A stretch of DNA of 64,000 nt. Source: Blastocladiella emersonii ATCC 22665. Lineage: Eukaryota > Fungi > Blastocladiomycota. Under the pieces are notes generated by a model. It ran no database searches. It was not told the origin of the DNA and worked only from the letters and a program-made list of their open reading frames with translations. Shown one piece after another: positions 1 to 64,000 of the stretch (positions are counted from its first letter, which is position 1; every line of letters begins with the position of its first letter). Position numbers and translations under genes: made by a program. The stretch is from the NCBI GenBank assembly GCA_025594325.1, contig JANHCV010000010.1, positions 62,001 through 126,000 on the forward strand, in the 5' to 3' direction.

Positions 1-997
1 CCGACGAGGTAGGGGACGGGATGCGGTCGAGCGAGTGCTCGGCGGCGTAACGGCTGAAGCGGTGGTTTGCCGCTGCCGAGGAGCCAGCGTCCGAGGTCGA
101 GACCGTCGGCGTCGGCGGCGGCGAGCTGAGCAGCTGGCTGCCGGACTGGGACGGCGGCGCGCCGCTCGGGCGGAGGGGCTGCGGCGTCTTCGGGCGGCTG
201 CTGCCGCGGCTACGGCTACGGCGGCGGATGAAGACGGCAGCGGCCACGACGGCGACGGCAGCGAGCGCGGCGATCCCTAGGTACATGATGAGCGACGACG
301 ACGAGGACCCGGTGCGGTTTCCGGATGAGTTGGCGGTGGACGAGCCCGAGGTGGAGCCCGTGGCCGACGGCGCGACGCTCCCACCAGCGGACGGCGAGGT
401 ACCAGCCGAGCCGGCACCCGCTGAAGAGCCAGAGCCCGAGGCGCCCGAGCCTGTCGCAGCGATACCAGAACCAGCGCTGCCGTTCCCGTTGCCGTTCGTC
501 GAGCTGCCACCGTTGGAGCCCGTACTGCCGCCATTGTTGTTGTTGTTGTTGGTGCTACCTCCGTTGCCGCCAGTGGTGGTGCCGGTGCCCGTGCGAGCGG
601 GCGGCCGCACGCCGTCGGTCCAGGGGAACACGGCCCCGCCGAGGGCCGAGCACTTGCCGGCGGCGGTCCACCCGCGCCAGTCGCCCGACGGTTTGTTGCC
701 GCAGTAGACGGCCGTGGCTTCGGCCTTGGTGACGTTCTTGCCGCCCTCGGTGTAGGTGCCGTCCGGGTTGGCGATGGGCCCGCAGAAGCCAAAGTTGCTG
801 CAGCACTACTCGGTTCGCGGCTGTCAGCGGCCTGTCATGGTACGGTACGCCGCTGGCCCATGTACCTGGTCAAGGAGACAGGTGTTGGCAGCCGACTGCG
901 GCCCGCAGACGGGCCGGTTCTGGGCGTCGCGGAACAGCGTCGTGGCGGGCTCCGGCAGCCCGTACTGGTCGCACTGTTTGTCGGCGAAGGCGGACAT
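1..997 (-). CDS. Hevein-like (CBM18) ectodomain + Gly/Ser/Asn stalk + single TM protein, paralogue A (3' end runs off the window)
   Basis: ATG at 997 (MSAFADKQCDQYGLP...VCGPQSAANTCLLDQ); GT-AG intron 806-865 with CTGAC branch; exon 2 CCSNFGFCG...YCGNKPSGDWRGW...KC, then G/S/N stalk, TM LIMYLGIAALAAVAVVAAAVFI and RRRSRSR. Frame stays open to the window edge. Confidence 0.8.
533..551. repeat. (TTG)n microsatellite encoding a poly-Asn run on the minus strand
   Basis: attgttgttgttgttgttg inside the stalk of paralogue A. Confidence 0.8.
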
Positions 998-1181
998 ATT
1001 GCATGCAGTGGCTACGTGAGCAGATCTCGCAGGGATCACTTTTGCTCGAGCCGACAGGGAGAGAGGAAGCGGTCGAGAAGTCCCGCCACATTGCCGCCGT
1101 GGCTCAGGGACCCCCGCGCCCCGAATCCAGTGTCATCAAACACGGTCTATTTTTGCGGGTATACACGACCGTGGGCGTCTG

Positions 1182-2623
1182 TCAGGGTCTGCGCTGGTCC
1201 AGCGTGAGGGCAGGGAGGTACACCTCGCGGTCTTCGGTGGTCGCCGCGGCTGGACCCTCGCGGGCGGTGGCGGCGGCGGGACCGCGGCCGGGACCCGGCA
1301 TGCCCGGCGACGTCGGCAGCTCGAGCTCGTACTCGGACGTCTCGGGTGCCGGCAGCCCGGGCGCGTGGGCAGCGGGCAAAGGCGTCGAGGCGTGGTACTC
1401 GAAGACAACGTGGACCGGTGCGCGCATGGCGCGGCCGCCGCCCTGGACCGTGACGGGCCGCGGACGAGCAGCTGCAGCGGCCTGTCCGGCGGCAGAGGGA
1501 GGCTCGAACAGCACGGGATCGGCGACCGAGACGGGTATGGAGCTGACGGGGGTGCGGTCGGGAGCGTCCAAGGGCGGCGGGACACCAAAGGGAACCGCAG
1601 GCGGGACGCCGTCGGACCGGCTCGCGCTGCTGTTGGCCGAGGTGTGGCCGCTGAGGTGGTACGGGTCAAACGACGGCACCATGGGACCGGCAATCGACGA
1701 GGGGACGGGCGAGCGCGGCGTGTGCATGTCTGCGGAGGGCGGGTGGTGCACGTCGAGCGGCATGAGCGCGACGGCCGCCGACGCGAGGCCGGCCGAGGAG
1801 CGACGCGAGCGCGAGTTCCGCGGGTCAGCGAGCAGCGCGTCGGGCAGGGCGGATGGGTCCGAGGGCCGGCGCGGGTGGTTGAGCGCGTCGTGCGGCTCGT
1901 TCGAGTAGGGCGGGGCGACTGGCGAGTGCGTCGTGATGGCGTCCGGGTCCGCGGTTGCGAGCGTGGTCGAGGACGCGAGAAGCCGGCTGTCGGGCCGCGA
2001 CGTGGCATGGTCATCGCCCGTGCGCTTTCCGGTAGCGGCCTCCTCGCGACTTGCACCACCACCACCACCGTGGTTCGAGCGTCGACGGCGAGCGCGCATG
2101 GCCACGACCCCGGCGATCGCGCCAATCACGGCCACACCGACCGCGACAAGCCCAACGATGGCGCCGAGCGAGAGGCCGCCCTTCTTGCCGTTGCCGAGGC
2201 GGCCGATGAGCTCGGCGCGCGAGGGCGGGCGGTCGCCGTTGGGCCACGGGTAGACGGCTCCGCCGATCTCGCCGCACTTACCGGCGGGAGTCCAGTTGCG
2301 CCAGTCGCCGGCGGGCTTCGTCTCGCAGTAGGCGGCGATAGCATCGGCCTTGGACACGGCCTTGCCGTTCTCGTTGTAGTTACCGTCGGAACCGGCGAAC
2401 GGGCCGCAGAAGCCGCTGTACGAGCAGCACTACGCGCACGCGCGGGGAGTGTGAGCCGAGTCGGGCACGAGACGGGAATCACGCGTGTGCGAACCTGGTC
2501 GGCGAGACACACGGAGGTCGCGTTCTTGATGCCGCACACAGGCTGGCCGAGCGCGTTGCGGTACGGCTCGTCGGGCGCGGGCAGCCCGTACTGGTCGCAC
2601 TTGCGGTCGGCAAAGGCAGACAT
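1182..2623 (-). CDS. Hevein-like (CBM18) ectodomain + single TM protein, paralogue B (no SH3)
   Basis: ATG 2623 MSAFADRKCDQYGLP...VCGIKNATSVCLADQ; intron 2430-2494; CCSYSGFCG...YCETKPAGDWRNW...KC; TM LSLGAIVGLVAVGVAVIGAIAGVVAM followed by RARRRR; Pro/Ser-rich tail; TGA at 1182. Confidence 0.85.
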
Positions 2624-2978
2624 GGCGTTTTAGCGTGGTGATCGTCAGGTTGCGGCGAGTTAGCGTCGCGCTGGGCTCATGCCTTGATGCATGGAGGCTT
2701 CATGGAGCGACGCGGAGGAGAGCGCGAGCGGAAGATGAGCGCCGATCGCGTGTGACCGGCACGCGAACGCGCGCTCGACGTTCGAACGAGAAGGGAAGGT
2801 TCCACGCGTCACTCAGCCTAAAAACGGGGGCCTGGCTCCCTGTCTCCCGCGCTGCGCCACCACGCTGCAAACCGCCGCGCTCCGCCGCGCTTCACAGGTC
2901 GCCGCCCAAGAACAGATGAGGGGAACAATACAGAATAGTCTATGGTTGAATCAATCACATCGCGATTCCCGCCGCGCC

Positions 2979-5048
2979 TTAGCGCCGCTCGGGCCGCCGC
3001 AGACTCGCGTTGCGCTCCATGGCGCCGATGCCGCCGCCGGGCGTGAGCGGGACGACGAGGTTGGGCTGGTTCTCGGCGATCGCCGCCATGTCCTCCTGCA
3101 GCGCGACCATGATGAGGTCGCCGGGCCCCGCGGGCTCGAGGATGCACAGCGGGAACGCGCCGCGCGACCCCGTGTGGTTGTTGCTGCGCACGTTGGTCCC
3201 GACCGCCCACCCGTCCGCGAACACGGCGCCGACCTCGACCGCGTCGCCGGGCTCGGCCGACAGCTCGTCGGGCCGCTGCGCGTGGAACGCGTGCGCGCAC
3301 GTCCGCACCCCCGCGATGCGGTCCGGGTGCGCGTTCCACGCTGCAAAGAACCGCGGCAGCGCCGCCGCCTCCTGCGACACGGGCGCCGGGATCGCTGCCG
3401 GGAGTGGTGGGCCCGCTGCATCAAACGACATGGGCCGGTCGATCACGGGCAGCGTCAGCGCCGCGGGAAGCTGGCCGAGCTGCGGCATCGCGAGCGCCAG
3501 GGCCGGCTGCGCCTGTGGCTGCTGCTGCTGGTTCATGGCGGCCGCCGGGTACGTCATGGGCCGCGCCGATCCGGGCGTGAGCGGCGGGAGGAAGATCTCC
3601 TGGTCGTCGTCCAGCGTGCCGCCGACGCGCATCACCGTCGACTGCGGGATTGCGGGCGCGGGACCCGCAGCGCCCGACGTCGGCGGCTTGTACTCGAATA
3701 CGACGTGCACGGGCGCGCGCGACGCCTTGCCGACGCCCTGCACCGTCACGGGCCGCGGCTTGGTCACCGTGAACCCGGGGAGTGCGAGCGGCGACAGCGT
3801 CGGCGACGACTGGCCCGCCGCTGCGGCGGATGCAAGGGCGGGGTTCAGTGGCGCGGCGGGCGCAGCGGGGGCAGGCGAACCCGTGGCCGCCGCTCTGCTA
3901 CTACCGCCATAGCTCGTGCCGAGCGCCGTCTCGTTGGCGTGGATCGACGGGAGCGGCGGTAGACCCAGCGGGATCACGGCGTGGTTCTGCTGCTGGTTCT
4001 GCGGCTGCGGCTGCAGCGCCTGCATCACCTTGGCCGGCGGGCCACCCGACAGGACGTGCAGGGCCACGGGCGCGGGGGCGAGCGGCGACGCGTTGCGGAT
4101 CATGGGCGGCTGCTGCACGGGGAGATGCTGCGGCTGCGGCTGAGGGGACGCGCGGTGCGGCTGCAGCGACGCCAGGTCGACCTCGAGGCGCGGCGGTTGC
4201 TGATGTTGCTGGTGGATGAGGTGGTCGTTTTCGCGCGGGTGCTGGTACGGCGAGCTGGCCGCGGACTCGGGGTCGGCGCTCGCCGCGAGCGGCGGCACGC
4301 TGGCTGCGCTGAACCCGGCATCGGCGGGCTTGGGCGCAGAACTAGCAGACCGGGACTGCGAGAGCAGGCGGTTGTCGGTGCGCGACATGGGCCGATCGAG
4401 GCTGTCGTCGTTGCGGGACTTGCGCCGCCGCAGGAACAGGGCGATCGCGGCGACCGCAACGACGGCCGCGGCAGCGATCCCGCCGATCATGCCAATGGAC
4501 GGGCCCGAGCTCGCGACCGGGTTGGCCGACGAGTCTGGCGCAACCGCGCTCGGCGTCGCCGTGCTGGCGGCGGTGGCGGTCGCGGCCACGGTGGTCGTTG
4601 CCCGCGAGAGCGCCGGCGGCTTCACGCCGTTGGGCCACGGGTACACGGCGCCGCCGAGCTCACCGCACGTCCCGTAGGCAGTCCACCCGCGCCAGTCGCC
4701 CTGCGGCTTGGCGTCGCAGTAGACGGCTGTGGCCTCGGACTTGGACATGGTCTTGCCGTTCTCGACGTACGAGCCGTCCGGGTTGGCGATGGGCCCGCAG
4801 AAGCCGCCGGCCGAGCAGCACTAGACATGGTCGTCCGTGCGTAAGCGGCGCGGGAACGGGGCTCGTCGTGGAGAAGATCGTACCTGGTCGAGCTGGCATG
4901 TAGCCGTGACATTGTTGGACCCGCAATGAGGCTGGCCGAGCGAGTTGCGAGAGAGGACGAGAACGGGCTCAGGCAGGCCAAACTGGTTGCACTGCTTCTT
5001 GGCGAAGACGGCCTGCGTCGCCGAGCTGGTCGACGAGGAGGCGGACAT
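2979..5048 (-). CDS. Hevein-like (CBM18) ectodomain + single TM + C-terminal SH3 protein, paralogue C
   Basis: ATG 5048; intron 4821-4883; CCSAGGFCG...YCDAKPQGDWRGW...TC; TM IGMIGGIAAAAVVAVAAIALFL followed by RRRK; SH3 signature AHAFHAQRPDELSAEPGDAVEVGAVFADGWAVG...GAFPLCIL at about 3135-3305. Confidence 0.85.
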
Positions 5049-5537
5049 GGTCGGTCGGTTGGTCGGTCAGTTGGTCGGTGGCGCTGACGGACGCTCGCGA
5101 CGGTACGGGGATGCAAGGGGTATCCGGGAGCAGCAATTCTAAGGGGCGGCCGGAAACCGTGCAGCGCGATGCAATCGAAGCAAGTTGAGGTTCTCGAGAG
5201 AGGAGAACGAGAGGAGGAGAGTTGACGGTGTCGGCAGGGCCGGGGCAGGGGCAGTCAGCGGTCGGCGGTCGCCTCAGCCACTGGGTCGGCGCCGCACACC
5301 GCTGCAGTCCGTCTCCTCTCCCACTGCCCGTCTCACAGGTTCGCAAGTTCCCACGCTCCCACGGTGGCCACGACCACCGTTGCGCTCATGTCGAGGGTGA
5401 TGGTGATGGGATCATGATCGTCAGGCCCGGGCGGCATCGAGAAGGTTCGAAACGCAAAACGCGCGGCAGCGTTAGAGTCTATTTTGAGAAGGTGCGTGCT
5501 ATTTTGAGAAGGAGCGTGTCGAGGTGCGCGGACGCAC

Positions 5538-6047
5538 TCACGGCGGCCCAGTCGGCGATGGCGAAGGTGATGGAGGCCGCGGGGGCTCCCAGGCGTGGAG
5601 GACGCTCTCAGTCTCGACCGAGATGGCAATGGTGAGGAGCGACTCGGGCGGCGTAGGTGGTGGCGGGCAGTCGTCGCCTGTAGCGGCAGTGGGGAAGCAG
5701 ATAGCCGAGGGCGTAGTGGGAGCGGGCGTGTAGTGCGGGAGGAACTCGCCGCCGCGGTCGTCGGGATCGTCCTCGTAGCGGCGGCGCGATTCCGACCTGG
5801 ACGGCCCCACGTCGTGCAGAGCGCTCTCCCCGCGCGCTGCGTCCGCGTTGGTCGCCGCAACCGACCTGCGCAACAGACGCAGCGAGCACGAACACACGAT
5901 CGCGAGGATGAGGGCGAGCAGCAGGCAGCCCACGACGAACCAGGTGTAGGTGGCGTCGTCGGAGCCGAGGTGCGGCATGGCCATGGCCATGTTCATGTGT
6001 TGCGCTGTTGGTGATGGTAGCAGTCGTGGTGGGTCGTTTGTGTACAT
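5538..6047 (-). CDS. Small single-pass membrane protein with Pro-rich cytoplasmic tail (LPxY motif); start codon uncertain
   Basis: TM WFVVGCLLLALILAIVCSCSL followed by RLLRR; tail contains EFLPHYTP and PPPPTPP. Confidence 0.5.
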   Translation of the reverse strand: MYTNDPPRLLPSPTAQHMNMAMAMPHLGSDDATYTWFVVGCLLLALILAIVCSCSLRLLRRSVAATNADAARGESALHDVGPSRSESRRRYEDDPDDRGGEFLPHYTPAPTTPSAICFPTAATGDDCPPPPTPPESLLTIAISVETESVLHAWEPPRPPSPSPSPTGPP

Positions 6048-6121
6048 TGCTTCATCCGCGCTTCATCCGCGCCGAGCCGAGGGAGAAGAGGAAGCGTCCA
6101 CGACACTCGTGGGCCCAGGGT

Positions 6122-7174
6122 TACCGTCACGCACACACGACATGCTCACATCCGCGTCTGTACCCGCGTCGCTCACCATGCTGCTAGCGCGCCTACTTCG
6201 TGGATCAGGGCATCGTGCCCGACTGCCCGCCCGCGCTCCTCGAGCTCATCGCCCGCTAGGCGGACCTGCGCCGGTTCGCGCGCGCCTACAACTCGCAGCT
6301 CGCCATGGCCGCCGTGCTCACGCAGCCGGGCGCCCGCACCAACCCGCACGGCGTCCACAACTCGCGCCTCAGCTTCTCAATGCTGCGCGGCGCAACGTGG
6401 TACGTCGCTCTCCGACCTCGCCTTCTTCAAGAGCGCGCTGCCGCCGCTGAGCTCGCCGCCATAGCTGCTGCCGCCGGTGGCCCTGATGCTACTTAATTGT
6501 CGTCTGCCGCCGCGGGCGATGGCGCGGACGCCGCGCAGGGCGAGAGCTTCCTCGCCAACGGACTCGAGTCGCGCCGCGAAATCGCGGACGTGGCGCGCAG
6601 CGCCGGCACCGGTCTGCCGTCGTACTACTTCCACGACTCGAACGCGCTCACGGAGAACCACATCTTCGGTAACTGCACGGTGCGCCTGGTCAAGGCACTC
6701 GGCGACATCCTCCAGGAGTCGAACCCGCTGGTCCGCGGCTACGTCAAGATCCGCGACATCATCAAGGACACGCGATCCGCGGTCGAGACGCCCATCGTGC
6801 GCATCAACACGTCGCGCTCGGGTCCGATCCTCAACTCGGCCGCCCTCCTCGTGCCGTTTGCCCGCGCCAAGCAGAACCACCTGCCCTACGTGTTCGCGCT
6901 CAAGCTCGACGCTGGCCACCACAACGGCCGCTTTTACGACAAGCGCATGAACGTCCTGTCAGCCGAGTACGAGCCGCTCGCGTTCCCGCTGCTGTTCCCG
7001 TTCGGGCAGCCCGGCTGGTCGCCCGAGCTCAAGAAAAGTACGCCATCTCCCTCGCCCGCCGCATCACGGAGCGCTGTGCAGGCCGCCGCCACTGCCTCCG
7101 CGGCCGCCGCCACGTCCGTCGCCTCAACGCGTCCTCGCCGCGGCCGTTGTCGCGACGTTCCCCTTCCCTTATAG
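6122..7174 (+). mobile_element. Degenerate, 3'-truncated Helitron RepHel N-terminal fragment
   Basis: One frame reads PCC*RAYF..PPALLELIAR*ADLRRFARAYNSQLAMA...LRGATWY and later EYEPLAFPLLFPFGQPGW. These match Helitron motifs CCxxG..PP..L....F...IRxYNxxFAF and YDPLxYPLLFPxGExGW. In-frame stops at 6185, 6257 and 6494; no Rep catalytic or helicase motifs follow. Confidence 0.75.
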
Positions 7175-7997
7175 TGGCTGCCCCGAAGCCAGCGCACCTC
7201 GCGGCTGCAACGACCGTTGTGATCTCCCGTATGGCATCGGCGGCCTCGCCGCGGGCGACGTCTAATCAACGTCCGCATCCAGCCTTCCCTGTGCTTCTCG
7301 ATACCCACTTTACTGCTTTCTGCGACTCCCAAGTCTCGACCATTCTCTCATAGCGCACTCCGCGTGATACGTTGCTACTCTATGTCCACTATCAGCTTTC
7401 CCGCGTGTCTCGCACTCACGCGTTCAGCCACTCACATGACCGCGACTCCTGTGACACCCTGCACTTCCGTGGCCCCATCCAGCCTTCCCTCGTGTCCCGT
7501 TGCTATGGGATGCGATCCACAGGTCTCGAGGACCCTCGCGACGCCCAATCTCCCTTACAGCAAACTCCTGTCGGGGGCGTCGCGCGAAAAAAACTTGTCA
7601 CACATGGAGACCGTGACACCCAAAGTACGCGTTGTCGATGCCCGAGGTCGGAGGGAGGTGGTGGAGAGGGCGGAGAGAGGGTGCCGTAAAGGCAGCGCGG
7701 GCGCGAGGGTGACGTGAGAGTCGGGTTGGGTGGGTGGGGAGAGCCGAGGGGGCGACGGGTGCAAGCAGGCGACGGGCGCGAGCGTGCGGGGGTGGGTGGG
7801 AGGCGGGCAGGGTAGACCGAGGGCGCGAATGCGTGTCGATCTGTTGCGAAGACTCCGCTCGAGCAGAACCGGGGGCGGGGGCGCGGCTGGTACTTATAGT
7901 CCCGGCGGGGAGGGCGGCGGCGCCAGCGGTCAGGCCAGCGGTGAGCGGCGAGGAAGCCGACCGACTTCGCCCACACCCGTCGACTTCCTTTGACTTT

Positions 7998-8736
7998 AGC
8001 GGACCTGCGCACGTTCCGTTGAAGTCACCCAGCGTTGAAGGTTGAAGTTGAAGCGCCACAGCCGGCAGCCAGCGGAGCATCGGCGGGCCTCGGCGGACCT
8101 CACCCCCTAAAATCAATACATCGTCTACAGCTCACTCAACTTGCTGCACTGCGTCAGGGGAGGTCCCAGTGGGTCGCACGAAAAGTTTCGTGCTCAAACG
8201 CGGGTATCGCGAAATCCGTCAACTTCGACTACCCTCAACCTCGCAGATTGCCGCGCTAGAGCTCCCTCTTGATGTTTAAGAACCACTGCAGACCTCTTGA
8301 AGGAGTTCTAACTGGCTATTGTTGTCTCCTTACCTCATGCTGCTGTGAAAACTTGGTCTGAGATGTGACGACTCCTTGCCCTCCCTGCCGCTCTCATTCA
8401 TGATGGAAGGCTCGATGGCCTAGGTCGATCGCATCAAGCCGGTAAGGAACGTCTTTGGCGAGCATAAGGGCGATCGTGCCGGCGTGGGGAAGCCAGACGA
8501 ACAGGACGAAGTTGACGGATTTCGCGATACCCGCGTTTGAGCACGAAACTTTTCGTGCGACCCACTGGGACCTCCCCTGACGCAGTGCAGCAAGTTGAGT
8601 GAGCTGTAGACGATGTATTGATTTTAGGGGGTGAGGTCCGCCGAGGCCCGCCGATGCTCCGCTGGCTGCCGGCTGTGGCGCTTCAACTTCAACCTTCAAC
8701 GCTGGGTGACTTCAACGGAACGTGCGCAGGTCCGCT
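7998..8736. repeat. Perfect 230-bp inverted repeat (arms 7998-8227 and 8507-8736, 279-bp spacer); candidate foldback/MULE-like non-autonomous element
   Basis: Arms compared block by block with no mismatch. Flanks TTTGACTTT (7989-7997) and TTTGACGCC (8737-8745). Four GTTGAAG subterminal repeats per arm. Confidence 0.95.
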
Positions 8737-9022
8737 TTTGACGCCGGCACGGGCTCACACTTCATGCAATGCAAGGCCGGCCCTCCATATTGCGATATGG
8801 GGCTATCCACCCCCCCTCGCTGACTGTGGCAAGGACCCCGCCGCCCAACGTCATGCCGGCTTCTCCTGCCGCTCGCCCAGATGAGTCGCCCTCCGCCGCC
8901 GCCACTCCTCTGGCTGGGACTTTGCGCTCACGCCCGCTCTCGCGCTCTCTCCCGTCGACGACCCAGTCTACAGTACCTTCGCCGTCCGCGTACCGAACCC
9001 GCACACGCGCGAAAAGTCCAAC

Positions 9023-9051
9023 ATGGCCGACCACGACCGCGACCACGACCG

Positions 9052-9083
<32 letters not shown>

Positions 9084-10425
9084 CTGGCGAGGACGAGCAT
9101 GCCGACACGCTGCTCTACCCCGCTGTCATCTCCCGCCGCGCCGATCTGACCCCCATCGGCATCGACCTCTTCACCGACCCTGCGCGCCTGGCCGAGTTCA
9201 CCGCACTCCGGCTCGGCGACGCCATCGAGCGCGGTCTCGCCGTGCGCGTCCAGGACCAGGTCGACGAGACCATGCTCGTGTACAAGGCCCACATCCTCGG
9301 ATTCGTCAAGCCCACGGCTCTCGCCAAGGCTGCACTCGCCCGCGACGCCGCCGACTTTGGGCAGATGACCGTCGGTGCCGCCTTCGACCGCAACTACTTC
9401 TTCCGCGCCACCGCCGCCGCCCAGGACCCGCTCGATTCGCCTCGCCGCCGCGCCGTCGTCGCGGCTGACGGCCCCGACGACATTGACCAGCGCGTTCCCA
9501 ACATCCGTCCCGACGGCGACCTCGGGTACCGCGAGGCCCAGTTCTCGGAGGAGACGGCCGAGGGCGGTGAGGCCGACGGCGCATACGGTGACGAAGACGA
9601 AGACGAGGACAAGATCTTCGAGGACGGCGGGACGGCGCCGAGGCCGGCACCATCACCGGCAGCGAGGCCGAGGCCGGCACCGCCACCGGCGCCGAGGAGG
9701 AGGCCTACAAGGCCGCCCCCGCCAAGTACGCCATGCCCGTCGGGCGCAAGGGCCTGCCCGACGCCACCGACGACGCGCCGTTGCCCAAGGAGCGCGCCAT
9801 GAAGGCCAAGGCCGTCGAGCGCACCGCCAGCTCGCTCGACGAGGCGTCGACGGGCAGTTCCACCCCGCAGGAGAAGCGCCAGCGGCTCGACTGGATCGAG
9901 CGCGCCGTCCCGTACGTCGCCGAAGCCGTGCGGCGTGCCGAGGCCCGGTCGGGCTCACCCGCGATCCCCAACGCGGCCGTGACGGACCTTGCACGGCAGA
10001 CGCTGCTGCGTGCAGAGCAAGACCTCCAGGTGACCATGAAGACCACCGAGACCCTGGCCCGCAAGCCGCTGTCGGCCTACGGGCCCAACTCGGGCGTCGC
10101 GTTCCGCCAAACGCTCCGTGGGATCAACGAGGCCTGCCGTGCCACAGCCCCCGTCAACAACGCCGCGTACAGTATCACCCGGCACGTCATCTACACGGTG
10201 CCCGACTGGCGTCACTATCGCGGGGCCGTGCTCGCCCCGCTTTCCATCGACGCGATCAAGACGGACGTCGCCAACTCGCGCCCGGAGAAGAACGGCAAGG
10301 GCGGCAAGGGCGGCAAGAAGGCCGCGACCAAGAAGGGCGGCGAGCCCGCGCAGGAACGCGGCTCGCCGCGTGCCGTGCCGCGCGGTGGGGTCGGGCGCAC
10401 CGAGCGGCTCGGTTCCACCGCGTAG
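9023..10425 (+). pseudogene. Orphan gene of about 467 aa split by a single 1-nt frameshift at about 9630 (pseudogene or assembly error)
   Basis: ORF 9023 has gene-like C/G-ending codons up to ...FEDGG (9630). The bias then moves to the frame of ORF 9733 (DGAEAGTITG...AMPVGRK), which is open from 9631 to TAG 10425. Confidence 0.7.
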
Positions 10426-10428
10426 CAC

Positions 10429-10458
10429 GGGCGCGGGGCGGGGGGTAGGGGGGGGGGG
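10429..10458 (+). other. G-quadruplex-forming G-tract cluster just 3' of the orphan gene
   Basis: gggcgcggggcggggggtaggggggggggg: four runs of 3 or more G. Confidence 0.55.
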
Positions 10459-11758
10459 TGTGGCCCTCGCGCGGGGACGGTTGCCGTCAACGTGCGAGGG
10501 GTGCGGAAGGGGACGGAGCCGCACACAATTTCTTATATATACTACCAGTTTCGCTCGGATCTCACTCTCTCTCACGGACGACAGGATCCATGCGCGTGTA
10601 TTTGAGGCCGACGACTACTCGCGGGTGCCCTCGCGATGCCGCGCTCTGCTCTCGCCGCCGCGACGCGTCGGTCGATCCCGCTGCTCTGCTGGTCCCGCGC
10701 CACCGGTGCTCCGCGCGGAGCAGAGTATCCGGCGCCGTGACAGCATAAAAGGCCGCGTGTACGCAGCGGGTCCCACGGGGCGGTGGCGCGCAAGCTGGAG
10801 CGCGTCGCCGTGCAAGCTGCGGCGTGCCGGCCGTCGAGCGACTTCGCGCGCGTGAGCGACGGGCCCTCGGGAGGCGACGCGTCCCGCGAACCACTGCACC
10901 GTTCCCGCCGTTGTCGAGGGCAACACGGCGGACCTGCTGGACGGGTGCGTCTCGCGGACGCGGGGGGAGGTCGCGAGGAGGTGACGCGGCGGGTGGAGGC
11001 GGTGTGCGCATGCGACGTGAACACGTAAGCGGCGGGATACACGCCGTAGCTCCTTGCCGTGGCGCGCTGTCACGCCGACGGCGGTCGCCCGCGTCAGCGC
11101 CGTCGAGCCGGTGCTCGCGTGCGTGCCATTCGGGGCGAGATCGCGGCGGCGTAGGGTCCGAAGGCGGGCCACCCGCAGCCCGTCCAGTTGCGTCGACAGA
11201 GGAGCGTTGTACGCGAGGGTCGTGCCGGCGCTCAGCGCGCCGCGACGTCCGTCGGCCGGCGGCCCGGGACGCGCTCGGGCCCGACGGATGGCGAAGCAAC
11301 CGACCGCCGCGATGGTCCGGAGCGTGGCGGAGCGCGCCGCAACGGTGGCGGAGGCGGCAGTGGTGGCGGAGGCGCACGTGCAGCGATGGCAAGGTCGAAG
11401 CGAAACGATCTGCCCTGTTCCGGGTCTTTCCGAGGCTTGCTTCGTCGATGACGCAACAGTGTGAAACTTGAAACATAGCAAAGGTAGCTGTGTTCCGGCT
11501 TCTTCCGGCGCCGATCATCTCGGTTGCCTCACGTGCGGGTGCTCCATCAGCGCCTGATTCCATCAATGGATCTTATCGCTGCGTGCCGCGTCCGCGCGCG
11601 CGACTCGCGGCGGGTCGCGGCGGCGCGCTGATCAGCTGCCCCGCCGCCGTCGTCGTCATCTCTCCCGGCCCGGGTCCCCGGCCCCGCCTCGTCCGTTCTT
11701 AAGATTCAATTCAACCGCACCCGGTTGGCCCCGACCTCGTTGCCGAGGAGCGCTCCAG

Positions 11759-11764
11759 TATAAA
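11759..11764 (+). promoter_or_regulatory. TATA box candidate for the forkhead gene
   Basis: TATAAA 60 nt upstream of ATG 11824, followed by a pyrimidine-rich leader. Confidence 0.5.
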
Positions 11765-11823
11765 GTCGAGCCGTCCCCCACGCTCCCCTCCATCGCACCC
11801 TCCCCCACAACGCCAACAAGACC

Positions 11824-12822
11824 ATGAGCCCTGCGACCTCGCCGACCCCGCTCAGCCCACCCTCCAACACCACCAACCTCATGTCCAATCCCACGCCCAC
11901 GTCGACCTCCACGTCGCCTGCTGCCGCCGCCGCGGCCACGGGCGGCTGCCTGTTCATCCCGCAGCTTGAGCCCTACGCCGAGTCGGCCCACGCCTCATCG
12001 GCGGCCGCGGCCGGCGCCGAGATGCTCGCCGCGACCACGCTCGCGACCATTGCCGCGCGCCTCGGCCCGCAGCAGCAGCAGCAATCGGCCGCGCCGGCGC
12101 AGGGACTCGCGTCGCCGCCGCTCTCGCCGTCCTCGCCCACCACCCCGACCTCGGAGACGAACGAGCAGGCCGGCGCGTCCAGCAACGGGTCCGGCGCGCC
12201 GCAGCTCCGCCGCAAGCGCCGGCGCCCGCCCAAGAACTACGTGGTGCTCATCGCCGAGGCCATCCTCGCGTCGCCCTCGCGGTGCCTGTCGATCAAGGAG
12301 ATCTACGCCTACATCAGCTCGCAGTACAAGGCCCACTACAACGACCCCGAAGATCTCGGCTGGCAGAACACGGTCCGCTACAACCTGTCGCGCAACGCGT
12401 GCTTCACCAAGCTGTCGTACCTCAAGTACCTGCGCCAGCCCTCGCCCACCTCGCCCTCCTCCGCCGCCACCGACGTGGTGCTGCCGCCGACCCCGCCCGC
12501 CGCCTCGTCGCGCACCTCGTACTGGACCATCTCGCCCGCCTACCTCGCCCACTTTGAGCGCGGCATGTTCCACGTCGAGCTCGACCCCGCCGCCGTCGCT
12601 GCTGCGGCTGCCATCGCCCCGCCCTCGCCCGTCACGTCATCGGCCGGCACCCCGCCGCCGGGCCGCCCCGCGACCCCCACCCTCTCGCCCGCCCCGCGCA
12701 CCGCCGCGCTGCGCGCTCCGGCCATGGCCTCCCCGCGATACTCGCCCTACGCGCGCCCGGCCTCGCCGACCGTGTCGGTCGCGGGGCCCAACAAGATGGC
12801 CCTCGCCTTCCTCATGTCGTGA
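11824..12822 (+). CDS. Forkhead (winged-helix) transcription factor
   Basis: RPPKNYVVLIAEAILASPSRCLSIKEIYAYIS...GWQNTVRYNLSRNACFTKL, the canonical FH domain; intronless. Confidence 0.93.
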   Translation: MSPATSPTPLSPPSNTTNLMSNPTPTSTSTSPAAAAAATGGCLFIPQLEPYAESAHASSAAAAGAEMLAATTLATIAARLGPQQQQQSAAPAQGLASPPLSPSSPTTPTSETNEQAGASSNGSGAPQLRRKRRRPPKNYVVLIAEAILASPSRCLSIKEIYAYISSQYKAHYNDPEDLGWQNTVRYNLSRNACFTKLSYLKYLRQPSPTSPSSAATDVVLPPTPPAASSRTSYWTISPAYLAHFERGMFHVELDPAAVAAAAAIAPPSPVTSSAGTPPPGRPATPTLSPAPRTAALRAPAMASPRYSPYARPASPTVSVAGPNKMALAFLMS

Positions 12823-13286
12823 ACCTGTCTGTCCGTGTCGCTGTGTGTTGTTGTACATATCCCTCCCTCGCTCTCAACCCTGTACCATTTCCTCATTTTG
12901 AACTAGATTCCCCCCCATTTTCACACCAACCTCCACCCGAACGCGTCCGCGACGAGTCGCCGGCGATCGCTCAGCTGACGACGCGTCGGCCATGTGAAAA
13001 AGTCGCTGTGGCGCGCTGCGATCTTTGCATCCAAGCGCTTAGCTTTGCATCAGTCAAGCCAACTCCTCCTGCTCCTCCTCTCTTCTCCACGCTCGCCGAT
13101 CTGCTCCCTGACCTCAGTGCGAACGCTACAGCGAGCCGACTCAACTGCTCAGGGCTCAGGGCGACCCCGGGGGGAGAGCTATCGAATAGGCATCGAATTG
13201 GGGGAAAACTGGGGGAGAAATACAGAAACAGACGGTGGGTGGGGGAGGGATGAGAAACGACGACAACCGAGGACCGAACCGAGAGC

Positions 13287-14708
13287 TTACATGTCGAGGC
13301 AGACACCGCGCTTGATCTTGCCCCAGCCGATGAGACGCCAGTGCTTCTCGATACGGCGCGACAGGGCAATCTTCTCGCCGAGCTCCGTGCAGGCTGGCGA
13401 CGTGAGCTGGATCTTGGCCATGTCGGCCTTGACCGACACGACGCGGCCGCCCGTCGACGTGGACCCGATGTTGACCATGAGCACCTCGTTCTTGGTCAGC
13501 TTCTGCACCTTGGTCTGCTTCTTGTCGTCCGACTTGACGCCGAGCAGGCGGCGCAGCAGGAAGTAGTTGATCTCGAGCTCCGTGTAGATCTGCGGCAGCT
13601 GGCCGACGGCGCCGAGCACCTGGCCGACGAGGCGGTCGGCACGGCACAGCGTCGGGTCGATCTTGGTGCCGACACCGATGAGACCGCCGGGCACGGCGAA
13701 CTTGAGGTCGTTGGACTCGGTGAAGAGCGACACGATCTTGGAGAAGATGGGCTTGCACATGATGCGGCCCTCGGCGTCCTTGGACACGATGCCGGGGCGC
13801 ACCTCGATCTCGTCGCCGAGCTTGAGCACACCGCACAGGATCGAGCCGCCGGCGACGCCGCCCTTGAGGTCGGCCACCTCGGCACCGGGCTTGTTCACGT
13901 CGAACGAGCGGATGACGATGAGGCGGGGCGACGAGGTGAAGTCGCGCACGGGGATGGGGATCTTCTTGACAATGTACTCGTTGACGGCGTCAATGTTGTA
14001 CTTGAGCTGGGCCGAGATGGGCACGATGGGCGCGCCGTCAGCGACGGTGCCCTGCACGAACTTGAGAATCGACTGGTACTGCTCCTTGGCCTGGGCCTCC
14101 TGGATCAGGTCCACCTTGTTCTGCAGGATGATGATGTGCTTGAGCTTCATGATCTCGATGGCGGCGAGATGCTCGGACGTCTGCGGCTGCGGGCACGACT
14201 CGTTGCCGGCAATGAGGAGCAGGGCCGCGTCCATGACGGCGGCACCGTTGAGCATGGTGGCCATGAGGATATCGTGTCCTGTTTGCGGGGAGGGGAGGGT
14301 GCGCGTTAGTTGTTAGGGTCGAGTCGGATCCGAGGTGACGCGTGCAAGCGTACCGGGGCAGTCGACGAACGAGACGTGGCGCAGCAGGCGCATGGTGCCG
14401 GTGCACCCCTCGCGCTCGCACGGGAAGGTCGGGGGCTGGTTGCTGCGGTACGAGCGGTAGCAGCCGGGGCGGTGGCACTCGGCCTCGTTGTCGCACTTGT
14501 AGATCTTGGCGTTGGCGTAGCCGAGCTTGATGGTGATGTTGCGCTCGAGTTCGTTCTTGAAGCGGACCGTCTGCACGCCCGAGATGGCCTTGACGACCGT
14601 CGACTTGCCGTGGGCGACGTGGCCGATGGTGCCGATGTTGATGGTCGCCTGGCGCTCGATCACCTCGGGCGAGAGCGGGTGCAGCGTCGAAATGTCAATG
14701 TCCGCCAT
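13287..14708 (-). CDS. GCD11: Translation initiation factor eIF2 gamma subunit
   Basis: [36 protein letters not shown]|[16 protein letters not shown] (intron 14279-14353), [21 protein letters not shown]. Confidence 0.98.
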
Positions 14709-15185
14709 GATGGGTCCGCGCGGGGTGGTGGCTAGACGGGGGGCGGGGCGCGGGCGGGGCGCCGCGAGTCAGGCGGGTCGATGCATGGGCGTGGAGCGAT
14801 CGGGCGTGCGCCGCGGCACATACGGCGTTGCGTGGAGTCGCGAGCTACGTTGCAGGGGGTGCGTCGGCGCGGGCGCGTGCTGGGATAGGCAGTCGACGTG
14901 CGCGACGGCCGCGGCGGCGGGGCCGGCCGAGCGCCCCGCGAGCGCGGAGGGCCGCGAGGAGGGTCAAAAGTGTTGGGGCGTGCGCTCACCTGACCCGTTG
15001 GAGCGCGGCGCGATCCGCGGGCTGAGACGAGCGAGCGTGCAGCGCCGTGCAGTGCGTCGCACGCTTTCCGAGTCGCTGCCCGCCGTCCATGGCCGCACCC
15101 GCATCCCTGACGCACCCACCCATGAAAACGACGAGACGCACCGACTGAACTGCACTCAACGCCACTCCCGACTCTGCACTGCACC

Positions 15186-18100
15186 ATGAGCATGATCCCC
15201 GTGCCCTCGACGGGCCGGCGGCCCGCGTGGCAGTCGCCGCCGAACCGGACCCCGGGCCCGTCCACGCCGGCCATCAAGGTGGAACCGGGTGCGCATGCCG
15301 CAATGGACGTCGATCCCAGCGATCTGCGCTCAAACCCCGCGCCCGCCGCCGAAGGCACCGCCATGCCGCCGCCGCCGCCATCGACGGGCCTGGTCCGCCC
15401 CAAGCGGCGCCGGTCCAGCAACGGCTCCGACGACCTGCGCGAGCGCATCGCCGTGGGCGTGCGCATGCGGCCCTTCAACCCGCGCGAGGTCGAGCAGGGC
15501 CTGCCCAAGTTCGCGTGGAAGATTGACCGCGACACCATCTCGCAGGCCGTGGGCGACTTTGCCGCCCAGCAGGCCAACCGCTTCCGCTTCGACCACCTCT
15601 ACGACAACACGGCCACCAACGAGCAGGTCTACGCCGACCTCGGCGAGGACATTATCCAGTCCGCCATCCAGGGCTTCAACAGCACCCTCTTCGTCTACGG
15701 CCAGACCGCCTCGGGCAAGACCTGGTCCATGATGGGCACCCGCGACGACTCGGGCATCATCCCGCGCGCTATCCGGGACCTGTTTGCCGCGGCCGACAAG
15801 TCTCAGGTACATTTTCAACGCGTGCATTCACTGCACCAGCTATGGCGCCTCACGGTCGACTAACCGTGCTCATCCACGTCCAGTCCAATGGTTTTACCAT
15901 TCGCATGTCCTACATTGAGATCTACAACGAGACGCTGCGCGACCTGCTCGACCCGAAACGCGACACCACCCTCAAGCTCCGTGAGGGCAGCGACGGCCAG
16001 CCGTTTGTCAGCGGCGCCTCCGACATTCACATCGTGACCCTGCGCGACGCATTTGCCGCCATCAAGAGCGCCGCCAGTACGTGATTGCTCTGTCGCCGCG
16101 GTGTCCAGTGCTCGAGGACTGACCATGACCCGTTCCTGTAGAGGTCCGCGAGACCCACCAGACCGAGATGAACGACTTTAGCAGCCGATCGCACACCATC
16201 CTCACCTTCGTACGTCTCGGGTTCATCGCCTTTCCACGCTTCCCGCCAGTGTAACTGACCGACCTGCAAATCCAGATCATCCAGCAGGGCGACGACGGAC
16301 CCGACGTGCCCGGCCGCGGCATAACCACCTCGCGCCTCAACCTCGTCGATCTCGCCGGCTCGGAGCGCGTCGCCCACACGGGCGCCGATGGCGCGCGCCT
16401 CAAGGAGGGCGGCCACATCAACAAGTCGCTGCACACCCTCAGCCAGGTCATCACCAAGCTCTCGTCGTCCAAGGCCAACGACACGCACATCCCGTACCGC
16501 GACACCAAGCTCACCCACATCCTCAAGCCGTCGCTCGGCGGCAACGCGCGCACCGCGATCCTGTGCACCATCTCGCCGCACACCACCTACCTCGAGGAGT
16601 CGCTCTCCACCCTCAAGTTCGCGTCGCGCGCCAAGTCCGTCTGCAACAAGCCGATCGTCAACCACTCCGAGTTCACCGCCGCCAGCGAGGAGGAGTACAA
16701 GGACCGCCTCCACGTCCTCGAGGCCCGGCTGGCCGCCGGCAAGACCAAGGAGCTCGACCAGGCCAAGGCCGAAAAGGAGCGCCAGCGCATGCAGCGCGAG
16801 CTCGAGAGCCTGCACGAGTTTGTCGCCAGCAAAACCAAGCGCCGCCAGACCCTCTCGGCCGCGTCAGCGGCAGAGCTCCTCGCCGCGAACACGTCGCCGA
16901 CCCGCGCGCACAAGCGCCCGCGCACCGAGGGCATCAAGGAGATGGTTCAGGACCTGACCAAGGACCGCGACTCGGCCCTCGCCCGCATCAAGGAGCTCAA
17001 GGGCGAGAGCGCCGAGCGCCTGGCCGCCCTCGAGGCGTCCGAGGCCCAGATCGCCGCGCACCGCGCCTCCATCGAGACCCTGACCGCCGATCTCGCCGCG
17101 CGCACCGCCGAGTGCGAGAACTTGCAGTCATCCGCCGCCGCGTTGCAGGCGCAGATCGACGCGTTGACCGGCTCGCTCGCCGACTCGACCGCCGAGCGGA
17201 CGCGACTCGCGTCCGAACTCGATGCCGCGCGCGCCGAACACGCCGAGCAGTCGACGGTCCTCGCCGACGTTCGGGCGCAGCTCGCCATCGAGCAGGCGCG
17301 CGCCACCGCCCTGCAGCTCCTCGCCGACGAGCTTCGTCTCCTCCAGCCCGTACACGCCCGCGCCCTCGCCGACGTTGCTGCGCTCCGCGCGTCCGTCGTC
17401 GAGTACCACAACGCGCACGCCGACGCCGAGCACCGCTGCCTCGCGCTCCGGGCCGAGGTCGCCGCCCTCGCCGCCGTGCGCGGCCAGCTCAACGCCTCGG
17501 TCGCGGACCACGCGAACGCGCTCGCCCGCATCCGCAAGCTCGAAAAGCATATCAAGGACCTCGAAGAGTTTGGCGACGCCGACCGCACCGCCCTCGCCGA
17601 GCTGCAGGATGAGCTCGGCGCCTCGCAGGCGCTCGTCGCGAGCCTCGAGGACTCGCGCAACGAGCTCTCCGCGGCGTGGGCCGCCGGGTGCGACGACCTC
17701 GTCGCCAAACACGAGTCGAAATCGCGCGAGCTCGCCGTCGCGCAGGCCGAGAACGCGGCGGCTCTCGCCGCGCTCCAGTCGCAGCTCGACGCCACCGCCG
17801 AGCGACTCGCCGCCCTCGAGCAGGAGCACGCCGCAACGCTCGCGTCCATGGGCAGCGGGTCCGCCGTGTACGAGGCCCGGATCCGCGAGCTCACGGCGCA
17901 GCTCGCAGTCGCGCGCGGCGACGCGCGGCACTCGGACCGCGTCGCCATCGAACGGGAGTCGACGTACGTGGACGCGCTCGCCCGGCTCGATGCCGCCGCG
18001 GAATCGCTCGCCTCCACCAACTCGGTGCTCGGCGAGACCGAGGCGGCGCTGGCCAAGGCCGCGGCGCGCGTCTCGCAGCTCGACTCGGACCTCGCTCTCC

Positions 18101-21100
18101 AGTCCGCGGCGCACGACACGGCGCGCGAGCGCGTCGCCACGCTCGAGGCGCAGGTCGCCCAGCTCGAGTCGGCACGGTCCGCCGCCGAGTCCGAGCTCGC
18201 GCAGACCCGCGAGGCCCTCGCCAGCGTGTCGGCCGAGTGCGAACGGCTCCGCGACGCCAACGCCCTGCTCACGTCGTCGGCGACTGCGCGGCAAGCCGAT
18301 CTCGCCGCGGCGCTCCAGTCCAAGACCGCGGAGTGCGCCGCCCTCGAGGCCGCGCAGTCGGACCTGCACACCGACCTCGCCGCCGCGCGCGCCCGCGCCA
18401 ACGAGTGGGAGGGTGTCGCCGGGACCCGCACGATGGAGATTGCGGCGGCAGTGCTGCGCGCGGACGCCGCCGAGTCGGGGCTCGCCGAGTGGAAGGACAA
18501 GTACACGGCGGCGGCGGCCGAGCTCGCGAGGCGCGACACCGAGATCCTCGAGCTCGAGCAGCAGCTGGACGCCGAGTCAAAGCGCGCGCAGAATGGCGGG
18601 GCCGAGGCTGAGCGCGCGGCCGCACGCGTCGCTGAGCTCACGCAGCAGGTCGAGCAGGCGCGTGCAGCGACCGCCGAGGTGCAGCAGCGGCTCGACGCTG
18701 CCGCCGCCCGCGCCACGACGGCCGAGGCCGATCTCGCAGCGGCGCGCGCGCAGCTCGCCATCAGCGAGGAGGTGCTCGCGACCAACTCGGAGATCGTCAG
18801 CGAGCTCGAGGAGCAGCTCGCCGCTGCCAACAAGGAGCGCGACGAGTTCGCCGCACGCCTCGAGTCGACCAGTTCGTCGACCAACGAGCTCACCACGCGG
18901 CTTGAGACGGCCGTCAAGGACCACGCGTCGGCCGCGGCGCAGCTCGCCGAGACCACCACCACGCTCGAGTCGCTCCGCACACAGCACTTCGAGGTCGTGG
19001 CCGAGCGCGACCAGCTCGCCAAGGAGGTCCAGACTGCCGCGCGCGATCTCACCGCCGCGCGCAAGGACGCCGAGTGCCTCACCGCCACCGTCGACACGCT
19101 GCGCAAGGATCTCGCCGCGACGCAGGCCGCGCGCGACGAGGCGCTCGCCGCGTGCCACGCGCACGAGTCGGCCAAGGCCGCGCTGCAGACCGAGCTCGCT
19201 GCGGCGGTCTCCGCACGCGAAACGCTCGGCGAGGTCGAGACGGCGCTGTGCGCGCGCATGGCCGAGCGCGAGGCGAGCATCGCGGCGCTCGAGACGTTGC
19301 GCGACGAGCTGGCGGCGAAACTCGCGACTCGCGACGTCGAAATGCGCGAGGCCGCGGCCGAGCTCGACGCGCAGGTCCGCCGCACCGAGTCGATTGACGC
19401 GCAGCGCGCGGCGCTCGAGCGCGACCTCGACGAGGTCACGGACGACTTCCAGACCAAGCTCGCCGAGCTCGAGGCCGCGACGACCGCGCTCGCCCAGCAG
19501 ACTCAGGCCGTGGCCGATCGCGACGCGCAGGTCGCCGCGCTCCAGGCCGCCGCCGAAAAGTTCCGCCACCGCGAGGACGAGCTCGTACGGTCCGTGGCCG
19601 TGCTCGAGGCGAGTCTCGCCGCTGCGCGCGGCGAGCACGCGGCGGCTGTTGCGGACGTCCAGGCCAAAGTCGCCGCGCTGAACCAGGTCAAGGCCGAGTT
19701 TGACGCCATGAAGGCCGACGTCGACGCGCAGGCCAAGTTCGTCCAGCAGATCACGGAGCGGCACGCCGCCGACGTTGCCGCGCACCAGGCCGAGATGGCC
19801 GAGATGCGGGCGAACCATGACGCGGCCGTCGCGCAGGTCGCGGAAGGGCAGAAGGAGGTCGAGGAGGTCACGGCGCAGCTCAACGGCGCCAAGAAGCTGA
19901 TCGCGGACCTCGAGGCTGGGGTCGCTGCCCGCACCGCCGACGTCGAGGCCAAGGCCGCCGAGCTGGCCGAGTCGCGCGCCTCGCTCGTCGCGGCCAATGA
20001 GCGGGTAGGTGCGCTTGAGGTCAAGCTCGCCGACCGCGACGGCGCGCTCACGTCCCTCCGCGCCGAGTGCGCCTACCTCACGACGGCGCACGAGCAGCTG
20101 CGGGCCGAGATGAAGACCAAGGTCGCGCAGCGCGACGCCAAGGTGACCGAGCTCGAGTCGGCACTCGCCGACGTGCGTGCTTCGCTCGCTGCGGCTAACG
20201 AGCGGGTGGCCACATTCGAGGTGCAGCTCGCCGACCGGGACGGCGCGCTCGCGTCGTTCCGCGCCGAGCGCACCCAGCTCACGGCGGCGCGCGAGAAGGT
20301 GCAGACCGAGATGAAGGCCGAGCTTACACAGCGCGACGCCAAGGTGGCCGAGCTCGAGTCGACGCTCGCTGGCGTGCACATCAAGCTCGGCAAGTCCGAG
20401 GCGGCGGCGCAGGCGGCACGCAAGGAGCGCGACGCGGTGGCGGCCGATCTGGCGGCCGTGCGGTCCAAGCTCGCGAGTACCCGCAACACGCTCGACGCCG
20501 AGTCTGCGGCGTACGCGTCCTCGCGCGCGCGCGTCGTCGAGCTCACGGCGCAGCTCGAGTCGGCCGAGGCGGGCGCCGGCAGGGCCGCGGCGCTCAAAGT
20601 CGAGGTGGCGGCGCTCACCGAGTCCGTTGCGGCGTTCAAGCGGGCAATTGCGGCGCGCGACGACGAGCTGGTCAAGGTGGACGCGGAGCGGGCGGCGGCG
20701 GTCAAGGCCAAGGCGGCGGTGGACCAGGCGCTGCGGGTGCAGCACGACCGGGTGGCCGAGTTCGAGGCGCGGCTGGCGACGTCGAACGAGACGGCGTCAG
20801 AGCTGGTGCAGGTGCGGCAGCGCATGGAGACGGCCGAGCACGAGGTCGAGTACTGGAAGGCGCAGGCCGAGCACCACAAGAAGCGCGCGGGCGAGCTCGA
20901 GGCCGAGAAGCAGGCGCTGTCGGGCGAGTCGCTCGACGGGTCCATGTACCTCAACAACGCGGTGCGCGCCGAGAAGGAGCTGCACGACGCGCGCGCCGCG
21001 CTCGACGACAAGGCGCAGCAGAACCGGCAGCTGCAGGCGGACCCCGAGGTTGCCAACTCGCGCATCCGCATGCTCGAGGACCGGCTCAGCGTGCGCGTCC

Positions 21101-21678
21101 AGCCGACCGCGCCGACACCCCTGCAGCAGCATCACCATCACCAGCGGCCGCTGGCGTCGCTCACCAACGCGTCCATGGCGCCGCCCAAGACGCAGCCCGG
21201 TGCTCACGCGAGTCTCGCGCAGCTCAACCGCCGGCCCGCGGCGCTTCGGTCCGTTGCGTCGACGCCCGTCGCGCCGACGGCTCCCGACACCAACCAGCGG
21301 GCTCCGCAACTCGTACTCCCAGGCGCGATGAAACCGCCCGCATTCAGCGTGTTTCAGTCGGCGACCAAGCGCGCGAGCAGCACGCCCAACGCGTCGGCGA
21401 CGGCGGCGGTTGCAACAAGTCCAGCGGCGGCCGCCGCGAGCGGGGTGCTCGCGTCGCTCGAGGCGCGGACGTCGCGGTCAGCGCGGCTTGCAGCGGCCAC
21501 CGCCGCCGGGCTAAAGCGGTCCACGTCCACGCCGGCAGCACACGGTCCGAGTGCCACGCCAGCAGCAGCGGCAGCAACGGCGGCGACGCCCATGCCCGGA
21601 ACACGGTCCCGCGCGGGACAGCAACCGGCGCCGACGCCAGGCGGGACCGGCGTGTCGGAACAGTGCACGCACCAGTAG
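15186..21678 (+). CDS. Kinesin-7 (CENP-E-like) with very long coiled-coil tail
   Basis: Motor motifs YGQTASGKT, SYIEIYNE, NDFSSRSH, LVDLAGSER, INKSL, HIPYRD, LGGNART; introns 15807-15883, 16077-16141 and 16210-16275; about 1400 aa coiled coil; ends CTHQ*. Confidence 0.92.
19978..20379 (+). repeat. Internal tandem duplication, 2 x 201 nt (67 aa), in the kinesin stalk
   Basis: ASLVAANERV...LADRDGAL...QRDAKVTELES (from 19978) versus ASLAAANERV...LADRDGAL...QRDAKVAELES (from 20179). Confidence 0.85.
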
Positions 21679-24178
21679 CGGGTGCGGCGCACACGGGCGT
21701 GTTGTGGCGTGTCTATAGTCGAAATCGTTCATGTACTCCTCACCCAGTATTCCTTTTGAGTTGGTTGTGTGCCATCGATGGAGCAGATCGAGTCGAGGCT
21801 GGGCGCGATGCAGGCAAGCGGGCGGGATCGGGGCGCGCGCGAGGACGCGTCGCACAATCGCGTGATGCAGGCGCGAGACGCGTCGCGGCGGGGTCGATGA
21901 TCAGCGATGTTGCCGTCAAGCCGCGAGGTCGCCATGGGAGAAACTTGACTCAGCACTGGAAGTCGACGCGGTGTTGACGAACGCCGTGGCCGAGGTGGGA
22001 GACGCTGACGCGTCGTCGCCACCCGCGATGGCGACTCTTACGGCGTTGGTACGTGATCACTGTGATCGTGGCCGAGCGAGGCAAGGGAAAGACGACGTGG
22101 CCACGGTCCATCGATCACGGCCGCCGGGTGCGGTCGGCCATGGCCGCGTGTGTGTCTCCCACCATGGCCACGTCGACTTTGGCAGCGACCGGACGCGCGA
22201 CATGTTGCGTCTCGCGCTGCGGCGCTCGCTGGCCAACAAGGACGAGAGCAAGAGTCGACTCAGCGAGCACGATCAGGGCAAGGGCACGTAGGATCGGATC
22301 ACGCGTCACGCCGGCCACGACGGCCCCGAGCGCAGTCGACCACGGCGGCCACGGGGCCGCGACCCGGGCGTGATGAGGACACGCAGCAGGGTGGGATACA
22401 ACGTGAGGGAGCGCGCGTGAGTGCGGTGAGGGGAGGTTTGTCAGCAGGCCAAAAACCGGCGCGCGTGTGTCAGCGAGGCGATCACCGTGGTCGCGGGCCG
22501 GCCAGTCGGTCGGCGGCGGCGGCCAGCGCGGCTATTCCGGGCGACGACGTGGGGAAAAGCGTCTCTCACGTCCGCGGTCGAGGACGACGACGACTTGCCG
22601 CCCACGCACGCAATGCCCTCAAAGCAGTAGACGCGCGCGCTCCCCTCCTCCTGACCGCAGTTGCGCCACCCACCCGTCCGTCCCTCATCCGCGTCCCCGA
22701 TTGCGCTACGGCGATCGCCCTCGGCAGCCATCATCGCGACCGGTCGGCGACGTCACTCTCCTCCCGCAGTCGCCGTGACGGTGATCCAGACCCGGCGGGA
22801 CCCCAGAGCAGTCACGGAAACCTCGGCTCCGTGGGCAGCGAGGGTCAGCGCTTCCCACTGCGCGCGAGCTCATCACTCAGCAGCGCGGCACGGCCAACCC
22901 TGGCCGCCTTGGCCCGACACGGCTTCCGCTTCCTCGGTCTGTTCCTCGCGAACTCGCGCTCGCACGCGGGCCCACCACGACCCGCATTCAGCGAGCAGCG
23001 TTCAGCGAGCGGTCAGTCGGGCCTGTCGCGCACAAGGGACGGCCTTGGTCAGCACCGCGCGCTGCCGTCAGCAACAAGCGCTACTTCGCTCGAGCGACGT
23101 GCAGCACGGCGCCGCGGCCGAGCTCTTCGCGACGACGACGACGGCGGCCGTCTGCTCTCCTCCACCACCACCTTCAGCATCTCGGCTAGACTGATCCACT
23201 GCACGCACCTTGCGCCGTTGCGCTCGCAATCTGGTACGCGTCCTCGTCTCGCGCCTTGATCTGCCCTCGTCCCCTCCTCCCGCATCCCCGCCCACCGTCT
23301 GGCCCGAATTCGGCGGCATACGAGGCCGAGCGGCGCCACTCGCGAGAGCAAGAACCGAATTCGGGCTTTGGCGGCGCTCTCGTCCTCGCTCGCCGGGTTC
23401 TCCAAACCCGATCGTGGCCGCTCGCTGCCCTCCCTCGCCCGCCCACCCACACCCCTCCCCTCGCTCCCCTCTCGCCGCCGCCGCCACGCGCCGCTCCCCA
23501 CGCGCACGGTTGTTCGTGCCCCGGACGCGCGCCCATCCGAACCCGGGCCCGAGCCGTGGGACCCGCGATTGGCTGCCGAGTCTTCGCGGAGGATGGTGGT
23601 ATGGCGCCGCCGCGAGCGCTCGTTCGTTTGTGGGGGGAGGAGGGGTCGCGAACGCCAGCGCGCAAGGGACCGACCGGCCGGAGGAGGGCCGTGGCGGCAG
23701 AAGCGCAGAAGTGATGCGTCATGCTGCATCACCGGCGGTCCCTGCTGTGGCGCCGACCACGGCCGCCCCGTCCACGGGAGCGGCGGCGGCAGAAGAGCGC
23801 CGGCGGGTGCGGGTGAGTTGCCCGCGGCGGTGGCTCGTGCGGCGCGATCGTCGCTTACATGTCGGCCGCGGCGATGGCCGTCGTGGTCTGTGCTTGGTCA
23901 TCGCGGCCCTCCACCCTCCCCTCCCTCGTCCGCGACGCCCTGCGCACCTCATGAAGCTGCCGCCCCTCCCATGCATCGCGCTCCACACCCTGCTCCCGCC
24001 CGCCGACCGCTCTGGTGGGTCCGCGACTTGCCGCAACCCGCTGCCGACCTCGAAGCGCATACACTGACCATCATCTCGCCCTCCCCTCCTTCCGTATCCA
24101 CAGCTTGACTCGCGCTACGCCACACCCGAACAACCACGCTCGCCCGCCGTAACCGCCGCATCCGCCGTTACCGCCACC

Positions 24179-26743
24179 ATGCCCTCCACCCCCGGCCACC
24201 CCGCCGCGGCCCCCGCCGGCGCCCTGCCGGGCCTCTCGGGCCTCGCCTGCGTCCCACCCGTCGGCTCGGCCCCCGCTGCTGCTGCGCCGCCCGCTTCGTG
24301 CAACCCGTGCTGCAACCCGTCCACGGACCCGCGCCCGCCCAACACGGAGCTGCTCGTGTGCCGGCCGTGCGGCGGCCCGCTCGCCGACCGCGGCCCGCTG
24401 CTGACGCTCCCCTGCGGCAACGTGCTGCACCGCGCCTGCGTGCCGTCGGCGCCGTCGCGCGCGCGGCCCGTCGACACCTGCCCGCCCTACTTTGACTGCC
24501 CCTTTGCCTGCTGCAAGCTCAAGGCCCACCCGCGCCCCGACGCCGTCAACGCCGGCGCCGACGTGGTCCTGTCGCAGATCGTCGCCCAGTGGGCCGCTGT
24601 CCGCGCCCGCCCGACGGCTGCCGCGTGCCCGCCGCCCAAGCGGCCCGTCTCGGCCGTCCCCGTCCCGCGCCTGCCCGTCCGCGCCTGCTCCGGATCGGCC
24701 ATCGGTGGGGACGATGAGGCCATGGACGTGGCCGCCTCCGTGTCCTCGTCCGTGTCGCAGCTCTCGCTCGCCTGCGAGTGCTCGCCCGACACGCCCACCA
24801 TCCTGTGCGCCTACTGCCGCAAAATTGTCGCCGCCAAGGCTGCGGCCGCCGCGTCCTCGAAAACGGCCGGCCCCACCGACAGCGCGTGCGGCGCCTCGGT
24901 CGCCCCCTCACTCTCCGACTACACCCTCCCCGACGTCAAGGAGAACCTGCCCTCGGCGCACAAACCCGCCATGGTCGCCCCGCCGGCGCCGCCAGAACTG
25001 CCGCCCTGCACCTGCCGCGAGGCCGAGGTCAAGTCGCGCTTCTCGCGCCTGCTCGACTCCATCTGCCCCAAGCGCGCCGCCGCGTCCGCCTCCTCGTCGG
25101 CGCTGCCCTCGGCCTCGGGCTCATCATCATCGTCGTGCCGCCTCTCGTCGCTCCGCCGCTGCTCCTCGTCCTCGTCCGTGACGCCCGCCGAGCCCGCACC
25201 GCCAGAACGCGACGACCCGGCCTCGCACAAGCCCGGGTGCCCGCGCGCCGCGCCGCCCATGCCCGAGCTGCCGCCGCCCGTCGAGCGCCTGTGCTACAGC
25301 GAGTTCGAGGACCTGCTCGAGTGCCAGCTGTGCTACCAGCTGCTGCACGACCCCATCACCCTCTACCCGTGCGGCCACACGGCGTGCCGCGCCTGCATCC
25401 TGCGCACCCTCGACCACTGCGACAAGTGCTTCCTGTGCCGCGCACCGCTCGGCAGCTACCTCCAGTACCACAACCAGGCGCCCAACCGCACCCTGCAGAA
25501 GTTTGTCTGGCACAACTTCCCGCAGGAGTCGTGGCTCCGCGCCCAGGCCCTCGCTGCCGAGGCACGCAGCCTGCTCGACGACGTGCCCATCTTCGTCTGC
25601 TCGCTCGCCCTCCCCGGGTCGCCGTGCCACCTGCACGTCTTCGAGGCCCGCTACCGCCTCATGATCCGCCGCGTCACCGCCCCCGGCGCACCGCGCCTCT
25701 TCGGCATGTGCATGTCGTCGCCCGACGGCCTGCCCGGACCCGCCGCGTTCGGCACCATGATGCGCGTCGAGAAGCTGCAGCTCCTGCCCGACGGCCGGTG
25801 CCTGGTCGAGGCCACGGGCATCTACCCGTTCAAGGTTGAGTCGACGTCGTGCACCGACGGGTACACGACCGCGAAGGTGCAGCAGCTCGCCGACACGGAT
25901 TTCCTGAGTCTCGACCACCCGTGCCCGCCCGAGCTCGTGCCCATGGTCCCCGCGGCGTGCTCGGCTGACCGCCCCGACGGCGCGCCGACGATCCGCGACC
26001 TCGTGTGCCACGCGTCGCGGCTGCTCGGCGCCTTCCTCGCGCGGCTCCCCGTCCACCAGCGCCACCAGTTCATGTCGCAGTTCGGGTGCATGCCGTGCGA
26101 CCCGTCGCTGTTCGGGTACTGGCTCGCCGGCGTCCTGCCCGTCTGCGTTCCCGAAAAGTACAAGCTGCTCCAGATGCGGTCCGCGCGCGACCGACTCGTC
26201 ACCGTCATGACCTGGTTCCGCTGCGTCCGCCAGCACCAGCAGGCCCAGGCCGCGGCGGCCGCTGCGGCGGTTGGTGGCGGCGGCGGTGGTTGCCCCCAGG
26301 CCGCTGCTGCTGCTCCGGCTGCCGCTCCCGCGCAGCCACCCGTCGCACCCGCTCCCCCCACCCGCGCGTCGCCCGGCCTGCGCACGTCCCACCGCGGCGC
26401 GGCCCGGCGTACCAGCACGTCGACGTCGGGCTCGGACGAGCCCATGGGCGGCGAGTCTGACGAGTTTGACGACGAGGACGAGGAGTTTGACGAGGACGAG
26501 GACTACGACGACGACGAGTACGACGACGACGAGGACATGGACATGGACGACGACTCGGACGCCATGGACCAGGACCACCACGTCGCCGCCGCCGAACCAC
26601 ACCAGCCGCCGATCCCCGTCCCGCCACGACATCCGGCCGCGCCAGCGCCAGCACCCGCCGCGCCGGTGCATCCTCAGCAGCAGCTGCAGCGGCCGGCAGG
26701 GGCGCCGCCAGAAGGCGAGCTCGACGCGTGCGTCATCATGTAA
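24179..26743 (+). CDS. LON peptidase N-terminal domain and RING finger protein (LONRF-like E3 ligase)
   Basis: RING CQLCYQLLHDPITLYPCGHTACRACI...CFLCR; LON domain VPIFVCSLALPGSPCHLHVFEARYRLMIRR; a second degenerate RING near the N-terminus; acidic tail; ends CVIM*. Confidence 0.9.
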   Translation: MPSTPGHPAAAPAGALPGLSGLACVPPVGSAPAAAAPPASCNPCCNPSTDPRPPNTELLVCRPCGGPLADRGPLLTLPCGNVLHRACVPSAPSRARPVDTCPPYFDCPFACCKLKAHPRPDAVNAGADVVLSQIVAQWAAVRARPTAAACPPPKRPVSAVPVPRLPVRACSGSAIGGDDEAMDVAASVSSSVSQLSLACECSPDTPTILCAYCRKIVAAKAAAAASSKTAGPTDSACGASVAPSLSDYTLPDVKENLPSAHKPAMVAPPAPPELPPCTCREAEVKSRFSRLLDSICPKRAAASASSSALPSASGSSSSSCRLSSLRRCSSSSSVTPAEPAPPERDDPASHKPGCPRAAPPMPELPPPVERLCYSEFEDLLECQLCYQLLHDPITLYPCGHTACRACILRTLDHCDKCFLCRAPLGSYLQYHNQAPNRTLQKFVWHNFPQESWLRAQALAAEARSLLDDVPIFVCSLALPGSPCHLHVFEARYRLMIRRVTAPGAPRLFGMCMSSPDGLPGPAAFGTMMRVEKLQLLPDGRCLVEATGIYPFKVESTSCTDGYTTAKVQQLADTDFLSLDHPCPPELVPMVPAACSADRPDGAPTIRDLVCHASRLLGAFLARLPVHQRHQFMSQFGCMPCDPSLFGYWLAGVLPVCVPEKYKLLQMRSARDRLVTVMTWFRCVRQHQQAQAAAAAAAVGGGGGGCPQAAAAAPAAAPAQPPVAPAPPTRASPGLRTSHRGAARRTSTSTSGSDEPMGGESDEFDDEDEEFDEDEDYDDDEYDDDEDMDMDDDSDAMDQDHHVAAAEPHQPPIPVPPRHPAAPAPAPAAPVHPQQQLQRPAGAPPEGELDACVIM

Positions 26744-28184
26744 GGCGCGCTGCGCTCGCTCCGCTTGCAGCGATTTCTTTGTTCAGTTTTGTGTATACCA
26801 AACCCTCTCCCTTTCTTCCATCACTACCACCCCACCGCTTGTATGCTCCTACCTCTTTCCTTCCTCTCAGCGGGACCCAGGACCGGCCGGCGAGCGCCGT
26901 CGTTGCTCGTTCGGTTGGGCCCGGGTTCCGCGTCCTCCGCAACGAACGAGAATACGATTGGACTTGCGACTCTGCTACAAACTCGATCGTGCCTCCATCC
27001 GGACAGTGAAGGAACTAGATCGCGGAGAACCAGTCAGCTGCACGAGTGTCTCCCGTGCGAGACAGAAACAGCGACGCGTCGCGCCGCGCGGGTGACCTCA
27101 CGCGACCGCGCGCCGTTCACCGCGTTTCGCCTCCCGCCGCCCGCCCGACTTGTTGCGCCCCGCCGGCTCGCGACACTGCGCGGAAAACAAGTTGGTGTTG
27201 TTTCCGGCCCGAAGCGGAAAGTGCGTGCCTGTTCGCGTCGGCGTCGGCGGCGACGGGCAGTCCCCCTGAGCGCGTCGGTCGGCGGCGTGGGTGGCTCAAG
27301 CTCTTCCTCTCTCCCCTCCCCTCCCTCGTAGACTTGCTCTCCCTCTCTCTCGCGGCGGTCATCACCATCCAACCTCGCTACTTGCTACGCGATCGACTAC
27401 GCTGTGCCGACGCCCCGCGATCAACGCGTCCACGACATCGCGCTCCCCTGTGCTAGCGGAGACCCTGTATGCCTCAGCTGCCCTCGCGACGTGCACGCAC
27501 ACAGCGTCCTCACTATGCTCTGCGCAAATAGATTTGCTCTGAAGTGCCCATCACCGTCAAGGAACGCTTCACGCGAGTTCCGTCGCCTTCCCCGCGCGCG
27601 TCGCGCCGACCGCGTCCGCTCACCTTCTCTCTCCCCGCCAACGTGTAGCACGCGCCCAACGTCCAGCACCCGATCACGTCTCCATCTTGCTCGGTACGCA
27701 TGTGCACGCGCATGTCCGCCCCCGCTCCCCGCCAACAGAGTTGCCGCGCAAACCTTGTCCGCGCTCTGCCGCTGCCGCCACGCGATCGCGTCGCTCATGA
27801 GCGCCACGGCGTGCCCCCGCCGCCGCCGTTTGACTTTCTGTCCCGCGCACGGCGGCAGGGGCACCCGGCCCTGCCCATTGAGCCCGCACACCTACACGCC
27901 GGTGGCGAGGGATCTGCGTCCTCCTGGAAACTCTGCTGCGCTGGCCCCGATTCTCGTGTTCGTTCGCTGCGACTGACGCTCCGCCTCCCGTATCCCCCTC
28001 CCTCCTCATGTATCCTGTCGTACTCGGCCCAGTCTCCTCGTCGTCGGTCGCCACCAAACCATTCACTACACTGCGGCATCTCGCCCACCAACCCATTGCG
28101 ATACCCGCCGCCCGCCTCTGATCTCACTCGTCAACCCATCCCATCCCACCCATACCCCACCATCTCCACGCAACGCAACCAACC

Positions 28185-30146
28185 ATGATGCCCTCCACGC
28201 CCTCGTCCACCTCCAACAGCGGCTCGTACGCCGGCTACCACCAGCACCACGCCTCCGCGGCCCACCACCACCACCACCACGCGCAGCAGCAGCAGCAGCA
28301 ACAGCAGCAGTACCACCAGGCCGCCGCCGCCTACTCGGCGTATCACCACGGCCTGCACCTGCCGCACCACGGCCACGGCCACCACCACGCGTACCAGGCC
28401 TACTACGCCGGCGGCGCCACCGACACGCGCGGCTCGCCCTCGGACACCGCGTCCCCCGCGCCCGGATCGAGCAGCGGGTCGGCGGCCGCGGCTGCTGCCG
28501 CCATGGCCATGGCCGCTGCCGCCGCCGCGGCGGCCGCATCCTCGTCGTCGCCGTCCAACTCACAGCACCACCACCACCAGGCCGCGGGCCTCGCCATGGC
28601 GCTCCCGCACGCGCTATCGAGCTCGTCGATCATCCCGCCGCCGCAGGAGGAGATCACGACCATCTTTGTGGTCGGGTTCCCGCCCGACATGCAGGAGCGC
28701 GAGTTCCAGAACATGTTCATGTTCAGCCCCGGGTTCGAGGCCGCCACGCTCAAGGTGCCCGGGCGCGACGAAATGGACCACGCAGGGCACAAGAAGCAGA
28801 TCATCGGGTTCGCCAAGTTCCGCACCCGCCTCCAGGCGCTCGAGGCCCGCGATATCCTCTCGGGCCGCAAGGTCGACGCCGAGAAGGGGTCGGTCCTCAA
28901 GGCCGAGATGGCCAAGAAGAACCTGCACACCAAGCGCGGGCTCTCCAACGAGTTCTTCCACCCGGCGTTCCACCAGTACGGCGTCCTCGCCGGCAGCCCG
29001 CCCACGGGGCTCGCGTCCGGGTACCTCTCGTCGTCGGCCGCTGCGGCTGCTGCTGCGGCCGTGGCGGCGGCGGCCGCGTCCGACGCGAGTAACGGCGCCG
29101 CCGCGGCCGAGGCATACTACACGTCGCGCCGCGACGCGGTCGGTGCCGCTGGCGCGACGGGCGTCGCGGCCACGGTCGCTGCCGCCGTCGCCAACGGAGC
29201 TGGGTCGACGGCCGCGGCTGCCGGCGGCGGCGCGCCCGCCCTCGAGCACCTGTTCGCGCCCTCGGCCGCAGCCAGCCCGCAGATGGGCGGCACCCTCGCG
29301 CCGTCGGGCCTGTCCGTGGCGGCCGACGAGTTCCGGTACTACGGCTCGGCGCAGGGGTACTACCAGCAGCAGCAGCAGCAGCAGCAGCAGTCGCACTACG
29401 ACGACGACGCGTACTACGGCAACCACCACCACCACTCGCAGTCGCAGCAGCAGCAGCAGTACGTGCCGGCAAAGGCGCCCGCCCCGACCCCCGCCGCGGC
29501 CGCGACGCCCAACACGTCGTACGCGCAGTACGCGGCGGCCGCCGCCGCGACCAAGCGGTTCGCGTCGCCCGCGCCGCCCACGACGCCGACCGTCGAGGAC
29601 ACGCCCACCTCGCACGCTGCCCCGAAACTCGCGCCCACGCCGCGCCGCGCGTCGCCGCCATCGCTGCGCATCAACGCGGGCCTCGCGAACCGGTGGACCA
29701 AGGCCGGGCTCGCGACCGCGCAGGGCAACATGCGCGTCGCCTCGCCCGCGACCCCGTTCCTGCCGCCCGACGTGCACGCCGTGACGGCCGCAAGCCCGAC
29801 CCAGGAGGGCGAGGACGACGAGTACGCGCCCGCGGCGCCCGCCAACGCCGTGTTCATCCCGGCGCCCATCGCGGCGCGGATCGGCGGCGCGGCAGACGCG
29901 GTCCACGCGCTCACTGGGTTCCGCCGCGTGCTGACGGGCGGCGGCGGCGTGTACCTCGAGTTCGACGGCGCCAAGAACGCGGCGACCGCGCGCGAGTGGG
30001 TCCGCGAGGTGCTCGGCGATGAGGGGGAGGGCGACGGGATCATGTGTGTCGCCACCATGGGCGCGGCGGAGGCGGCCGAGGCGGCCGCGGCGCGGGATGA
30101 CGGCGCGGGGTCGTTGATTGATGCGATGCGGAGCGCGACGCTGTGA
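28185..30146 (+). CDS. Whi3/Scw1/RBPMS-family RRM RNA-binding protein with polyQ/polyH/polyA tracts
   Basis: EEITTIFVVGFPPDMQEREFQNMF...IIGFAKF...LKAEMAKKNLH; degenerate second RRM near the C-terminus. Confidence 0.88.
   Translation: MMPSTPSSTSNSGSYAGYHQHHASAAHHHHHHAQQQQQQQQQYHQAAAAYSAYHHGLHLPHHGHGHHHAYQAYYAGGATDTRGSPSDTASPAPGSSSGSAAAAAAAMAMAAAAAAAAASSSSPSNSQHHHHQAAGLAMALPHALSSSSIIPPPQEEITTIFVVGFPPDMQEREFQNMFMFSPGFEAATLKVPGRDEMDHAGHKKQIIGFAKFRTRLQALEARDILSGRKVDAEKGSVLKAEMAKKNLHTKRGLSNEFFHPAFHQYGVLAGSPPTGLASGYLSSSAAAAAAAAVAAAAASDASNGAAAAEAYYTSRRDAVGAAGATGVAATVAAAVANGAGSTAAAAGGGAPALEHLFAPSAAASPQMGGTLAPSGLSVAADEFRYYGSAQGYYQQQQQQQQQSHYDDDAYYGNHHHHSQSQQQQQYVPAKAPAPTPAAAATPNTSYAQYAAAAAATKRFASPAPPTTPTVEDTPTSHAAPKLAPTPRRASPPSLRINAGLANRWTKAGLATAQGNMRVASPATPFLPPDVHAVTAASPTQEGEDDEYAPAAPANAVFIPAPIAARIGGAADAVHALTGFRRVLTGGGGVYLEFDGAKNAATAREWVREVLGDEGEGDGIMCVATMGAAEAAEAAAARDDGAGSLIDAMRSATL
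28284..28311 (+). repeat. CAG/CAA polyglutamine tract
   Basis: cagcagcagcagcagcaacagcagcag; a second pure (CAG)9 tract lies at about 29364-29390. Confidence 0.85.
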
Positions 30147-30280
30147 TGAGGGTGATGATGTGACTATGGAATACACTCGACTCGCGCTGGTCGCGGTTCT
30201 CGCAAAACACAACGGATGAAAACAAGAAGCTAGGATACTATCTAAGGGGCTATCACACAAACGACACACGACACAGAATT

Positions 30281-33200
30281 TCAGTGGAAGAAGTAGGCGC
30301 TATCCTTGACGTTGCGCACGTCAAAGTCGCCGCGCGGCGGGAGCGGCGGCAGGTCGAGCTGGACCCACTGGCCGGCGTCAATGGCCTCGGTCGTCAGCGG
30401 GATGGCCTTGGCGCGGGTCTTGGTGGCCTTCTTCTTGGGCGCGGGCGCTGCTGCAGCTGCGTCCTCGTCGGCCGCCGCCGCCGCCTCGCTCGCGTCCTCG
30501 GCCTCGGCGGCGTCGGCCTTGAGCGCGGTCACGGGCACAATGTGGTCCTTGTACCGGAGCTGGAACTCCTTGACGAGGTTGTCCATGATGGGCTGCGAGT
30601 GGAGCGTGACAAACTCGTCGCGGATGATGCCGTTCATGGTGTCGACGTCGCACGCGTGGGTCCAGTACGAGTCGTGGACCGATGCAAAGGTGAGGCCACG
30701 GTGGTGGCACGCGATAGCCGTCATCATCATGTGCGAGGCGTCGAGCGAGTGGATGAAGTTGGGCGGGAACGCGGACCGCTGCTTCATGACGTTGACGGGT
30801 GCCGGGTTGTTGGGGTCGGCCAGGTTGATGGTCTGCAGGATCGTCTTGACCTGCGTGCGCACCTCCTTGCGGTACGGCTGCACGCACGTCAGGCCGAGCG
30901 GCGTCGTCCACACGACCGACGTCATGGACGCGGGCGACTTGTCGGCGTACACGCGCGGGATCGACTTGGACACGAGCCGCGCCACGTCGTTGAGCCAGTC
31001 CTGGATCTTCTGCGCGCCGTGGAAGATCTTGCCAATGGACAGGAACACCTTCTTGGCAATGTACGCCGCGAGCTGGTACACGTCGTCGTCGCTGAACTCC
31101 TTGAGCTCGTTGAGCCGGTTCTGGATCTGCTGCCGCGCGCCGACAAACGTAACGCCGTACACGTTGGTCATGACCGTCTGCTTGACGATCTTGCGCGTGA
31201 TGCGCCCGTTGATCATCTGCGCGTACTTGTTGCCCTTCTCGGCGTCCTTGGCCACGAGCGCCGCCACCTGGTTTGCGACCGCCGTGTACACGTCGGCGGG
31301 CCGGTCGCCGCGGACCAGGTTGACCTGCTGCGCGCCCATGAGGTCGCCGCCGAGCGCCGCGTAGTGCTGCAGCCCGTTGCACGTGCCGTCCTGGTGGATG
31401 GGCAGCGCGCACTTGTAGGTGGTCGGGTCGCCCGACCGGTGCGCGCGCGCGATCTCGATGCACGTCGCGAGACACTGCCACGGCTCGTCGGCCTTGAGCC
31501 ACCACCGCTTGCCGGTCAGCGGGTGATCGGCCGCGTCCAGGATGTTGTCGAGGTTGTCCATGACCCACGCCTCGCGCGCCGCAAACGACTGCTTGTCGTA
31601 CCCGTGCAGCGACGCCATGTGCACCTTGAGCCAGAACCACCCGCGCTCGCCCAGCGGCTTGGCCTCGGCAAACGTCATGAGCCCGCGGCACAGGTCCGAT
31701 GACATGTGGTTGAGGTGCACCGGCATAGGGTACGCGCGGCCGCGGAAGTCCATGTTGTGCGGGAAGTACATTTCCTGGCCCAGGAACTAGATAGAGGATG
31801 CGAGCGTCGAGTCAGCTTCGAGAACGGACGAGGCGAATCCCAAAACGAAAGCGTACCGTGCGAGCGACCTCGACCTTGTAGTTGGTGTCGCAGCGCAGCG
31901 AGTAGGCGTTGCGGACAAACGTCTGAAAGTCGGTGGCCTTCTTGGCGTACTCGCGGCGGGCCATGGGGTTGGTGTCGTAGTCGGCGGGCTTCTTGGGGGC
32001 GAGCTTCATCTTGATCTCCTCGTTGAGCGCGGGCGGGATGTCGGCCGTCTCCTCGCCCGAGTTCCACACCTCGAGGACCGTCTTGAACACGTCCTCGTTG
32101 ATGCGCCACGCCGTGGACCCGAGCACGTCGAGCGACGCGAGGATGTAGTTGAGGCGGTTGTTCTTGGCCGAGGCGCGCAGGTACGCGAGCTGCTCCGGGT
32201 TGTTGTCCTTGAGGCGCATGCACGGCGACCGCGATGTCAGGTACCCGCCGCTCATGTACGTGAGCCAGGGCCGCGGGCGCACGACCATGGGCAGCATCTT
32301 CGGGTGCAGCGTGTTCTTGACGGGGTCGCTCGACAGCAGCTCCGAGATCTGCTGGTGGTACTTGACGACGCCGATCTTCTTGCCCTTGGCGAAGGCGTAC
32401 GTGTGGTAGAAGGCGGGGACGCGCTTCGTGGTCTGCACGCCCGTGACGGGGTCGGTCGCGAACCGCGTGACGTGCGCCGACTCCATGAGCATGCTCAGCA
32501 GCACGCTGCCGACCTTGGCGCGCGACGAGATGGGCCACCGCTTGAGCCACAGGCCCGACGACAGGCCGTCGGGGGTCTTGGACTCGTCAATGTTGTCGCC
32601 GCCGAGCTCGAGCTGCTGGTTCTGCAGCTTGGCGTACAGCCGGCGCACCGTCATGTTGAAGACGCGCTGGTTGGTGAACAGTTTGTCGTCGAGGTACTTG
32701 GCCATGAGGTCGCGCTCCGAGAGGGAGGTGGCGACGCCGTCGGCGTTCCCGCCCGTGGCCTGCGCGGCGCGCATCCGCTTGCGCAGGGCCTCGGCGTTGA
32801 TCTCGGCCTCGACGGCGCTGCCGATGGCGGTCACGACCTTGTTGATCTTGGTCAGCTCGCCGACATCGCCGTCCTCGGGGTCGGCGGACATGGGGACGTG
32901 CATGCGCAGGACCTCGACGATGGTGATCATGGCGAGCTTGTCGGGGGACAGTTGGGCGAGGAGCGGGCCGTACAGCTCGCGCTCGTTGCGGGCGTCGTGG
33001 TAGTTGGTGGTGACGGGCTCGATGGCAGCACACGCCTTGAGCTCGCGGGCGATCTTGTAGACGAGCGTCTTGTGCCAGTCCCACATGTACTCCTTGAGGG
33101 CGCCCGAGCGGATCAGCGGCATGGACGACTCCTGCTCGTTCTCGGACTTGAGGCGCTCGAGGGCCACGTTGTACGACTCGTCCTCGAGCTTGAGCTGCAG

Positions 33201-34493
33201 GGCGTACTTGGAGAACTGGCCGTCGCCGACGTTGTCGCGCATGACCTTGAGGTTGGACTGGAGGAGCGACAGGCCGAGCGAGTCGACGGGTTTCGCGGCG
33301 GGCAGCTGGATCTGGTCGGCGTACAGCTTGACCTCGCGGCGCGCCTGCTGCACCTCCGCGAGCTCGCGCTTCACGTCGTCGACCGAGTGGGTGGTCTTGC
33401 TGGCGGCGGCGGCCGAGGCGGCGCGGTTCGACTCCTGCTCGGCGCGCAGCACCTCGGCGAGCGTCGACTCGGACGCGAACACGGCGTCGGGGTCGGCGTG
33501 CTTGTCGACGGCCGTGGACAGCGGCTGGAGGCCGGCAATCGACAGCACCGACTGCCAGGCCGGGGCGAGGTCGGCGTCGAGGTCGCCGTTGAGGTACGGG
33601 TGGGTGAGGATCTGGTCGAAGCGCTCGCGGACAAAGGCGTCGGTGCGCGTTGCATTGAGCACGCTCGAGGTGGCGGCGCCTGCCTTGGTGGCGGTCGCGG
33701 TGGTGGTCGTCGCCTTGGCGGCCTTGCGCTTAGCGGCGAGCTCGCGGCGCTTGGCCTCGGCGAGCTCCGAGGTGGTCGGGCCGACGCTGCGTGCCTCGGA
33801 CAGGTAGAGGACGGCGAGGGTGAGCTCCTCGGCACGCAGCAGGCCGCGCAGGAGCAGGGCAAAGGACGAGGCGTCGGGCTCGACGTTGGCCTTGCGCATG
33901 GACAGGAACCACTCGAGGCCCTTCTTGGCGGCGGCCTTGTTGACGATAGGCGCCGGGTGGTTGGGATCGTCGGGGTGCGTGCGGACACGCTCCATCCAGC
34001 CCTCGACAAAGATGTTGTAGACGTTGGCGTCCATGATCTGGCGCATCTCGGCGGGGTTGCGCGAGACGAGCTGGACGTAGATGCGCTCGGCGCGGTCCAT
34101 GTCGCCGCCCTGGACCAGCGCGTACAGCACGGCGAGGTACTCTTGCAGCGCCATGAGCGAGTACGGGTGGCCGGCCTGCTTGACGCGGCTGCCCGTCGGG
34201 AGTAGCGGCGGCAGGATGATGGGGTCGAGCAGCGTGGTCGCGGCGAGCGGGGACGGCGGCAGCTGCGATGCGGCGCTGGGCGCCTTGGAGGCCTCGATGG
34301 CGGCAGCGATGGTCGCGGCATCGGGCATGGGCGAAGCGGCGGCCGGTGATGGCGGAGCGACCGTCGCCGTCGCAGTCGACTCGAAGCGGCGCGACACGGC
34401 GGCCGCGGGGACGTGCGGCAGCAGCGGGCGCCTGGAGCCGAGCAGCAGCGCCGCGCGGTCGACGCGGCGGGCGCCAATCAGGCGGGCGAGCAT
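30281..34493 (-). CDS. RPO41: Mitochondrial DNA-directed RNA polymerase (T3/T7-type)
   Basis: Arg-rich presequence, PPR-like region, MDFRGRAYP, PIHQDGTCNGLQHYA, RKIVKQTVMTNVYG, SVHDSYWTH; intron 31787-31856. Confidence 0.97.
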
Positions 34494-34856
34494 CGTGATG
34501 GCAGTGGTGGGTGGTGGTCGATGGGTAGCGGGTCGCGCTCAGCGGCGGGGAGTCGTTAATGCGTAGAGATTCGTTGCAGGGAGGTGGGTGGTGGTGCGGC
34601 GAAGCAGGAGTCGCCCACACGTCGTCGTGGTCCAGGTCGTGGTCCAGGTCGTGGTCGATGGCCGGCAAAGGGGGACCGCGGGGCGGAGACACACTCGGGG
34701 GCCGCGAGACACGGGGCGCGCGTGTTGATCGGCCCGTCACGTGCGCCGGCGCGCGACGTTGCTGGGGCGCCGCGCCACGCCGCGCCGATCTTCTCTCTCC
34801 GCTCTCGAGTCGTTGCTCTACCAAACACGCAGCTCATGGACTAGCACCCGCTCACG

Positions 34857-36043
34857 ATGCACGGCCGAAAGATCATCCACATGGACGCGGCGGCGGAGGC
34901 CGCCCGCAAGATCGTCATGCTCGAGCAGATCAAGGAGTACCGCGTCAAGCTCGACGAGTTCATGCGCCTGGTCCGTGTCCTTGCTGCGCCGTCGCCGTGG
35001 AACCCTCGATGCTCACACAAGAGTGTCTGCGTGTAGCGCGCGGCCAAGGACAGCTCCGAAACGGCACTCGCGTCCACGACCACCATGCTCTCGGCGTACC
35101 CGGACCACTACACGGCGTGGAACTACCGCCGCGAGCTGCTACCCGCCGTCTACTCGGGCGCCGCCCTCGCTCAGGCCCTGCAGTCGGACCTCGTGTGGCT
35201 GACCAAGACGGTCCAGCCCGCCAACCCCAAGAGCTACTGGGTCTGGAACCACCGCCGCTGGTGCCTCGACACCCTCGCCTCGCTCCTCACGGCTGCCTCT
35301 AAGGGCGACGACGTGGTCGCCATGTGGCGCAACGAGCTGCTCCTCGTCAACAAGTTCCTTGAGCTCGACGCGCGCAACTGTGCGGTTCTTCGCTCTGGAT
35401 CCCTTCGGCGGTACCCACTAACTCCCTCACTCGCGCTCACCCTCGTAGTCCACGCGTGGGGATACCGCCGCGAGGTCATCCACCACCTCGAGTCGCTCGG
35501 CGTCTTCCTGCAGGAGGCCGAGTGGGCCTTCACCGCGAGCAAGATTGCGCAAAACTTTTCAAACTACTCGGCCTGGCACTACCGCTCGCACCTGCTCCCC
35601 GAGTGGCTCGCCGCCAAGAACATCTCCTTCGACTCGGTCCTCGACGACGAGCTCGAGCTCCTCAACAACGCCTTCTTCACCGAGCCCAACGACCAGTCCT
35701 CGTGGCTCTACTTCCGCTGGATCATGGCCAAGGCCGCAAGGGAACTCGACGCCGACCGCGTCGCTGCCGCCATCGCGAGCCAGGTCGCCCTGCTCGACGA
35801 GCTGCTTGACATGGAGCCGACGTGCAAGTGTACGGCCTCTGTCGCACTCACTGCTCTCGCTCGAATGCAACTAACTCGCTCACTGCTCTAGGGATCATGA
35901 CGTGCCTTGTGTTCCTCCTGACCCTCGACCCGGCGCGCTCAGCGGAAAAGGCTGCCCGTGTCCAGTCCCTCGTCAGCAAGCTGCAGGAGATTGACCCGTT
36001 CCGGCGAGACTACTACGCCACCCTCTTGCTCTCTGATGCGTAA
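34857..36043 (+). CDS. BET4: Rab geranylgeranyltransferase (GGTase II) alpha subunit
   Basis: Starts MHG; PPTA repeats YTAWNYRR, SYWVWNHRRW, DARNFHAWGYRR, NFSNYSAWHYR, FTEPNDQSSWLY; ends IDPFRRDYY; introns 34971-35036, 35380-35448 and 35830-35891. Confidence 0.93.
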
Positions 36044-36227
36044 CTTTAACCTTGAATAGATAGACGTACGTGAACCATTCATGCACGGGAGCTCAGTCCT
36101 TGGCGTCTCCGTGCCGCCACGCGTCGCAGGACGCGATGTTCATCGGAACGGAGCGCCATCGCCTAGCTCGTTCTCTCTCCCACTGCGCCGCGATCCGCCC
36201 TGGACCACACCGCCCACACCTACTGCA

Positions 36228-39200
36228 ATGAACTACCCATGGAACACTCCAACAGCTGTCGACGACAGTCTGCCCTCGCGCCCGGCCTCGCCCTCGGCCG
36301 CCGACCTGGCCCCGCTCGCTGCCGAGGACGACGATGCGTGGCTGCCCCGCATGACCCGCGCCCTGTCCGAGGGCAACAACGCCGCCTTCCGCCCCGACGA
36401 CTTTCGCCACGGCAGCGAGGAGCTCTCGCTCGGCACCCCGCGCAGCAGCAGGTTCCCGCTCGTCCAGCTTTCGCGCGACAACGCTGCACTCAACGAGCTC
36501 ACCGTCAACTCGGTCGCGTCCAACCTCGCCCTCTTCGAGGATGACGGGACCAACCGACGACCCGTCTCGGCGCTGCTGCAGCGGGATACCATGGACAGCG
36601 GGTCGACGACAGGAGATCGACGACCGCTCATCGCGCCCGGTACGCCTGTTTCCTGGGTGCAGAGATCGTTTGAGCTGACCGAATCCTACAGATCCAGGCG
36701 CACGAGCAGGACAGCCGTGGAGCGCGCCACCATCGGTACTTTCTACTCCCTTCCTTTCACCAACTCGAGAGCCGCTGGCTCATCGAGACTGCGTGTAGCT
36801 CGGAATCATGGAGGGCGTGTTCCTGCCGTGCCTGCAGAACATTCTCAGCATCATCTTGTTTGTCCGGTTGCCGTGGATCGTCGGCATCGCAGGCGTCGGT
36901 GTGACGTTGGGCTACCTCGCCGTGGCCGTGGTCTGCGTACGCTTCCCTCTCGTCCGTTAATGCACCTCTCGTGCACTCACAATGGTCACCGTACTCAGAC
37001 CATGACGACGACGCTATCCATTTCGGCGCTCATTGCCAACGGCGTCAATGCTGGTACGCTTGATGTTCGACCATGGCCGGAAGCAAACTAACCTGCGATG
37101 AACAGCTGGCGGCGCGTATTATATGATCTCCCGCACGCTCGGCCGCGAGGTGGGCGGCAGCATCGGCATCCTCTACTACCTCAGCACAACCATTAGCGTC
37201 GCGATCGCGGTCCTTGGCGCCATGGAAGTCCTAGCGGTACTCGCTTTCGCAACGCGCCGTAATCCGCCCAGCTCACTGACCCGCCTCCACGCGCGATTAG
37301 GACCACGTAATCCCAACCGCCGCCCTCTTCGACGACCGGCGAACGTTTGGCCGCGTGTTTGGTTTTGCTGCTCTATGTGCGATTACCGCGGTGACGATGC
37401 TGCGGCTGCGCACGGTCCGTCCTCATCCTCTCTCCAACGGACGAAGTAGGAAGTAGAAACTGACCGAACTCAAGGTGTAGCTGTACCGGCTCGCGTCGGC
37501 CGTCATCCTGCTCACCCTCGCGTGTCTCGTCCTCGTCTTTGGCGGCCTGCTCGCGTCCAACCGGCTGCGCGGGTCGGTCCCGGGCATCGTCGGGATCCCA
37601 GGCGACCTCGGGGCCAACTTTGGCCCGCACTTCTCGTCCGACACCGGGCAGGCCTCAGACACGTCGTGGATCCGCCTATTCGCGCTCTTCTTCCCGTGCG
37701 TGACGGGTGTCATGGCCGGCGCCAACAAGTCGGGCCTCGTCGTCCGCCCATCGACCTCGATCCCGCGCGGCACCCTGGCAGCGATCGGAGTCTCGACGCT
37801 CGTCTACTTGGCCTTCATCCTCCTCCTGGGCGCGGTCGCCACGGGCGAGCTTCTGCGCAACCGCGACGCCGACCGGACCACGGGCCTCGTCTTTGCCCTC
37901 GTCGCGTGGCCGCACCCGGCCGTCGGGTACGCCGCGACTATCGCTGCCGCGCTCGGCGCCGCCCTGCAGTCAACGACAGGCGCGCAGCGTGTGCTCCGCG
38001 CAATGGCGCGTGATTCCATCCTGGGCCTCGACCGGCTGCTGCCGACCGATCCGACGGCGCCGAACCCGTGGTGGGGCGGGTTCCCGGCGCTCGTCACGTT
38101 CACCCTCTCCGCCGCCGCGATCCTCGTCGGCGACCTTGACCTCGTCGCGCCCGTCGTCACGCTCGCGTACCTGCTGACGTACTCGGGACTCAACGTCGCG
38201 ACGGCCGTCGCCGCATGGACGCGGCCGCCCGGGTGGCGCCCGACGTGGCCGTGGTACCACTGGGGCGCTTCCGTCCTCGGGTCCGCCGTGTGCGTCGCGT
38301 GCATGGCGCTGATCAACCCGTGGGCGTCGCTCGCGTCCGTCGCCGCCGTCGTTGCCATCTATCGCGCCGTCGAGATCCAGGGCGCTACGGGCCACTGGGG
38401 CGGCGAGGCGATCTGGGCGCTGCGCATGCAGGTCGCGCAGCGGAACCTCGTCGCCCTCGAGCGTATGCCGCCCGATGCGGCGCGCGGGACGTGGCGGCCG
38501 CAGCTGATTGCGTTCCTGTCGCCCGAGGATGATGATGACGAGGCGGAACATGCTGGCGAGAGTCCGCCCAGCGAGACCCGCATGGATCCGGATCACGCGG
38601 CGGTCGCCATCGGCCACGCGGCCACGGCGGCCGCGACTGCGCGCTCCGGCTCGCCGCCCGCGGCCTCGAGCGCGCGACACCTCGTCGCCTTCGTCGGCCA
38701 GCTCAAGAAGGGCGGCGGGCTCAGCCTCGTGTGCCGGTGCATCTGCGACTCGGTGTCGCACGCGACGCGGACACAGAGCGTGGCGCGCGAGACGGCGCGG
38801 CTGCGGCTGCTTCTCGCCGAGCAGCGCGTCGAGGCGCTGCCCGAAGTCCTCGTCTGTCGCTCGCTCGTCGACGGGATCACGTCCACGGTGCAGAGCGCGG
38901 GCGTCGGCGTGCTGCGGCCCAATACGGTGGTGCTCGGGTTCCCGACGCGGTCAAGGCAGCACGCGCGGCGGCGCGAGCAGGTGCACGAGTTTGTCGAGAT
39001 TGTGCGCAACGTGATCGCCCTCGACAAGGCGCTGCTGCTCGTCAAGGGCCTGACCGAATTCCCGCTCGGGTCCGAGGTCTGGAGCGACGCGGCGCCGCGG
39101 ATGTCCGGTACGATCGACGTATACTGGATAGTTCACGACGGCGGCATGATGGCGCTGCTGCCGTGGCTCCTCAAGCGGCACGCCGTGTGGCGCGGGTGCT

Positions 39201-39914
39201 GGCTGCGCATCTTCGCCGTCGCGCAGCTCACCGACAACTCGATCCTGATGCGCCAGCACCTCGTCGAGTCCCTCGACGCGCTCCGGATCGCGGCCGAGGC
39301 GCGCGTCCTCGAGCTCGGCGACCACGATATCTCCGAGTTCACGTACGAGAAGACGATGCGGCTCGAGGCAAGACAGATGCTCCTCGACCAGCTCGCGGCC
39401 GCGACCGCCGTCGAGCAGGGCGACGCGTCGGCGCCGGTTAGTCTCGGGCGACGGCGAAACCACGTATGTCTGGTTCTTCTCGTTTTACTGGTGGCTCTGA
39501 CCCCTGTCTCGTGTAGTCCAAGTCGGTCCTCACGCGGTCGGCCTCGTTCGCGATGCACCTGCCGTCGCCCGCGACGCGGCGCGCGCCGTACGTGTCCCTG
39601 GCCATCGCCACTCCACGCTTGACCACTAACACGTCCCGTGTAGCGACAAGCACCGCGTCGACTACATGAACACGTCGGTCAAGCTGAACTCGCTCATGCG
39701 CGAAAACTCGAGCGAGGCGGAGCTCGTGTTCTGCAACTTGCCCGCGCCCACGTCGCAGCAGACGGCCATCGACTGTACGACTCGGCACCACTGTCAAACA
39801 AACAGTTCCGCTGACTCTTGTGTCCGCGGTGTAGATATCGAGTACCTCGAGGCTCTCTGCGCCGGCCTTTCGCGCGTGGTGCTGGTCAAGGGGACCGGGC
39901 TCGAAGTCGTCTGA
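36228..39914 (+). CDS. SLC12 cation-chloride cotransporter (KCC/VHC1-like), multi-exon
   Basis: [100 protein letters not shown]; many short GT-AG introns. Confidence 0.93.
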
Positions 39915-40114
39915 GCGCGAGCGGGTGACCATGGCCATCGCCGCCGCTATGGTGGCCGAGCTCCGAGAGCCATGAGGAGGCGGGAATCATAGTATAAATC
40001 ATATTCGTATGTTGTTTTTTGTTGAGCAAAACGTTGTACAGTGCATGTTCGTGCGCATTCCCCCAGGTATCAAATCATCAAACCGCGCGTTCCCGTTCAC
40101 GACCCCGCGTGCAT

Positions 40115-42499
40115 CTATCGCACGTGGATGTGGCCGTGGCCCAGGATCGTGCGCCACGTCCGGCCCGACTCGGTGTCGGTGACGCACACCTCGAGCTCGA
40201 CGCGGCCAAAGTAGATGGAGATGCTGAGGTCGCGCTTGGTCCACGCGGTGCCGCTGCTGATTGACGACACAATCGAGTCGCGCGGGCTGCCGCCGGACCC
40301 GCCGTGGAAGTGGTGCGGGTGGTGGTGCGCGGCTGTTGGCCGGGCGTCGATGGTGACGCGGCCAAGAAACTCGCACCGGTCGCGGCGCGTGTGCAGCAGC
40401 GGGCTGGACGACGGGCTCGAGAACAAGTTGACGTCGGCGGTCCACGACCCGGGGCTCAGGCTGAAGTTGTGTTTGGAGTAGGACGCGGACAGCGACACCT
40501 GGTCGCCGCGCTTGATGAAGGCCTCGACGTACGTGTCGACGAGCCAGTGCGCCGGGTTGTGCGGCATGTCGGGCGACCGGTACACGACGTCGGTCTCGAG
40601 GTCGCGCCCCGCGTTGTACGGCCGCAGGATCTGCACCCCGATCGACCGCCGCGCGCGCCGCGACCGGATGCTGTCGCCGACGGCCGCGTACACGGCGCCG
40701 CGCAGCACCGCCACCTCGGGCGACGGGATCGACCGCACGCGGCGCACCAGTTGCTTGATCATGGCGTCGTCGGCGATCCGCTGCCGCAGGTACACCGAGT
40801 TGCCGAACCCGCCGACGACGAACATGTGCTCGAGGATCGGCGAGGACGGCGGCGTCGCAGACGTGGCCCCGACGAGCGACTGGACCTGGGCCTGGATGAG
40901 GCGGATGATTGAGTCGAGGACGGGGTCAAAGAAGCTGCGCATGAGGACCGGGTCGAGCTCGATGGTGCCGCCGGCAAGGGCCTCGGGGAGGTCGCCGTCG
41001 AGCGTGTCCTCGAGCTCGCGCAGGATGGCCTGCGGGACAAAGATCTCGTCGACGTGCGACTCCTTGCCCGTGAACGACCGCTTGCGGTACTCCCACTGCG
41101 ACAGCAGGTTGTTCCACGCGGCGGCGCACCGCGGCGCCTGCGACACGTTCTCGAGGCCGAGCGGCGTCATGAGGGTGCCGAGGTAGTTGAGGAACGCCAC
41201 GTCGACGTTGGCGGCACCGAAGAACCCGCCCTGGCCCATGGTCAGCTCGACGAGCTCGGGGACTGACGGGTTGGCGGCGCCAGGTGCGGGCGGCTGGTCC
41301 GAGAGGCGGCAGTGGAACAGGTCGACGGTACCGCCGCCGCAGTCGACGACGAGGAAGTCGGATCCGGGGCGTAGCTGCACGTCCGGGTCGTGCACGCACG
41401 CCATGCACGCGGCCTCGGGCTCGTAGCAGAAGACGAGGTTGGGCGAGCGCTCGGACGAGATGAGGCCGGCGCGGAACGCGGCGCGGCGCAGGCGCTGGTG
41501 CGACTCGGCGGACCAGTTGACGGGGACGGTCAGGCAGTACATGAGCTCGTCCTTGGTGATGTCGCCGCGCGATGGCGACACGCCCCACATGCGGTCGAGG
41601 TTCTGCATGCAGTACTGGTCGAGCTCGCGCAGGTAGTCGCGGATGATGTCGTCGGCGTCGAGGCCGTCGGGGATCACGGGCTTGAGGAAGTCCGGGGTGC
41701 TGGGCTCGAGGCACAGCTTGACGCGCTCGATCTTGTGCACCTTCATCGTGTTCTTCTTCATGGCGGTGAAGCCCCACGAGTCGAGCTGCAGGTCGGCCTT
41801 GGCGTAGCACGAGATGGTCGGGGTCTTGACGCCCGTGACGTTGGGCGGCTGGTCGGGCCAGCTCAGCGGCGTCACGGGCTGCAGCTTGGACGTGTCCTTT
41901 TGCATCTGCACGATGGCGAAGCCCGAGTACGTGGTGCCAAAGTCGAGCCCGACGCAGTACCGGATCTGTAGTTGTTCGGTGTTAGCGCTGGGGACGCGAG
42001 GCGGTGAGACTTGAGGGGACGAGCGTACCTTGGACATGTCCTGCGCAACGACCTCAGCGGCCATGGGCATGGCGGGCGCGACGGCGCTGTCTGGCCGGTC
42101 GCCGTGTCCGGCGCCGACGTTACTGGCCGTGTTGGTAGTGTAGGTGGAGGCGTAGGACCCGCGTCCGCGATTCGACGCGGCGATGCGGGCCGAGTCCATG
42201 GAGGGCCGCGCGCGGACCGAGCCCGCGTACGAGCCGTGGTACGAAGCGGCGTCGCTGTCTCCGGCGAGCGGCGACGCGACGTGGTGGTGGTTGCTGCGCG
42301 GCGGCGACGAGCGCGAGTTGGACGACGACGCCGACAATGACGCGGCGAGCGACGAGGTCATGGTGGTCACGACCATGCCCTCGGGCGTCGACGTGCGCTG
42401 GTGCACCTCGTGCATCAGCGGGCGGTTCTTGCCCGGCGGTGCGCCCGCGGCGGCGGCCGTCTTCTTCTTGCTCTTGCCGAGCCCAAACAGCTTGAGCAT
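40115..42499 (-). CDS. HSPA12-type atypical Hsp70
   Basis: VGLDFGTTYSGFA, YCLTVP, EPEAA, LVVDCGGGTVD, VGGFGNSVYL, AVLRGAV; probable in-frame 63-nt intron 41966-42028. Confidence 0.88.
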   Translation of the reverse strand: MLKLFGLGKSKKKTAAAAGAPPGKNRPLMHEVHQRTSTPEGMVVTTMTSSLAASLSASSSNSRSSPPRSNHHHVASPLAGDSDAASYHGSYAGSVRARPSMDSARIAASNRGRGSYASTYTTNTASNVGAGHGDRPDSAVAPAMPMAAEVVAQDMSKVRSSPQVSPPRVPSANTEQLQIRYCVGLDFGTTYSGFAIVQMQKDTSKLQPVTPLSWPDQPPNVTGVKTPTISCYAKADLQLDSWGFTAMKKNTMKVHKIERVKLCLEPSTPDFLKPVIPDGLDADDIIRDYLRELDQYCMQNLDRMWGVSPSRGDITKDELMYCLTVPVNWSAESHQRLRRAAFRAGLISSERSPNLVFCYEPEAACMACVHDPDVQLRPGSDFLVVDCGGGTVDLFHCRLSDQPPAPGAANPSVPELVELTMGQGGFFGAANVDVAFLNYLGTLMTPLGLENVSQAPRCAAAWNNLLSQWEYRKRSFTGKESHVDEIFVPQAILRELEDTLDGDLPEALAGGTIELDPVLMRSFFDPVLDSIIRLIQAQVQSLVGATSATPPSSPILEHMFVVGGFGNSVYLRQRIADDAMIKQLVRRVRSIPSPEVAVLRGAVYAAVGDSIRSRRARRSIGVQILRPYNAGRDLETDVVYRSPDMPHNPAHWLVDTYVEAFIKRGDQVSLSASYSKHNFSLSPGSWTADVNLFSSPSSSPLLHTRRDRCEFLGRVTIDARPTAAHHHPHHFHGGSGGSPRDSIVSSISSGTAWTKRDLSISIYFGRVELEVCVTDTESGRTWRTILGHGHIHVR

Positions 42500-43158
42500 G
42501 GCGGTAGCGGTGGCGGTGGCGGCGGCGGCGATGCGGGTAGTGGCGGTCGCGGTCGCGATGGATCAGAGACAGCGAGCGCGCGTCGATGGTGGCGGCGACC
42601 GATGGGCGCGAGACACAGAGGAGGGAAGCAGCGCTTGTCTCAGCCGAGCCCGGGGTGGCTCAGACACGAAGTGGGAGCCAGACGAGCAGGCGCGGCGATT
42701 GAGTTTGCCGATGGCGATGGACCCGCGCGGAGAGGGCGGCGGCGGCGTCGGTTCGGTTCCGGCGACGTCGGTGGCGGCACAGCGCGTGCCGGCGAGCACG
42801 GGTTGCGCGCTCCGGATGGGAGGACGGGGAGGGAAGGTGGGGAGCACGAGGGATCGACCGAGGCCCTCGCGCGGCGAGCTGGGTGTGGGGCGTCGATGTC
42901 GCGGCGGCGGCGTGCAAAGTGGGCCGGTGCAGGCGCGGCCGGCAGTAGCGAATACGTTGCAAGGAGTCGGGTGTGGGTGCGTAGCGGGGCATGGCCGCCG
43001 CGGTCGAGCTGGCCGGCGATGGAGGGTGCGGTGGCGGAGGGCCGGCTGCCGGCTGCGTCCCACGCCGGCGCCGTGGCCGCGGAAGCGCCGCAGCCCGCGG
43101 CCGTTTCGCTTCCATCGGTCGGCCGCGTCGCTCCGCTGCACCACTGGACCCGCCGACC

Positions 43159-44268
43159 ATGGAGCGATATTACCACCCGGTGCAGCCGCCCGACCCGCCA
43201 GCCGCGAACGGGGGTCCGCCGGCCGCCGTGGTGACCGCGCCGGCGCCAGGCGTCGCCGAGGACGCCTTTGCCGCGGACCTCGTGGCCGCCGAGCTCGACT
43301 GGACCGACTTTGTGACGCACCCGGCCGCGCCCAAGCTCGTCCATCGCGTGCGCCGCCATGATCCCGTGTCGGCCCCGCGTCAGTCCAAGGCATCGTCGTC
43401 GGCCTCGTCGCGCCGCGCGGGAACCCAGCGGAGCCATCGCTCGGCCCCGCCATCGTCTGCCGCGGCTGGCACGTCGAGTGCGTCGCGGCGGACCCACGCT
43501 GGCGTCGGTGATGTCGATGCGCTCGCCACCTCGCTCGCGTCCGCCCGCCTCGACGCTGCTGCTGTCGGACAGGCCGACGCCATCGACCCGGCCCTCGACA
43601 TGACCTCGCCCTCCTTTGATCCCGCGCGCGCCCTGGCCACGCCGACCGCGTCGCTCCCGCCCGACTTCTTCCCTGTCCGCAAGTTCCCGCTGTTCGACAA
43701 CCTCGCCCAGTTCACGAGCCTCGTGTGGAACCCTTCCTCCTCCTCTTCCCCTTCAACCGCACCCCCGCCTACGCCGGCCGCGGGCCCGTCGTCATACAGC
43801 ATGGACCTCGCCTGGCTCGCCGCCTCGGCCGCGTCCGCCGACTCGCCGACCGCCGCCGTGCGCGCGTGGCACGTGTGGCTGCGGCACGCGCACCGCGTGC
43901 ACGTCGGCTGGCACACGGACCGCCTGCGCCGGATCACGGCGCGCGCCGAGGCCGCGGCGGCCGACCGCGACACGGCGGCGCGCGAGGCACGGAAGGTCGC
44001 GGTCCTCAAGGCGCGCGAGGCGGCGCTCGCGCTCGGCCGCGCCGTCGAGTACTGGGACTGGGCCGGCCGCGAGTTCCCCGACTGGGCTGCCGCGCAGCCC
44101 AACAACCCGGCGCAGATCGCGGCGCACGCCGAGACGCTCGACGCGTGGACGGCCGAGGCCGCGGCGGCGGCCGCGGCGGCGGCCACCGCGTCGGCGCAGA
44201 AGAAGGCGGCCGTCGCGATTCCCTGGTCTCGCCGCGCGCGCGTGTCGCGGACTGGCGTAAAGTCGTAG
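43159..44268 (+). CDS. Protein carrying an LSM11-like N-terminal motif
   Basis: Codon-biased ORF. LDMTSPSFDPARAL..P..LPP...P...PLFDNLAQFTSL resembles the LSM11 N-terminus as recalled ([40 protein letters not shown]). No clear Sm2 motif. Confidence 0.6.
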   Translation: MERYYHPVQPPDPPAANGGPPAAVVTAPAPGVAEDAFAADLVAAELDWTDFVTHPAAPKLVHRVRRHDPVSAPRQSKASSSASSRRAGTQRSHRSAPPSSAAAGTSSASRRTHAGVGDVDALATSLASARLDAAAVGQADAIDPALDMTSPSFDPARALATPTASLPPDFFPVRKFPLFDNLAQFTSLVWNPSSSSSPSTAPPPTPAAGPSSYSMDLAWLAASAASADSPTAAVRAWHVWLRHAHRVHVGWHTDRLRRITARAEAAAADRDTAAREARKVAVLKAREAALALGRAVEYWDWAGREFPDWAAAQPNNPAQIAAHAETLDAWTAEAAAAAAAAATASAQKKAAVAIPWSRRARVSRTGVKS

Positions 44269-44373
44269 CAGATGTCGACGGAGAGACCCTCACTCACTCA
44301 AAGCAGCCATTCTCATGGCTATTACCAACCGAACATGATCCATTCTCTTGCACGCGCGCGTCCGAAACCCGCC

Positions 44374-46318
44374 TCAGTCCCACAACTTGATGGTCCCGTC
44401 CCACGAGCACGTCAGCACCTTGCTCGTCTCGTGCGGGTGCCACACGCAGCTCATGACCACCTTGTCGTGCGCCTTGAACTTCCTACAGAGCAGCGAGCGG
44501 GCACACGGTGAGCGATCATCACGGCACGCAGAGTCAGAGCGTGAGACAACGTACTTGACCAGCTTGCTCGTCTTGAAATCCCAAAAGTTCATGCTGCCCG
44601 TCGAGTCGCCGCTCATCAGGTACTGGCCGTCGGCCGAGAACCCGACCTGGCACGCGTACCCGGCCACGAGGTGCCCGCGGAACACCTTCTTGCGGTTGAG
44701 CCGGAACTTGTCCGTGGCCGCGTACAGGTACACCTGGTTGTCGAGCGACTGGCACGCGAGCCACTTCTCTACGGGTGCGACGAGGAGGTCAGTGACTTCA
44801 CGCACACTCGCAGCGAGACCAAAACGAACGTACTGTTGGGCGACAGCGTGACGGCGGGCATGCTGTGCATGTCGGGCTCGGCGACGTACTTGATGACGAC
44901 GGGCACGTCAAACTCCCACGCGCGCAGCGACTTGTCGTCGGAAGTGGTGACGAAGCGGCGGTTGTGGTCGACAAAGGTGATGGTGTTGACGGGGCCGAGG
45001 TGCTGGTCGTACTCCTGGATGACCTCGCCCGAGCGCGCGTCGTACTGGACCACCTTCTTGTCCTGCTGGCCGGCGAGGAAGATGTGCTGCTTCTCCGGGT
45101 GGAACTGCACGCACAGCGGGACCTTGCCCGTGGTGAAGGTCGAGATGCACTTGCCCGTCTCCGTGTCCCACAGCTTGCAGAACTTGTCGAACGACGCCGA
45201 CAGGAACTGGCGGCCGTCGTTGTTGAAGGTCACGTCGCGCACCGCCTTGTTGTGGCCGAGGAAGGTGCGCAGCACGCGGCGGTCGTTGTACACGTCCCAC
45301 AGCTTGACCTTGCCGTCCATGCTCGCCGACAGCACCAGGTGGCCCGTGCCCGGCAGCAGCCGGATCGCGTTGACCCCCGCCGTGTGCCCGCGGTACGTGT
45401 GGATGCACCGCTTGGGCAGGAACGCCGTGGGCGGGTCGCGGTTCGGCGACAGGTCGACGCCGTCCACCGTCGGTGGGTGCATGTACGTGCGGCCCTGGTA
45501 GTCGGTCTCGGTGCCCGGCTTGCCGTGGAAGATGGACCGCTCCGCGCCGGGCGTGATGAGCCGCGACTTGGGGTTGGCCGACGGCACCAGCGCCGTCGCA
45601 GAGTCGTCAACGGTCCAGTCGCCCGCCACGGCCGAAGGATCGTCCTCGTCGTCGCCGCCGTACCGCATCGCGGCCTCGACGTCGAGCTCCTCGTCCTCCC
45701 CCTCGGCCCCGTCGCCGCGCGGTCGCAGCGTCATGTCGTCGTCGTCCACGAACCCGGCCCACGGGCCCTGGTACGCGTCGTCGCCCTCGACGGCCGCGAC
45801 GTTGCCCGCGGCCTTGCGCTTGCGCTTCACGGTGCGCCGTGTCGCGGCATCCTCGTCGTCGTCGATGAAGTGCAGCCCGCTCGCCGTCGCCTTGCCCGCA
45901 TTCGCCTTCCCGCGCACGGCCGCGTTGTTGAACCGGCGCAGCTGCGTGTTGAAGTCGGTGGCGCCGATGGCGAACAGCTCGGCGTTCCCAATGCGGCCGT
46001 TCTGCACGTCAATCGACTCGGCGAGCGGGTTCGCAGGCCCGACGACGGGCAGCGCGAGCGCATCGTACGGCACGTTGTGCGTGATCTCGCGCGACGTCTG
46101 GTCCTGCAGGTTGTACAGCGCTACAGAGGACTGGGAGTGGATGTGGGTGAGCTCAAGGGATCGCCGAAGCCGGGCGGGGGTGAGCGCGAGACGGAACTCA
46201 CCTCGATGCCGACGTCGGGCGCGGACGAGACGGCGGCGAGCTTGATCTTCTTGTTGCTGGGAGTCTCGACGTCCGAGCCCTCCGAGTCAGATGCATAGTG
46301 CGCGAGAAGCGACGACAT
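44374..46318 (-). CDS. CDC40: Pre-mRNA splicing factor CDC40/PRP17 (WD40)
   Basis: LPKRCIHTYRGH, SASMDGKVKLWDVY, YDQHLGPVN, EPDMHSMPAV, KWLACQSLDNQ, FRGHLVAGYAC, CSWDGTIKLWD*; three introns (first acceptor ambiguous). Confidence 0.95.
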
Positions 46319-46571
46319 GGCAGTGCGTATGAATCACGTGTGGGGAGCGGCGACTGCTTCGCGGCGGCCGCGCCGAGTTGAGGCACGTTGACCGCGGCCT
46401 CAGCGGGTCGCGAGAGGGGCACAGCAGCAGCAGCGAGATCAGTGGGGGTCCCATTTCATATATAACATCGAGGGGGAAGTAAGCAGCAGAGGGGGGTGGA
46501 TGGGGAGAAATCAAGACCAACAGGGGGGGAGCAGGGCTCGGCACGGACGTGTCGACGACGACGTGGCCGAC

Positions 46572-46781
46572 TTACTGCGACCGGACCGTCTTGGGGTGGC
46601 CGTAGTACTCGTGCAGCTCCTTCTGCTTGGCGTTGGAGTAGCGCCACAGCAGCGACACGGTGATGACGAGGCCGCCGGCCGCGACCAGCGTGTTGTTGGC
46701 CCAGTTCTTGGGCTGGCTCCACCAGCCGCCGGTCGGCGAGTACACCCAGCGCGGGTACGGGGTACGGGGAGTGGCGCCCAT
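46572..46781 (-). CDS. Fungal mitochondrial complex I small subunit (NUUM-like)
   Basis: PYPRWVYSPTGGWWSQPKNWANNT followed by a single TM, matching the fungal NUUM-type motif. Confidence 0.78.
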   Translation of the reverse strand: MGATPRTPYPRWVYSPTGGWWSQPKNWANNTLVAAGGLVITVSLLWRYSNAKQKELHEYYGHPKTVRSQ

Positions 46782-47227
46782 GGTTACGTGATGGTTGAGG
46801 TGGATCGAGGAGGGCTAGACGCGGTTGTTGCGGGAGGGAGTGCCCAGAGCGTTAGTTGATGGGCCTGGGCGGGGCGGCAGCAGCCGCGGGTCGTGCATGC
46901 GCCCGGCCACACGCATGTCCATGGTGAGGGTCGTGGATCGATGAGGAGAGGTCCATGGTCCTGCCTCGGCGCGCAGAGAGGCTATTTCACATCGTCGATC
47001 CGCAGGACGCGGTGCATGGCTTCATGGCGTGGCCGGGCGCGGCGAGTCGTTGCATCATGTGTATACCTCGCCAGAGGAGTCGCTGAGGTCGGTCGGGGTC
47101 CCGCTGTCGTGGTGGAGCGCAGCGGCAGCAAAACGCTCGGCCGATGGAGATTGAAGCGCAGCCGATGCTCATGTGATGCCGAGTGACGCCCCTCCGCCAC
47201 TTTGCCGCGCGCGACGTTGATCCCTCC

Positions 47228-47927
47228 ATGCTCTCTCAACCGCTGCATGGAGGCGAACCACACGTAGCACACGATACCATGACAACCAGCAACGAATCTG
47301 GATCCGCGAGCGCCGGCGGGTGGTCGTTCCGCGCGCCCAAGCCGTCCAAGGTGGAGCGCACCGAGCCGCTGCCCGAGCCGGCCGCGGTCCCCCAGGCGGA
47401 CCCCACGCTGCTCAGCGACCCCGCGGCCGCGCCCGCCGCCGCGCCCGTGACGGACGTGACCAACGCGAGCGTCAAGCAGGTGCACGCGGCCATCTCCGAG
47501 GAGCTGCGCCGCGCGTACGAGCCGTCGCGGGTGCCCGAGATGCGCGACGTGATCATGACCGCGTGCGCCGAGTTCCAGAGCGACATGCTCGAGTGCATCC
47601 ACCGCGGGTCGTTTGTCGAGCGCGCCTCGCTGTGCCAGGCCCAGTCGGTCAAGTTCTGGAAGTGTGCCCAGGACTACAAGGTAACGAGCGGTTGCTGCTG
47701 CCCTCGATGATTGTGCGGTGCTGACGTGATTGTCCCCTCCCCTTGTGTAGTACGTGCTCAAGAAGATGGGCTACCCGCGCAAGGCCGTCACGGACGAGCA
47801 GCGCGTCGTCATGGTGCGCGAGGCCAACTCCATTGTTAAGAAGGCATGGGAGATGGAGGGCGAGACCGAGGTCCTGAACAAGTTCTTCCCCGTCCGCGTC
47901 GCTGTGCCAAAAGACCCTCCCTCGTGA
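47228..47927 (+). CDS. Twin CX9C (CHCH) mitochondrial intermembrane-space protein; start 47228 or 47279
   Basis: CAEFQSDMLEC-x12-CQAQSVKFWKC; intron 47681-47750 with CTGAC branch; exon 2 YVLKKMGYP...; TGA 47927. Confidence 0.72.
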
Positions 47928-49502
47928 ATAATTGCCTAGAAACCTTGTATACAATAGTTTTAATCTCAGCCGTTTGGGAGCGAGTTGAACAAGTGACAGA
48001 ACAAGTGAGAGCGCGAGGCGCGTCGCAACAGGTCACTTGATCCCACGCCACTCGAAAATGCAATGCTCACTCCACACGCCGCGAAATAAAGGTTGCTCAA
48101 GGCCGCCTTCGCCATGTCCCCAACCCCCATCGTGCCAGAACTGCTATCCGAGACATACACGCCGACGCCCCGTGCGTCCCCGACTTTCACGCTCCGCCTC
48201 CTCGCGGGTCGCGAGCGCGCTGGTCGATCCATGCTCGGGGGAAAGTCCTCGGACCCTACCACTCTTTGGCAAGCTGTGCGCGTCGTGTGCGTCAAGTTCG
48301 ACCTTCCCTGTACCTCGGTACCTCCCGCCGTCCTCTGCCCGCCACGGGCCCGCTGTGTACTCTGGCCTCGCGCAACCGCTCCGCCGTGTCCTGCCCCGTT
48401 CCACACCAGCCCTCGCTCTCCGAAGATACGAGGCGAGCGAGGGTGGCGCGGGCGCAGGCGCGGCGGTGTCGGCGGCGCTTGGTCGGGCAGCGGTGTGCGC
48501 TCGCGCTTCTCCCGTGGAGGCTGTCGAGGGTCGCGTGCGGGGGAGCGGAGTCGTTCCAGTCGTCATCTCGCTTCTCAGTCACAGGTATGCAGTTGCCCGC
48601 CGTGCGCGATCCTTGCGGTCGCGGGCGGCGGGTTCCACGACGAGGCTCACTCGGCACGCATGGGGTCCCCCTCCTTCCACACACTTGCTACTCTTATGTG
48701 TCCGAGCGCGGCTGACGATGATGCTTAAAGGAATTTCTTCACCTGAAAGAAAATGAAGATCAAAATATTGAGCTTTTTAACCCTGAGTTCGTCGCGCAAA
48801 ACACTTCCTGGCGCTCGCCCGCCATATGTTGCTACTTTTATGACGAGGACCGGGTGCCTCGCCCCTTAAGCAGTTGATCTACGGGTTGATGGTCGAGCGT
48901 TTCCGCGCTGCAAACTGCATCGTTCGAGACGTTGGGTCGACGAGCCTGACCAAGTTGACGTCACCGTGCGCGCCGTTGGCGAAACGCTTGGCTGGATGAT
49001 CTGGCACCGTCGCACAGGAGCCGGTGCTGGACGACGCGTACCCAGCATCAGCGCCAGGATCTGAGCGATGCGCGGCCGCCGGCTAGCACTCGAACAAAGC
49101 AAGTTTGGGCGGGTCGGTGAGGCGCATCATGCGCCTGCCGCAAGTCGCCTTCTGCTGTCCGTGTGTTGCTCCTCACCAGCTCCTTCTCCCATGACCCAAC
49201 GTAACAAATGAAGTTGAAGACTATATGCAACGAGCACACCATGCAACCATGGACTCGCGACGCGGCGAACTGCGATGGCCAACACTGACTGCGGCGCTTT
49301 GAGTTGGTGCGCCGGCCATGAGCATGCGATCTGAACGGCAGGCCCGTCAACCACCAGCAGTCTCCCAAACGATCCTTGATGAGGGGCAGTTGTTGGTTTC
49401 CATCGGGTGGCCTCAGGTTCACAGCCGCTGCGGCACGGGCGAGCATACAGACTTGGCATCGCTTCTTCTCAGCTCTCCCTCCCACTTTGTGAATCGTGAA
49501 CA

Positions 49503-50957
49503 ATGAAGCCAATGGATCTTGAACTTCCCAAACTACCGGACACGGTCGTCGATCATGTGTTGTGCTTTGCCGTTCGGACGCACGACCCCGATGACTTTGA
49601 CACAATGCGGCAGTACAGTCACGTTTTGCCTCGCGACCGCGCTCCGTGCATCCACCGCGCGATCCAGCAGCACGCCACGTCCATCTCCATGGACGAGGCC
49701 AGCGCGACGGGGCGCCTCAACGTCCTTGACGCCTGGCGCCGGTCCGGTCGGCCGCTCGAGTACTCGACCCGCGCGATCACGGATGCGGCGAGCACTTACG
49801 AGACGCTTGATTGGTGGCGCCAGTCCGGCCTTCCGTTGCCCAAGTGCGAGGTCAGGTACAAGGTCCAGGTGCACTTTAACGGCGTGTGCACCGAGGGTCG
49901 ATACCAGCAATTTGTACGTTTTCGCTGCAGCTGGCGCGATGGTTTTCTGACCGCGAGACTGCTTCAAACTTAGGATTCGAACGCGGGGCGAAGCCGCCTG
50001 GCGACGCCTATCTCCTTTCGCTTCTCCCCGACGTGCGTGACGGAACAATGGACTCAGTTTGCTGCACCGCTATGCGCATCACCGAGCTCGGCGCGTCGGC
50101 ACTCACGGACGCCATGGTCGCACCAGGTGCCAACGTTACTTCTCTTGATTTACGGTGCTGCGACCTCACGTTTGCCACGCTGCGGGCGCTTCGCCTGCCC
50201 GACTCGGTCACCGAACTCGAGCTGATGAATAACTGGATCGGCGTGGGTGCCTCCAGCGCGATCGACGGTCCTTTGCCGTTTCCTTCTCGGCTCGAACTTC
50301 TCTGTCTCAAAGGGAACAGCCTTGGCAGTTTGTTGGACGCGACAGCCTTGTTTGGTTTCGTGCCGCCAACGCTCCTCACGCTCCGGCTCATCGACGTCCC
50401 AATCTCCAATCTCGCTTGACTTGACTCGTGCGCTTGCCCAAAACTTCCCGCCCGTGCTCGAACAACTGGCGCTTGTTCGCTGCTGGTTCGGCACGGAAAG
50501 TTTGGCCACCCTTGCTCCGCAATTTGCAGCATGCCTCAAAAGCCTGATGATCCAGAGCAACGATATCACGACGGACGGAGCAGTCCTTCTCGCCGACCAT
50601 CTGCCGCCGCATCTCGAAGAGCTTGCCCTCAGTTGCAACCCAATTTTTGATCAAGGTCTTGTTGCGCTGTCGGACCGCCTGCCGCCCACACTGCTCACGC
50701 TGTGGCTGCACGACATCGAGGCGACCGACTCGGGCATCATGTACCTGATGGAGCGCATTCCGCCAAAGCTCGAGAGCCTGAGTTTGGGCGGTGCAACTCT
50801 GAGCCGTGCGGGACTCGAGTCCATGTTCGCAAACATTCCGTCGAGCTTGACGTGGCCCTCCCTTGCAGATGCAGCAGATCCCGAGACGCGCCTTCTACCC
50901 GACGTGTCCGAGTTCCTTCCCAACGTGCATGACGGCCTTCAAGTGGACATGGATTGA
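49503..50957 (+). pseudogene. F-box-like + ankyrin-like + RNI-type LRR gene with two frameshifts
   Basis: LPKLPDTVVDHVL; MDEASATGRLNVLDAWRRSG and LDWWRQSGL repeats; LRRs (VTSLDLRCCDL, LEELALSCNPI, LESLSLGGATL) spread over three frame segments with shifts at about 49896 and 50410; lower GC than neighbours. Confidence 0.72.
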
Positions 50958-51675
50958 ACTCAGGGGAAGCGATTTTCAGTCGCTAATATACTTGCAAGGT
51001 TTTCCCGAAGCGCAGCGCATGCTACCGAGGCCGCAGCTTGGAGCTGCGTGAGGCCCAAGACCCTCGCCGCGACGCGTACGTTGAGACGCGTTTCGATATC
51101 ATATGACGGATCGGAGACATTTGGAGACACGGACTTTCACGTCGCACCACGTGCCCTGACCCTCTTGAACGCGTAGAACTGGAGTGGAAGGCGCATCACA
51201 GGTACTATGCGTGTCGTCGATGCAAGTAAAGCGCTCGTCGCGGCGGCGGGGCGAAGCCGCATCGTTCGTCCACGGTCCTTCCAAACTCCAGCTAAATATG
51301 AACATGCACTTCCACGGGAAAAACCCCTGTGACTAGATGTTTCATGATTCGAGGGCATGAACCCATGACGTGCCGACCCCAGAACGCGTCCTAAAAAGGG
51401 ATCGGCAGGGGCTGCCCCTGAACTTCGCGCTCTTTGATGGCCCCTTTGATGGCGGATCGGCGCGACCTCTCCCGCTTCAAAGGAACCACAGCCTCTTTCA
51501 GCACTCCCTGCGTTGCGGAGTCGGTCCTTCGTGACCAGGACTCGCATGAAAATCCGTCAAAGAGAAACGCCCCTTCCAGGCGACGGCGTGGGCAGGGGCG
51601 CCGTCCGCGCGCTTGGACGTGTCGCGGACCTCAGAATTCAGTGATATTGGTCGTGATAGCCCTCGGATGCTGCAG

Positions 51676-51681
51676 TATAAA
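51676..51681 (+). promoter_or_regulatory. TATA box candidate for the UbiA-family gene
   Basis: TATAAA about 90 nt upstream of ATG 51768. Confidence 0.45.
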
Positions 51682-51767
51682 GCGAGTCGTGGTGAGGATG
51701 GTCATCGGCGCGCTCTCAATGATCATCTTAGACTCCCATCAACCCGCGAACCTGATCCGACCACATC

Positions 51768-53363
51768 ATGTCGCTCGCACCCTCATCCAGCTATGATCCG
51801 ACCGACCCGTTCGACGACGCGAGCACCAACACGGGTCTGCGCGGCCGCATGTTCATGCGCCGCCGGTCGACGCTGACGGCCGACAAGCTGGTCCAGTTCA
51901 CGCGGACCAAGACCGCGGCCGGGCGCCGGCGTAGCAGCAGCGCCAGCAACGCGGCCGCCATGGCCGCCGCGGCGGCAGCGGCCGCTGCCGCGTGGGGTCC
52001 GGCGACGTCGGCCCGCGGCCTCGTGCAGCGCGCGCAGTGGCTCGTGCGCGTCCTGTGGCTCTTCACCAAGACGGACATCCACAACCTCGTCCTGCCCGGC
52101 TGCACCATGAACCTCGTCGTCCACTCGCTGTACCCGGTCGCGTCGGCGGCAACCGTGGCGGCGAGCGTGGCCAAGTCGTTCCTGTGGGGCTACCTCGGGC
52201 TGCTCGTCATCGACGTGACGAACCAGCTCATGGGCCAGGCCGAGGACCGCATGAACAAGCCGTTCCGGCCCATTGTCGCCGGCCACATTTCAGTGTCCGC
52301 GGCCATGCGCCTCGCCGTCCTCAGCACCATGGCCTTCATCACCGTCGCGCACTTCCTCGGCGTCCCGCTGTGCGCGCTCTCGTTCGCCGCGGCCACGGCC
52401 ACGTACAACTTTACGGGCGCGGACCGCCACTGGCTCGGCAAGAACCTGTGCAACGCGTGGGGCTACGGGTGCTTCTTCGCCGCCGGCGCGTGGATCGCGG
52501 TCGCCGACGTCGCCGCCGTCGCTGGAACGACCGTCCCGGCGACTACCGGGTACGGCGTGGTCCCCGCGCTGGTCGCGCTGCACGCCGCCACGATCCTCGC
52601 CACCATCACGATCCAGGACCTGCGCGACGTCGACGGCGACCTGCACAGCCGCCGGACGACGCAAAACCTCGCGTGGGGCGAGTGGCGCTCTCGCGTCGTG
52701 ATCGCCGCCGGCATGTTCATCGCGACGGCCGTCGGTGCGACGCGCGTGTGGCCGACGCTCGGGACCGCGGCGCTCCAGCTCGTCAGTGCCTCGACCGTCG
52801 ACCCGATCCTCGCCGCGGCCGCGGCGCCCGTTGTGTGGACCCCGCTCCGCTCGGCATACTACGTCGTGCTCTCGGCGCTCGTCGCCGTCGTCGGGTACCG
52901 CATCCTGCGCGACACGCCGTCGTACGACGTGGTCGCGGACCCCGACGCGCTCGACGTGTACGCCGTGGTCGCCGACGACGACCCGCTCATGGTGTCGCAG
53001 TGGACGGACCTCGAGGCCGCGGCCAAGCGGCTCGGGATCACGGACGCGCCGCCGGCGACGCCGTCAGTGGCCGTGAACGAGGCCAAGCCGGCCGCGGACC
53101 CGCTCAACGACTCGGGCGTCGGGTCGTACGACATCACGTCGCCGAGGACGTCGTATGACGCGTCGTCGCTCGCTGCGCTGTCCGACATCCCGAGCTCGAC
53201 GGGCGAGAGCAACGAGGGGCTCAACATGGAGAACGCGGCGCTCGAGGCGATCCGCGGCCCGCTCGTGCGCAAGCTCAAGCGCGCCCAGTACGAGCGCGAC
53301 GATGTGTCGTTCAAGCTCTACATTGCGTGGCTGTACCTGTACATTTTCACGGCCGTGCTGTAG
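51768..53363 (+). CDS. UbiA-superfamily membrane prenyltransferase / terpene cyclase-like protein
   Basis: Motif I NQLMGQAEDRMNKPFRPIVAG, motif II IQDLRDVDGD, HWLGKNLCN, multiple TM helices; intronless. Confidence 0.9.
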   Translation: MSLAPSSSYDPTDPFDDASTNTGLRGRMFMRRRSTLTADKLVQFTRTKTAAGRRRSSSASNAAAMAAAAAAAAAAWGPATSARGLVQRAQWLVRVLWLFTKTDIHNLVLPGCTMNLVVHSLYPVASAATVAASVAKSFLWGYLGLLVIDVTNQLMGQAEDRMNKPFRPIVAGHISVSAAMRLAVLSTMAFITVAHFLGVPLCALSFAAATATYNFTGADRHWLGKNLCNAWGYGCFFAAGAWIAVADVAAVAGTTVPATTGYGVVPALVALHAATILATITIQDLRDVDGDLHSRRTTQNLAWGEWRSRVVIAAGMFIATAVGATRVWPTLGTAALQLVSASTVDPILAAAAAPVVWTPLRSAYYVVLSALVAVVGYRILRDTPSYDVVADPDALDVYAVVADDDPLMVSQWTDLEAAAKRLGITDAPPATPSVAVNEAKPAADPLNDSGVGSYDITSPRTSYDASSLAALSDIPSSTGESNEGLNMENAALEAIRGPLVRKLKRAQYERDDVSFKLYIAWLYLYIFTAVL

Positions 53364-53466
53364 ACGCGCTGCCGGTGACGTACGGGTGAATACCAGTTGG
53401 ATGTTGGCGCAAGAGCCCTAGTTATTCGAAACCAAATACACAAAAATCGGTCTATAAACACGTCGC

Positions 53467-54872
53467 TTACCAGTCCTCGAGCAACCCGTTCTCGGCCATC
53501 TCGCGAAGCGCGGCCTCCGACTCGGCCGCTACCGCCTCAATGGCGGGGTCGAGCGGCTCCGACTTGACCTTGACGCTCGTCGCGGGAGAGGCGCTGGGCG
53601 GCTCCGACTTCACCTTGACGGCGCTGCCGCTCGGTGGCTCGGACTTGACCTTGGGCGACGTTATCGTAGCGGCGAGCGGTTCGGACTTGACCTTGGGAGC
53701 CGCGCCAGCAGAAGCAGACTCGCCGCCGTCCTCGCCGTTGCGGTCCTCGTCGTCGCTGATGGGCTCGTCCTCGATCGACAGGCGGCTCCAGTCGATGGGG
53801 TCGCGGTCGTGGGCCTCGAGGTACGTGTTGGCCTGGGAGAAGGGCTTGCTGCCGAAGAAGCCGCGGTGCGCGGCGAGCGGACTCGGGTGCGGCGCCTGCA
53901 GGACGCAGTGCTTGGACTTGTTGATCTTGGCGCCCTTGACCTGCGCGGGCTTGCCTAAAGACGAGGAGGGTCGTAAAGGGTGAGTGAGCGGTCGGCGGGA
54001 ATGACGCGCATCCGGAACAACGTACCCCACAGGATGAAGACCACGTTTTCGGCCTCTTCGTTGACCTTGGCGACCACGGCGTCGGTGAAGGTCTCCCAGC
54101 CCTTCTTGGCGTGCGAGTTGGCGTTGGCCTGGCGCACCGTGAGCACCGAGTTGAGCATCAGCACGCCCTGGCGCGCCCAGCCCATGAGGTAGCCGTGGTT
54201 GGGCCGCGGCACGCCGACGTCGGCCTCGAGCTCCTTGTAGATGTTGACGAGCGACGGCGGTGGCGGGACGCCCGGGCGCACCGAGAAGCACAGGCCGTGG
54301 GCCTGGTTCGGCCCGTGGTACGGGTCCTGGCCGAGGATCACGGCGCGGATCTTGCCGAACGGGATGCGCGCCCAGCTGTACACGTCGTCGGGCGGCGGGA
54401 ACACGCGCTGCCCGCTGGCCAGCTCGGCGTCGAGGAACTCCTTGAGCTTCTTGAAGTAGGGCTTCTCGAACTCGGGCGCGAGCCGCCAGTACCACGACGG
54501 GTGCATGTTGGCGCGCTCGAGCGCCAGGTACGCGGGCCCGTCCTCGGGGTTCGACGACGGGTACACTTTGGTGCGCTTGGCGGGCGGGCCGCTGCTGCTC
54601 GAGGAGCTGGACCCGACGCCGGCCGAGGCGGCGGACCGCTTGAGCGCGGGTTTGGCGGTGGTGCCCGCGGGTGGCGCGGATGCCGCCTCGGGCTTGACCG
54701 AGGATGGCCCGGCCGACGCAGCTGCTGCCGCCGCGGCCTGGGCGGCATCGTCGCCACCGTCCGCGTCCGGGTTGGCCCGCTTGAGCCACTCGCTCATGAG
54801 CTTGGGCGGGTCCGGATGCTTCTTCTTGTCCTTCATGTTCGGGTTGGCCGACTTGAGCCAGGCGTTCATCAT
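53467..54872 (-). CDS. UNG1: Uracil-DNA glycosylase (family 1)
   Basis: [44 protein letters not shown]; intron 53955-54025; the true N-terminus may extend further upstream. Confidence 0.97.
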
Positions 54873-55159
54873 TTTGGCGGCTGCTTCTCAGTTTCCGATA
54901 GTTGCAGCAGGTTTACATGAGATTCCGTCAGAGGAGGGTGCGATGGGAGGGATCTCGAGAGAGAGCCGATCGGCCAGCGGGACTCACACGCCGAACGAAA
55001 ACGCGCCGCGGCGGCCAAGCCTCATCGATCGGCGTGACCGGGAGCCCGATCACGCGCATATGAGCATCGCGTAGTCAGACCGACACCTTCCGGTGCGGCG
55101 ATGCCCAACAAAACGGCTAGGGTCCGGTTAATACAAACTACGTTTACTATTCCAACTCT

Positions 55160-55650
55160 TCACTCGGTAACGATCCCAAACACGTCGAGCACCCGTTCCT
55201 TGGCCTCGCGCATCCGCTTCGCTTTCACCATGCCAGCGAAACTCTTCTTGAACGCTTCAGAGGGCGGAAATACGCGCAGCAGCCGGTACGCGTGATCGTA
55301 TTGGCCGTCAAAGATCGCATGCCGCACCATGGACTCGGATGATTTGCGCGGCACTTTCGCCCCGAAGCTCGCCAGGTCGAAAAGCTTGGCTGAGAGGAGC
55401 TCGACGACCCATGGAATATCAAATGCGGTAGGGAGCACGCACTGCGCCATGACCTGGGGATCGTAGTCGACGAGCATCGTGAAGAGGCGATGGTGCAAGT
55501 GATAGCTCTCCACCGCCGCGTCGGCTTGCAGGGAGATTGGGTTCATGGCTTCGAGCGTATTCCAGTCGAAGAAAGCTCGAATTGAAGCCAAAAATTTTGG
55601 CGGGACCTCGCAGCCGGATAAGGTGAAGCGCTGCGGGCACCAGACGTTGA
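55160..55650 (-). pseudogene. Truncated tandem duplicate of the 3' end of the neighbouring gene
   Basis: LFTMLVDYDP...PWVVEL...AIFDGQYDHAYRLLRVFPPSEAFK aligns with LFTTLVEYDP...PWVLEL...AILDGQYDHACRLMRVFPPSDAFK of ORF 55779-56696; no 5' part, and an in-frame stop lies upstream. Confidence 0.62.
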
Positions 55651-55778
55651 GTGACCTCGAGTTGCGTCACTTGGCGTTCGCTCACATGATATCCGAACGC
55701 GTCTCTCATCAAACGGGTTTCCTTCGAAGCCGAACCGACGCTTCATAAATTCATAACAACCAATCCTCACGCAATCGA

Positions 55779-58088
55779 CTACTCGGCAGCCATGCCAATC
55801 GCGTCCAGGACCTTCGCCTTGGCCTCGTGCAGGTGCATGTCCGCGACGATGGACGCGAGACGAGTCTTAAAAGCGTCTGAGGGCGGAAAGACGCGCATCA
55901 GGCGGCACGCGTGGTCGTACTGACCATCAAGGATCGCGCGTTCAATCGTGGACTCATAACACTCGTCGAATGCGTAACGCGCGAGATCTGGCGGACTCGA
56001 AAACTTCGTGAGGAACAGCTCGAGAACCCAGGGAACCTCGAGTCCGTATGAGAAGACAGAGTGCGCCATGAAGACCGGATCGTACTCGACCAACGTCGTG
56101 AAGAGCCGGAGCGGCGATATGTCAGCAGTTTGCGCGCCAGGCGGGACCAGCGCGGGGTCCGCGGCGAGCAAAAGCTCGAGGGAGAAGCATGACTCGAGAA
56201 AATCCGCAAGTCCGACTCGGGCCTCGCCTCGGGTTGCGCGGAAGCGCTGCGGGTAGCGCTGCATCAGACGGCCAAGGACGGGAAGGAGAACCTGCACGGC
56301 CTTTTCCTCGTCCTCGTCAACATCGTCGTCCTCGGCTCCATCACCCCCCAAATTCATGAATGTGGCGATGCGCCCGACGATCTGGCTGATGACCAAGGTC
56401 TGGAACCGGAGTTGATCCCTGGCATCGCCGTCAAGGCACTCGAGGAGCATGTCGAGCGGAAGAGGCGTGACTGGATCGATAGTTTGTGCGAAAATGTCGG
56501 TCAAGGACCAATCATCTTGCTCGTAAGATAGAGCTTTGACGTCGAGACTGTACAAGTAGCGCTCGAAGACTATGCGCGGGCCGAGGCCGGATTTGGAGAG
56601 CGAGAGCAGAAATGGGACAACGTCCGGCGAGCTAGCGTAATAGTCAAGGTGCGCATCGAGGACTCCAGCCGGCGAAAACACGAACTGTTTGGCCACATTT
56701 ATGAGCGAGCGCAGCCTCTCGGCCGTCAGCGCCTTTTCCGGGCTGAAAAGCTCAAATTCCTTGGAGCACGCTAGATTACGGTTGAGCGCGAGATGTCAGG
56801 CGAATAATTTTTCGTCAATGTGAGCGCGTGAATTCGTACCGTCCGAAAGAATCTTGTGGTGCTTAGCATAATCAACGAACCGCCTGAGGTGATCAACAAC
56901 AAAGTCCAACTCGCTGGGCTGCGTCAGAGTCATGGCAAGCGCGGTAGTCCAACCTTCGTCATCAATAAGTCCACGATGAGCGAAGCGCGAGAGCACGGCC
57001 CGGAGGTGGCCGTTTTGAAGGTAGCAGGTCAGACCATACACGAGGTCGTCCCGTTCCCTGCGGCCCATGTATTGCATCTCGGCGAGGTCGTACCGCTCCA
57101 CCAAGGTGGCAAAGAGTTCGAAGTCGTCGCTGCCGATTGCGTACTTGGACAAGCGGGGGAACACATCGCGGTCCAAAATCCAGCCCTTGCCGGTGAGCCA
57201 GTCGAATACTCGCGGGCCAAGTTCGGAAGGGCGGTGCTGGTCCTGCAAGGAACAAAGGAAGATACTGGTGATATCACCAGTCGAGAACCACTCCATGAGT
57301 TCGTCGCAGTCAATGCCGTAGTCGCCGCCCATGAGCCGCTCAACTGCGTCTCGGTTCCATAAAGTCATAGCGTAGACCGCGAGCGCATCGGGAAGCGTAC
57401 TCAAGTCGGGAGCGCGGACATACGACCCGCCACCGTAGAGCCAGAAGCGCGACCAGGTCTTGAGCTTGACCCGTTTTGTAAGCAGCGAGTCTGGGAACAG
57501 CGCGACGAGGTGGTCGAGGCAAGCGAACATGGCATCAAGATCGCCAGCGTGCATGAGAAAGTGGATCAGCGAAAGGCCCTCTGGAACCGCGCGGAACCCG
57601 ACCAAGTCGCGCAGCGGGCCGGTGCCGTACGGGAAATCGGGAAACGAGCGGATCGCAGCCGAGATGGACTCGGGCAGCTTCTGGTTCCGGCGATAAATGT
57701 GAGAGATGATGGTAGGCGAGAACGGGTGCCGGAAGGGCTCGGCAGAAAGCAGGGCACGGTCGTCGTTGTGGCGTTGAGTGCTCGACGTGTAGCCCGGGAT
57801 GCAGTGCGTGAGGAACCACACAAAGGGCATGATAGTCCGTCGAGTCGGATCGTGGCTTTGGAGAACCTTGCGGCCATTGGCGCCGCTGCGGACGAGCAAC
57901 GTCGTCGTGATTGCACGCATGAACCACGTTTGGTAGACGTTGGAATCAACGATGGCGTCGCGTGCAACACCCGAAGATGCAGCGACGACGGCTCGCGACT
58001 CGGCGAGCACGAGGATGCTCTCGAGCAGGTCATACGGCAGCGCATGTGCCACTGGTGGTTGTTGCGGTAGGTTATTCATTGGCTTCAT
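55779..58088 (-). pseudogene. F-box-like gene of about 769 codons interrupted by one in-frame TGA at 56796-56798
   Basis: ORFs 56796-58088 and 55779-56696 are in the same frame and the 99 nt between them are open; N-terminal LPYDLLESILVL is F-box-like; lower GC. Confidence 0.7.
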
Positions 58089-58199
58089 CGTGATTCGTGG
58101 GTGTTTGGAAGCGAGGGGAGAGGAGGGAGTTGGTCGGCAAACAGGTCGGCAAAGTCGCGTCGCGCCGACATGCGACCTAATCGACGAAAGCGCTCTATA

Positions 58200-60276
58200 T
58201 TACCTTCCTCCGGGCGCTTTGCGGTCCCTCAACTTCGGCCCGCTCTTCCCAACACGCTGGCCCTGCTGCCCCTTCTTGGTCATGGCGACGGTGGAAGCCG
58301 CAGCCGCTGCGGCGGCGGCGCCCATGACCACAGCCATGGCGTCCTCGACGTCGAGCGCCGCCGAGTCGTCCTGCACTGGCTCGACCAGGCGCTGCTCCGG
58401 CACCGGACCCCGCCGTGACCGCTGCACGGCGACGGGAACCACGCCGGGCCGTGCGACCGAGAGCAGCGGCTGCGGCGCAGCGCCCGCTGTTGCTAACGTC
58501 GCGGGCGGCAGCTTGATCCCGTCGCCCGGCCGTATCGAGGCCGCGACCTGAGCCGCGGCGAGCGCAGCGAGCTCGTCCTGGTCGCCCGTGAGCTCGAGGA
58601 GGAGCGACTTGGCCTCGATCATGCCGGGCGCGATCCGGAGCGCAGCACGCGCAGCGGCAGCGGCGCGGTCCGTCTCAGCGAGCCGGGCGAGGAGCGCGGC
58701 CTTGGCGAACCACAGCGCGGCGCGGTGGGTTTCGGGTGGCGGGTCAATGGACGGCGGCGCGGGACGAGTGCTGATCCACGGGACGGTCGTGAGCTTGATG
58801 ACGGTATCCTCTTCGGGATCCGTCTCGGGCTGGTCCGTGGCGGGCCGTGGCCACGCGAGCGGGATGGCGCGGTCGAGCCAGCGGAGCGCAGCGCGCCAGT
58901 CGCCGGGCGGGCGGTGCGGCGCGGCGAGCGGGGTGGCGCGGGCCGTGTACATGGTGCACAGGCGCGACTCGGCGAGGATGCGGTCGAGTTCGTAGTCGGA
59001 CGGCGGGGTGGCGGCGAGGTACGCCTCGAAGTCGGCGAGGGCGGCGTCGCTGCGTGCGCCCGAGGCGAGGTAGTGCAGCTCGGCGCGCCAGAAGCGGTCG
59101 CGTGCGACGGGGGAGGTGCGGGTGGCGAGAAGCGCGGTGGCGGCGTCGATGGCGGCGGGGTACTGCTGGCACGACCTACGTTGACAGGGTCAGCGATCGA
59201 AATACGGCAGCAAACGAGTGAGCGCGTACCAGTGCATCTTGACGAGGAGCTCGAGCGTGGTGACGTGGATGCGGTGGTACCGCTCCTCGGCGCGCATGGG
59301 TGCGGGGCAGGTGGCGAGAAAGGCGAGGAGGTCCTGCGCGCGGCCCATTCCTTGAAGTGCCTCGGCCCTACAACACGGCGAAACGGTCAGTCTCCGCGTG
59401 CTGCTTGAGCGAGCAGCACGAGCGGGCGTACTTGTAGTACATGAGCTCGACGTCATCAGGCGCAAGCTCGAGCCCCTGGTGCACGACGTCGAGAGTGGCG
59501 GCGTGGTGGCGCTGGTAGGCGAGCTTGGCGGCGTCGATCTGCAGGGCGCGCACGCGCGCGGCGATGAGCTCGCGCAGGGCGGGCAGCGAGGGGTGGTGCG
59601 GGTCGATCTCGGCGATGCGCTGCAGCGTGATGAAGACGGAGGGCAGCTGGCCCGCTGCGGCGTGCAGGCGCGCGCACACGGCGTGCAGGTCCGGGTCGGC
59701 GGTGGCGTGGGCGAGGTCGGCGAACATGACGAGGGCCGTGTCGCGGTCGCCGAGCTCGAGGATGCACGACGCGCTAGATCGGGCGGGAGGGTCAGCGGTG
59801 GTGCGGAGGGGACAGCACGAGCGGTTCAGGTACGTTTGGAAGGCGACGGCGGTGCGGTACTCCGGGTCGGCGACCTTGGCGAGGAGGGCGAGGCACTTGA
59901 CGGGGTCGCCATCGCTGTGGCGGGCCGTGGCGGCGAGCGCGTAGGCGATGGCGGCCGCGCGGCGCGTAATGTACGTGGAGGTGGCACAGGGCTCGTCCTT
60001 GGCGATGAGGCGGGCGGCCTCCTCGAGGTGGCGGAGGGCGGCGCTCAGGTCGCACAGGGCCTCGTAGGCGGTGGCGCGGGCGACATGCAGAGCGGGGACA
60101 TCGAGCAGGGCCGGGTGCGAGAAACTGGCGCGGTGCAGGCGGCGCAGAAAGGCGAGCGGGGCCGTGGCGCAGTCGCCCCAGTGGCCAAAGGCGACGACGG
60201 CGGCGCGCACGTCGGGCGGGACCGACGGGTCGACGTAGAGCGGCTTGGCCGGGGGAGGGTGCCGCGACACGATCAT
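58200..60276 (-). CDS. TPR-repeat protein of unknown function (4 exons)
   Basis: TPR-like helices (HVARATAYEAL, GLELAPDDVELMYYKAEALQG, ALADFEAYL, ALWFAKAALL, ALRIAPGMIEAK). Three GTAC...TAG introns with CTGAC branch sites join the ORF-track fragments. Confidence 0.75.
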
Positions 60277-60932
60277 TGCACTAGCTGTGATTCATTATCG
60301 GACACTCGGGTGGTGGGGCGGTGGGAAGACGGAGGGAGGGAGGGACGGCCGCGACCGCTTGGCTCCGTTGGCGGAAAAGTGACCCGCGCGACCCCGTGCG
60401 CGCTGCGACGCGACGCGACCGGCACGTGCGGCTTGCTTCCCGCGGCGCGGTAGTCTCACGGCCTGCCTCCCGCACGTTCTTGTTCGCGACGCAGCCGAGA
60501 TAATCGCCGGATCGATCCTATCCCCGCTCTCCACCCACTCTCCACCCGCCCGCGCGCCAACGCGCATCGCATCCCTGCCACGTATCGACCTCGCTTGTCT
60601 TGCTCAACGCGCGCCCTGCATCGCGCCACCGTCACGGTCACGGCCACGCCCCGCGGCCACGAGTCGCGCACGATTGCTTCGCCACCGCCTCCGCCACCAA
60701 CGCGACGCACCGGGCCGCCCCTATCCCTATCCTGCCGGACCCCCCGACTTGCCCGATCCGCCCCTCTCGCTCGCGTCGTCCGGAGCTTGGCGCAGCAGCG
60801 GTCCCCCAACCCGCCGCCGTCCCTTCTCTCCCTCCCTCCCTCGCACCCGATATAAGCGGGCTCCCCCGCGTTGCCCCCTCCCTCTCTCGCTCCCCTTCTC
60901 TCGGCAGCTCCACCCGGCTCGTCCCACCCACG

Positions 60933-62892
60933 ATGCCCGCCCGCCGCTCATCCCGGAGCCCATCCGCTTCCGCCACCGCCCTCGGCCACGCGTCCGGCGC
61001 GCTGCCGTCGTCGTCCTCGTCCGCCTCGTCGTCGCCGGCGCTCGTGCCCGCCTCGGACAAGGTGCTGGCCGCCATCGCGTCGCTCCCGCACACGGCGCGC
61101 CGCGCCATGGCCGCCGTGCACGAGGCGCTCGTCGTGGTCCCGTCGGCGCTCGCCCCGCGCGTCCTCGGCGTCGTGCAGTCGGCCGTCGTGTTCCTCTTCG
61201 TCGGGTCGCCCGTGATCGCCGCCATCACCGTCACGCTGCTGCTCGTCCACTCGGTCGAGGCCCTCTGGATCCTCGCCGTCGCTGTCGACACGCCGCCGCC
61301 CGCCCACTGGTCGCCATCGCCAGCCCCATCGCCGTTGGCGGCGGCAGCGGCGGGAGGAGTGGGTGACGGCCATCGCGACGAAAAGAGTCACTCGCACCAT
61401 CATGGGTCCGCGACCGAGCTCGCCCTCGCCTCGTCGCACTACGCCGTGCTCGCCTTCTGGACCGTGTACGCCGTCTGGGTCGCCGCCGACTGGACCACGG
61501 CCGTCTCGGGCGGCACCGAGCGCCTGCGCGTCATCCGCGCCTGGTCTGGTACATTGCTTCCCTTGCTTGCTCCTCGCCGACCGTCACTGACACTTCGCAC
61601 CCACAGGATGGACGCGCTTCTGGCGCACCTACTTCCCCGTCTCGCTGGTCCGCTCGGCCCCGCTGCCCGCCGACCGCAACTACATTTTCGGCATCCACCC
61701 TCACGGCCTCTACTGCCTCGGCGCCTTCTCCAACTTTGTCGCCGAGCACGCGCTCCCCGCCGCGCCCGCGCCCGCGACCCAGCTCGGCCCCGCCGCGTCC
61801 ATCCACGGCTTCCGCGCCCTGTTCCCCGGCCTGCGCCTGCGCCTCGCCACACTCAAGATCAACTTTGCCCTCCCGCTCTGGCGCGAGATCAACTTAGTCT
61901 ACGGATTCATCTCGGTCGACTACCGGTCCTGCAAGCGCTGGCTGCTCCACGGCACCCAGGCCGTCCCGCACAACAGCCCGCTGCACCACCACCACGCTCG
62001 TGTGCACGCTCACGCGGCCGACAAGGTCTCGGCGCCATCTAAGGCCCGCGCCGGCCTGCGCGTCGTCACCTCGCTGTTCCGCCGCGTCACCCGGTCATCG
62101 CGCGTCGCTGCTCATGATCATCATCACCACGAGACCGTCGTGCACCCGTCGCAGCCCGCCCGCGACCGCGACCGCCGCCACGACAGCGGCGTCGAGGCCG
62201 ACATGGCGCCCGCGGTTCTGCGCGCGTGCGAGAGCACCGAGCTGCGGTCGCGCCGCGCCTCGTCCATCCTCAACCCGCACATGAGCGAGGAGGAGGTCGC
62301 CCTGATCCCGCTCCCGCCGTCGCCGCCCACGCGGCGCCTGCTCGGCGGCGGCGAGTTTGCCGGCGACGACGAGGACATCCTGACCGACGACCCGATCGAC
62401 GCGGTCCCGCCGCCGCCCCCGCCGCACGGCGCCGGCCGCGTGCTCATGATCTGCATCGGCGGCGCCGAGGAGTCGCTGCTGGCGCGTCCCGGCCGCATGG
62501 AGCTGGTGCTACGCAAGCGCAAGGGGTTCGTGCGCCTGGCGCTCGACACGGGGTCGTCCATGGTGCCCGTGGTGTCGTTTGGCGAGACGGAGCTGTTCAA
62601 CCAGTACCAGCCGGCGCCCGGGTCGGTCGCTCACTGCGTGCAGCGCAGCATGAAGGCGGCCATGGGCTGGACGCTGCCGCTGTGCTACGGCCGGTTCGGC
62701 AGCTGGCTGCCGTTCCGCAAGCCCGTCACCACGGTGGTTGGCGAGCCGATTCATGTCCCGCACGTGCCCAACCCGCCCCGCGAGCTCGTCGAGTACTTCC
62801 ACGACGTGTACATGCGCAAGCTCACGGAGCTGTGGCACGCGCACGTCGACCTGTACGCGCCGCCCGGGTCGACCATGGAGATTGTTGCGTGA
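60933..62892 (+). CDS. Diacylglycerol O-acyltransferase 2 family (DGAT2/MOGAT)
   Basis: After intron 61549-61606: YFPVSLV, FGIHPHG, IGGAEESL, RKRKGFVRLAL, VPVVSFGETELF, VVGEPI; TATA-like TATAAG at 60851. Confidence 0.92.
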
Positions 62893-63031
62893 GCTGTGAG
62901 CTGGACCCCCGCGATGACGACTTTTTTTTGTACAGTACCCCCTCAACCCGACCCTCATTACCCGTTCGTGAACCCGCAACGCAAAATGGATATGCCGTAT
63001 TCCAACCCAACCCGCCGTCCCGCGCGAAAAC

Positions 63032-63794
63032 TCAGTTCTGCTTCTTGAACCCGTACTTTTTGCGCTCGTAGAACAGGTCCGTCTTGGAGCTCCCGATGTT
63101 GACGATCTTGGGACATCCGTCGCGCTACCCATAACAACAAGTCAGCGCTCGGCGGGTCGAGACCTGCGCCGTTGCGCGCATCACGTACGTCCTTCTCGAG
63201 AATCGTGCACTCCTTGCAGTAGTAGGCGTCGGCGATCCCGTTGCCGCCACACACGACGCACTTGCCCTGGAACGCGCCGTAGTTGCACTCGTCGCAGATC
63301 CGCACCAGCGTCGCCGGCCGGACGTAGCTGTCGCACACCACGCAACGGCCGTCGCCTACGGAGTACAGGACGACGAAGGTGTGAGAGAGCGTTCACGACG
63401 GGATGCGCGAGGGGTCGTTGAGCGGGGTAAGGCACGAGCGGTGGCGGGGCCGGGATGCGACAGTTAGGGATTGCAAACAGTGCTAGTTGCAAGCTCGAGC
63501 GAGATGCCGTGGTTTGTGGCAGTGGAGCGCGAAGCACAGTCGATGATGCTGCAGGAGGAGCGCAAGGACGGGCTGCTCACGTTCAAAGCTCTCACGAGCA
63601 GTGCTCGGCCACCGAAGATGAGCCTAAGAGGCAATAGTAAAGCAAGCGTACACTTTTCGCATACCCGACCGATGGCTACATGGGAAGCGGGTTTGGTGAG
63701 CCTCGCGGTGTCGCTCGGGGCCGTGCGTGCGGCCCAGCGTACCGATCCCGGGCTGCTTGCGGCACATAATCAGGTCCGTCTGATGCTTGGACAT
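63032..63794 (-). CDS. RDS3: SF3b splicing factor PHF5A/Rds3
   Basis: Exons 63743-63794 ([17 protein letters not shown]), 63652-63675 (AIGRVCEK), 63189-63355 ([14 protein letters not shown]...[10 protein letters not shown]) and 63032-63124 ([23 protein letters not shown]). Confidence 0.97.
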
Positions 63795-64000
63795 GGTAGA
63801 AGTAAGCTTGATTGATTCGTTGCAGGGAGTTATTCGTTGTTCCCACTCGGGGCAGAGTTACATGGAAGCCGGTCGAGGGAGACGCGACTCGACCCGCGCG
63901 GAACTTGAGGCAGCTCGCCTCGGCGCGCTCCGTGTTGCTCCCTCTCCCTCCTCGCGACTCACCGACGAGGATATGATCCCACGGATGACCACAGGTGGTG

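Follow-up and report, generated by a model that had tools for sequence, protein, structure and literature searches.

We report that a short stretch of the genome of Blastocladiella emersonii ATCC 22665, a water mold-like fungus, carries three adjacent paralogous genes (A, B and C), whose products join an N-terminal Cys-rich head related to the hevein/CBM18 chitin-binding domain to a single membrane helix and a long disordered tail, which in copy C ends in a divergent SH3 domain. The family to which they belong is, judged by sequence, phylum-wide in Blastocladiomycota and not peculiar to this locus. On balance, we lean towards reading its members as single-pass plasma-membrane glycoproteins of Blastocladiomycota that lack a cleavable signal peptide, hold the hevein-type head outside the cell and would work as wall sensors or linkers.

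The window is a 64,000-nucleotide stretch of the B. emersonii genome, of which we analyzed positions 1-5048; coordinates are window positions, and the three genes lie on the minus strand (Table 1). Each gene has two exons, separated by a phase-0 intron of 60-65 nt directly 5' of the CC codons. A first-pass annotation of this DNA had proposed three adjacent minus-strand paralogues that share an eight-Cys module and an intron at the same place before the CC pair, and our gene models and alignment agree with it. The spliced products of A and B are exactly the database proteins P0001 and P0002, which gives independent support for the introns. P0002 is named “Cadherin-8” at NCBI; as a Pfam scan of this protein up to an E-value of 10 gives no cadherin family, we regard the label as spurious.

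Table 1. Features of the three-gene locus (window positions)
Feature	Position	Strand	Remarks
Gene C	2979..5048	(-)	668 aa as modelled; exons searched one by one
Gene C exon 1	5048-4884	(-)	55 aa
Gene C intron	4883-4821	(-)	63 nt, GT..AG
Gene C exon 2	4820-2979	(-)	613 aa + stop
Gene C head	4635..5048	(-)	8-Cys extended hevein domain; exon 1 plus first 62 codons of exon 2; NVT sequon inside
Gene C TM helix core	4434..4496	(-)	IGMIGGIAAAAVVAVAAIALF, then LRRRKSR
Gene C tail motif	3690..3761	(-)	KPRPVTVQGVGKASRAPVHVVFEY; motif common to A, B, D
Gene C C-terminal SH3	~3305-3141	(-)	divergent; DGW (key Trp) and FP kept
Gene B	1182..2623	(-)	458 aa; identical to P0002; without SH3
Gene B exon 1	2623-2495	(-)	43 aa
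Gene B intron	2494-2430	(-)	65 nt
Gene B exon 2	2429-1182	(-)	415 aa + stop
Gene B TM helix core	2097..2159	(-)	then RARRRR
Gene B tail motif	1395..1466	(-)	RPRPVTVQGGGRAMRAPVHVVFEY
Gene B EVYLP motif	1226-1212	(-)	
Gene A	1..997, continuing past window start	(-)	full product 568 aa; identical to P0001; without SH3
Gene A exon 1	997-866	(-)	44 aa
Gene A intron	865-806	(-)	60 nt
Gene A exon 2	805-1, then beyond window start	(-)	
Gene A TM helix core	227..289	(-)	then RRRSRSR

The three genes are part of a five-gene array, and three further copies elsewhere in the genome bring the family to eight members. In all of them the head, an N-terminal module of ~100-105 aa that the intron divides, follows the eight-Cys pattern C-x3-GLPxP-...-CG-x7-C-x4-CCSxxG[F]CGP-x22/23-[YF]C-x4/5-GDWRxW-x4-C-...-YPW, and its exon-2 part has 17 columns that are invariant over the eight copies. 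The hevein core C-x8-C-x4-CC-S-xx-G-x-CG is present with exact spacing in A, B, C and four of the five other paralogues; the exception is copy D, outside the window, where only the second Cys of the CC pair is left and no clean splice acceptor is seen. Among A, B and C, the dN/dS of the head is ~0.5 at a dS of ~0.6; as a GC3 of 0.92 depresses dS, the real value probably lies below this.

The head shares its core Cys spacing, a conserved Ser and an aromatic residue preceding the sixth Cys with the hevein/CBM18 domains of hevein, WGA, UDA, the pokeweed lectins and fungal chitinases and deacetylases. It differs from hevein in an extra insertion of ~20 residues, a hairpin plus helix, between CG and [YF]C: its own sixth Cys (in CGP) is separated from the next by 25-26 residues, and the second half of the hevein motif, x(3,4)-[FYW]-C, is not found. 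The terminal C-x3-C pair that forms the last disulfide of hevein is also absent, replaced by one Cys at the N-terminus and another after GDWRxW, and the head adds a C-terminal GGAVYPW segment. The head is probably a hevein/CBM18 domain that has grown through the insertion and through extensions at both termini, which bear the extra Cys pair. At the ligand-binding positions, the equivalent of hevein Ser19 is invariant and the Tyr30 position is aromatic before the Cys in all eight copies, but the family has often lost the first ligand Trp: three of eight copies have an aromatic residue at the Trp21 position (A has Phe, B Ser, C Gly). Five copies have one at the Trp23 position, which is Phe in each of A, B and C, and the three others have Ala or Gln there.

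The first-pass annotation had assigned the CCSxxGxCG motif to the hevein/CBM18 core, and profile comparisons bear this out. The Pfam model itself (Chitin_bind_1, PF00187) recognizes only part of the family: A and B score 24.6 and 19.4 bits, both below the gathering cut-off of 27.8, with matches that span profile positions 2-24 of 38 only, and copy C reaches at most 12.6 bits in a search of its separate exons, between which the head is split. Relatives with the same variant do pass the cut-off (P0012 with 30.9 bits, P0017 with 28.8 bits). When a profile of the family was searched against PDB sequences with hmmsearch, it matched pokeweed lectin-C (E = 2.9e-6), lectin-D2 (1.5e-5) and hevein (0.007). 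At least 24 canonical CBM18 domains occur elsewhere in the same genome, and hhalign aligned the family with 13 canonical CBM18 domains of this genome over 24 columns at 92% probability (E = 6.2e-7). These results support the head as a divergent hevein/CBM18 derivative and not a chance CCSxxGxCG match, one that, unlike the usual CBM18, is membrane-anchored instead of secreted and falls below the Pfam cut-off.

The predicted fold of the head is consistent with this assignment. An AlphaFold2 model has a pLDDT of 87-96; in a Foldseek search against the PDB its best 12 matches are all hevein lectins, at E-values of at least 0.09 that are not significant alone, and VIA-align superimposes it on the Hevea CBM18 4mpi_B over 44 of 45 residues with an rmsd of 1.9 A and a Z of 3.7, likewise not significant alone. 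For a domain of this small size such scores are low, and the sequence motif may itself have guided the model.

The same long-insert variant, with the insertion and GD[WY]R, is found appended to AA9 LPMOs and six times within one protein of the amoebozoan Nematostelium gracile; the proteins with such modules are P0011, P0012, P0014, P0017 and P0018 (unnamed metagenome and EukProt entries). These modules differ from the heads described here in that they belong to secreted or GPI-like anchored proteins, are C-terminal on enzymes, have no TM-plus-SH3 tail, keep both ligand aromatics (CCSKYGYCG, CCSQWGYCG) and have a shorter spacing to the last Cys. We count their occurrence in favor of a glycan-binding role for the head. 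Since AA9 LPMOs are typically cellulose-active, the ligand may be something other than chitin. The ligand aromatics of the head, being partly degenerate (at the Trp21 position C has Gly and B has Ser), speak against chitin binding. Chitin or cell-wall sensing by the family, as the first-pass annotation had suggested, is plausible.

Below the head lies a stalk of low complexity, 28-110 aa long; in A and C it is rich in Ser/Thr, and in A it measures 110 aa of S/T/G/N. It is followed in A, B and C by one hydrophobic segment and an Arg-rich stop-transfer run, as the first-pass annotation had described. No signal peptide was found in any of the eight B. emersonii copies or in the orthologues, a point that the first-pass annotation had not stressed; in all eight, an in-frame stop is followed by the start Met, which lies 6-20 aa ahead of the first Cys. 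Net charge is +3 to +7 over the 15 residues that follow the membrane helix and -1 to +3 before it. From the lack of a signal peptide in all eight copies we infer an N-out signal-anchor topology, in which the helix with its poly-Arg C-terminal flank would be a reverse signal anchor that places the head outside and the tail in the cytoplasm. The export of a disulfide-rich N-terminal domain of 115-235 aa without a signal peptide would be unusual.

In an opposite arrangement, the proteins would have an inverted topology or an unexported head, a cytosolic Cys-rich domain (e.g., a metal-binding knuckle), and would not be surface receptors. This would account for the missing signal peptides in copies and orthologues alike and for the length of the N-terminal domain, which is great by the standards of type III proteins. 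We consider it very improbable: the charges agree strongly with the positive-inside rule for N-out, SH3 domains are cytosolic, homology to hevein implies disulfides, and N-x-S/T glycosylation sequons recur in the head. A partial precedent for export is yeast Fus1p, a type I membrane protein not known to have a cleavable signal peptide.

The tail, which under the N-out topology would be cytoplasmic, comprises 300-480 aa, is disordered and proline-rich, and contains two conserved short motifs. Copy C was said to end in an SH3 domain and copy B to lack one, and both statements hold; A also lacks it. Taken alone, the domain of copy C stays below the Pfam cut-offs, at 22.6 bits versus 30 for SH3_9 (PF14604) and 19.2 versus 22.9 for SH3_1 (PF00018), whereas paralogue F (23.8) and orthologues (25.9, 36.0) pass. 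A profile built from the SH3-bearing paralogues C, E and F matches 154 solved SH3 chains, with a best E-value of 3.3e-7, and on these sequence comparisons the C-terminal domain is an SH3. To judge from their tails, in which both motifs are kept, A and B look as if they derive by loss of the SH3 from an ancestor that carried it; copy C would have retained the ancestral ending, and A and B would have lost the last ~200 aa. The proposal that B acts as a “decoy or co-receptor” finds no support in this picture and is speculation.

A search for the same architecture, head plus TM plus SH3, found orthologues in Allomyces (three species), Catenaria and Paraphysoderma. Nearly all of the Blastocladiomycota orthologues end in SH3, and all are annotated in databases as hypothetical proteins. 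We found no publication on such a family in the searchable literature, in keeping with the earlier remark that the architecture is not a described system.

In the model that we consider most likely, the head would bind chitin of the wall, or a beta-1,4 glycan related to it, and the tail with its SH3 would bring in proline-motif partners from the cortical actin and polarity machinery. The proteins would then serve as wall sensors or wall-to-cortex linkers, and their putative counterparts would be the Wsc/Mid2 sensors by function and Fus1p by architecture. Wsc1-3 and Mid2 of Dikarya have a Cys-rich head that faces carbohydrate (with eight Cys in WSC), a Ser/Thr-rich stalk, a single TM and a signaling tail, and the general head-stalk-TM-tail layout and the logic of a wall probe are alike. 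The family differs in lacking a signal peptide and a WSC domain (PF01822 gave no Pfam match up to E 10 in the family proteins scanned), in having an SH3 in place of the Rom2-binding motif, and in belonging to another phylum.

The likeness to Fus1p raises the alternative of a polarity or fusion scaffold that acts through Cdc42, formin and the polarisome in polarized growth, rhizoid emergence or gamete fusion, with the head mainly as a stable, glycosylated knob for sorting or anchoring and not a sensor of ligands. According to PMC2063912, Fus1p belongs to the type I TM proteins and has a cytosolic tail of 416 aa, an SH3 close to its C-terminus and Cdc42-GTP, Bni1, Pea2 and Ste5 as partners; copy C agrees with it in layout, with a predicted N-terminal outside part, one TM, a long disordered tail and SH3 near the C-terminus. 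In a feature search of the ESM Atlas, the clusters closest to copy C are fungal single-pass/SH3 ones, among them that of the Kluyveromyces lactis SH3 protein KLLA0C01540p, at a score of 0.85 that counts as weak (below 0.9) and serves as a lead; gamete fusion does occur in Allomyces. We nevertheless judge a Fus1-like scaffold unlikely. The likeness is one of layout, with sequence homology not demonstrated; the ectodomain of Fus1p consists of a short run of O-glycosylated Ser/Thr with no Cys-rich lectin domain. The head described here is a conserved lectin-type domain whose constraint (eight Cys, Ser, GDW) exceeds the needs of a sorting knob. Members without SH3 exist, and there are eight copies in B. 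emersonii, a species not known to have a sexual cycle.

The confinement of the family to zoosporic Blastocladiomycota speaks for another alternative, that wall-less zoospores or germlings use the proteins as surface adhesins or substrate receptors, with a head that recognizes outside chitin, glycans or hosts and a tail that triggers encystment or attachment. Catenaria is a nematode parasite and Paraphysoderma an algal parasite, and other Blastocladiomycota are saprotrophs. On a wall-less cell the head would be directly exposed, and tandem expansion with variation in stalk length (28-110 aa) is typical of surface recognition families. We think this quite unlikely, however, as the ligand aromatics are partly degenerate and the sensing of the cell's own wall fits the same evidence equally well.

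Own-wall sensing or linking is the reading that we prefer. A bolder reading, to which we give only a slim chance, is a chitin or wall-contact receptor of zoosporic Blastocladiomycota. On the wall-less zoospore or young germling its head would respond to chitin when this first appears, whether nascent or external, and its SH3 tail would nucleate cortical actin and the polarity machinery and so link the appearance of a wall, or contact with a substrate, to encystment and rhizoid emergence, with the SH3-less paralogues modulating the response via their proline-rich tails.

These results define an extended hevein variant of ~100 residues and eight Cys, shared with amoebozoan-type LPMO proteins, that current CBM18 models only half recognize; it is relevant to CAZy-style annotation, and the spurious “Cadherin-8” label can be corrected. 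A phylum-wide family in which one membrane helix links a lectin-type head directly to an SH3 adaptor is a concrete candidate wall or chitin sensor. What is at issue is the way in which early-diverging zoosporic fungi perceive a chitin wall of their own that appears suddenly, or chitinous substrates; in Dikarya this role falls to the Wsc/Mid2 sensors, which differ from the proteins found here. B. emersonii suits a test of the candidate because its wall forms quickly and synchronously when it encysts. If the wall-contact receptor reading were true, the family would be a lectin-SH3 receptor class without a described counterpart in other fungi.

We re-examined the three adjacent minus-strand genes at the start of the window (copies A, B and C) and searched the entire B. 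emersonii assembly, whose GC content is about 70%, for further paralogues. The structures of A-C were read from the minus strand, and each has an intron of 60-65 nt (GT..AG, phase 0) lying directly 5' of the codons for the CC dipeptide. The splice sites of A and B are independently supported, because their spliced products match the database proteins P0001 (copy A, 568 aa) and P0002 (copy B, 458 aa) at every residue; full-length work on A and B therefore used these proteins, and gene C was searched as separate exons. The first-pass annotation had described three neighboring paralogues with a common N-terminal module (the "head"), a shared phase-0 intron and a single transmembrane (TM) helix, and the gene models and alignments confirm this. 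P0002 is an NCBI entry from strain ATCC 22665 and is named "Cadherin-8," a label we find unsupported, as a Pfam scan with E-values up to 10 gave no cadherin domain. Immediately upstream of gene C are two open reading frames (ORFs): one encodes 169 aa, including a hydrophobic segment with RLLRR after it, and the other 225 aa; Pfam scans of both returned zero matches at E up to 0.01.

Coordinates of the family genes and neighboring ORFs (positions without a contig are those of the window, G000:C2:62001-126000; G000, the genome assembly; C2, contig 2; L009, a stretch of G000)
Feature	Position	Strand	Remarks
Gene C	exon 1 5048-4884; intron 4883-4821; exon 2 4820-2979	-	
Gene B	exon 1 2623-2495; intron 2494-2430; exon 2 2429-1182	-	P0002, 1182-2623
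Gene A	exon 1 997-866; intron 865-806; exon 2 from 805	-	exon 2 continues past window start
Tandem array, five genes	contig 2, 55.5-66.8 kb		coordinate order E, D, A, B, C
Paralogue D	L009:7440-7960 = G000:C2:57440-57960	-	outside window
Paralogues G, F	contig 2, about 608-610 kb		
Paralogue H	contig 5		
ORF upstream of gene C	5541-6047	-	
ORF upstream of gene C	6497-7171	+	

The six-frame search of the assembly yields eight members, all of which share the intron position. C, GLP, P, P, C and C are invariant in the exon-1 alignment, and in the exon-2 part of the head 17 columns are the same throughout (C, S, G, CGP, G, G, A, C, GDW, W, C, G and P). Copy D departs from this pattern: its exon 2 begins with RCS rather than CCS, an in-frame TGA lies immediately upstream, and there is no canonical in-phase AG acceptor, so that D may be either a pseudogene or a gene in which an unusual splice (GC-AG?) would remove CCS. 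Among A, B and C, the dN/dS of the head is about 0.5 at a dS of about 0.6, the latter probably an underestimate given the GC3 of 0.92. All three copies look maintained rather than decaying.

The head was assigned to hevein/CBM18 at first reading from a cysteine motif. Against the Pfam Chitin_bind_1 profile, the heads of A and B score 24.6 and 19.4 bits, slightly short of the cut-off of 27.8, and match only profile positions 2-24 of 38. The spacing C-x8-C-x4-CC-S-xx-G-x-CG is exactly that of hevein, and relatives carrying the same long-insert variant exceed the cut-off (30.9 and 28.8 bits). Searched against solved structures, a profile of the family matches pokeweed lectin-C (2.9e-6), lectin-D2 (1.5e-5), hevein (0.007) and WGA (0.01); compared with a profile of 13 canonical CBM18 domains from the same genome, it aligns over a 24-column core with 92% probability (E 6.2e-7). 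Elsewhere in the genome, on contigs 4, 5, 7, 11, 15 and 20 (e.g., stretches L012-L023), at least 24 canonical CBM18 domains pass the Pfam cut-off, often in tandem. These take a lineage-specific form with 10 Cys, among them an extra one in an N-terminal "RC[IV]LP" and one in a C-terminal "GLPxC."

Structure prediction is consistent with this. A first AlphaFold run on a 14-row alignment was confident only at residues 40-80, and Foldseek on that model was uninformative; it was superseded by an AlphaFold2 run on a 29-row alignment, in which residues 1-120 of copy B reach pLDDT 87-96. All 12 top Foldseek matches in the PDB are hevein-type lectins, though with E-values of only 0.09-0.6, and VIA-align places 44 of 45 residues of the Hevea CBM18 domain (4mpi_B) onto model residues 26-89 (rmsd 1.9 Å, Z 3.7). 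A wide VIA-align search mostly matched the long TM helix and was uninformative on the head. From the profiles and the predicted model, we conclude that the head is a genuine hevein derivative, a variant that fails the Pfam threshold. Compared with hevein, it carries an insertion of ~20 residues (two short strands plus a helix) between CG and [YF]C, has one Cys at the N-terminus and another following GDWRxW in place of the terminal C-x3-C pair, and adds a C-terminal GGAVYPW extension. From the start Met to shortly past YPW, the heads of A, B and C measure ~105-115 aa. Their disulfides would be expected to pair as in hevein for Cys 2-7, with a Cys 1-Cys 8 staple in addition. The ligand residues are partly retained: all copies keep the Ser, Phe occupies the Trp23 position (hevein numbering) in A, B and C, and the Trp21 position holds Phe in A, Ser in B and Gly in C.

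Word-index protein searches with exon 2 of C and the head of P0002 returned only proteins of the same species, which is an effect of the index rather than evidence of absence, and an exhaustive search with the profile recovered 34 matches among 1.84 billion representatives. The complete layout (8-Cys head without a signal peptide, TM helix, long tail, C-terminal SH3) is present in Allomyces arbusculus, A. javanicus and A. macrogynus as well as in Catenaria anguillulae and Paraphysoderma sedebokerense, so the family is phylum-wide; these orthologues are labeled only "hypothetical" or "SH3 domain-containing protein." Beyond this architecture, the head variant is appended C-terminally to AA9 LPMOs among metagenome proteins, is carried by a fasciclin protein and is present six times in one protein (P0011) of the amoebozoan Nematostelium gracile, the sole named carrier of the long-insert module outside fungi. 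The AA9-type proteins P0012, P0014, P0017 and P0018 (JGI metagenome) combine TTGK-repeat linkers, the C-terminal module and a hydrophobic GPI-like tail, an unusual pairing of a CBM18-type module with an AA9 enzyme. This distribution supports a putative polysaccharide-targeting role of the module. AA9 enzymes are usually cellulose-active, and the ligand may therefore be something other than chitin. Bacterial multi-stretch matches (P0007, P0019, P0022, P0023, P0025 and P0027) were set aside as summed short partial matches to proteins with CBM20, CHB_HEX_C or CHRD domains.

At the other end of the protein, the C-terminal region of copy C falls under the Pfam SH3 cut-offs and that of paralogue F lies above the SH3_1 cut-off. 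A good alignment of the SH3 regions of C, E and F extends into conserved flanks, and their joint profile matches 154 solved SH3 chains, led by p47phox (3.3e-7) and vinexin (7.7e-7). Pfam scans find no SH3 in A, B, G or H, and the translated tail of D shows no SH3-like sequence, stopping exactly at the conserved ...PVHVMFEYK motif. The proposed difference between C, with an SH3, and B, without one, stands; the hevein and SH3 assignments both find support, with the A and B heads remaining below the Pfam cut-off. A, B and C share two tail motifs, RPRPVxVQGxGxxxRxPVHVVFEY and [DE][ILV][FY]LP, and because A and B terminate soon after them, they look like C-terminally shortened derivatives; their tails are rich in PxxP. 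An acidic-x-[YF]-L-P-P/L motif near the tail end recurs across genera (EIFLPP, EVYLPA and ELYLPL in A-D; RLYLPP, DLYLPP and VLYLPS in Allomyces orthologues). This short motif may be a docking or endocytosis signal.

The occurrence of the SH3 in four genera, rather than the tree, indicates that the SH3-bearing form is probably ancestral and that A and B have probably lost the domain. The tree, built from the 62-aa exon-2 head region, resolves the blastoclad clade alone (96/95) and not the duplication order. The A. macrogynus member AMAG_11207 also has no SH3. The suggestion that the SH3-less copy B acts as a decoy is unsupported.

The first in-frame Met of each copy is found 6-20 residues ahead of the first Cys, downstream of an in-frame stop, and neither the copies nor the orthologues have an N-terminal hydrophobic segment. 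Each protein contains one strongly hydrophobic 21-mer (mean Kyte-Doolittle 2.5-2.7), with a net charge of +3 to +7 over the following 15 residues versus -1 to +3 on its N-terminal flank. Head and TM helix are separated by a stalk whose length and Ser+Thr content are 110 aa and 39% in A, 46 aa and 33% in C, and 28 aa and 7% in B, and the sequons NVT and NAT are located in the heads of C and B. Given the charge difference, the head sequons, the lack of an N-terminal hydrophobic segment and a cytosolic SH3 at the far end, we infer that these are signal-anchor (type III) proteins oriented N-out/C-in.

Full-text literature searches returned no description of a CBM18/hevein-TM-SH3 architecture or of the Allomyces loci, in agreement with the first reading, which did not recognize the architecture as a known system. 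In function, the Wsc/Mid2 wall sensors are the closest analogues; the WSC domain itself is absent from the family proteins. In architecture, yeast Fus1p comes closest: this type I TM protein has a tail of 416 aa, carries an SH3 near its C-terminus and binds Cdc42 and polarisome components (PMC2063912). The family is an arrangement of known modules that is undescribed and restricted to one phylum, and a putative receptor function is a reasonable inference.

Follow-up and report, generated by a model that had tools for sequence, protein, structure and literature searches.

The locus described here lies in a window of 64,000 nucleotides of the Blastocladiella emersonii genome (GC content of ~70%). 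At positions 43159 to 44268, the forward strand of this window carries a complete, single-exon coding sequence (CDS) for a protein of 369 amino acids (P0001), which was taken from the list of open reading frames (ORFs) and ends in a TAG stop codon at 44266-44268. The gene model was based on codon-position GC content, conservation, and synteny. Within the ORF, the GC content at third codon positions (GC3) begins at 0.86-0.88 and reaches 0.94-1.00 in the final 500 nt, so that the C-terminal half matches the GC3 of an Hsp70-like neighbour gene (0.94). In the in-frame stretch upstream (42991-43158), GC3 is 0.71 and falls below both GC1 and GC2 of that stretch, and a start at position 42991 was discarded for this reason. 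This pattern indicates that the CDS consists of a single exon, starts at 43159, and is truly coding in that frame throughout its C-terminal half; the gene limits given in an earlier note on this DNA, which had been made from the sequence without database searches, were thereby borne out. A protein identical to P0001, of which 25% of the residues are alanine, is also called on contig JANHCV010000010.1 of the NCBI assembly GCA_025594325.1, which appears under the name B. emersonii in a 2026 preprint (10.64898/2026.07.21.739728). Collectively, these data reveal that 43159-44268 is a real, single-exon gene of B. emersonii.

The gene converges with the gene of the splicing factor PRP17/CDC40, which lies on the reverse strand (44374-46073 and beyond) and was identified by a phmmer search of the PDB (human PRP17, E = 7e-109). 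This neighbour contains at least one intron, and introns were located near 44500-44560 and near 44770-44830. The stop codons of the two convergent genes are separated by ~105 nt in Blastocladiella and by 89 nt in Catenaria, and the same tail-to-tail arrangement was found by tblastn and in gene tables on a metagenome contig, that is, in three lineages in total. Because this arrangement has been kept, we regard the members of the family described below as orthologues in conserved synteny. The sole Rfam family in the 64-kb window is the C/D box snoRNA SNORD36 (48713-48791, forward strand), a gathering-level match of 65.4 bits (E = 9e-9); neither a U7 snRNA nor a histone stem-loop was found by Rfam in the window.

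Family members and domain anatomy

Relatives of the protein were sought with phmmer at E ≤ 1e-3 among 1.84 billion representative proteins. Four were obtained and nothing else: Catenaria anguillulae ORZ40096.1 (E = 3.5e-24), Allomyces macrogynus KNE68391.1 (E = 1.5e-11), a protein from a JGI metagenome (3300047125, contig Ga0499901_0897; E = 5.6e-7), and Coelomomyces lativittatus KAJ1504809.1 (E = 1.9e-4). All the named relatives belong to the Blastocladiomycota and all are annotated as "hypothetical protein." Word-index protein searches, queried with the motif region, the family alignment, or the entire protein, retrieved no sequences beyond the protein itself and members already known, two metagenome scans with the family alignment yielded pattern matches and no confirmed relatives, and feature searches of the ESM Atlas with the Blastocladiella protein and the Coelomomyces orthologue gave no usable match. 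Within the 1.84 billion representatives, the family was thus found only in Blastocladiomycota, namely in Blastocladiella, Catenaria, Allomyces, and Coelomomyces, and on the one metagenome contig.

The five orthologues were aligned over their full length (A1), over the C-terminal halves (A3), and over one conserved motif alone (A4). In A1, the elements follow each other in the order HPAAPxLVxR motif, bipartite block, variable Ser/Pro linker, helix block, and basic tail, all of which are encoded on the forward strand of the window. The N-terminal motif reads HPAAPKLVHR in Blastocladiella (residues 54-63; 43318-43347) and has no match in Pfam or the PDB. As HPAAPxL(V/T/I)(Y/F/H)R, it precedes the bipartite block in every orthologue (Catenaria, Allomyces, Coelomomyces, and the metagenome, where it lies in an upstream ORF), and it may represent a second docking motif. 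The bipartite block, DPALDMTSPSFDPARALA ... FPVRKFPLFDNLAQFTSLVW (residues 143-190; 43585-43728), follows the consensus LDxTSPxFDPxxALA ... FPLYDNVAQFTxLxW and shows the strongest conservation in the family, low-GC orthologues included; as detailed below, it resembles the LSM11_N family according to PDB profiles and to PF28412.

The Ser/Pro-rich linker (43729-43806) varies in length among the orthologues and is predicted with a pLDDT below 50. It is followed by a conserved, long alpha-helical module (residues 217-305; 43807-44073), which was delineated from AlphaFold2, A1, and a GC3 of 0.94-1.00. The consensus of the helix block in A1 is W..W...VH..WH.(D/E)R.RR ... RE..K...LKAREAAL.L, with the invariant columns W240, R275, K279, L283, R286, E287, L290, and L292. 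Finally, A1 and A3 delimit a basic C-terminal tail, IPWSRRARV (44218-44244), with the Catenaria counterpart LKWSHRKRI; the tail is a possible nuclear localisation signal.

Two of the gene models deserve comment. In the Allomyces model AMAG_13047 (417 amino acids; 5683-7419 of our locus L003, GG745356.1), introns are spliced out and the tail differs from those of the orthologues. The same region holds an uninterrupted ORF of 578 amino acids, which makes the C-terminal part of the model look doubtful. In gene calling, the metagenome orthologue (5280-6597 of our locus L007, on a low-GC, blastoclad-like contig) was split. The protein as called begins inside the LSM11_N motif, although its ORF reaches to 5755, and the HPAAPKL motif sits in an ORF of its own further upstream (5280-5543). 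The two pieces, which imply an intron or a frameshift, were searched and aligned separately and left unjoined.

An LSM11_N-like motif

The earlier note had seen in 43594-43725, which encodes LDMTSPSFDPARAL...LPP...PLFDNLAQFTSL (residues 146-189), a resemblance to the N terminus of LSM11, and PDB profiles as well as PF28412 confirmed that this likeness goes beyond chance. When the single protein was searched against the PDB, the sole match at E ≤ 10 was to residues 22-74 of human LSm11 (E = 0.15). When the five orthologues were combined over their full length into one profile, the four best matches were all to LSm11 (E = 1.3e-4 to 7e-4), with the next match at 0.1. With the motif-only profile A4, residues 32-73 of human LSm11 were matched at E = 1e-5, and the four matches at E ≤ 10 among 177,635 distinct PDB sequences were all LSm11. 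Such a rise of significance with added family information (0.15 to 1.3e-4 to 1e-5) is what homology predicts.

In support of this, the precomputed Pfam assignments list PF28412 (LSM11_N) for four of the five orthologues, the fifth being an N-terminally truncated gene call. Graded by precomputed E bins and not by the curated gathering threshold, the matches are weak in Blastocladiella (E ≤ 1e-3) and Allomyces, faint in Catenaria, and at E ≤ 1e-5 in Coelomomyces. A local Pfam search of the single protein gave no match because PF28412 is absent from the model set used. The N-terminal coiled coil of FLASH binds residues 1-170 of Lsm11 (PMC3884669), and residues 23-130 of Lsm11 bind FLASH in a 2:1 FLASH:Lsm11 complex (PMC5636114); the matched residues 32-73 of human LSm11 fall within both fragments. 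Judged by sequence comparison, the best conserved block of the family is specifically LSM11_N-like.

A long helix instead of an Sm fold

The earlier note had also proposed that the gene retains a decayed Sm fold, on the grounds of a faint likeness of 43840-43935 (encoding DSPTAAV...RVHVGWHTDRLR) to the Sm1 motif of LSM11. This was not borne out. The A3 profile of the C-terminal halves detected neither LSm11 nor any other Sm protein in the PDB at E ≤ 10, no family member was matched by the LSM-type Pfam models at E ≤ 10, and the alignment of the full-length family profile to full-length LSm11 chains stopped short of the Sm domain. AlphaFold2, supplied with the family alignment, predicted helices at residues 217-226 and 230-305 (pLDDT of 86-97) and no strands at all, and the segment likened to Sm1 lies within the long helix. 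Since alanine richness might bias such a prediction, AlphaFold was repeated on the low-GC metagenome orthologue, where it again predicted a helix (residues 87-168; pLDDT of 82-94) and no strands. Foldseek matched the model to no PDB entry at E ≤ 0.001, which is unsurprising for one long helix.

An LSM11 protein should possess Sm1, made of a helix and strands beta1-3, and Sm2, made of strands beta4-5. The former was found neither by Pfam, nor by the PDB profile, nor by AlphaFold, and in place of the latter the C terminus consists of an Ala-rich helix and then the basic tail. The AFDKFWNMAL and Sm2 motifs, which the earlier note had been unable to see, are indeed not visible. Lacking the Sm domain, the protein should not be classified as an ordinary LSM11 orthologue or as a standard subunit of the U7 snRNP.

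Two places in which an Sm domain might have been concealed were considered and ruled out. The other reading frames of the gene read as Arg/Pro-rich junk, and a downstream exon carrying the domain is precluded by the end of the PRP17 gene only ~105 nt away, which leaves no room for it. Weak matches of the protein to NAGLU_N, DUF4698, INTS15, TagF_N, and mL101 were dismissed as far below threshold. Collectively, what follows the motif is a long and conserved helix for which the coding constraint is clear, and this helix of ~80 residues probably forms a coiled coil or a binding rod.

Histone mRNA processing in Blastocladiomycota

The premise of the earlier note that fungi lack the U7/stem-loop pathway is outdated for Blastocladiomycota, in which SLBP and histone 3′ stem-loops are kept according to a preprint of October 2026 (10.64898/2026.10.14.759114). 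The same survey reports histone transcripts with a stem-loop plus a poly(A) end from Allomyces and Catenaria. Among fungi, it detected LSM11 in Rozella allomycis and Nematocida displodere alone and LSM10 in Massospora alone, and it called the U7-associated machinery of fungi "sparse" (10.64898/2026.10.14.759114). For Blastocladiomycota, no U7, LSM10, or LSM11 is reported there and the family described here is unmentioned. Our literature search returned no other paper tying LSM11 to Blastocladiomycota.

Discussion

The gene had been interpreted in the earlier note as a relic or repurposed component of the U7 pathway. The part of this proposal that rests on the LSM11 N-terminal motif stands, given the profile statistics and the occurrence of PF28412 across orthologues, and the part that rests on an Sm fold does not. 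We consider it probable, with room left for other explanations, that the family is a blastoclad-specific, Sm-less descendant of the N-terminal extension of LSM11 and combines a FLASH-docking module with a helix and a basic tail. According to this explanation, a canonical LSM11, such as is reported for Rozella, would have been present in an ancestor, and the motif block would descend from the N-terminal extension of that protein. The motif would still bind the coiled-coil N terminus of a FLASH-like protein, and the two together would offer the CPSF73/CPSF100/symplekin cleavage module the kind of platform that it has in animals. Since an Sm ring has no place for a protein of this kind, U7 snRNA would not serve as its tether; stem-loop-bearing, SLBP-associated histone pre-mRNAs would instead be reached through the long helix or through another partner.

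Two points speak against this explanation. The segment shared with LSM11 amounts to ~45 residues, a length at which convergence or capture of the module by an unrelated gene may account for the resemblance. Moreover, since polyadenylated histone mRNAs with a stem-loop are reported in Allomyces and Catenaria, U7-type cleavage may not occur in these fungi at all. A bolder version, which we think rather unlikely, holds that the protein is a protein-only substitute for the recruitment arm of the U7 snRNP: a FLASH-like coiled coil and the CPSF73 module would dock on the motif, and the helix would tether this assembly to SLBP-bound stem-loops without a guide RNA. If true, such a substitute would account for the presence of stem-loop histone mRNAs in a phylum from which U7, LSM10, and canonical LSM11 have not been found.

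Among the alternatives, we take most seriously an unrelated blastoclad protein which, without descent from LSM11, acquired a FLASH-binding motif by evolution or capture and might serve as a mimic, a competitor, or an alternative adaptor. Only ~45 residues are in common, short docking motifs can converge, and the HPAAPKL motif and the long helix have no detected counterpart in LSm11. However, the motif is bipartite and matches the family consensus at ~19 positions, with their order preserved and their distances similar, whereas typical convergent motifs comprise 3-6 residues; in addition, an ancestral source existed, because Rozella, which stands at the base of the fungi, is reported to have an Sm-bearing LSM11 (10.64898/2026.10.14.759114). 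On balance, we find an independent origin unlikely. More doubtful still is a gene fission that distributed the N-terminal extension and the Sm domain over two genes, so that the long helix would rejoin an Sm-only LSM11 in a U7-like snRNP. A fission would explain why a phylum that has SLBP and histone stem-loops kept the docking motif, and a short Sm-only protein is not easily recognised as LSM11 in a survey. Against it, there is no report of U7 snRNA, LSM10, or LSM11 from Blastocladiomycota (10.64898/2026.10.14.759114), and the window contains no matching element, SNORD36 being all that Rfam gave.

The two remaining alternatives are disfavoured by our tests, and to each we would assign very little weight. 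One is genuine orthology to LSM11: the Sm fold would have diverged past recognition, and the protein would still join a U7-type Sm ring. The LSM11_N motif would fit this view, as would the faint likeness of RVHVGWHT to KVNVHIRT that the earlier note had picked out, and the Sm domains of LSM11 are unusually diverged and contain a long insert. Nevertheless, the C-terminal profile had no match at E ≤ 10, despite the presence of full-length LSm11 and many Sm chains in the PDB, and Pfam gave no LSM match. A continuous helix without strands was predicted in two orthologues (main protein pLDDT of 86-97), the conserved residues fit a helical pattern, and there is no space for another exon. The other, equally doubtful, is a chance resemblance in an alanine/proline-rich orphan of a 70% GC genome. 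The single-sequence E value was merely 0.15, the local Pfam set gave no match, and 25% of the protein is alanine; yet conservation in the family is highest at the motif, low-GC orthologues included, the profile reached E = 1e-5 with LSm11 as the sole match in the PDB, and an independent Pfam model matches four orthologues.

This family bears on how replication-dependent histone mRNA processing evolved outside animals. If the descent from LSM11 is correct, selection has preserved the FLASH-docking module of that protein throughout Blastocladiomycota, and the Sm domain has been lost together with the link to U7 snRNA. What appears new is an Sm-less variant built on a known module, LSM11_N, with a function proposed from sequence relationships. 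The gene is a concrete, clonable candidate with which to ask whether a platform of the FLASH/LSM11 type can work without U7 and what the proposed intermediate state of histone 3′-end formation looks like in molecular terms. Surveys that demand an Sm domain will overlook Sm-less relatives of LSM11_N.

The closest known system is LSM11 itself (human P83369; PDB 6V4X, 9N96, and 8G1U chain D), which has the bipartite N-terminal motif in common with the blastoclad protein: P-x-L-D-x-x-S-x-x-F-D-P-x-x-A-L ... P-x-(F/Y)-(D/N)-N-(V/L)-A-(Q/E)-(F/Y)-x-S. In both proteins, a helical, Arg-rich segment follows the motif, which does not imply that the helices are homologous. In human LSm11, the Arg-rich helix 107-118 contacts CPSF73 (PMC12774660). 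The conserved (D/E)R.RR helical stretch of the blastoclad proteins lies ~60 residues past the motif and is not aligned to LSm11 by the family profile; it recalls the CPSF73-contacting helix, and we mention this only as a lead. Unlike LSM11, the blastoclad protein has no Sm1, Sm2, or beta strands, its motif is located ~140 residues from the N terminus as opposed to ~30 in LSM11, and its HPAAPKL motif and 80-residue helix have no detected counterpart in LSm11.

The LSM11 candidates of Rozella allomycis and Nematocida displodere likewise come from early-diverging holomycotans with parts of the histone stem-loop pathway (10.64898/2026.10.14.759114). They were identified by BLAST and domain criteria, and our comparison with them is by description only; without an Sm domain, the blastoclad family would fail these criteria. 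A further point of comparison is the N-terminal coiled coil of FLASH/CASP8AP2 (dimer of the PDB 5TQY type, PMC5636114), which has no sequence similarity to the blastoclad protein, the FLASH chains in the PDB being unmatched at E ≤ 10. It is likewise a long helix able to dimerise and acts in the same presumed pathway, and FLASH comes into consideration only as a likely partner of the blastoclad protein, not as its relative.

Follow-up and report, generated by a model that had tools for sequence, protein, structure and literature searches.

The window (the whole stretch of DNA analysed here, 64,000 nucleotides) contains a single-exon gene for an integral-membrane enzyme of the UbiA fold. Its sequence places the protein in a new, phylum-wide blastoclad branch of the UbiA-type cyclase class, a third lineage of that class. 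The blastoclad orthologue is stand-alone, intronless and strongly constrained. We put a probability of roughly 0.6 on the window copy of this blastoclad-wide orthologue being a Mg2+-dependent, ionisation-type polyprenyl-diphosphate cyclase with the UbiA fold; its catalysis, substrate, product and biological role are all inferred.

The gene is an open reading frame of 531 codons on the + strand, which starts with ATG and has a GC3 of 0.945.

51676..51681, + strand: TATAAA, 92 nt before the start codon, a candidate TATA box found by regular expression and by reading the sequence, putative in function
51768..53363, + strand: single-exon CDS, stop codon included, for the UbiA-type protein P0001 of 531 amino acids (open reading frame, Pfam match and orthologue alignment)

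In an alignment of nine blastoclad proteins, the reading frame is conserved through the N-terminal core as well as the C-terminal helix, and the orthologous genes of Allomyces, Catenaria, Sorochytrium and Coelomomyces span exactly 3x(aa+1) nucleotides. These observations support the single-exon model. An earlier note on this DNA had described the gene as intronless, preceded by a TATA box and standing alone with no tailoring genes adjacent, all of which is borne out. The larger open reading frames up to ~10 kb away gave Pfam matches to WD40, LRR and uracil-DNA glycosylase alone, with none to a P450, oxidoreductase or transferase. Neighbours of the latter three types were also missing, by Pfam and within ~10 kb, from the orthologue loci of Allomyces, Catenaria, Sorochytrium and Coelomomyces, and the blastoclad orthologues as a whole are intronless, unclustered and without synteny. 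A paralogue inside the window was considered and rejected, the only tblastn match being the gene itself. Among public sequencing runs, the window stretch was contained in three DNA data sets from one sample, probably its source, and in no RNA runs.

Pfam UbiA (PF01040) matches residues 135-341 with 53.9 bits, above the gathering cutoff of 34.2. An AlphaFold2 model of the protein shows about nine membrane helices in the UbiA fold, close to the eight or so of the earlier note, with a core pLDDT of 70-94. In Foldseek searches the model matched AfUbiA (4tq4), ApUbiA (4od5) and DGGGPS (6m31), which have the same overall fold (E 1.6e-5 to 1e-3, TM by target 0.5-0.65), and an Atlas UbiA cluster matched over residues 78-531 (TM 0.88 by target, rmsd 2.2 over 281 residues). 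Neither sequence nor Foldseek searches of the PDB turned up a UbiA-type cyclase, and a literature search found no cryo-EM structure of one. NKPxRP and both metal-binding loop positions can be aligned between the window protein and the canonical UbiA prenyltransferases, whose sequence similarity to it is marginal: for DGGGPS in the PDB, a search with the window protein alone gave an E of 0.11, and one with the clade profile 3.7e-4 (22.8 bits).

The shared Pfam family would also fit an orthologue of Coq2, Cox10 or UBIAD1 (the ubiquinone, haem O and menaquinone-4 prenyltransferases), and a metagenomic relative, P0005, carries the automatic JGI label '4-hydroxybenzoate polyprenyltransferase'. We rejected this assignment as highly improbable. 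UBIAD1 (8djk) reached a Foldseek E of just 0.24, no model or structure of this kind is among the matches, and the NCBIfam matches are weak and of archaeal or plant type, the best reaching 34.8 bits where the cutoff is 269. Moreover, NDxxDxxxD is absent, and the neighbours returned by exhaustive searching are of the cyclase type.

The predicted catalytic residues lie in three segments. The motifs singled out by the earlier note, one in each, were all recovered by regular expression (residues 152-168, HWLGKN at 221-226 and QDLRDVDGD at 283-291).

52221..52271, + strand: motif I, NQLMGQAEDRMNKPFRP, residues 152-168, a cyclase-type substitute for NDxxDxxxD in which D160 is the Asp that is kept (regular expression and alignments)
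52404..52445, + strand: Y213-N214 and HWLGKN (residues 221-226), central cavity helices with the aromatic/Asn and K/R-N positions (alignment; residues 213-226)
52614..52661, + strand: motif II, QDLRDVDGDLHSRRTT, residues 283-298, QDxxDxxGDxxxxRxT, predicted to bind metal and diphosphate (regular expression and alignment)

UbiA-type terpene synthases (Fma-TC, EriG and Tps1A) have NxxxGxxxD, or Nxxx(G/A)xxxD, as motif I and QDxxDxxxD as motif II (PMC9835599). In the translated window gene, motif I reads N152-QLM-G156-QAE-D160, and ND..D...D occurs nowhere in the protein. Aligned with DGGGPS, the window protein has N-Q-xx-G-xxx-D at the position of N-D-xx-D-xxx-D, keeping a single Asp where the prenyltransferase motif has three, and an aromatic or glycerol-phosphate acceptor is not implied. 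In an alignment of 9 blastoclad, 41 bacterial (group A) and 91 Dikarya (group B) rows, N152, Q153, E159, D160, N163, K164, P165, R167 and P168 are common to all three groups. Motif II (Q283-D284-LR-D287-VDG-D291) is similarly constrained, with Q283, D284, D287, G290, D291, R296 and T298 near-invariant in all groups and QDxxDxxxD present in 9/9 blastoclad, 41/41 group A and at least 87 of the 91 group B rows. Every class-invariant residue is kept in the window protein. The blastoclads depart from the other groups at N300, which is Pro in 121 of 132 outside rows, and at F166, which is Trp in Dikarya.

Between the two motifs, Y213 is invariant in blastoclads, in a column that holds Y in 83/91 Dikarya rows and Y or H in bacteria. 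Its distance from the motif I Asp, 53 residues, is consistent with the 55 of Tps1A, a protein outside the alignment. K225 and N226 are common across the groups, and the whole of HW.GKN is typical of blastoclads. In Tps1A, D100, D215, D218, D222 and Y155 are essential, among them the counterparts of the motif II Asp residues (PMC9835599). The catalytic Tyr of the class, Y155 of Tps1A, has Y139 as its counterpart in AfUbiA.

Word-indexed searches with the whole protein, the clade profile and the core (residues 95-385) returned only the same 11 blastoclad proteins and no link to Fma-TC. Relatives outside the phylum were reached solely by exhaustive HMM search, where the next matches after the blastoclads scored 82-116 bits. 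The top one was the Streptomyces protein P0013 (116 bits, 33% identity), and the named neighbours were Dikarya proteins annotated as 'fumagillin beta-trans-bergamotene synthase' and Streptomyces UbiA-like proteins. None of the best 155 matches of this profile search has ND..D...D, and 146 of them have QD..D...D. Together with the presence of both cyclase motifs and with prenyltransferase models far below their cutoffs, these counts uphold the distinction from Coq2 and Cox10 drawn in the earlier note; the protein does not cluster with Coq2, UBIAD1 or DGGGPS.

The trees contain three splits: a blastoclad clade (100/99), made up of the window protein and proteins of Allomyces, Catenaria, Blastocladiella, Sorochytrium and Coelomomyces, a Dikarya group (100/99) and a bacterial group (100/98). 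These groups were identified by annotation names and published motifs, the sequences of Fma-TC, EriG, Tps1A and StlTC lying outside the trees, and in the unrooted three-group tree a position sister to Dikarya is indistinguishable from one sister to bacteria. Orthologues are present in all sampled blastoclad genera and strongly conserved across six genera, with an identity to either outside group of 28-35%. The protein had been proposed to belong to the subgroup of Fma-TC, the Aspergillus fumigatus beta-trans-bergamotene synthase. The cyclase motif class stands, but the protein falls in a separate blastoclad clade (100/98-99), divided from the Dikarya group by a 100/99 split.

Fma-TC and the other Dikarya cyclases, including Tps1A and Tps2A of Antrodia cinnamomea, have in common with the window protein the UbiA membrane fold, motif I as NQxx[G/S/A]xxEDxxNKPxRP, motif II as QDxxDxxGDxxxxRxT, the Tyr-Asn and K/R-Asn positions and the last helix. 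Identity to the window protein is 28-33% over ~210-270 aa (31% for a Colletotrichum 'fumagillin bergamotene synthase'). Compared with these enzymes, the window protein has a 123-residue insertion, a 90-residue N-terminal extension, F166 for Trp and N300 for Pro, and its gene is a single phylum-wide orthologue without P450 or tailoring neighbours, whereas the Dikarya UbiA-type cyclases were mined as cluster core genes (10.1101/247940). EriG, the Hericium cyatha-3,12-diene (diterpene) synthase, which we set beside the window protein by description, belongs to the same class with the same motifs (PMC9835599); its gene lies within the erinacine cluster, while the window gene is unclustered. Since EriG uses GGPP, the window protein may take a substrate of either chain length.

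Characterised diterpene cyclases of the UbiA type are also known from bacteria (PMC10301674), and class members from Streptomyces include StlTC, a lydicene synthase, and a UbiA-type ent-atiserene synthase that serves platencin biosynthesis; both may belong to group A. Many group A proteins share G156, W222, K225, R286 and the NKPFRP variant with the window protein, and the genes on both sides are without introns; group A nevertheless forms its own split (100/98) and has no insertion. Bacterial relatives often follow a polyprenyl diphosphate synthase gene directly within an isoprenoid operon, in the neighbourhood of MEP-pathway genes, P450s or a class I terpene synthase; an operon combining a polyprenyl synthase with MEP-pathway genes or a P450 was seen for 3 of the 5 bacterial members examined. 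Given the lack of introns in the blastoclad genes and a top match beyond the phylum in Streptomyces, it is conceivable, though speculative, that the blastoclad ancestor acquired the gene long ago from a bacterium with a UbiA-type cyclase.

In the mechanism that we propose, D160 of the degenerate motif I and D284, D287 and D291 of motif II would bind Mg2+ and the substrate diphosphate at the cytosolic face, with K164, R167, K225, R296 and R309 as basic residues assisting in diphosphate binding. Ionisation would send an allylic carbocation into a hydrophobic cavity within the membrane, whose walls include Y213, N214, W222 and W231, where it would cyclise and then be quenched without an aromatic acceptor. 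FPP would be the likelier substrate, with GGPP possible.

Some observations sit less well with a cyclase. The blastoclad proteins differ at near-invariant positions (N300, F166) and have only 28-35% identity to the other groups, and phylum-wide conservation with no P450 or tailoring neighbours is unlike typical fungal clusters (10.1101/247940). A stand-alone, constrained and unclustered gene kept throughout the phylum looks more like primary or developmental metabolism, as would be expected of a true prenyltransferase that serves a conserved blastoclad housekeeping step on a non-canonical acceptor, such as a lipid, a quinone-like compound or another membrane substrate. Few proteins of the neighbouring groups have been characterised, and N300, F166, G224 and W231 together with the insertion could mean another substrate. 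We consider such an activity unlikely: motif I is short of two of its three Asp residues just as in the cyclases, the prenyltransferase motif is found in 0/155 nearest relatives, and the equivalog models gave 13-35 bits against cutoffs of 180-494. A cyclase remains the reading that we favour.

Outside the catalytic core, three segments set the ends of the protein and the approach to its last helix.

51768..52037, + strand: N-terminal extension, residues 1-90, with RRRS/RRRSSS motifs and a poly-Ala tract, disordered and without alignment among orthologues
52908..53276, + strand: insertion peculiar to blastoclads, residues 381-503, separating the last TM helix from the one before it (alignment and AlphaFold2 model)
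53277..53360, + strand: KRAQYERDD and the closing TM helix, residues 504-531, with a homologous last helix in the bacterial and Dikarya relatives

Residues 1-65 have a pLDDT below 50 in the AlphaFold2 model, and the Sorochytrium protein P0004 has no N-terminal extension. The earlier note saw no mitochondrial presequence; residues 28-90 are, however, rich in Arg, Ser and Ala, and the N-terminus of the window protein may serve in targeting. The insertion is 35-123 residues long in blastoclads (123 in the window protein), as against ~5 in groups A and B, and was modelled as a small beta-hairpin/helix element leading into a disordered linker of acidic character. Within it, RDxPxY, VSxW, AAxRLGI and LNDSG form conserved islands. 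A hidden intron behind this acidic stretch was considered and rejected, as the stretch is in frame, holds the conserved islands and is present, with varying length, in all orthologues. By its predicted topology, the insertion is probably placed on the active-site side of the membrane. In the last helix, D511, S/T514, F/Y515 and W521 are common to blastoclad, bacterial and Dikarya rows.

Sirenin is a classical fungal sex pheromone made by blastoclads. A link between the window protein and sirenin or another pheromone is plausible but unsupported, and we think it possible, if doubtful, that the protein is the cyclase for a sirenin-type (sesquicarene/carane) skeleton or for a related terpenoid attractant of gametes or zoospores. 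The cyclase-type catalytic set is present, and orthologues occur in three Allomyces species. The characterised sesquiterpene products of the class are beta-trans-bergamotene and (S,Z)-alpha-bisabolene (PMC9835599). By general terpene chemistry, both would arise through the bisabolyl cation, and the accepted route to sesquicarene runs through this cation too. Candidates are also few, blastoclads having very few secondary-metabolite gene families (PMC11433233). However, conservation of the gene is just as strong in Catenaria, Coelomomyces, Sorochytrium, Blastocladiella and the organism of the window. To our knowledge, sirenin is documented for Allomyces only. A P450 for the two hydroxylations is absent nearby, both in the window and in Allomyces, and the Allomyces transcriptome paper named other 'terpene synthase' homologues as candidates. 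The literature searched names no sirenin biosynthetic enzyme or gene and makes no mention of the Allomyces orthologues AMAG_13030 and AMAG_14079; a 2018 preprint states the sirenin pathway to be unknown, and two surveys of canonical terpene synthases (PMC6592883, PMC7466969) cover groups other than Blastocladiomycota.

A more speculative proposal, to which we give little weight, is that the orthologue is the sirenin-skeleton cyclase, or makes an ancestral terpenoid attractant of blastoclad gametes or zoospores at large, and is an enzyme whose activity would be coupled to developmental signalling through the insertion and the RRxS-rich N-terminus. The parts invoked for this coupling include the insertion, presumably on the active-site face, with its LNDSG and RDxPxY islands. 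Lying near the active-site loops, the insertion offers a handle on possible regulation of an intramembrane cyclase.

In the literature searched, UbiA-type membrane terpene cyclases come from Dikarya gene clusters and actinomycetes only. A third deep lineage, represented by one unclustered orthologue across a zoosporic phylum, points to a terpenoid with a physiological role, for example as a hormone, pheromone or membrane component, more than to an accessory metabolite. Hardly any secondary metabolism is recognised in blastoclads apart from their production of sirenin, and this orthologue group, a single intronless gene, provides a short, testable candidate list for sirenin biosynthesis.

UbiA-type terpene synthases (Fma-TC, EriG, Tps1A/2A) are defined by two motifs, Nxxx(G/A)xxxD (motif I) in place of NDxxDxxxD and QDxxDxxxD (motif II), and D100, D215, D218, D222 and Y155 are essential in Tps1A (PMC9835599). 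Like the members of this class, the query protein carries both defining motifs. Regular-expression searches of its translation recovered the sequences that the earlier note had reported (motif I type, HWLGKN, QDxRDxxGD) at the residues listed below, and ND..D...D was absent anywhere in it.

The UbiA-type gene of the window, its motifs and its flanking genes
50247-50957, + strand: LRR protein gene, flanking, no terpenoid relation
92 nt upstream of the ATG: TATAAA (regular expression and sequence reading)
51768-53363, + strand: UbiA-type gene, single ORF of 531 codons (translation)
Residues 152-168: motif I, NQLMGQAEDRMNKPFRP
Residues 221-226: HWLGKN
Residues 283-291: QDLRDVDGD (motif II)
52908-53276, + strand: insertion, residues 381-503
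53955-54872, - strand: uracil-DNA glycosylase gene (Pfam UDG), flanking, no terpenoid relation

In a profile alignment, N-D-IF-D-IEI-D of DGGGPS aligned with N-Q-LM-G-QAE-D of the query, which has thus lost two of the three motif I aspartates. Pfam UbiA (PF01040) scored 53.9 bits (cutoff 34.2), and prokaryotic prenyltransferase equivalog models scored 13-35 bits against cutoffs of 180-494. An AlphaFold2 model based on nine blastoclad sequences gave a confident helical core (residues ~90-390 and 500-531, pLDDT mostly 70-94), with residues 1-65 and 431-492 disordered. Foldseek matched the model to the solved UbiA-fold enzymes AfUbiA, DGGGPS and ApUbiA, and the top ESM-Atlas match was a Basidiomycota UbiA cluster (TM 0.88 by target, rmsd 2.2 Å, 281 aligned residues, query 78-531). 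The non-conserved N-terminal extension (residues 1-90; window 51768-52037) contains RRRS (32-35), RRRSSS (54-59) and poly-Ala (63-76). Its basic RRxS sites are kinase-consensus-like; from Met28 on it is Arg/Ser/Ala-rich, and organellar targeting is possible.

Since three word-indexed searches matched blastoclad proteins only, an exhaustive profile search was used. This returned 1158 cluster representatives at E ≤ 1e-3, 604 at E ≤ 1e-10 and only seven, all blastoclad, at E ≤ 1e-30, the score stepping from 259 to 116 bits past the blastoclad proteins. Among the 155 best relatives, none carried ND..D...D, while QD..D...D was found in 146 and NKPxRP in 122. The predicted assignment to the UbiA-type cyclases is solid.

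Three trees, a FastTree of 142 rows, a quick IQ-TREE of 66 rows and a careful IQ-TREE of 66 rows (LG+C20 PMSF), recovered the same three groups, and each of the three splits had a support of 100/98-99 in the careful analysis. The trees were unrooted, with no outgroup. Two fused Sorochytrium models, the truncated Allomyces orthologue AMAG_14079 and ten fragments below 250 aa were left out, and the 66-row sets were random subsamples with three long-branch rows removed.

Groups recovered in the trees
Blastoclad clade: the window protein, three Allomyces species, Catenaria, Blastocladiella britannica, Sorochytrium, Coelomomyces and one metagenomic protein
Group A (bacterial): named members are Streptomyces 'UbiA family prenyltransferases'; the remainder are metagenomic
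Group B: named members, all Dikarya, are Colletotrichum (annotated 'Fumagillin beta-trans-bergamotene synthase'), Mycena, Panaeolus, Schizophyllum, Camillea, Talaromyces, Diaporthe and Moniliophthora

BLASTP identity of the query was 33-35% to Streptomyces and 28-33% to Dikarya members over ~210-270 residues. In these unrooted trees the blastoclad clade falls inside neither group A nor group B, and either could be its sister. The query lies in this separate clade, outside the Dikarya group, and its proposed membership of the Fma-TC subgroup is therefore not upheld. The sole non-blastoclad protein adjoining the clade, on a long branch, is P0078 (JGI metagenome, 281 aa), which has no insertion and whose last helix, FQLYILW, is similar to FKLYILW of the blastoclads.

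Residues common to all three groups are N152, Q153, E159, D160, N163, K164, P165, R167 and P168 in motif I, Y/H213, N214, K/R225 and N226, Q283, D284, D287, G290, D291, R296 and T298 in motif II, and R309. Retention of this complete invariant set in the blastoclad proteins speaks for a functional active site. They resemble group A at G156, W222, K225 and R286, and group B at Y213, N229 and Y233. F166, G224, W231 and N300 are specific to blastoclads; at position 300, Pro stands in 39 of the 41 rows of group A and in 82 of the 91 rows of group B.

Between Arg378-x-Leu380 and the last helix, groups A and B have ~5 residues and blastoclads 35-123, the query having the longest insertion. The last helix is homologous in every group (D511, S/T514, F/Y515 and W521 common), and the aligned proteins show the acidic insertion to be a character of the blastoclad clade. 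It contains the clade-conserved islands RDxPxY, VSxW, AAxRLGI and LNDSG, the last kept in most orthologues, and in the AlphaFold2 model a small beta-hairpin and a helix, of moderate confidence, lead into a disordered acidic linker. In the query, the LNDSG island reads DSGVGS (residues 455-462; window 53130-53153), which is DSGxxS phosphodegron-like. Since stretch 326-358 is variable in the alignment and deleted in Blastocladiella, it is likely a loop and not a TM helix. Two TM helices would then separate motif II from the insertion, which by parity would share a membrane side with both metal-binding loops.

The gene has a GC3 of 0.945. In nine blastoclad proteins the core and the C-terminal KRxQYERDDxSFKLYIxWLYLY are both alignable in one frame, with a variable stretch between. 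In Allomyces macrogynus, Catenaria anguillulae, Sorochytrium milnesiophthora and Coelomomyces lativittatus the orthologous gene is exactly 3x(aa+1) nt long and thus intronless, while most genes adjoining it span more than their coding length, implying introns. With intronless genes in five blastoclad genomes (window 51768-53363; L001 10001-11320; L002 10001-11494; L003 10001-11197; L007 10001-11236), the single exon already read by the earlier note is well supported. Intronless genes and a Streptomyces best outside match would fit either an old transfer from bacteria or a retrogene origin, the tree being unrooted. In two Sorochytrium models (P0009, P0010) the UbiA-type protein is joined to a DEAD-box helicase (dbp4). 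At a third Sorochytrium locus (L003 10001-15027) these genes are separate, with an opposite-strand thioredoxin gene between, which makes it probable that annotation merged the two genes at paralogous or homeologous loci.

Larger ORFs within ~10 kb of the window gene encode only WD40, LRR and uracil-DNA-glycosylase domains (Pfam), in agreement with the claim that no tailoring genes are adjacent, and neither conserved neighbours nor tailoring genes were found in the five blastoclad genomes examined. In contrast, gene mining in Dikarya picked up UTCs as the core genes of clusters, typically next to P450s (10.1101/247940), and of the five loci examined in bacterial group A, three are isoprenoid operons and two are not.

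Group A operons
L004 1-11586, Streptomyces, top non-blastoclad relative; compact terpenoid cluster: DXS, IspG, polyprenyl synthase, IspH, FAD-dependent oxidase, UbiA-like, class I terpene synthase, P450
Second operon: IspH, DXS, IspG, polyprenyl synthase, UbiA-like gene, GHMP kinase
L010 1863-3158, bacterial metagenome: LytB(IspH)-UbiA fusion P0073 (431 aa), flanked by polyprenyl synthase, P450 and short-chain dehydrogenase (SDR)

The best-supported prediction is a cyclase that acts on a polyprenyl diphosphate, depends on Mg2+ and starts by ionisation. Substrate chain length is not readable from the phylogeny, because Dikarya have both sesqui- and diterpene enzymes, the characterised bacterial cyclases (StlTC, UbiA-type ent-atiserene synthase; PMC10301674) are diterpene enzymes, and the clade is about equidistant from both. 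As a candidate for making sirenin's sesquicarene-type skeleton, the enzyme would be chemically reasonable, since the bisabolyl cation gives rise both to sesquicarene and to the sesquiterpenes that the class is known to make. The literature searched names no sirenin biosynthetic gene. However, the orthologue is conserved across the whole phylum, and nothing in the analysis ties the gene to gametes. A phylum-wide, unclustered single orthologue points to a shared physiological terpenoid, which could be an ancestral signalling molecule or equally something else.

In PMC9835599, 10.1101/247940 and PMC10301674, UbiA-type cyclases are reported only from ascomycetes, basidiomycetes and actinomycetes. 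Blastocladiomycota have zero NPAtlas entries, and just six gene-cluster families are predicted for them (PMC11433233). We found no published description of the blastoclad clade in the incompletely covered literature. Its members appear to be of a known catalytic class, but form a deep lineage of their own that carries an extra loop domain and follows another genomic logic. The class assignment offers a one-gene test of the old question of sirenin and pheromone biosynthesis.
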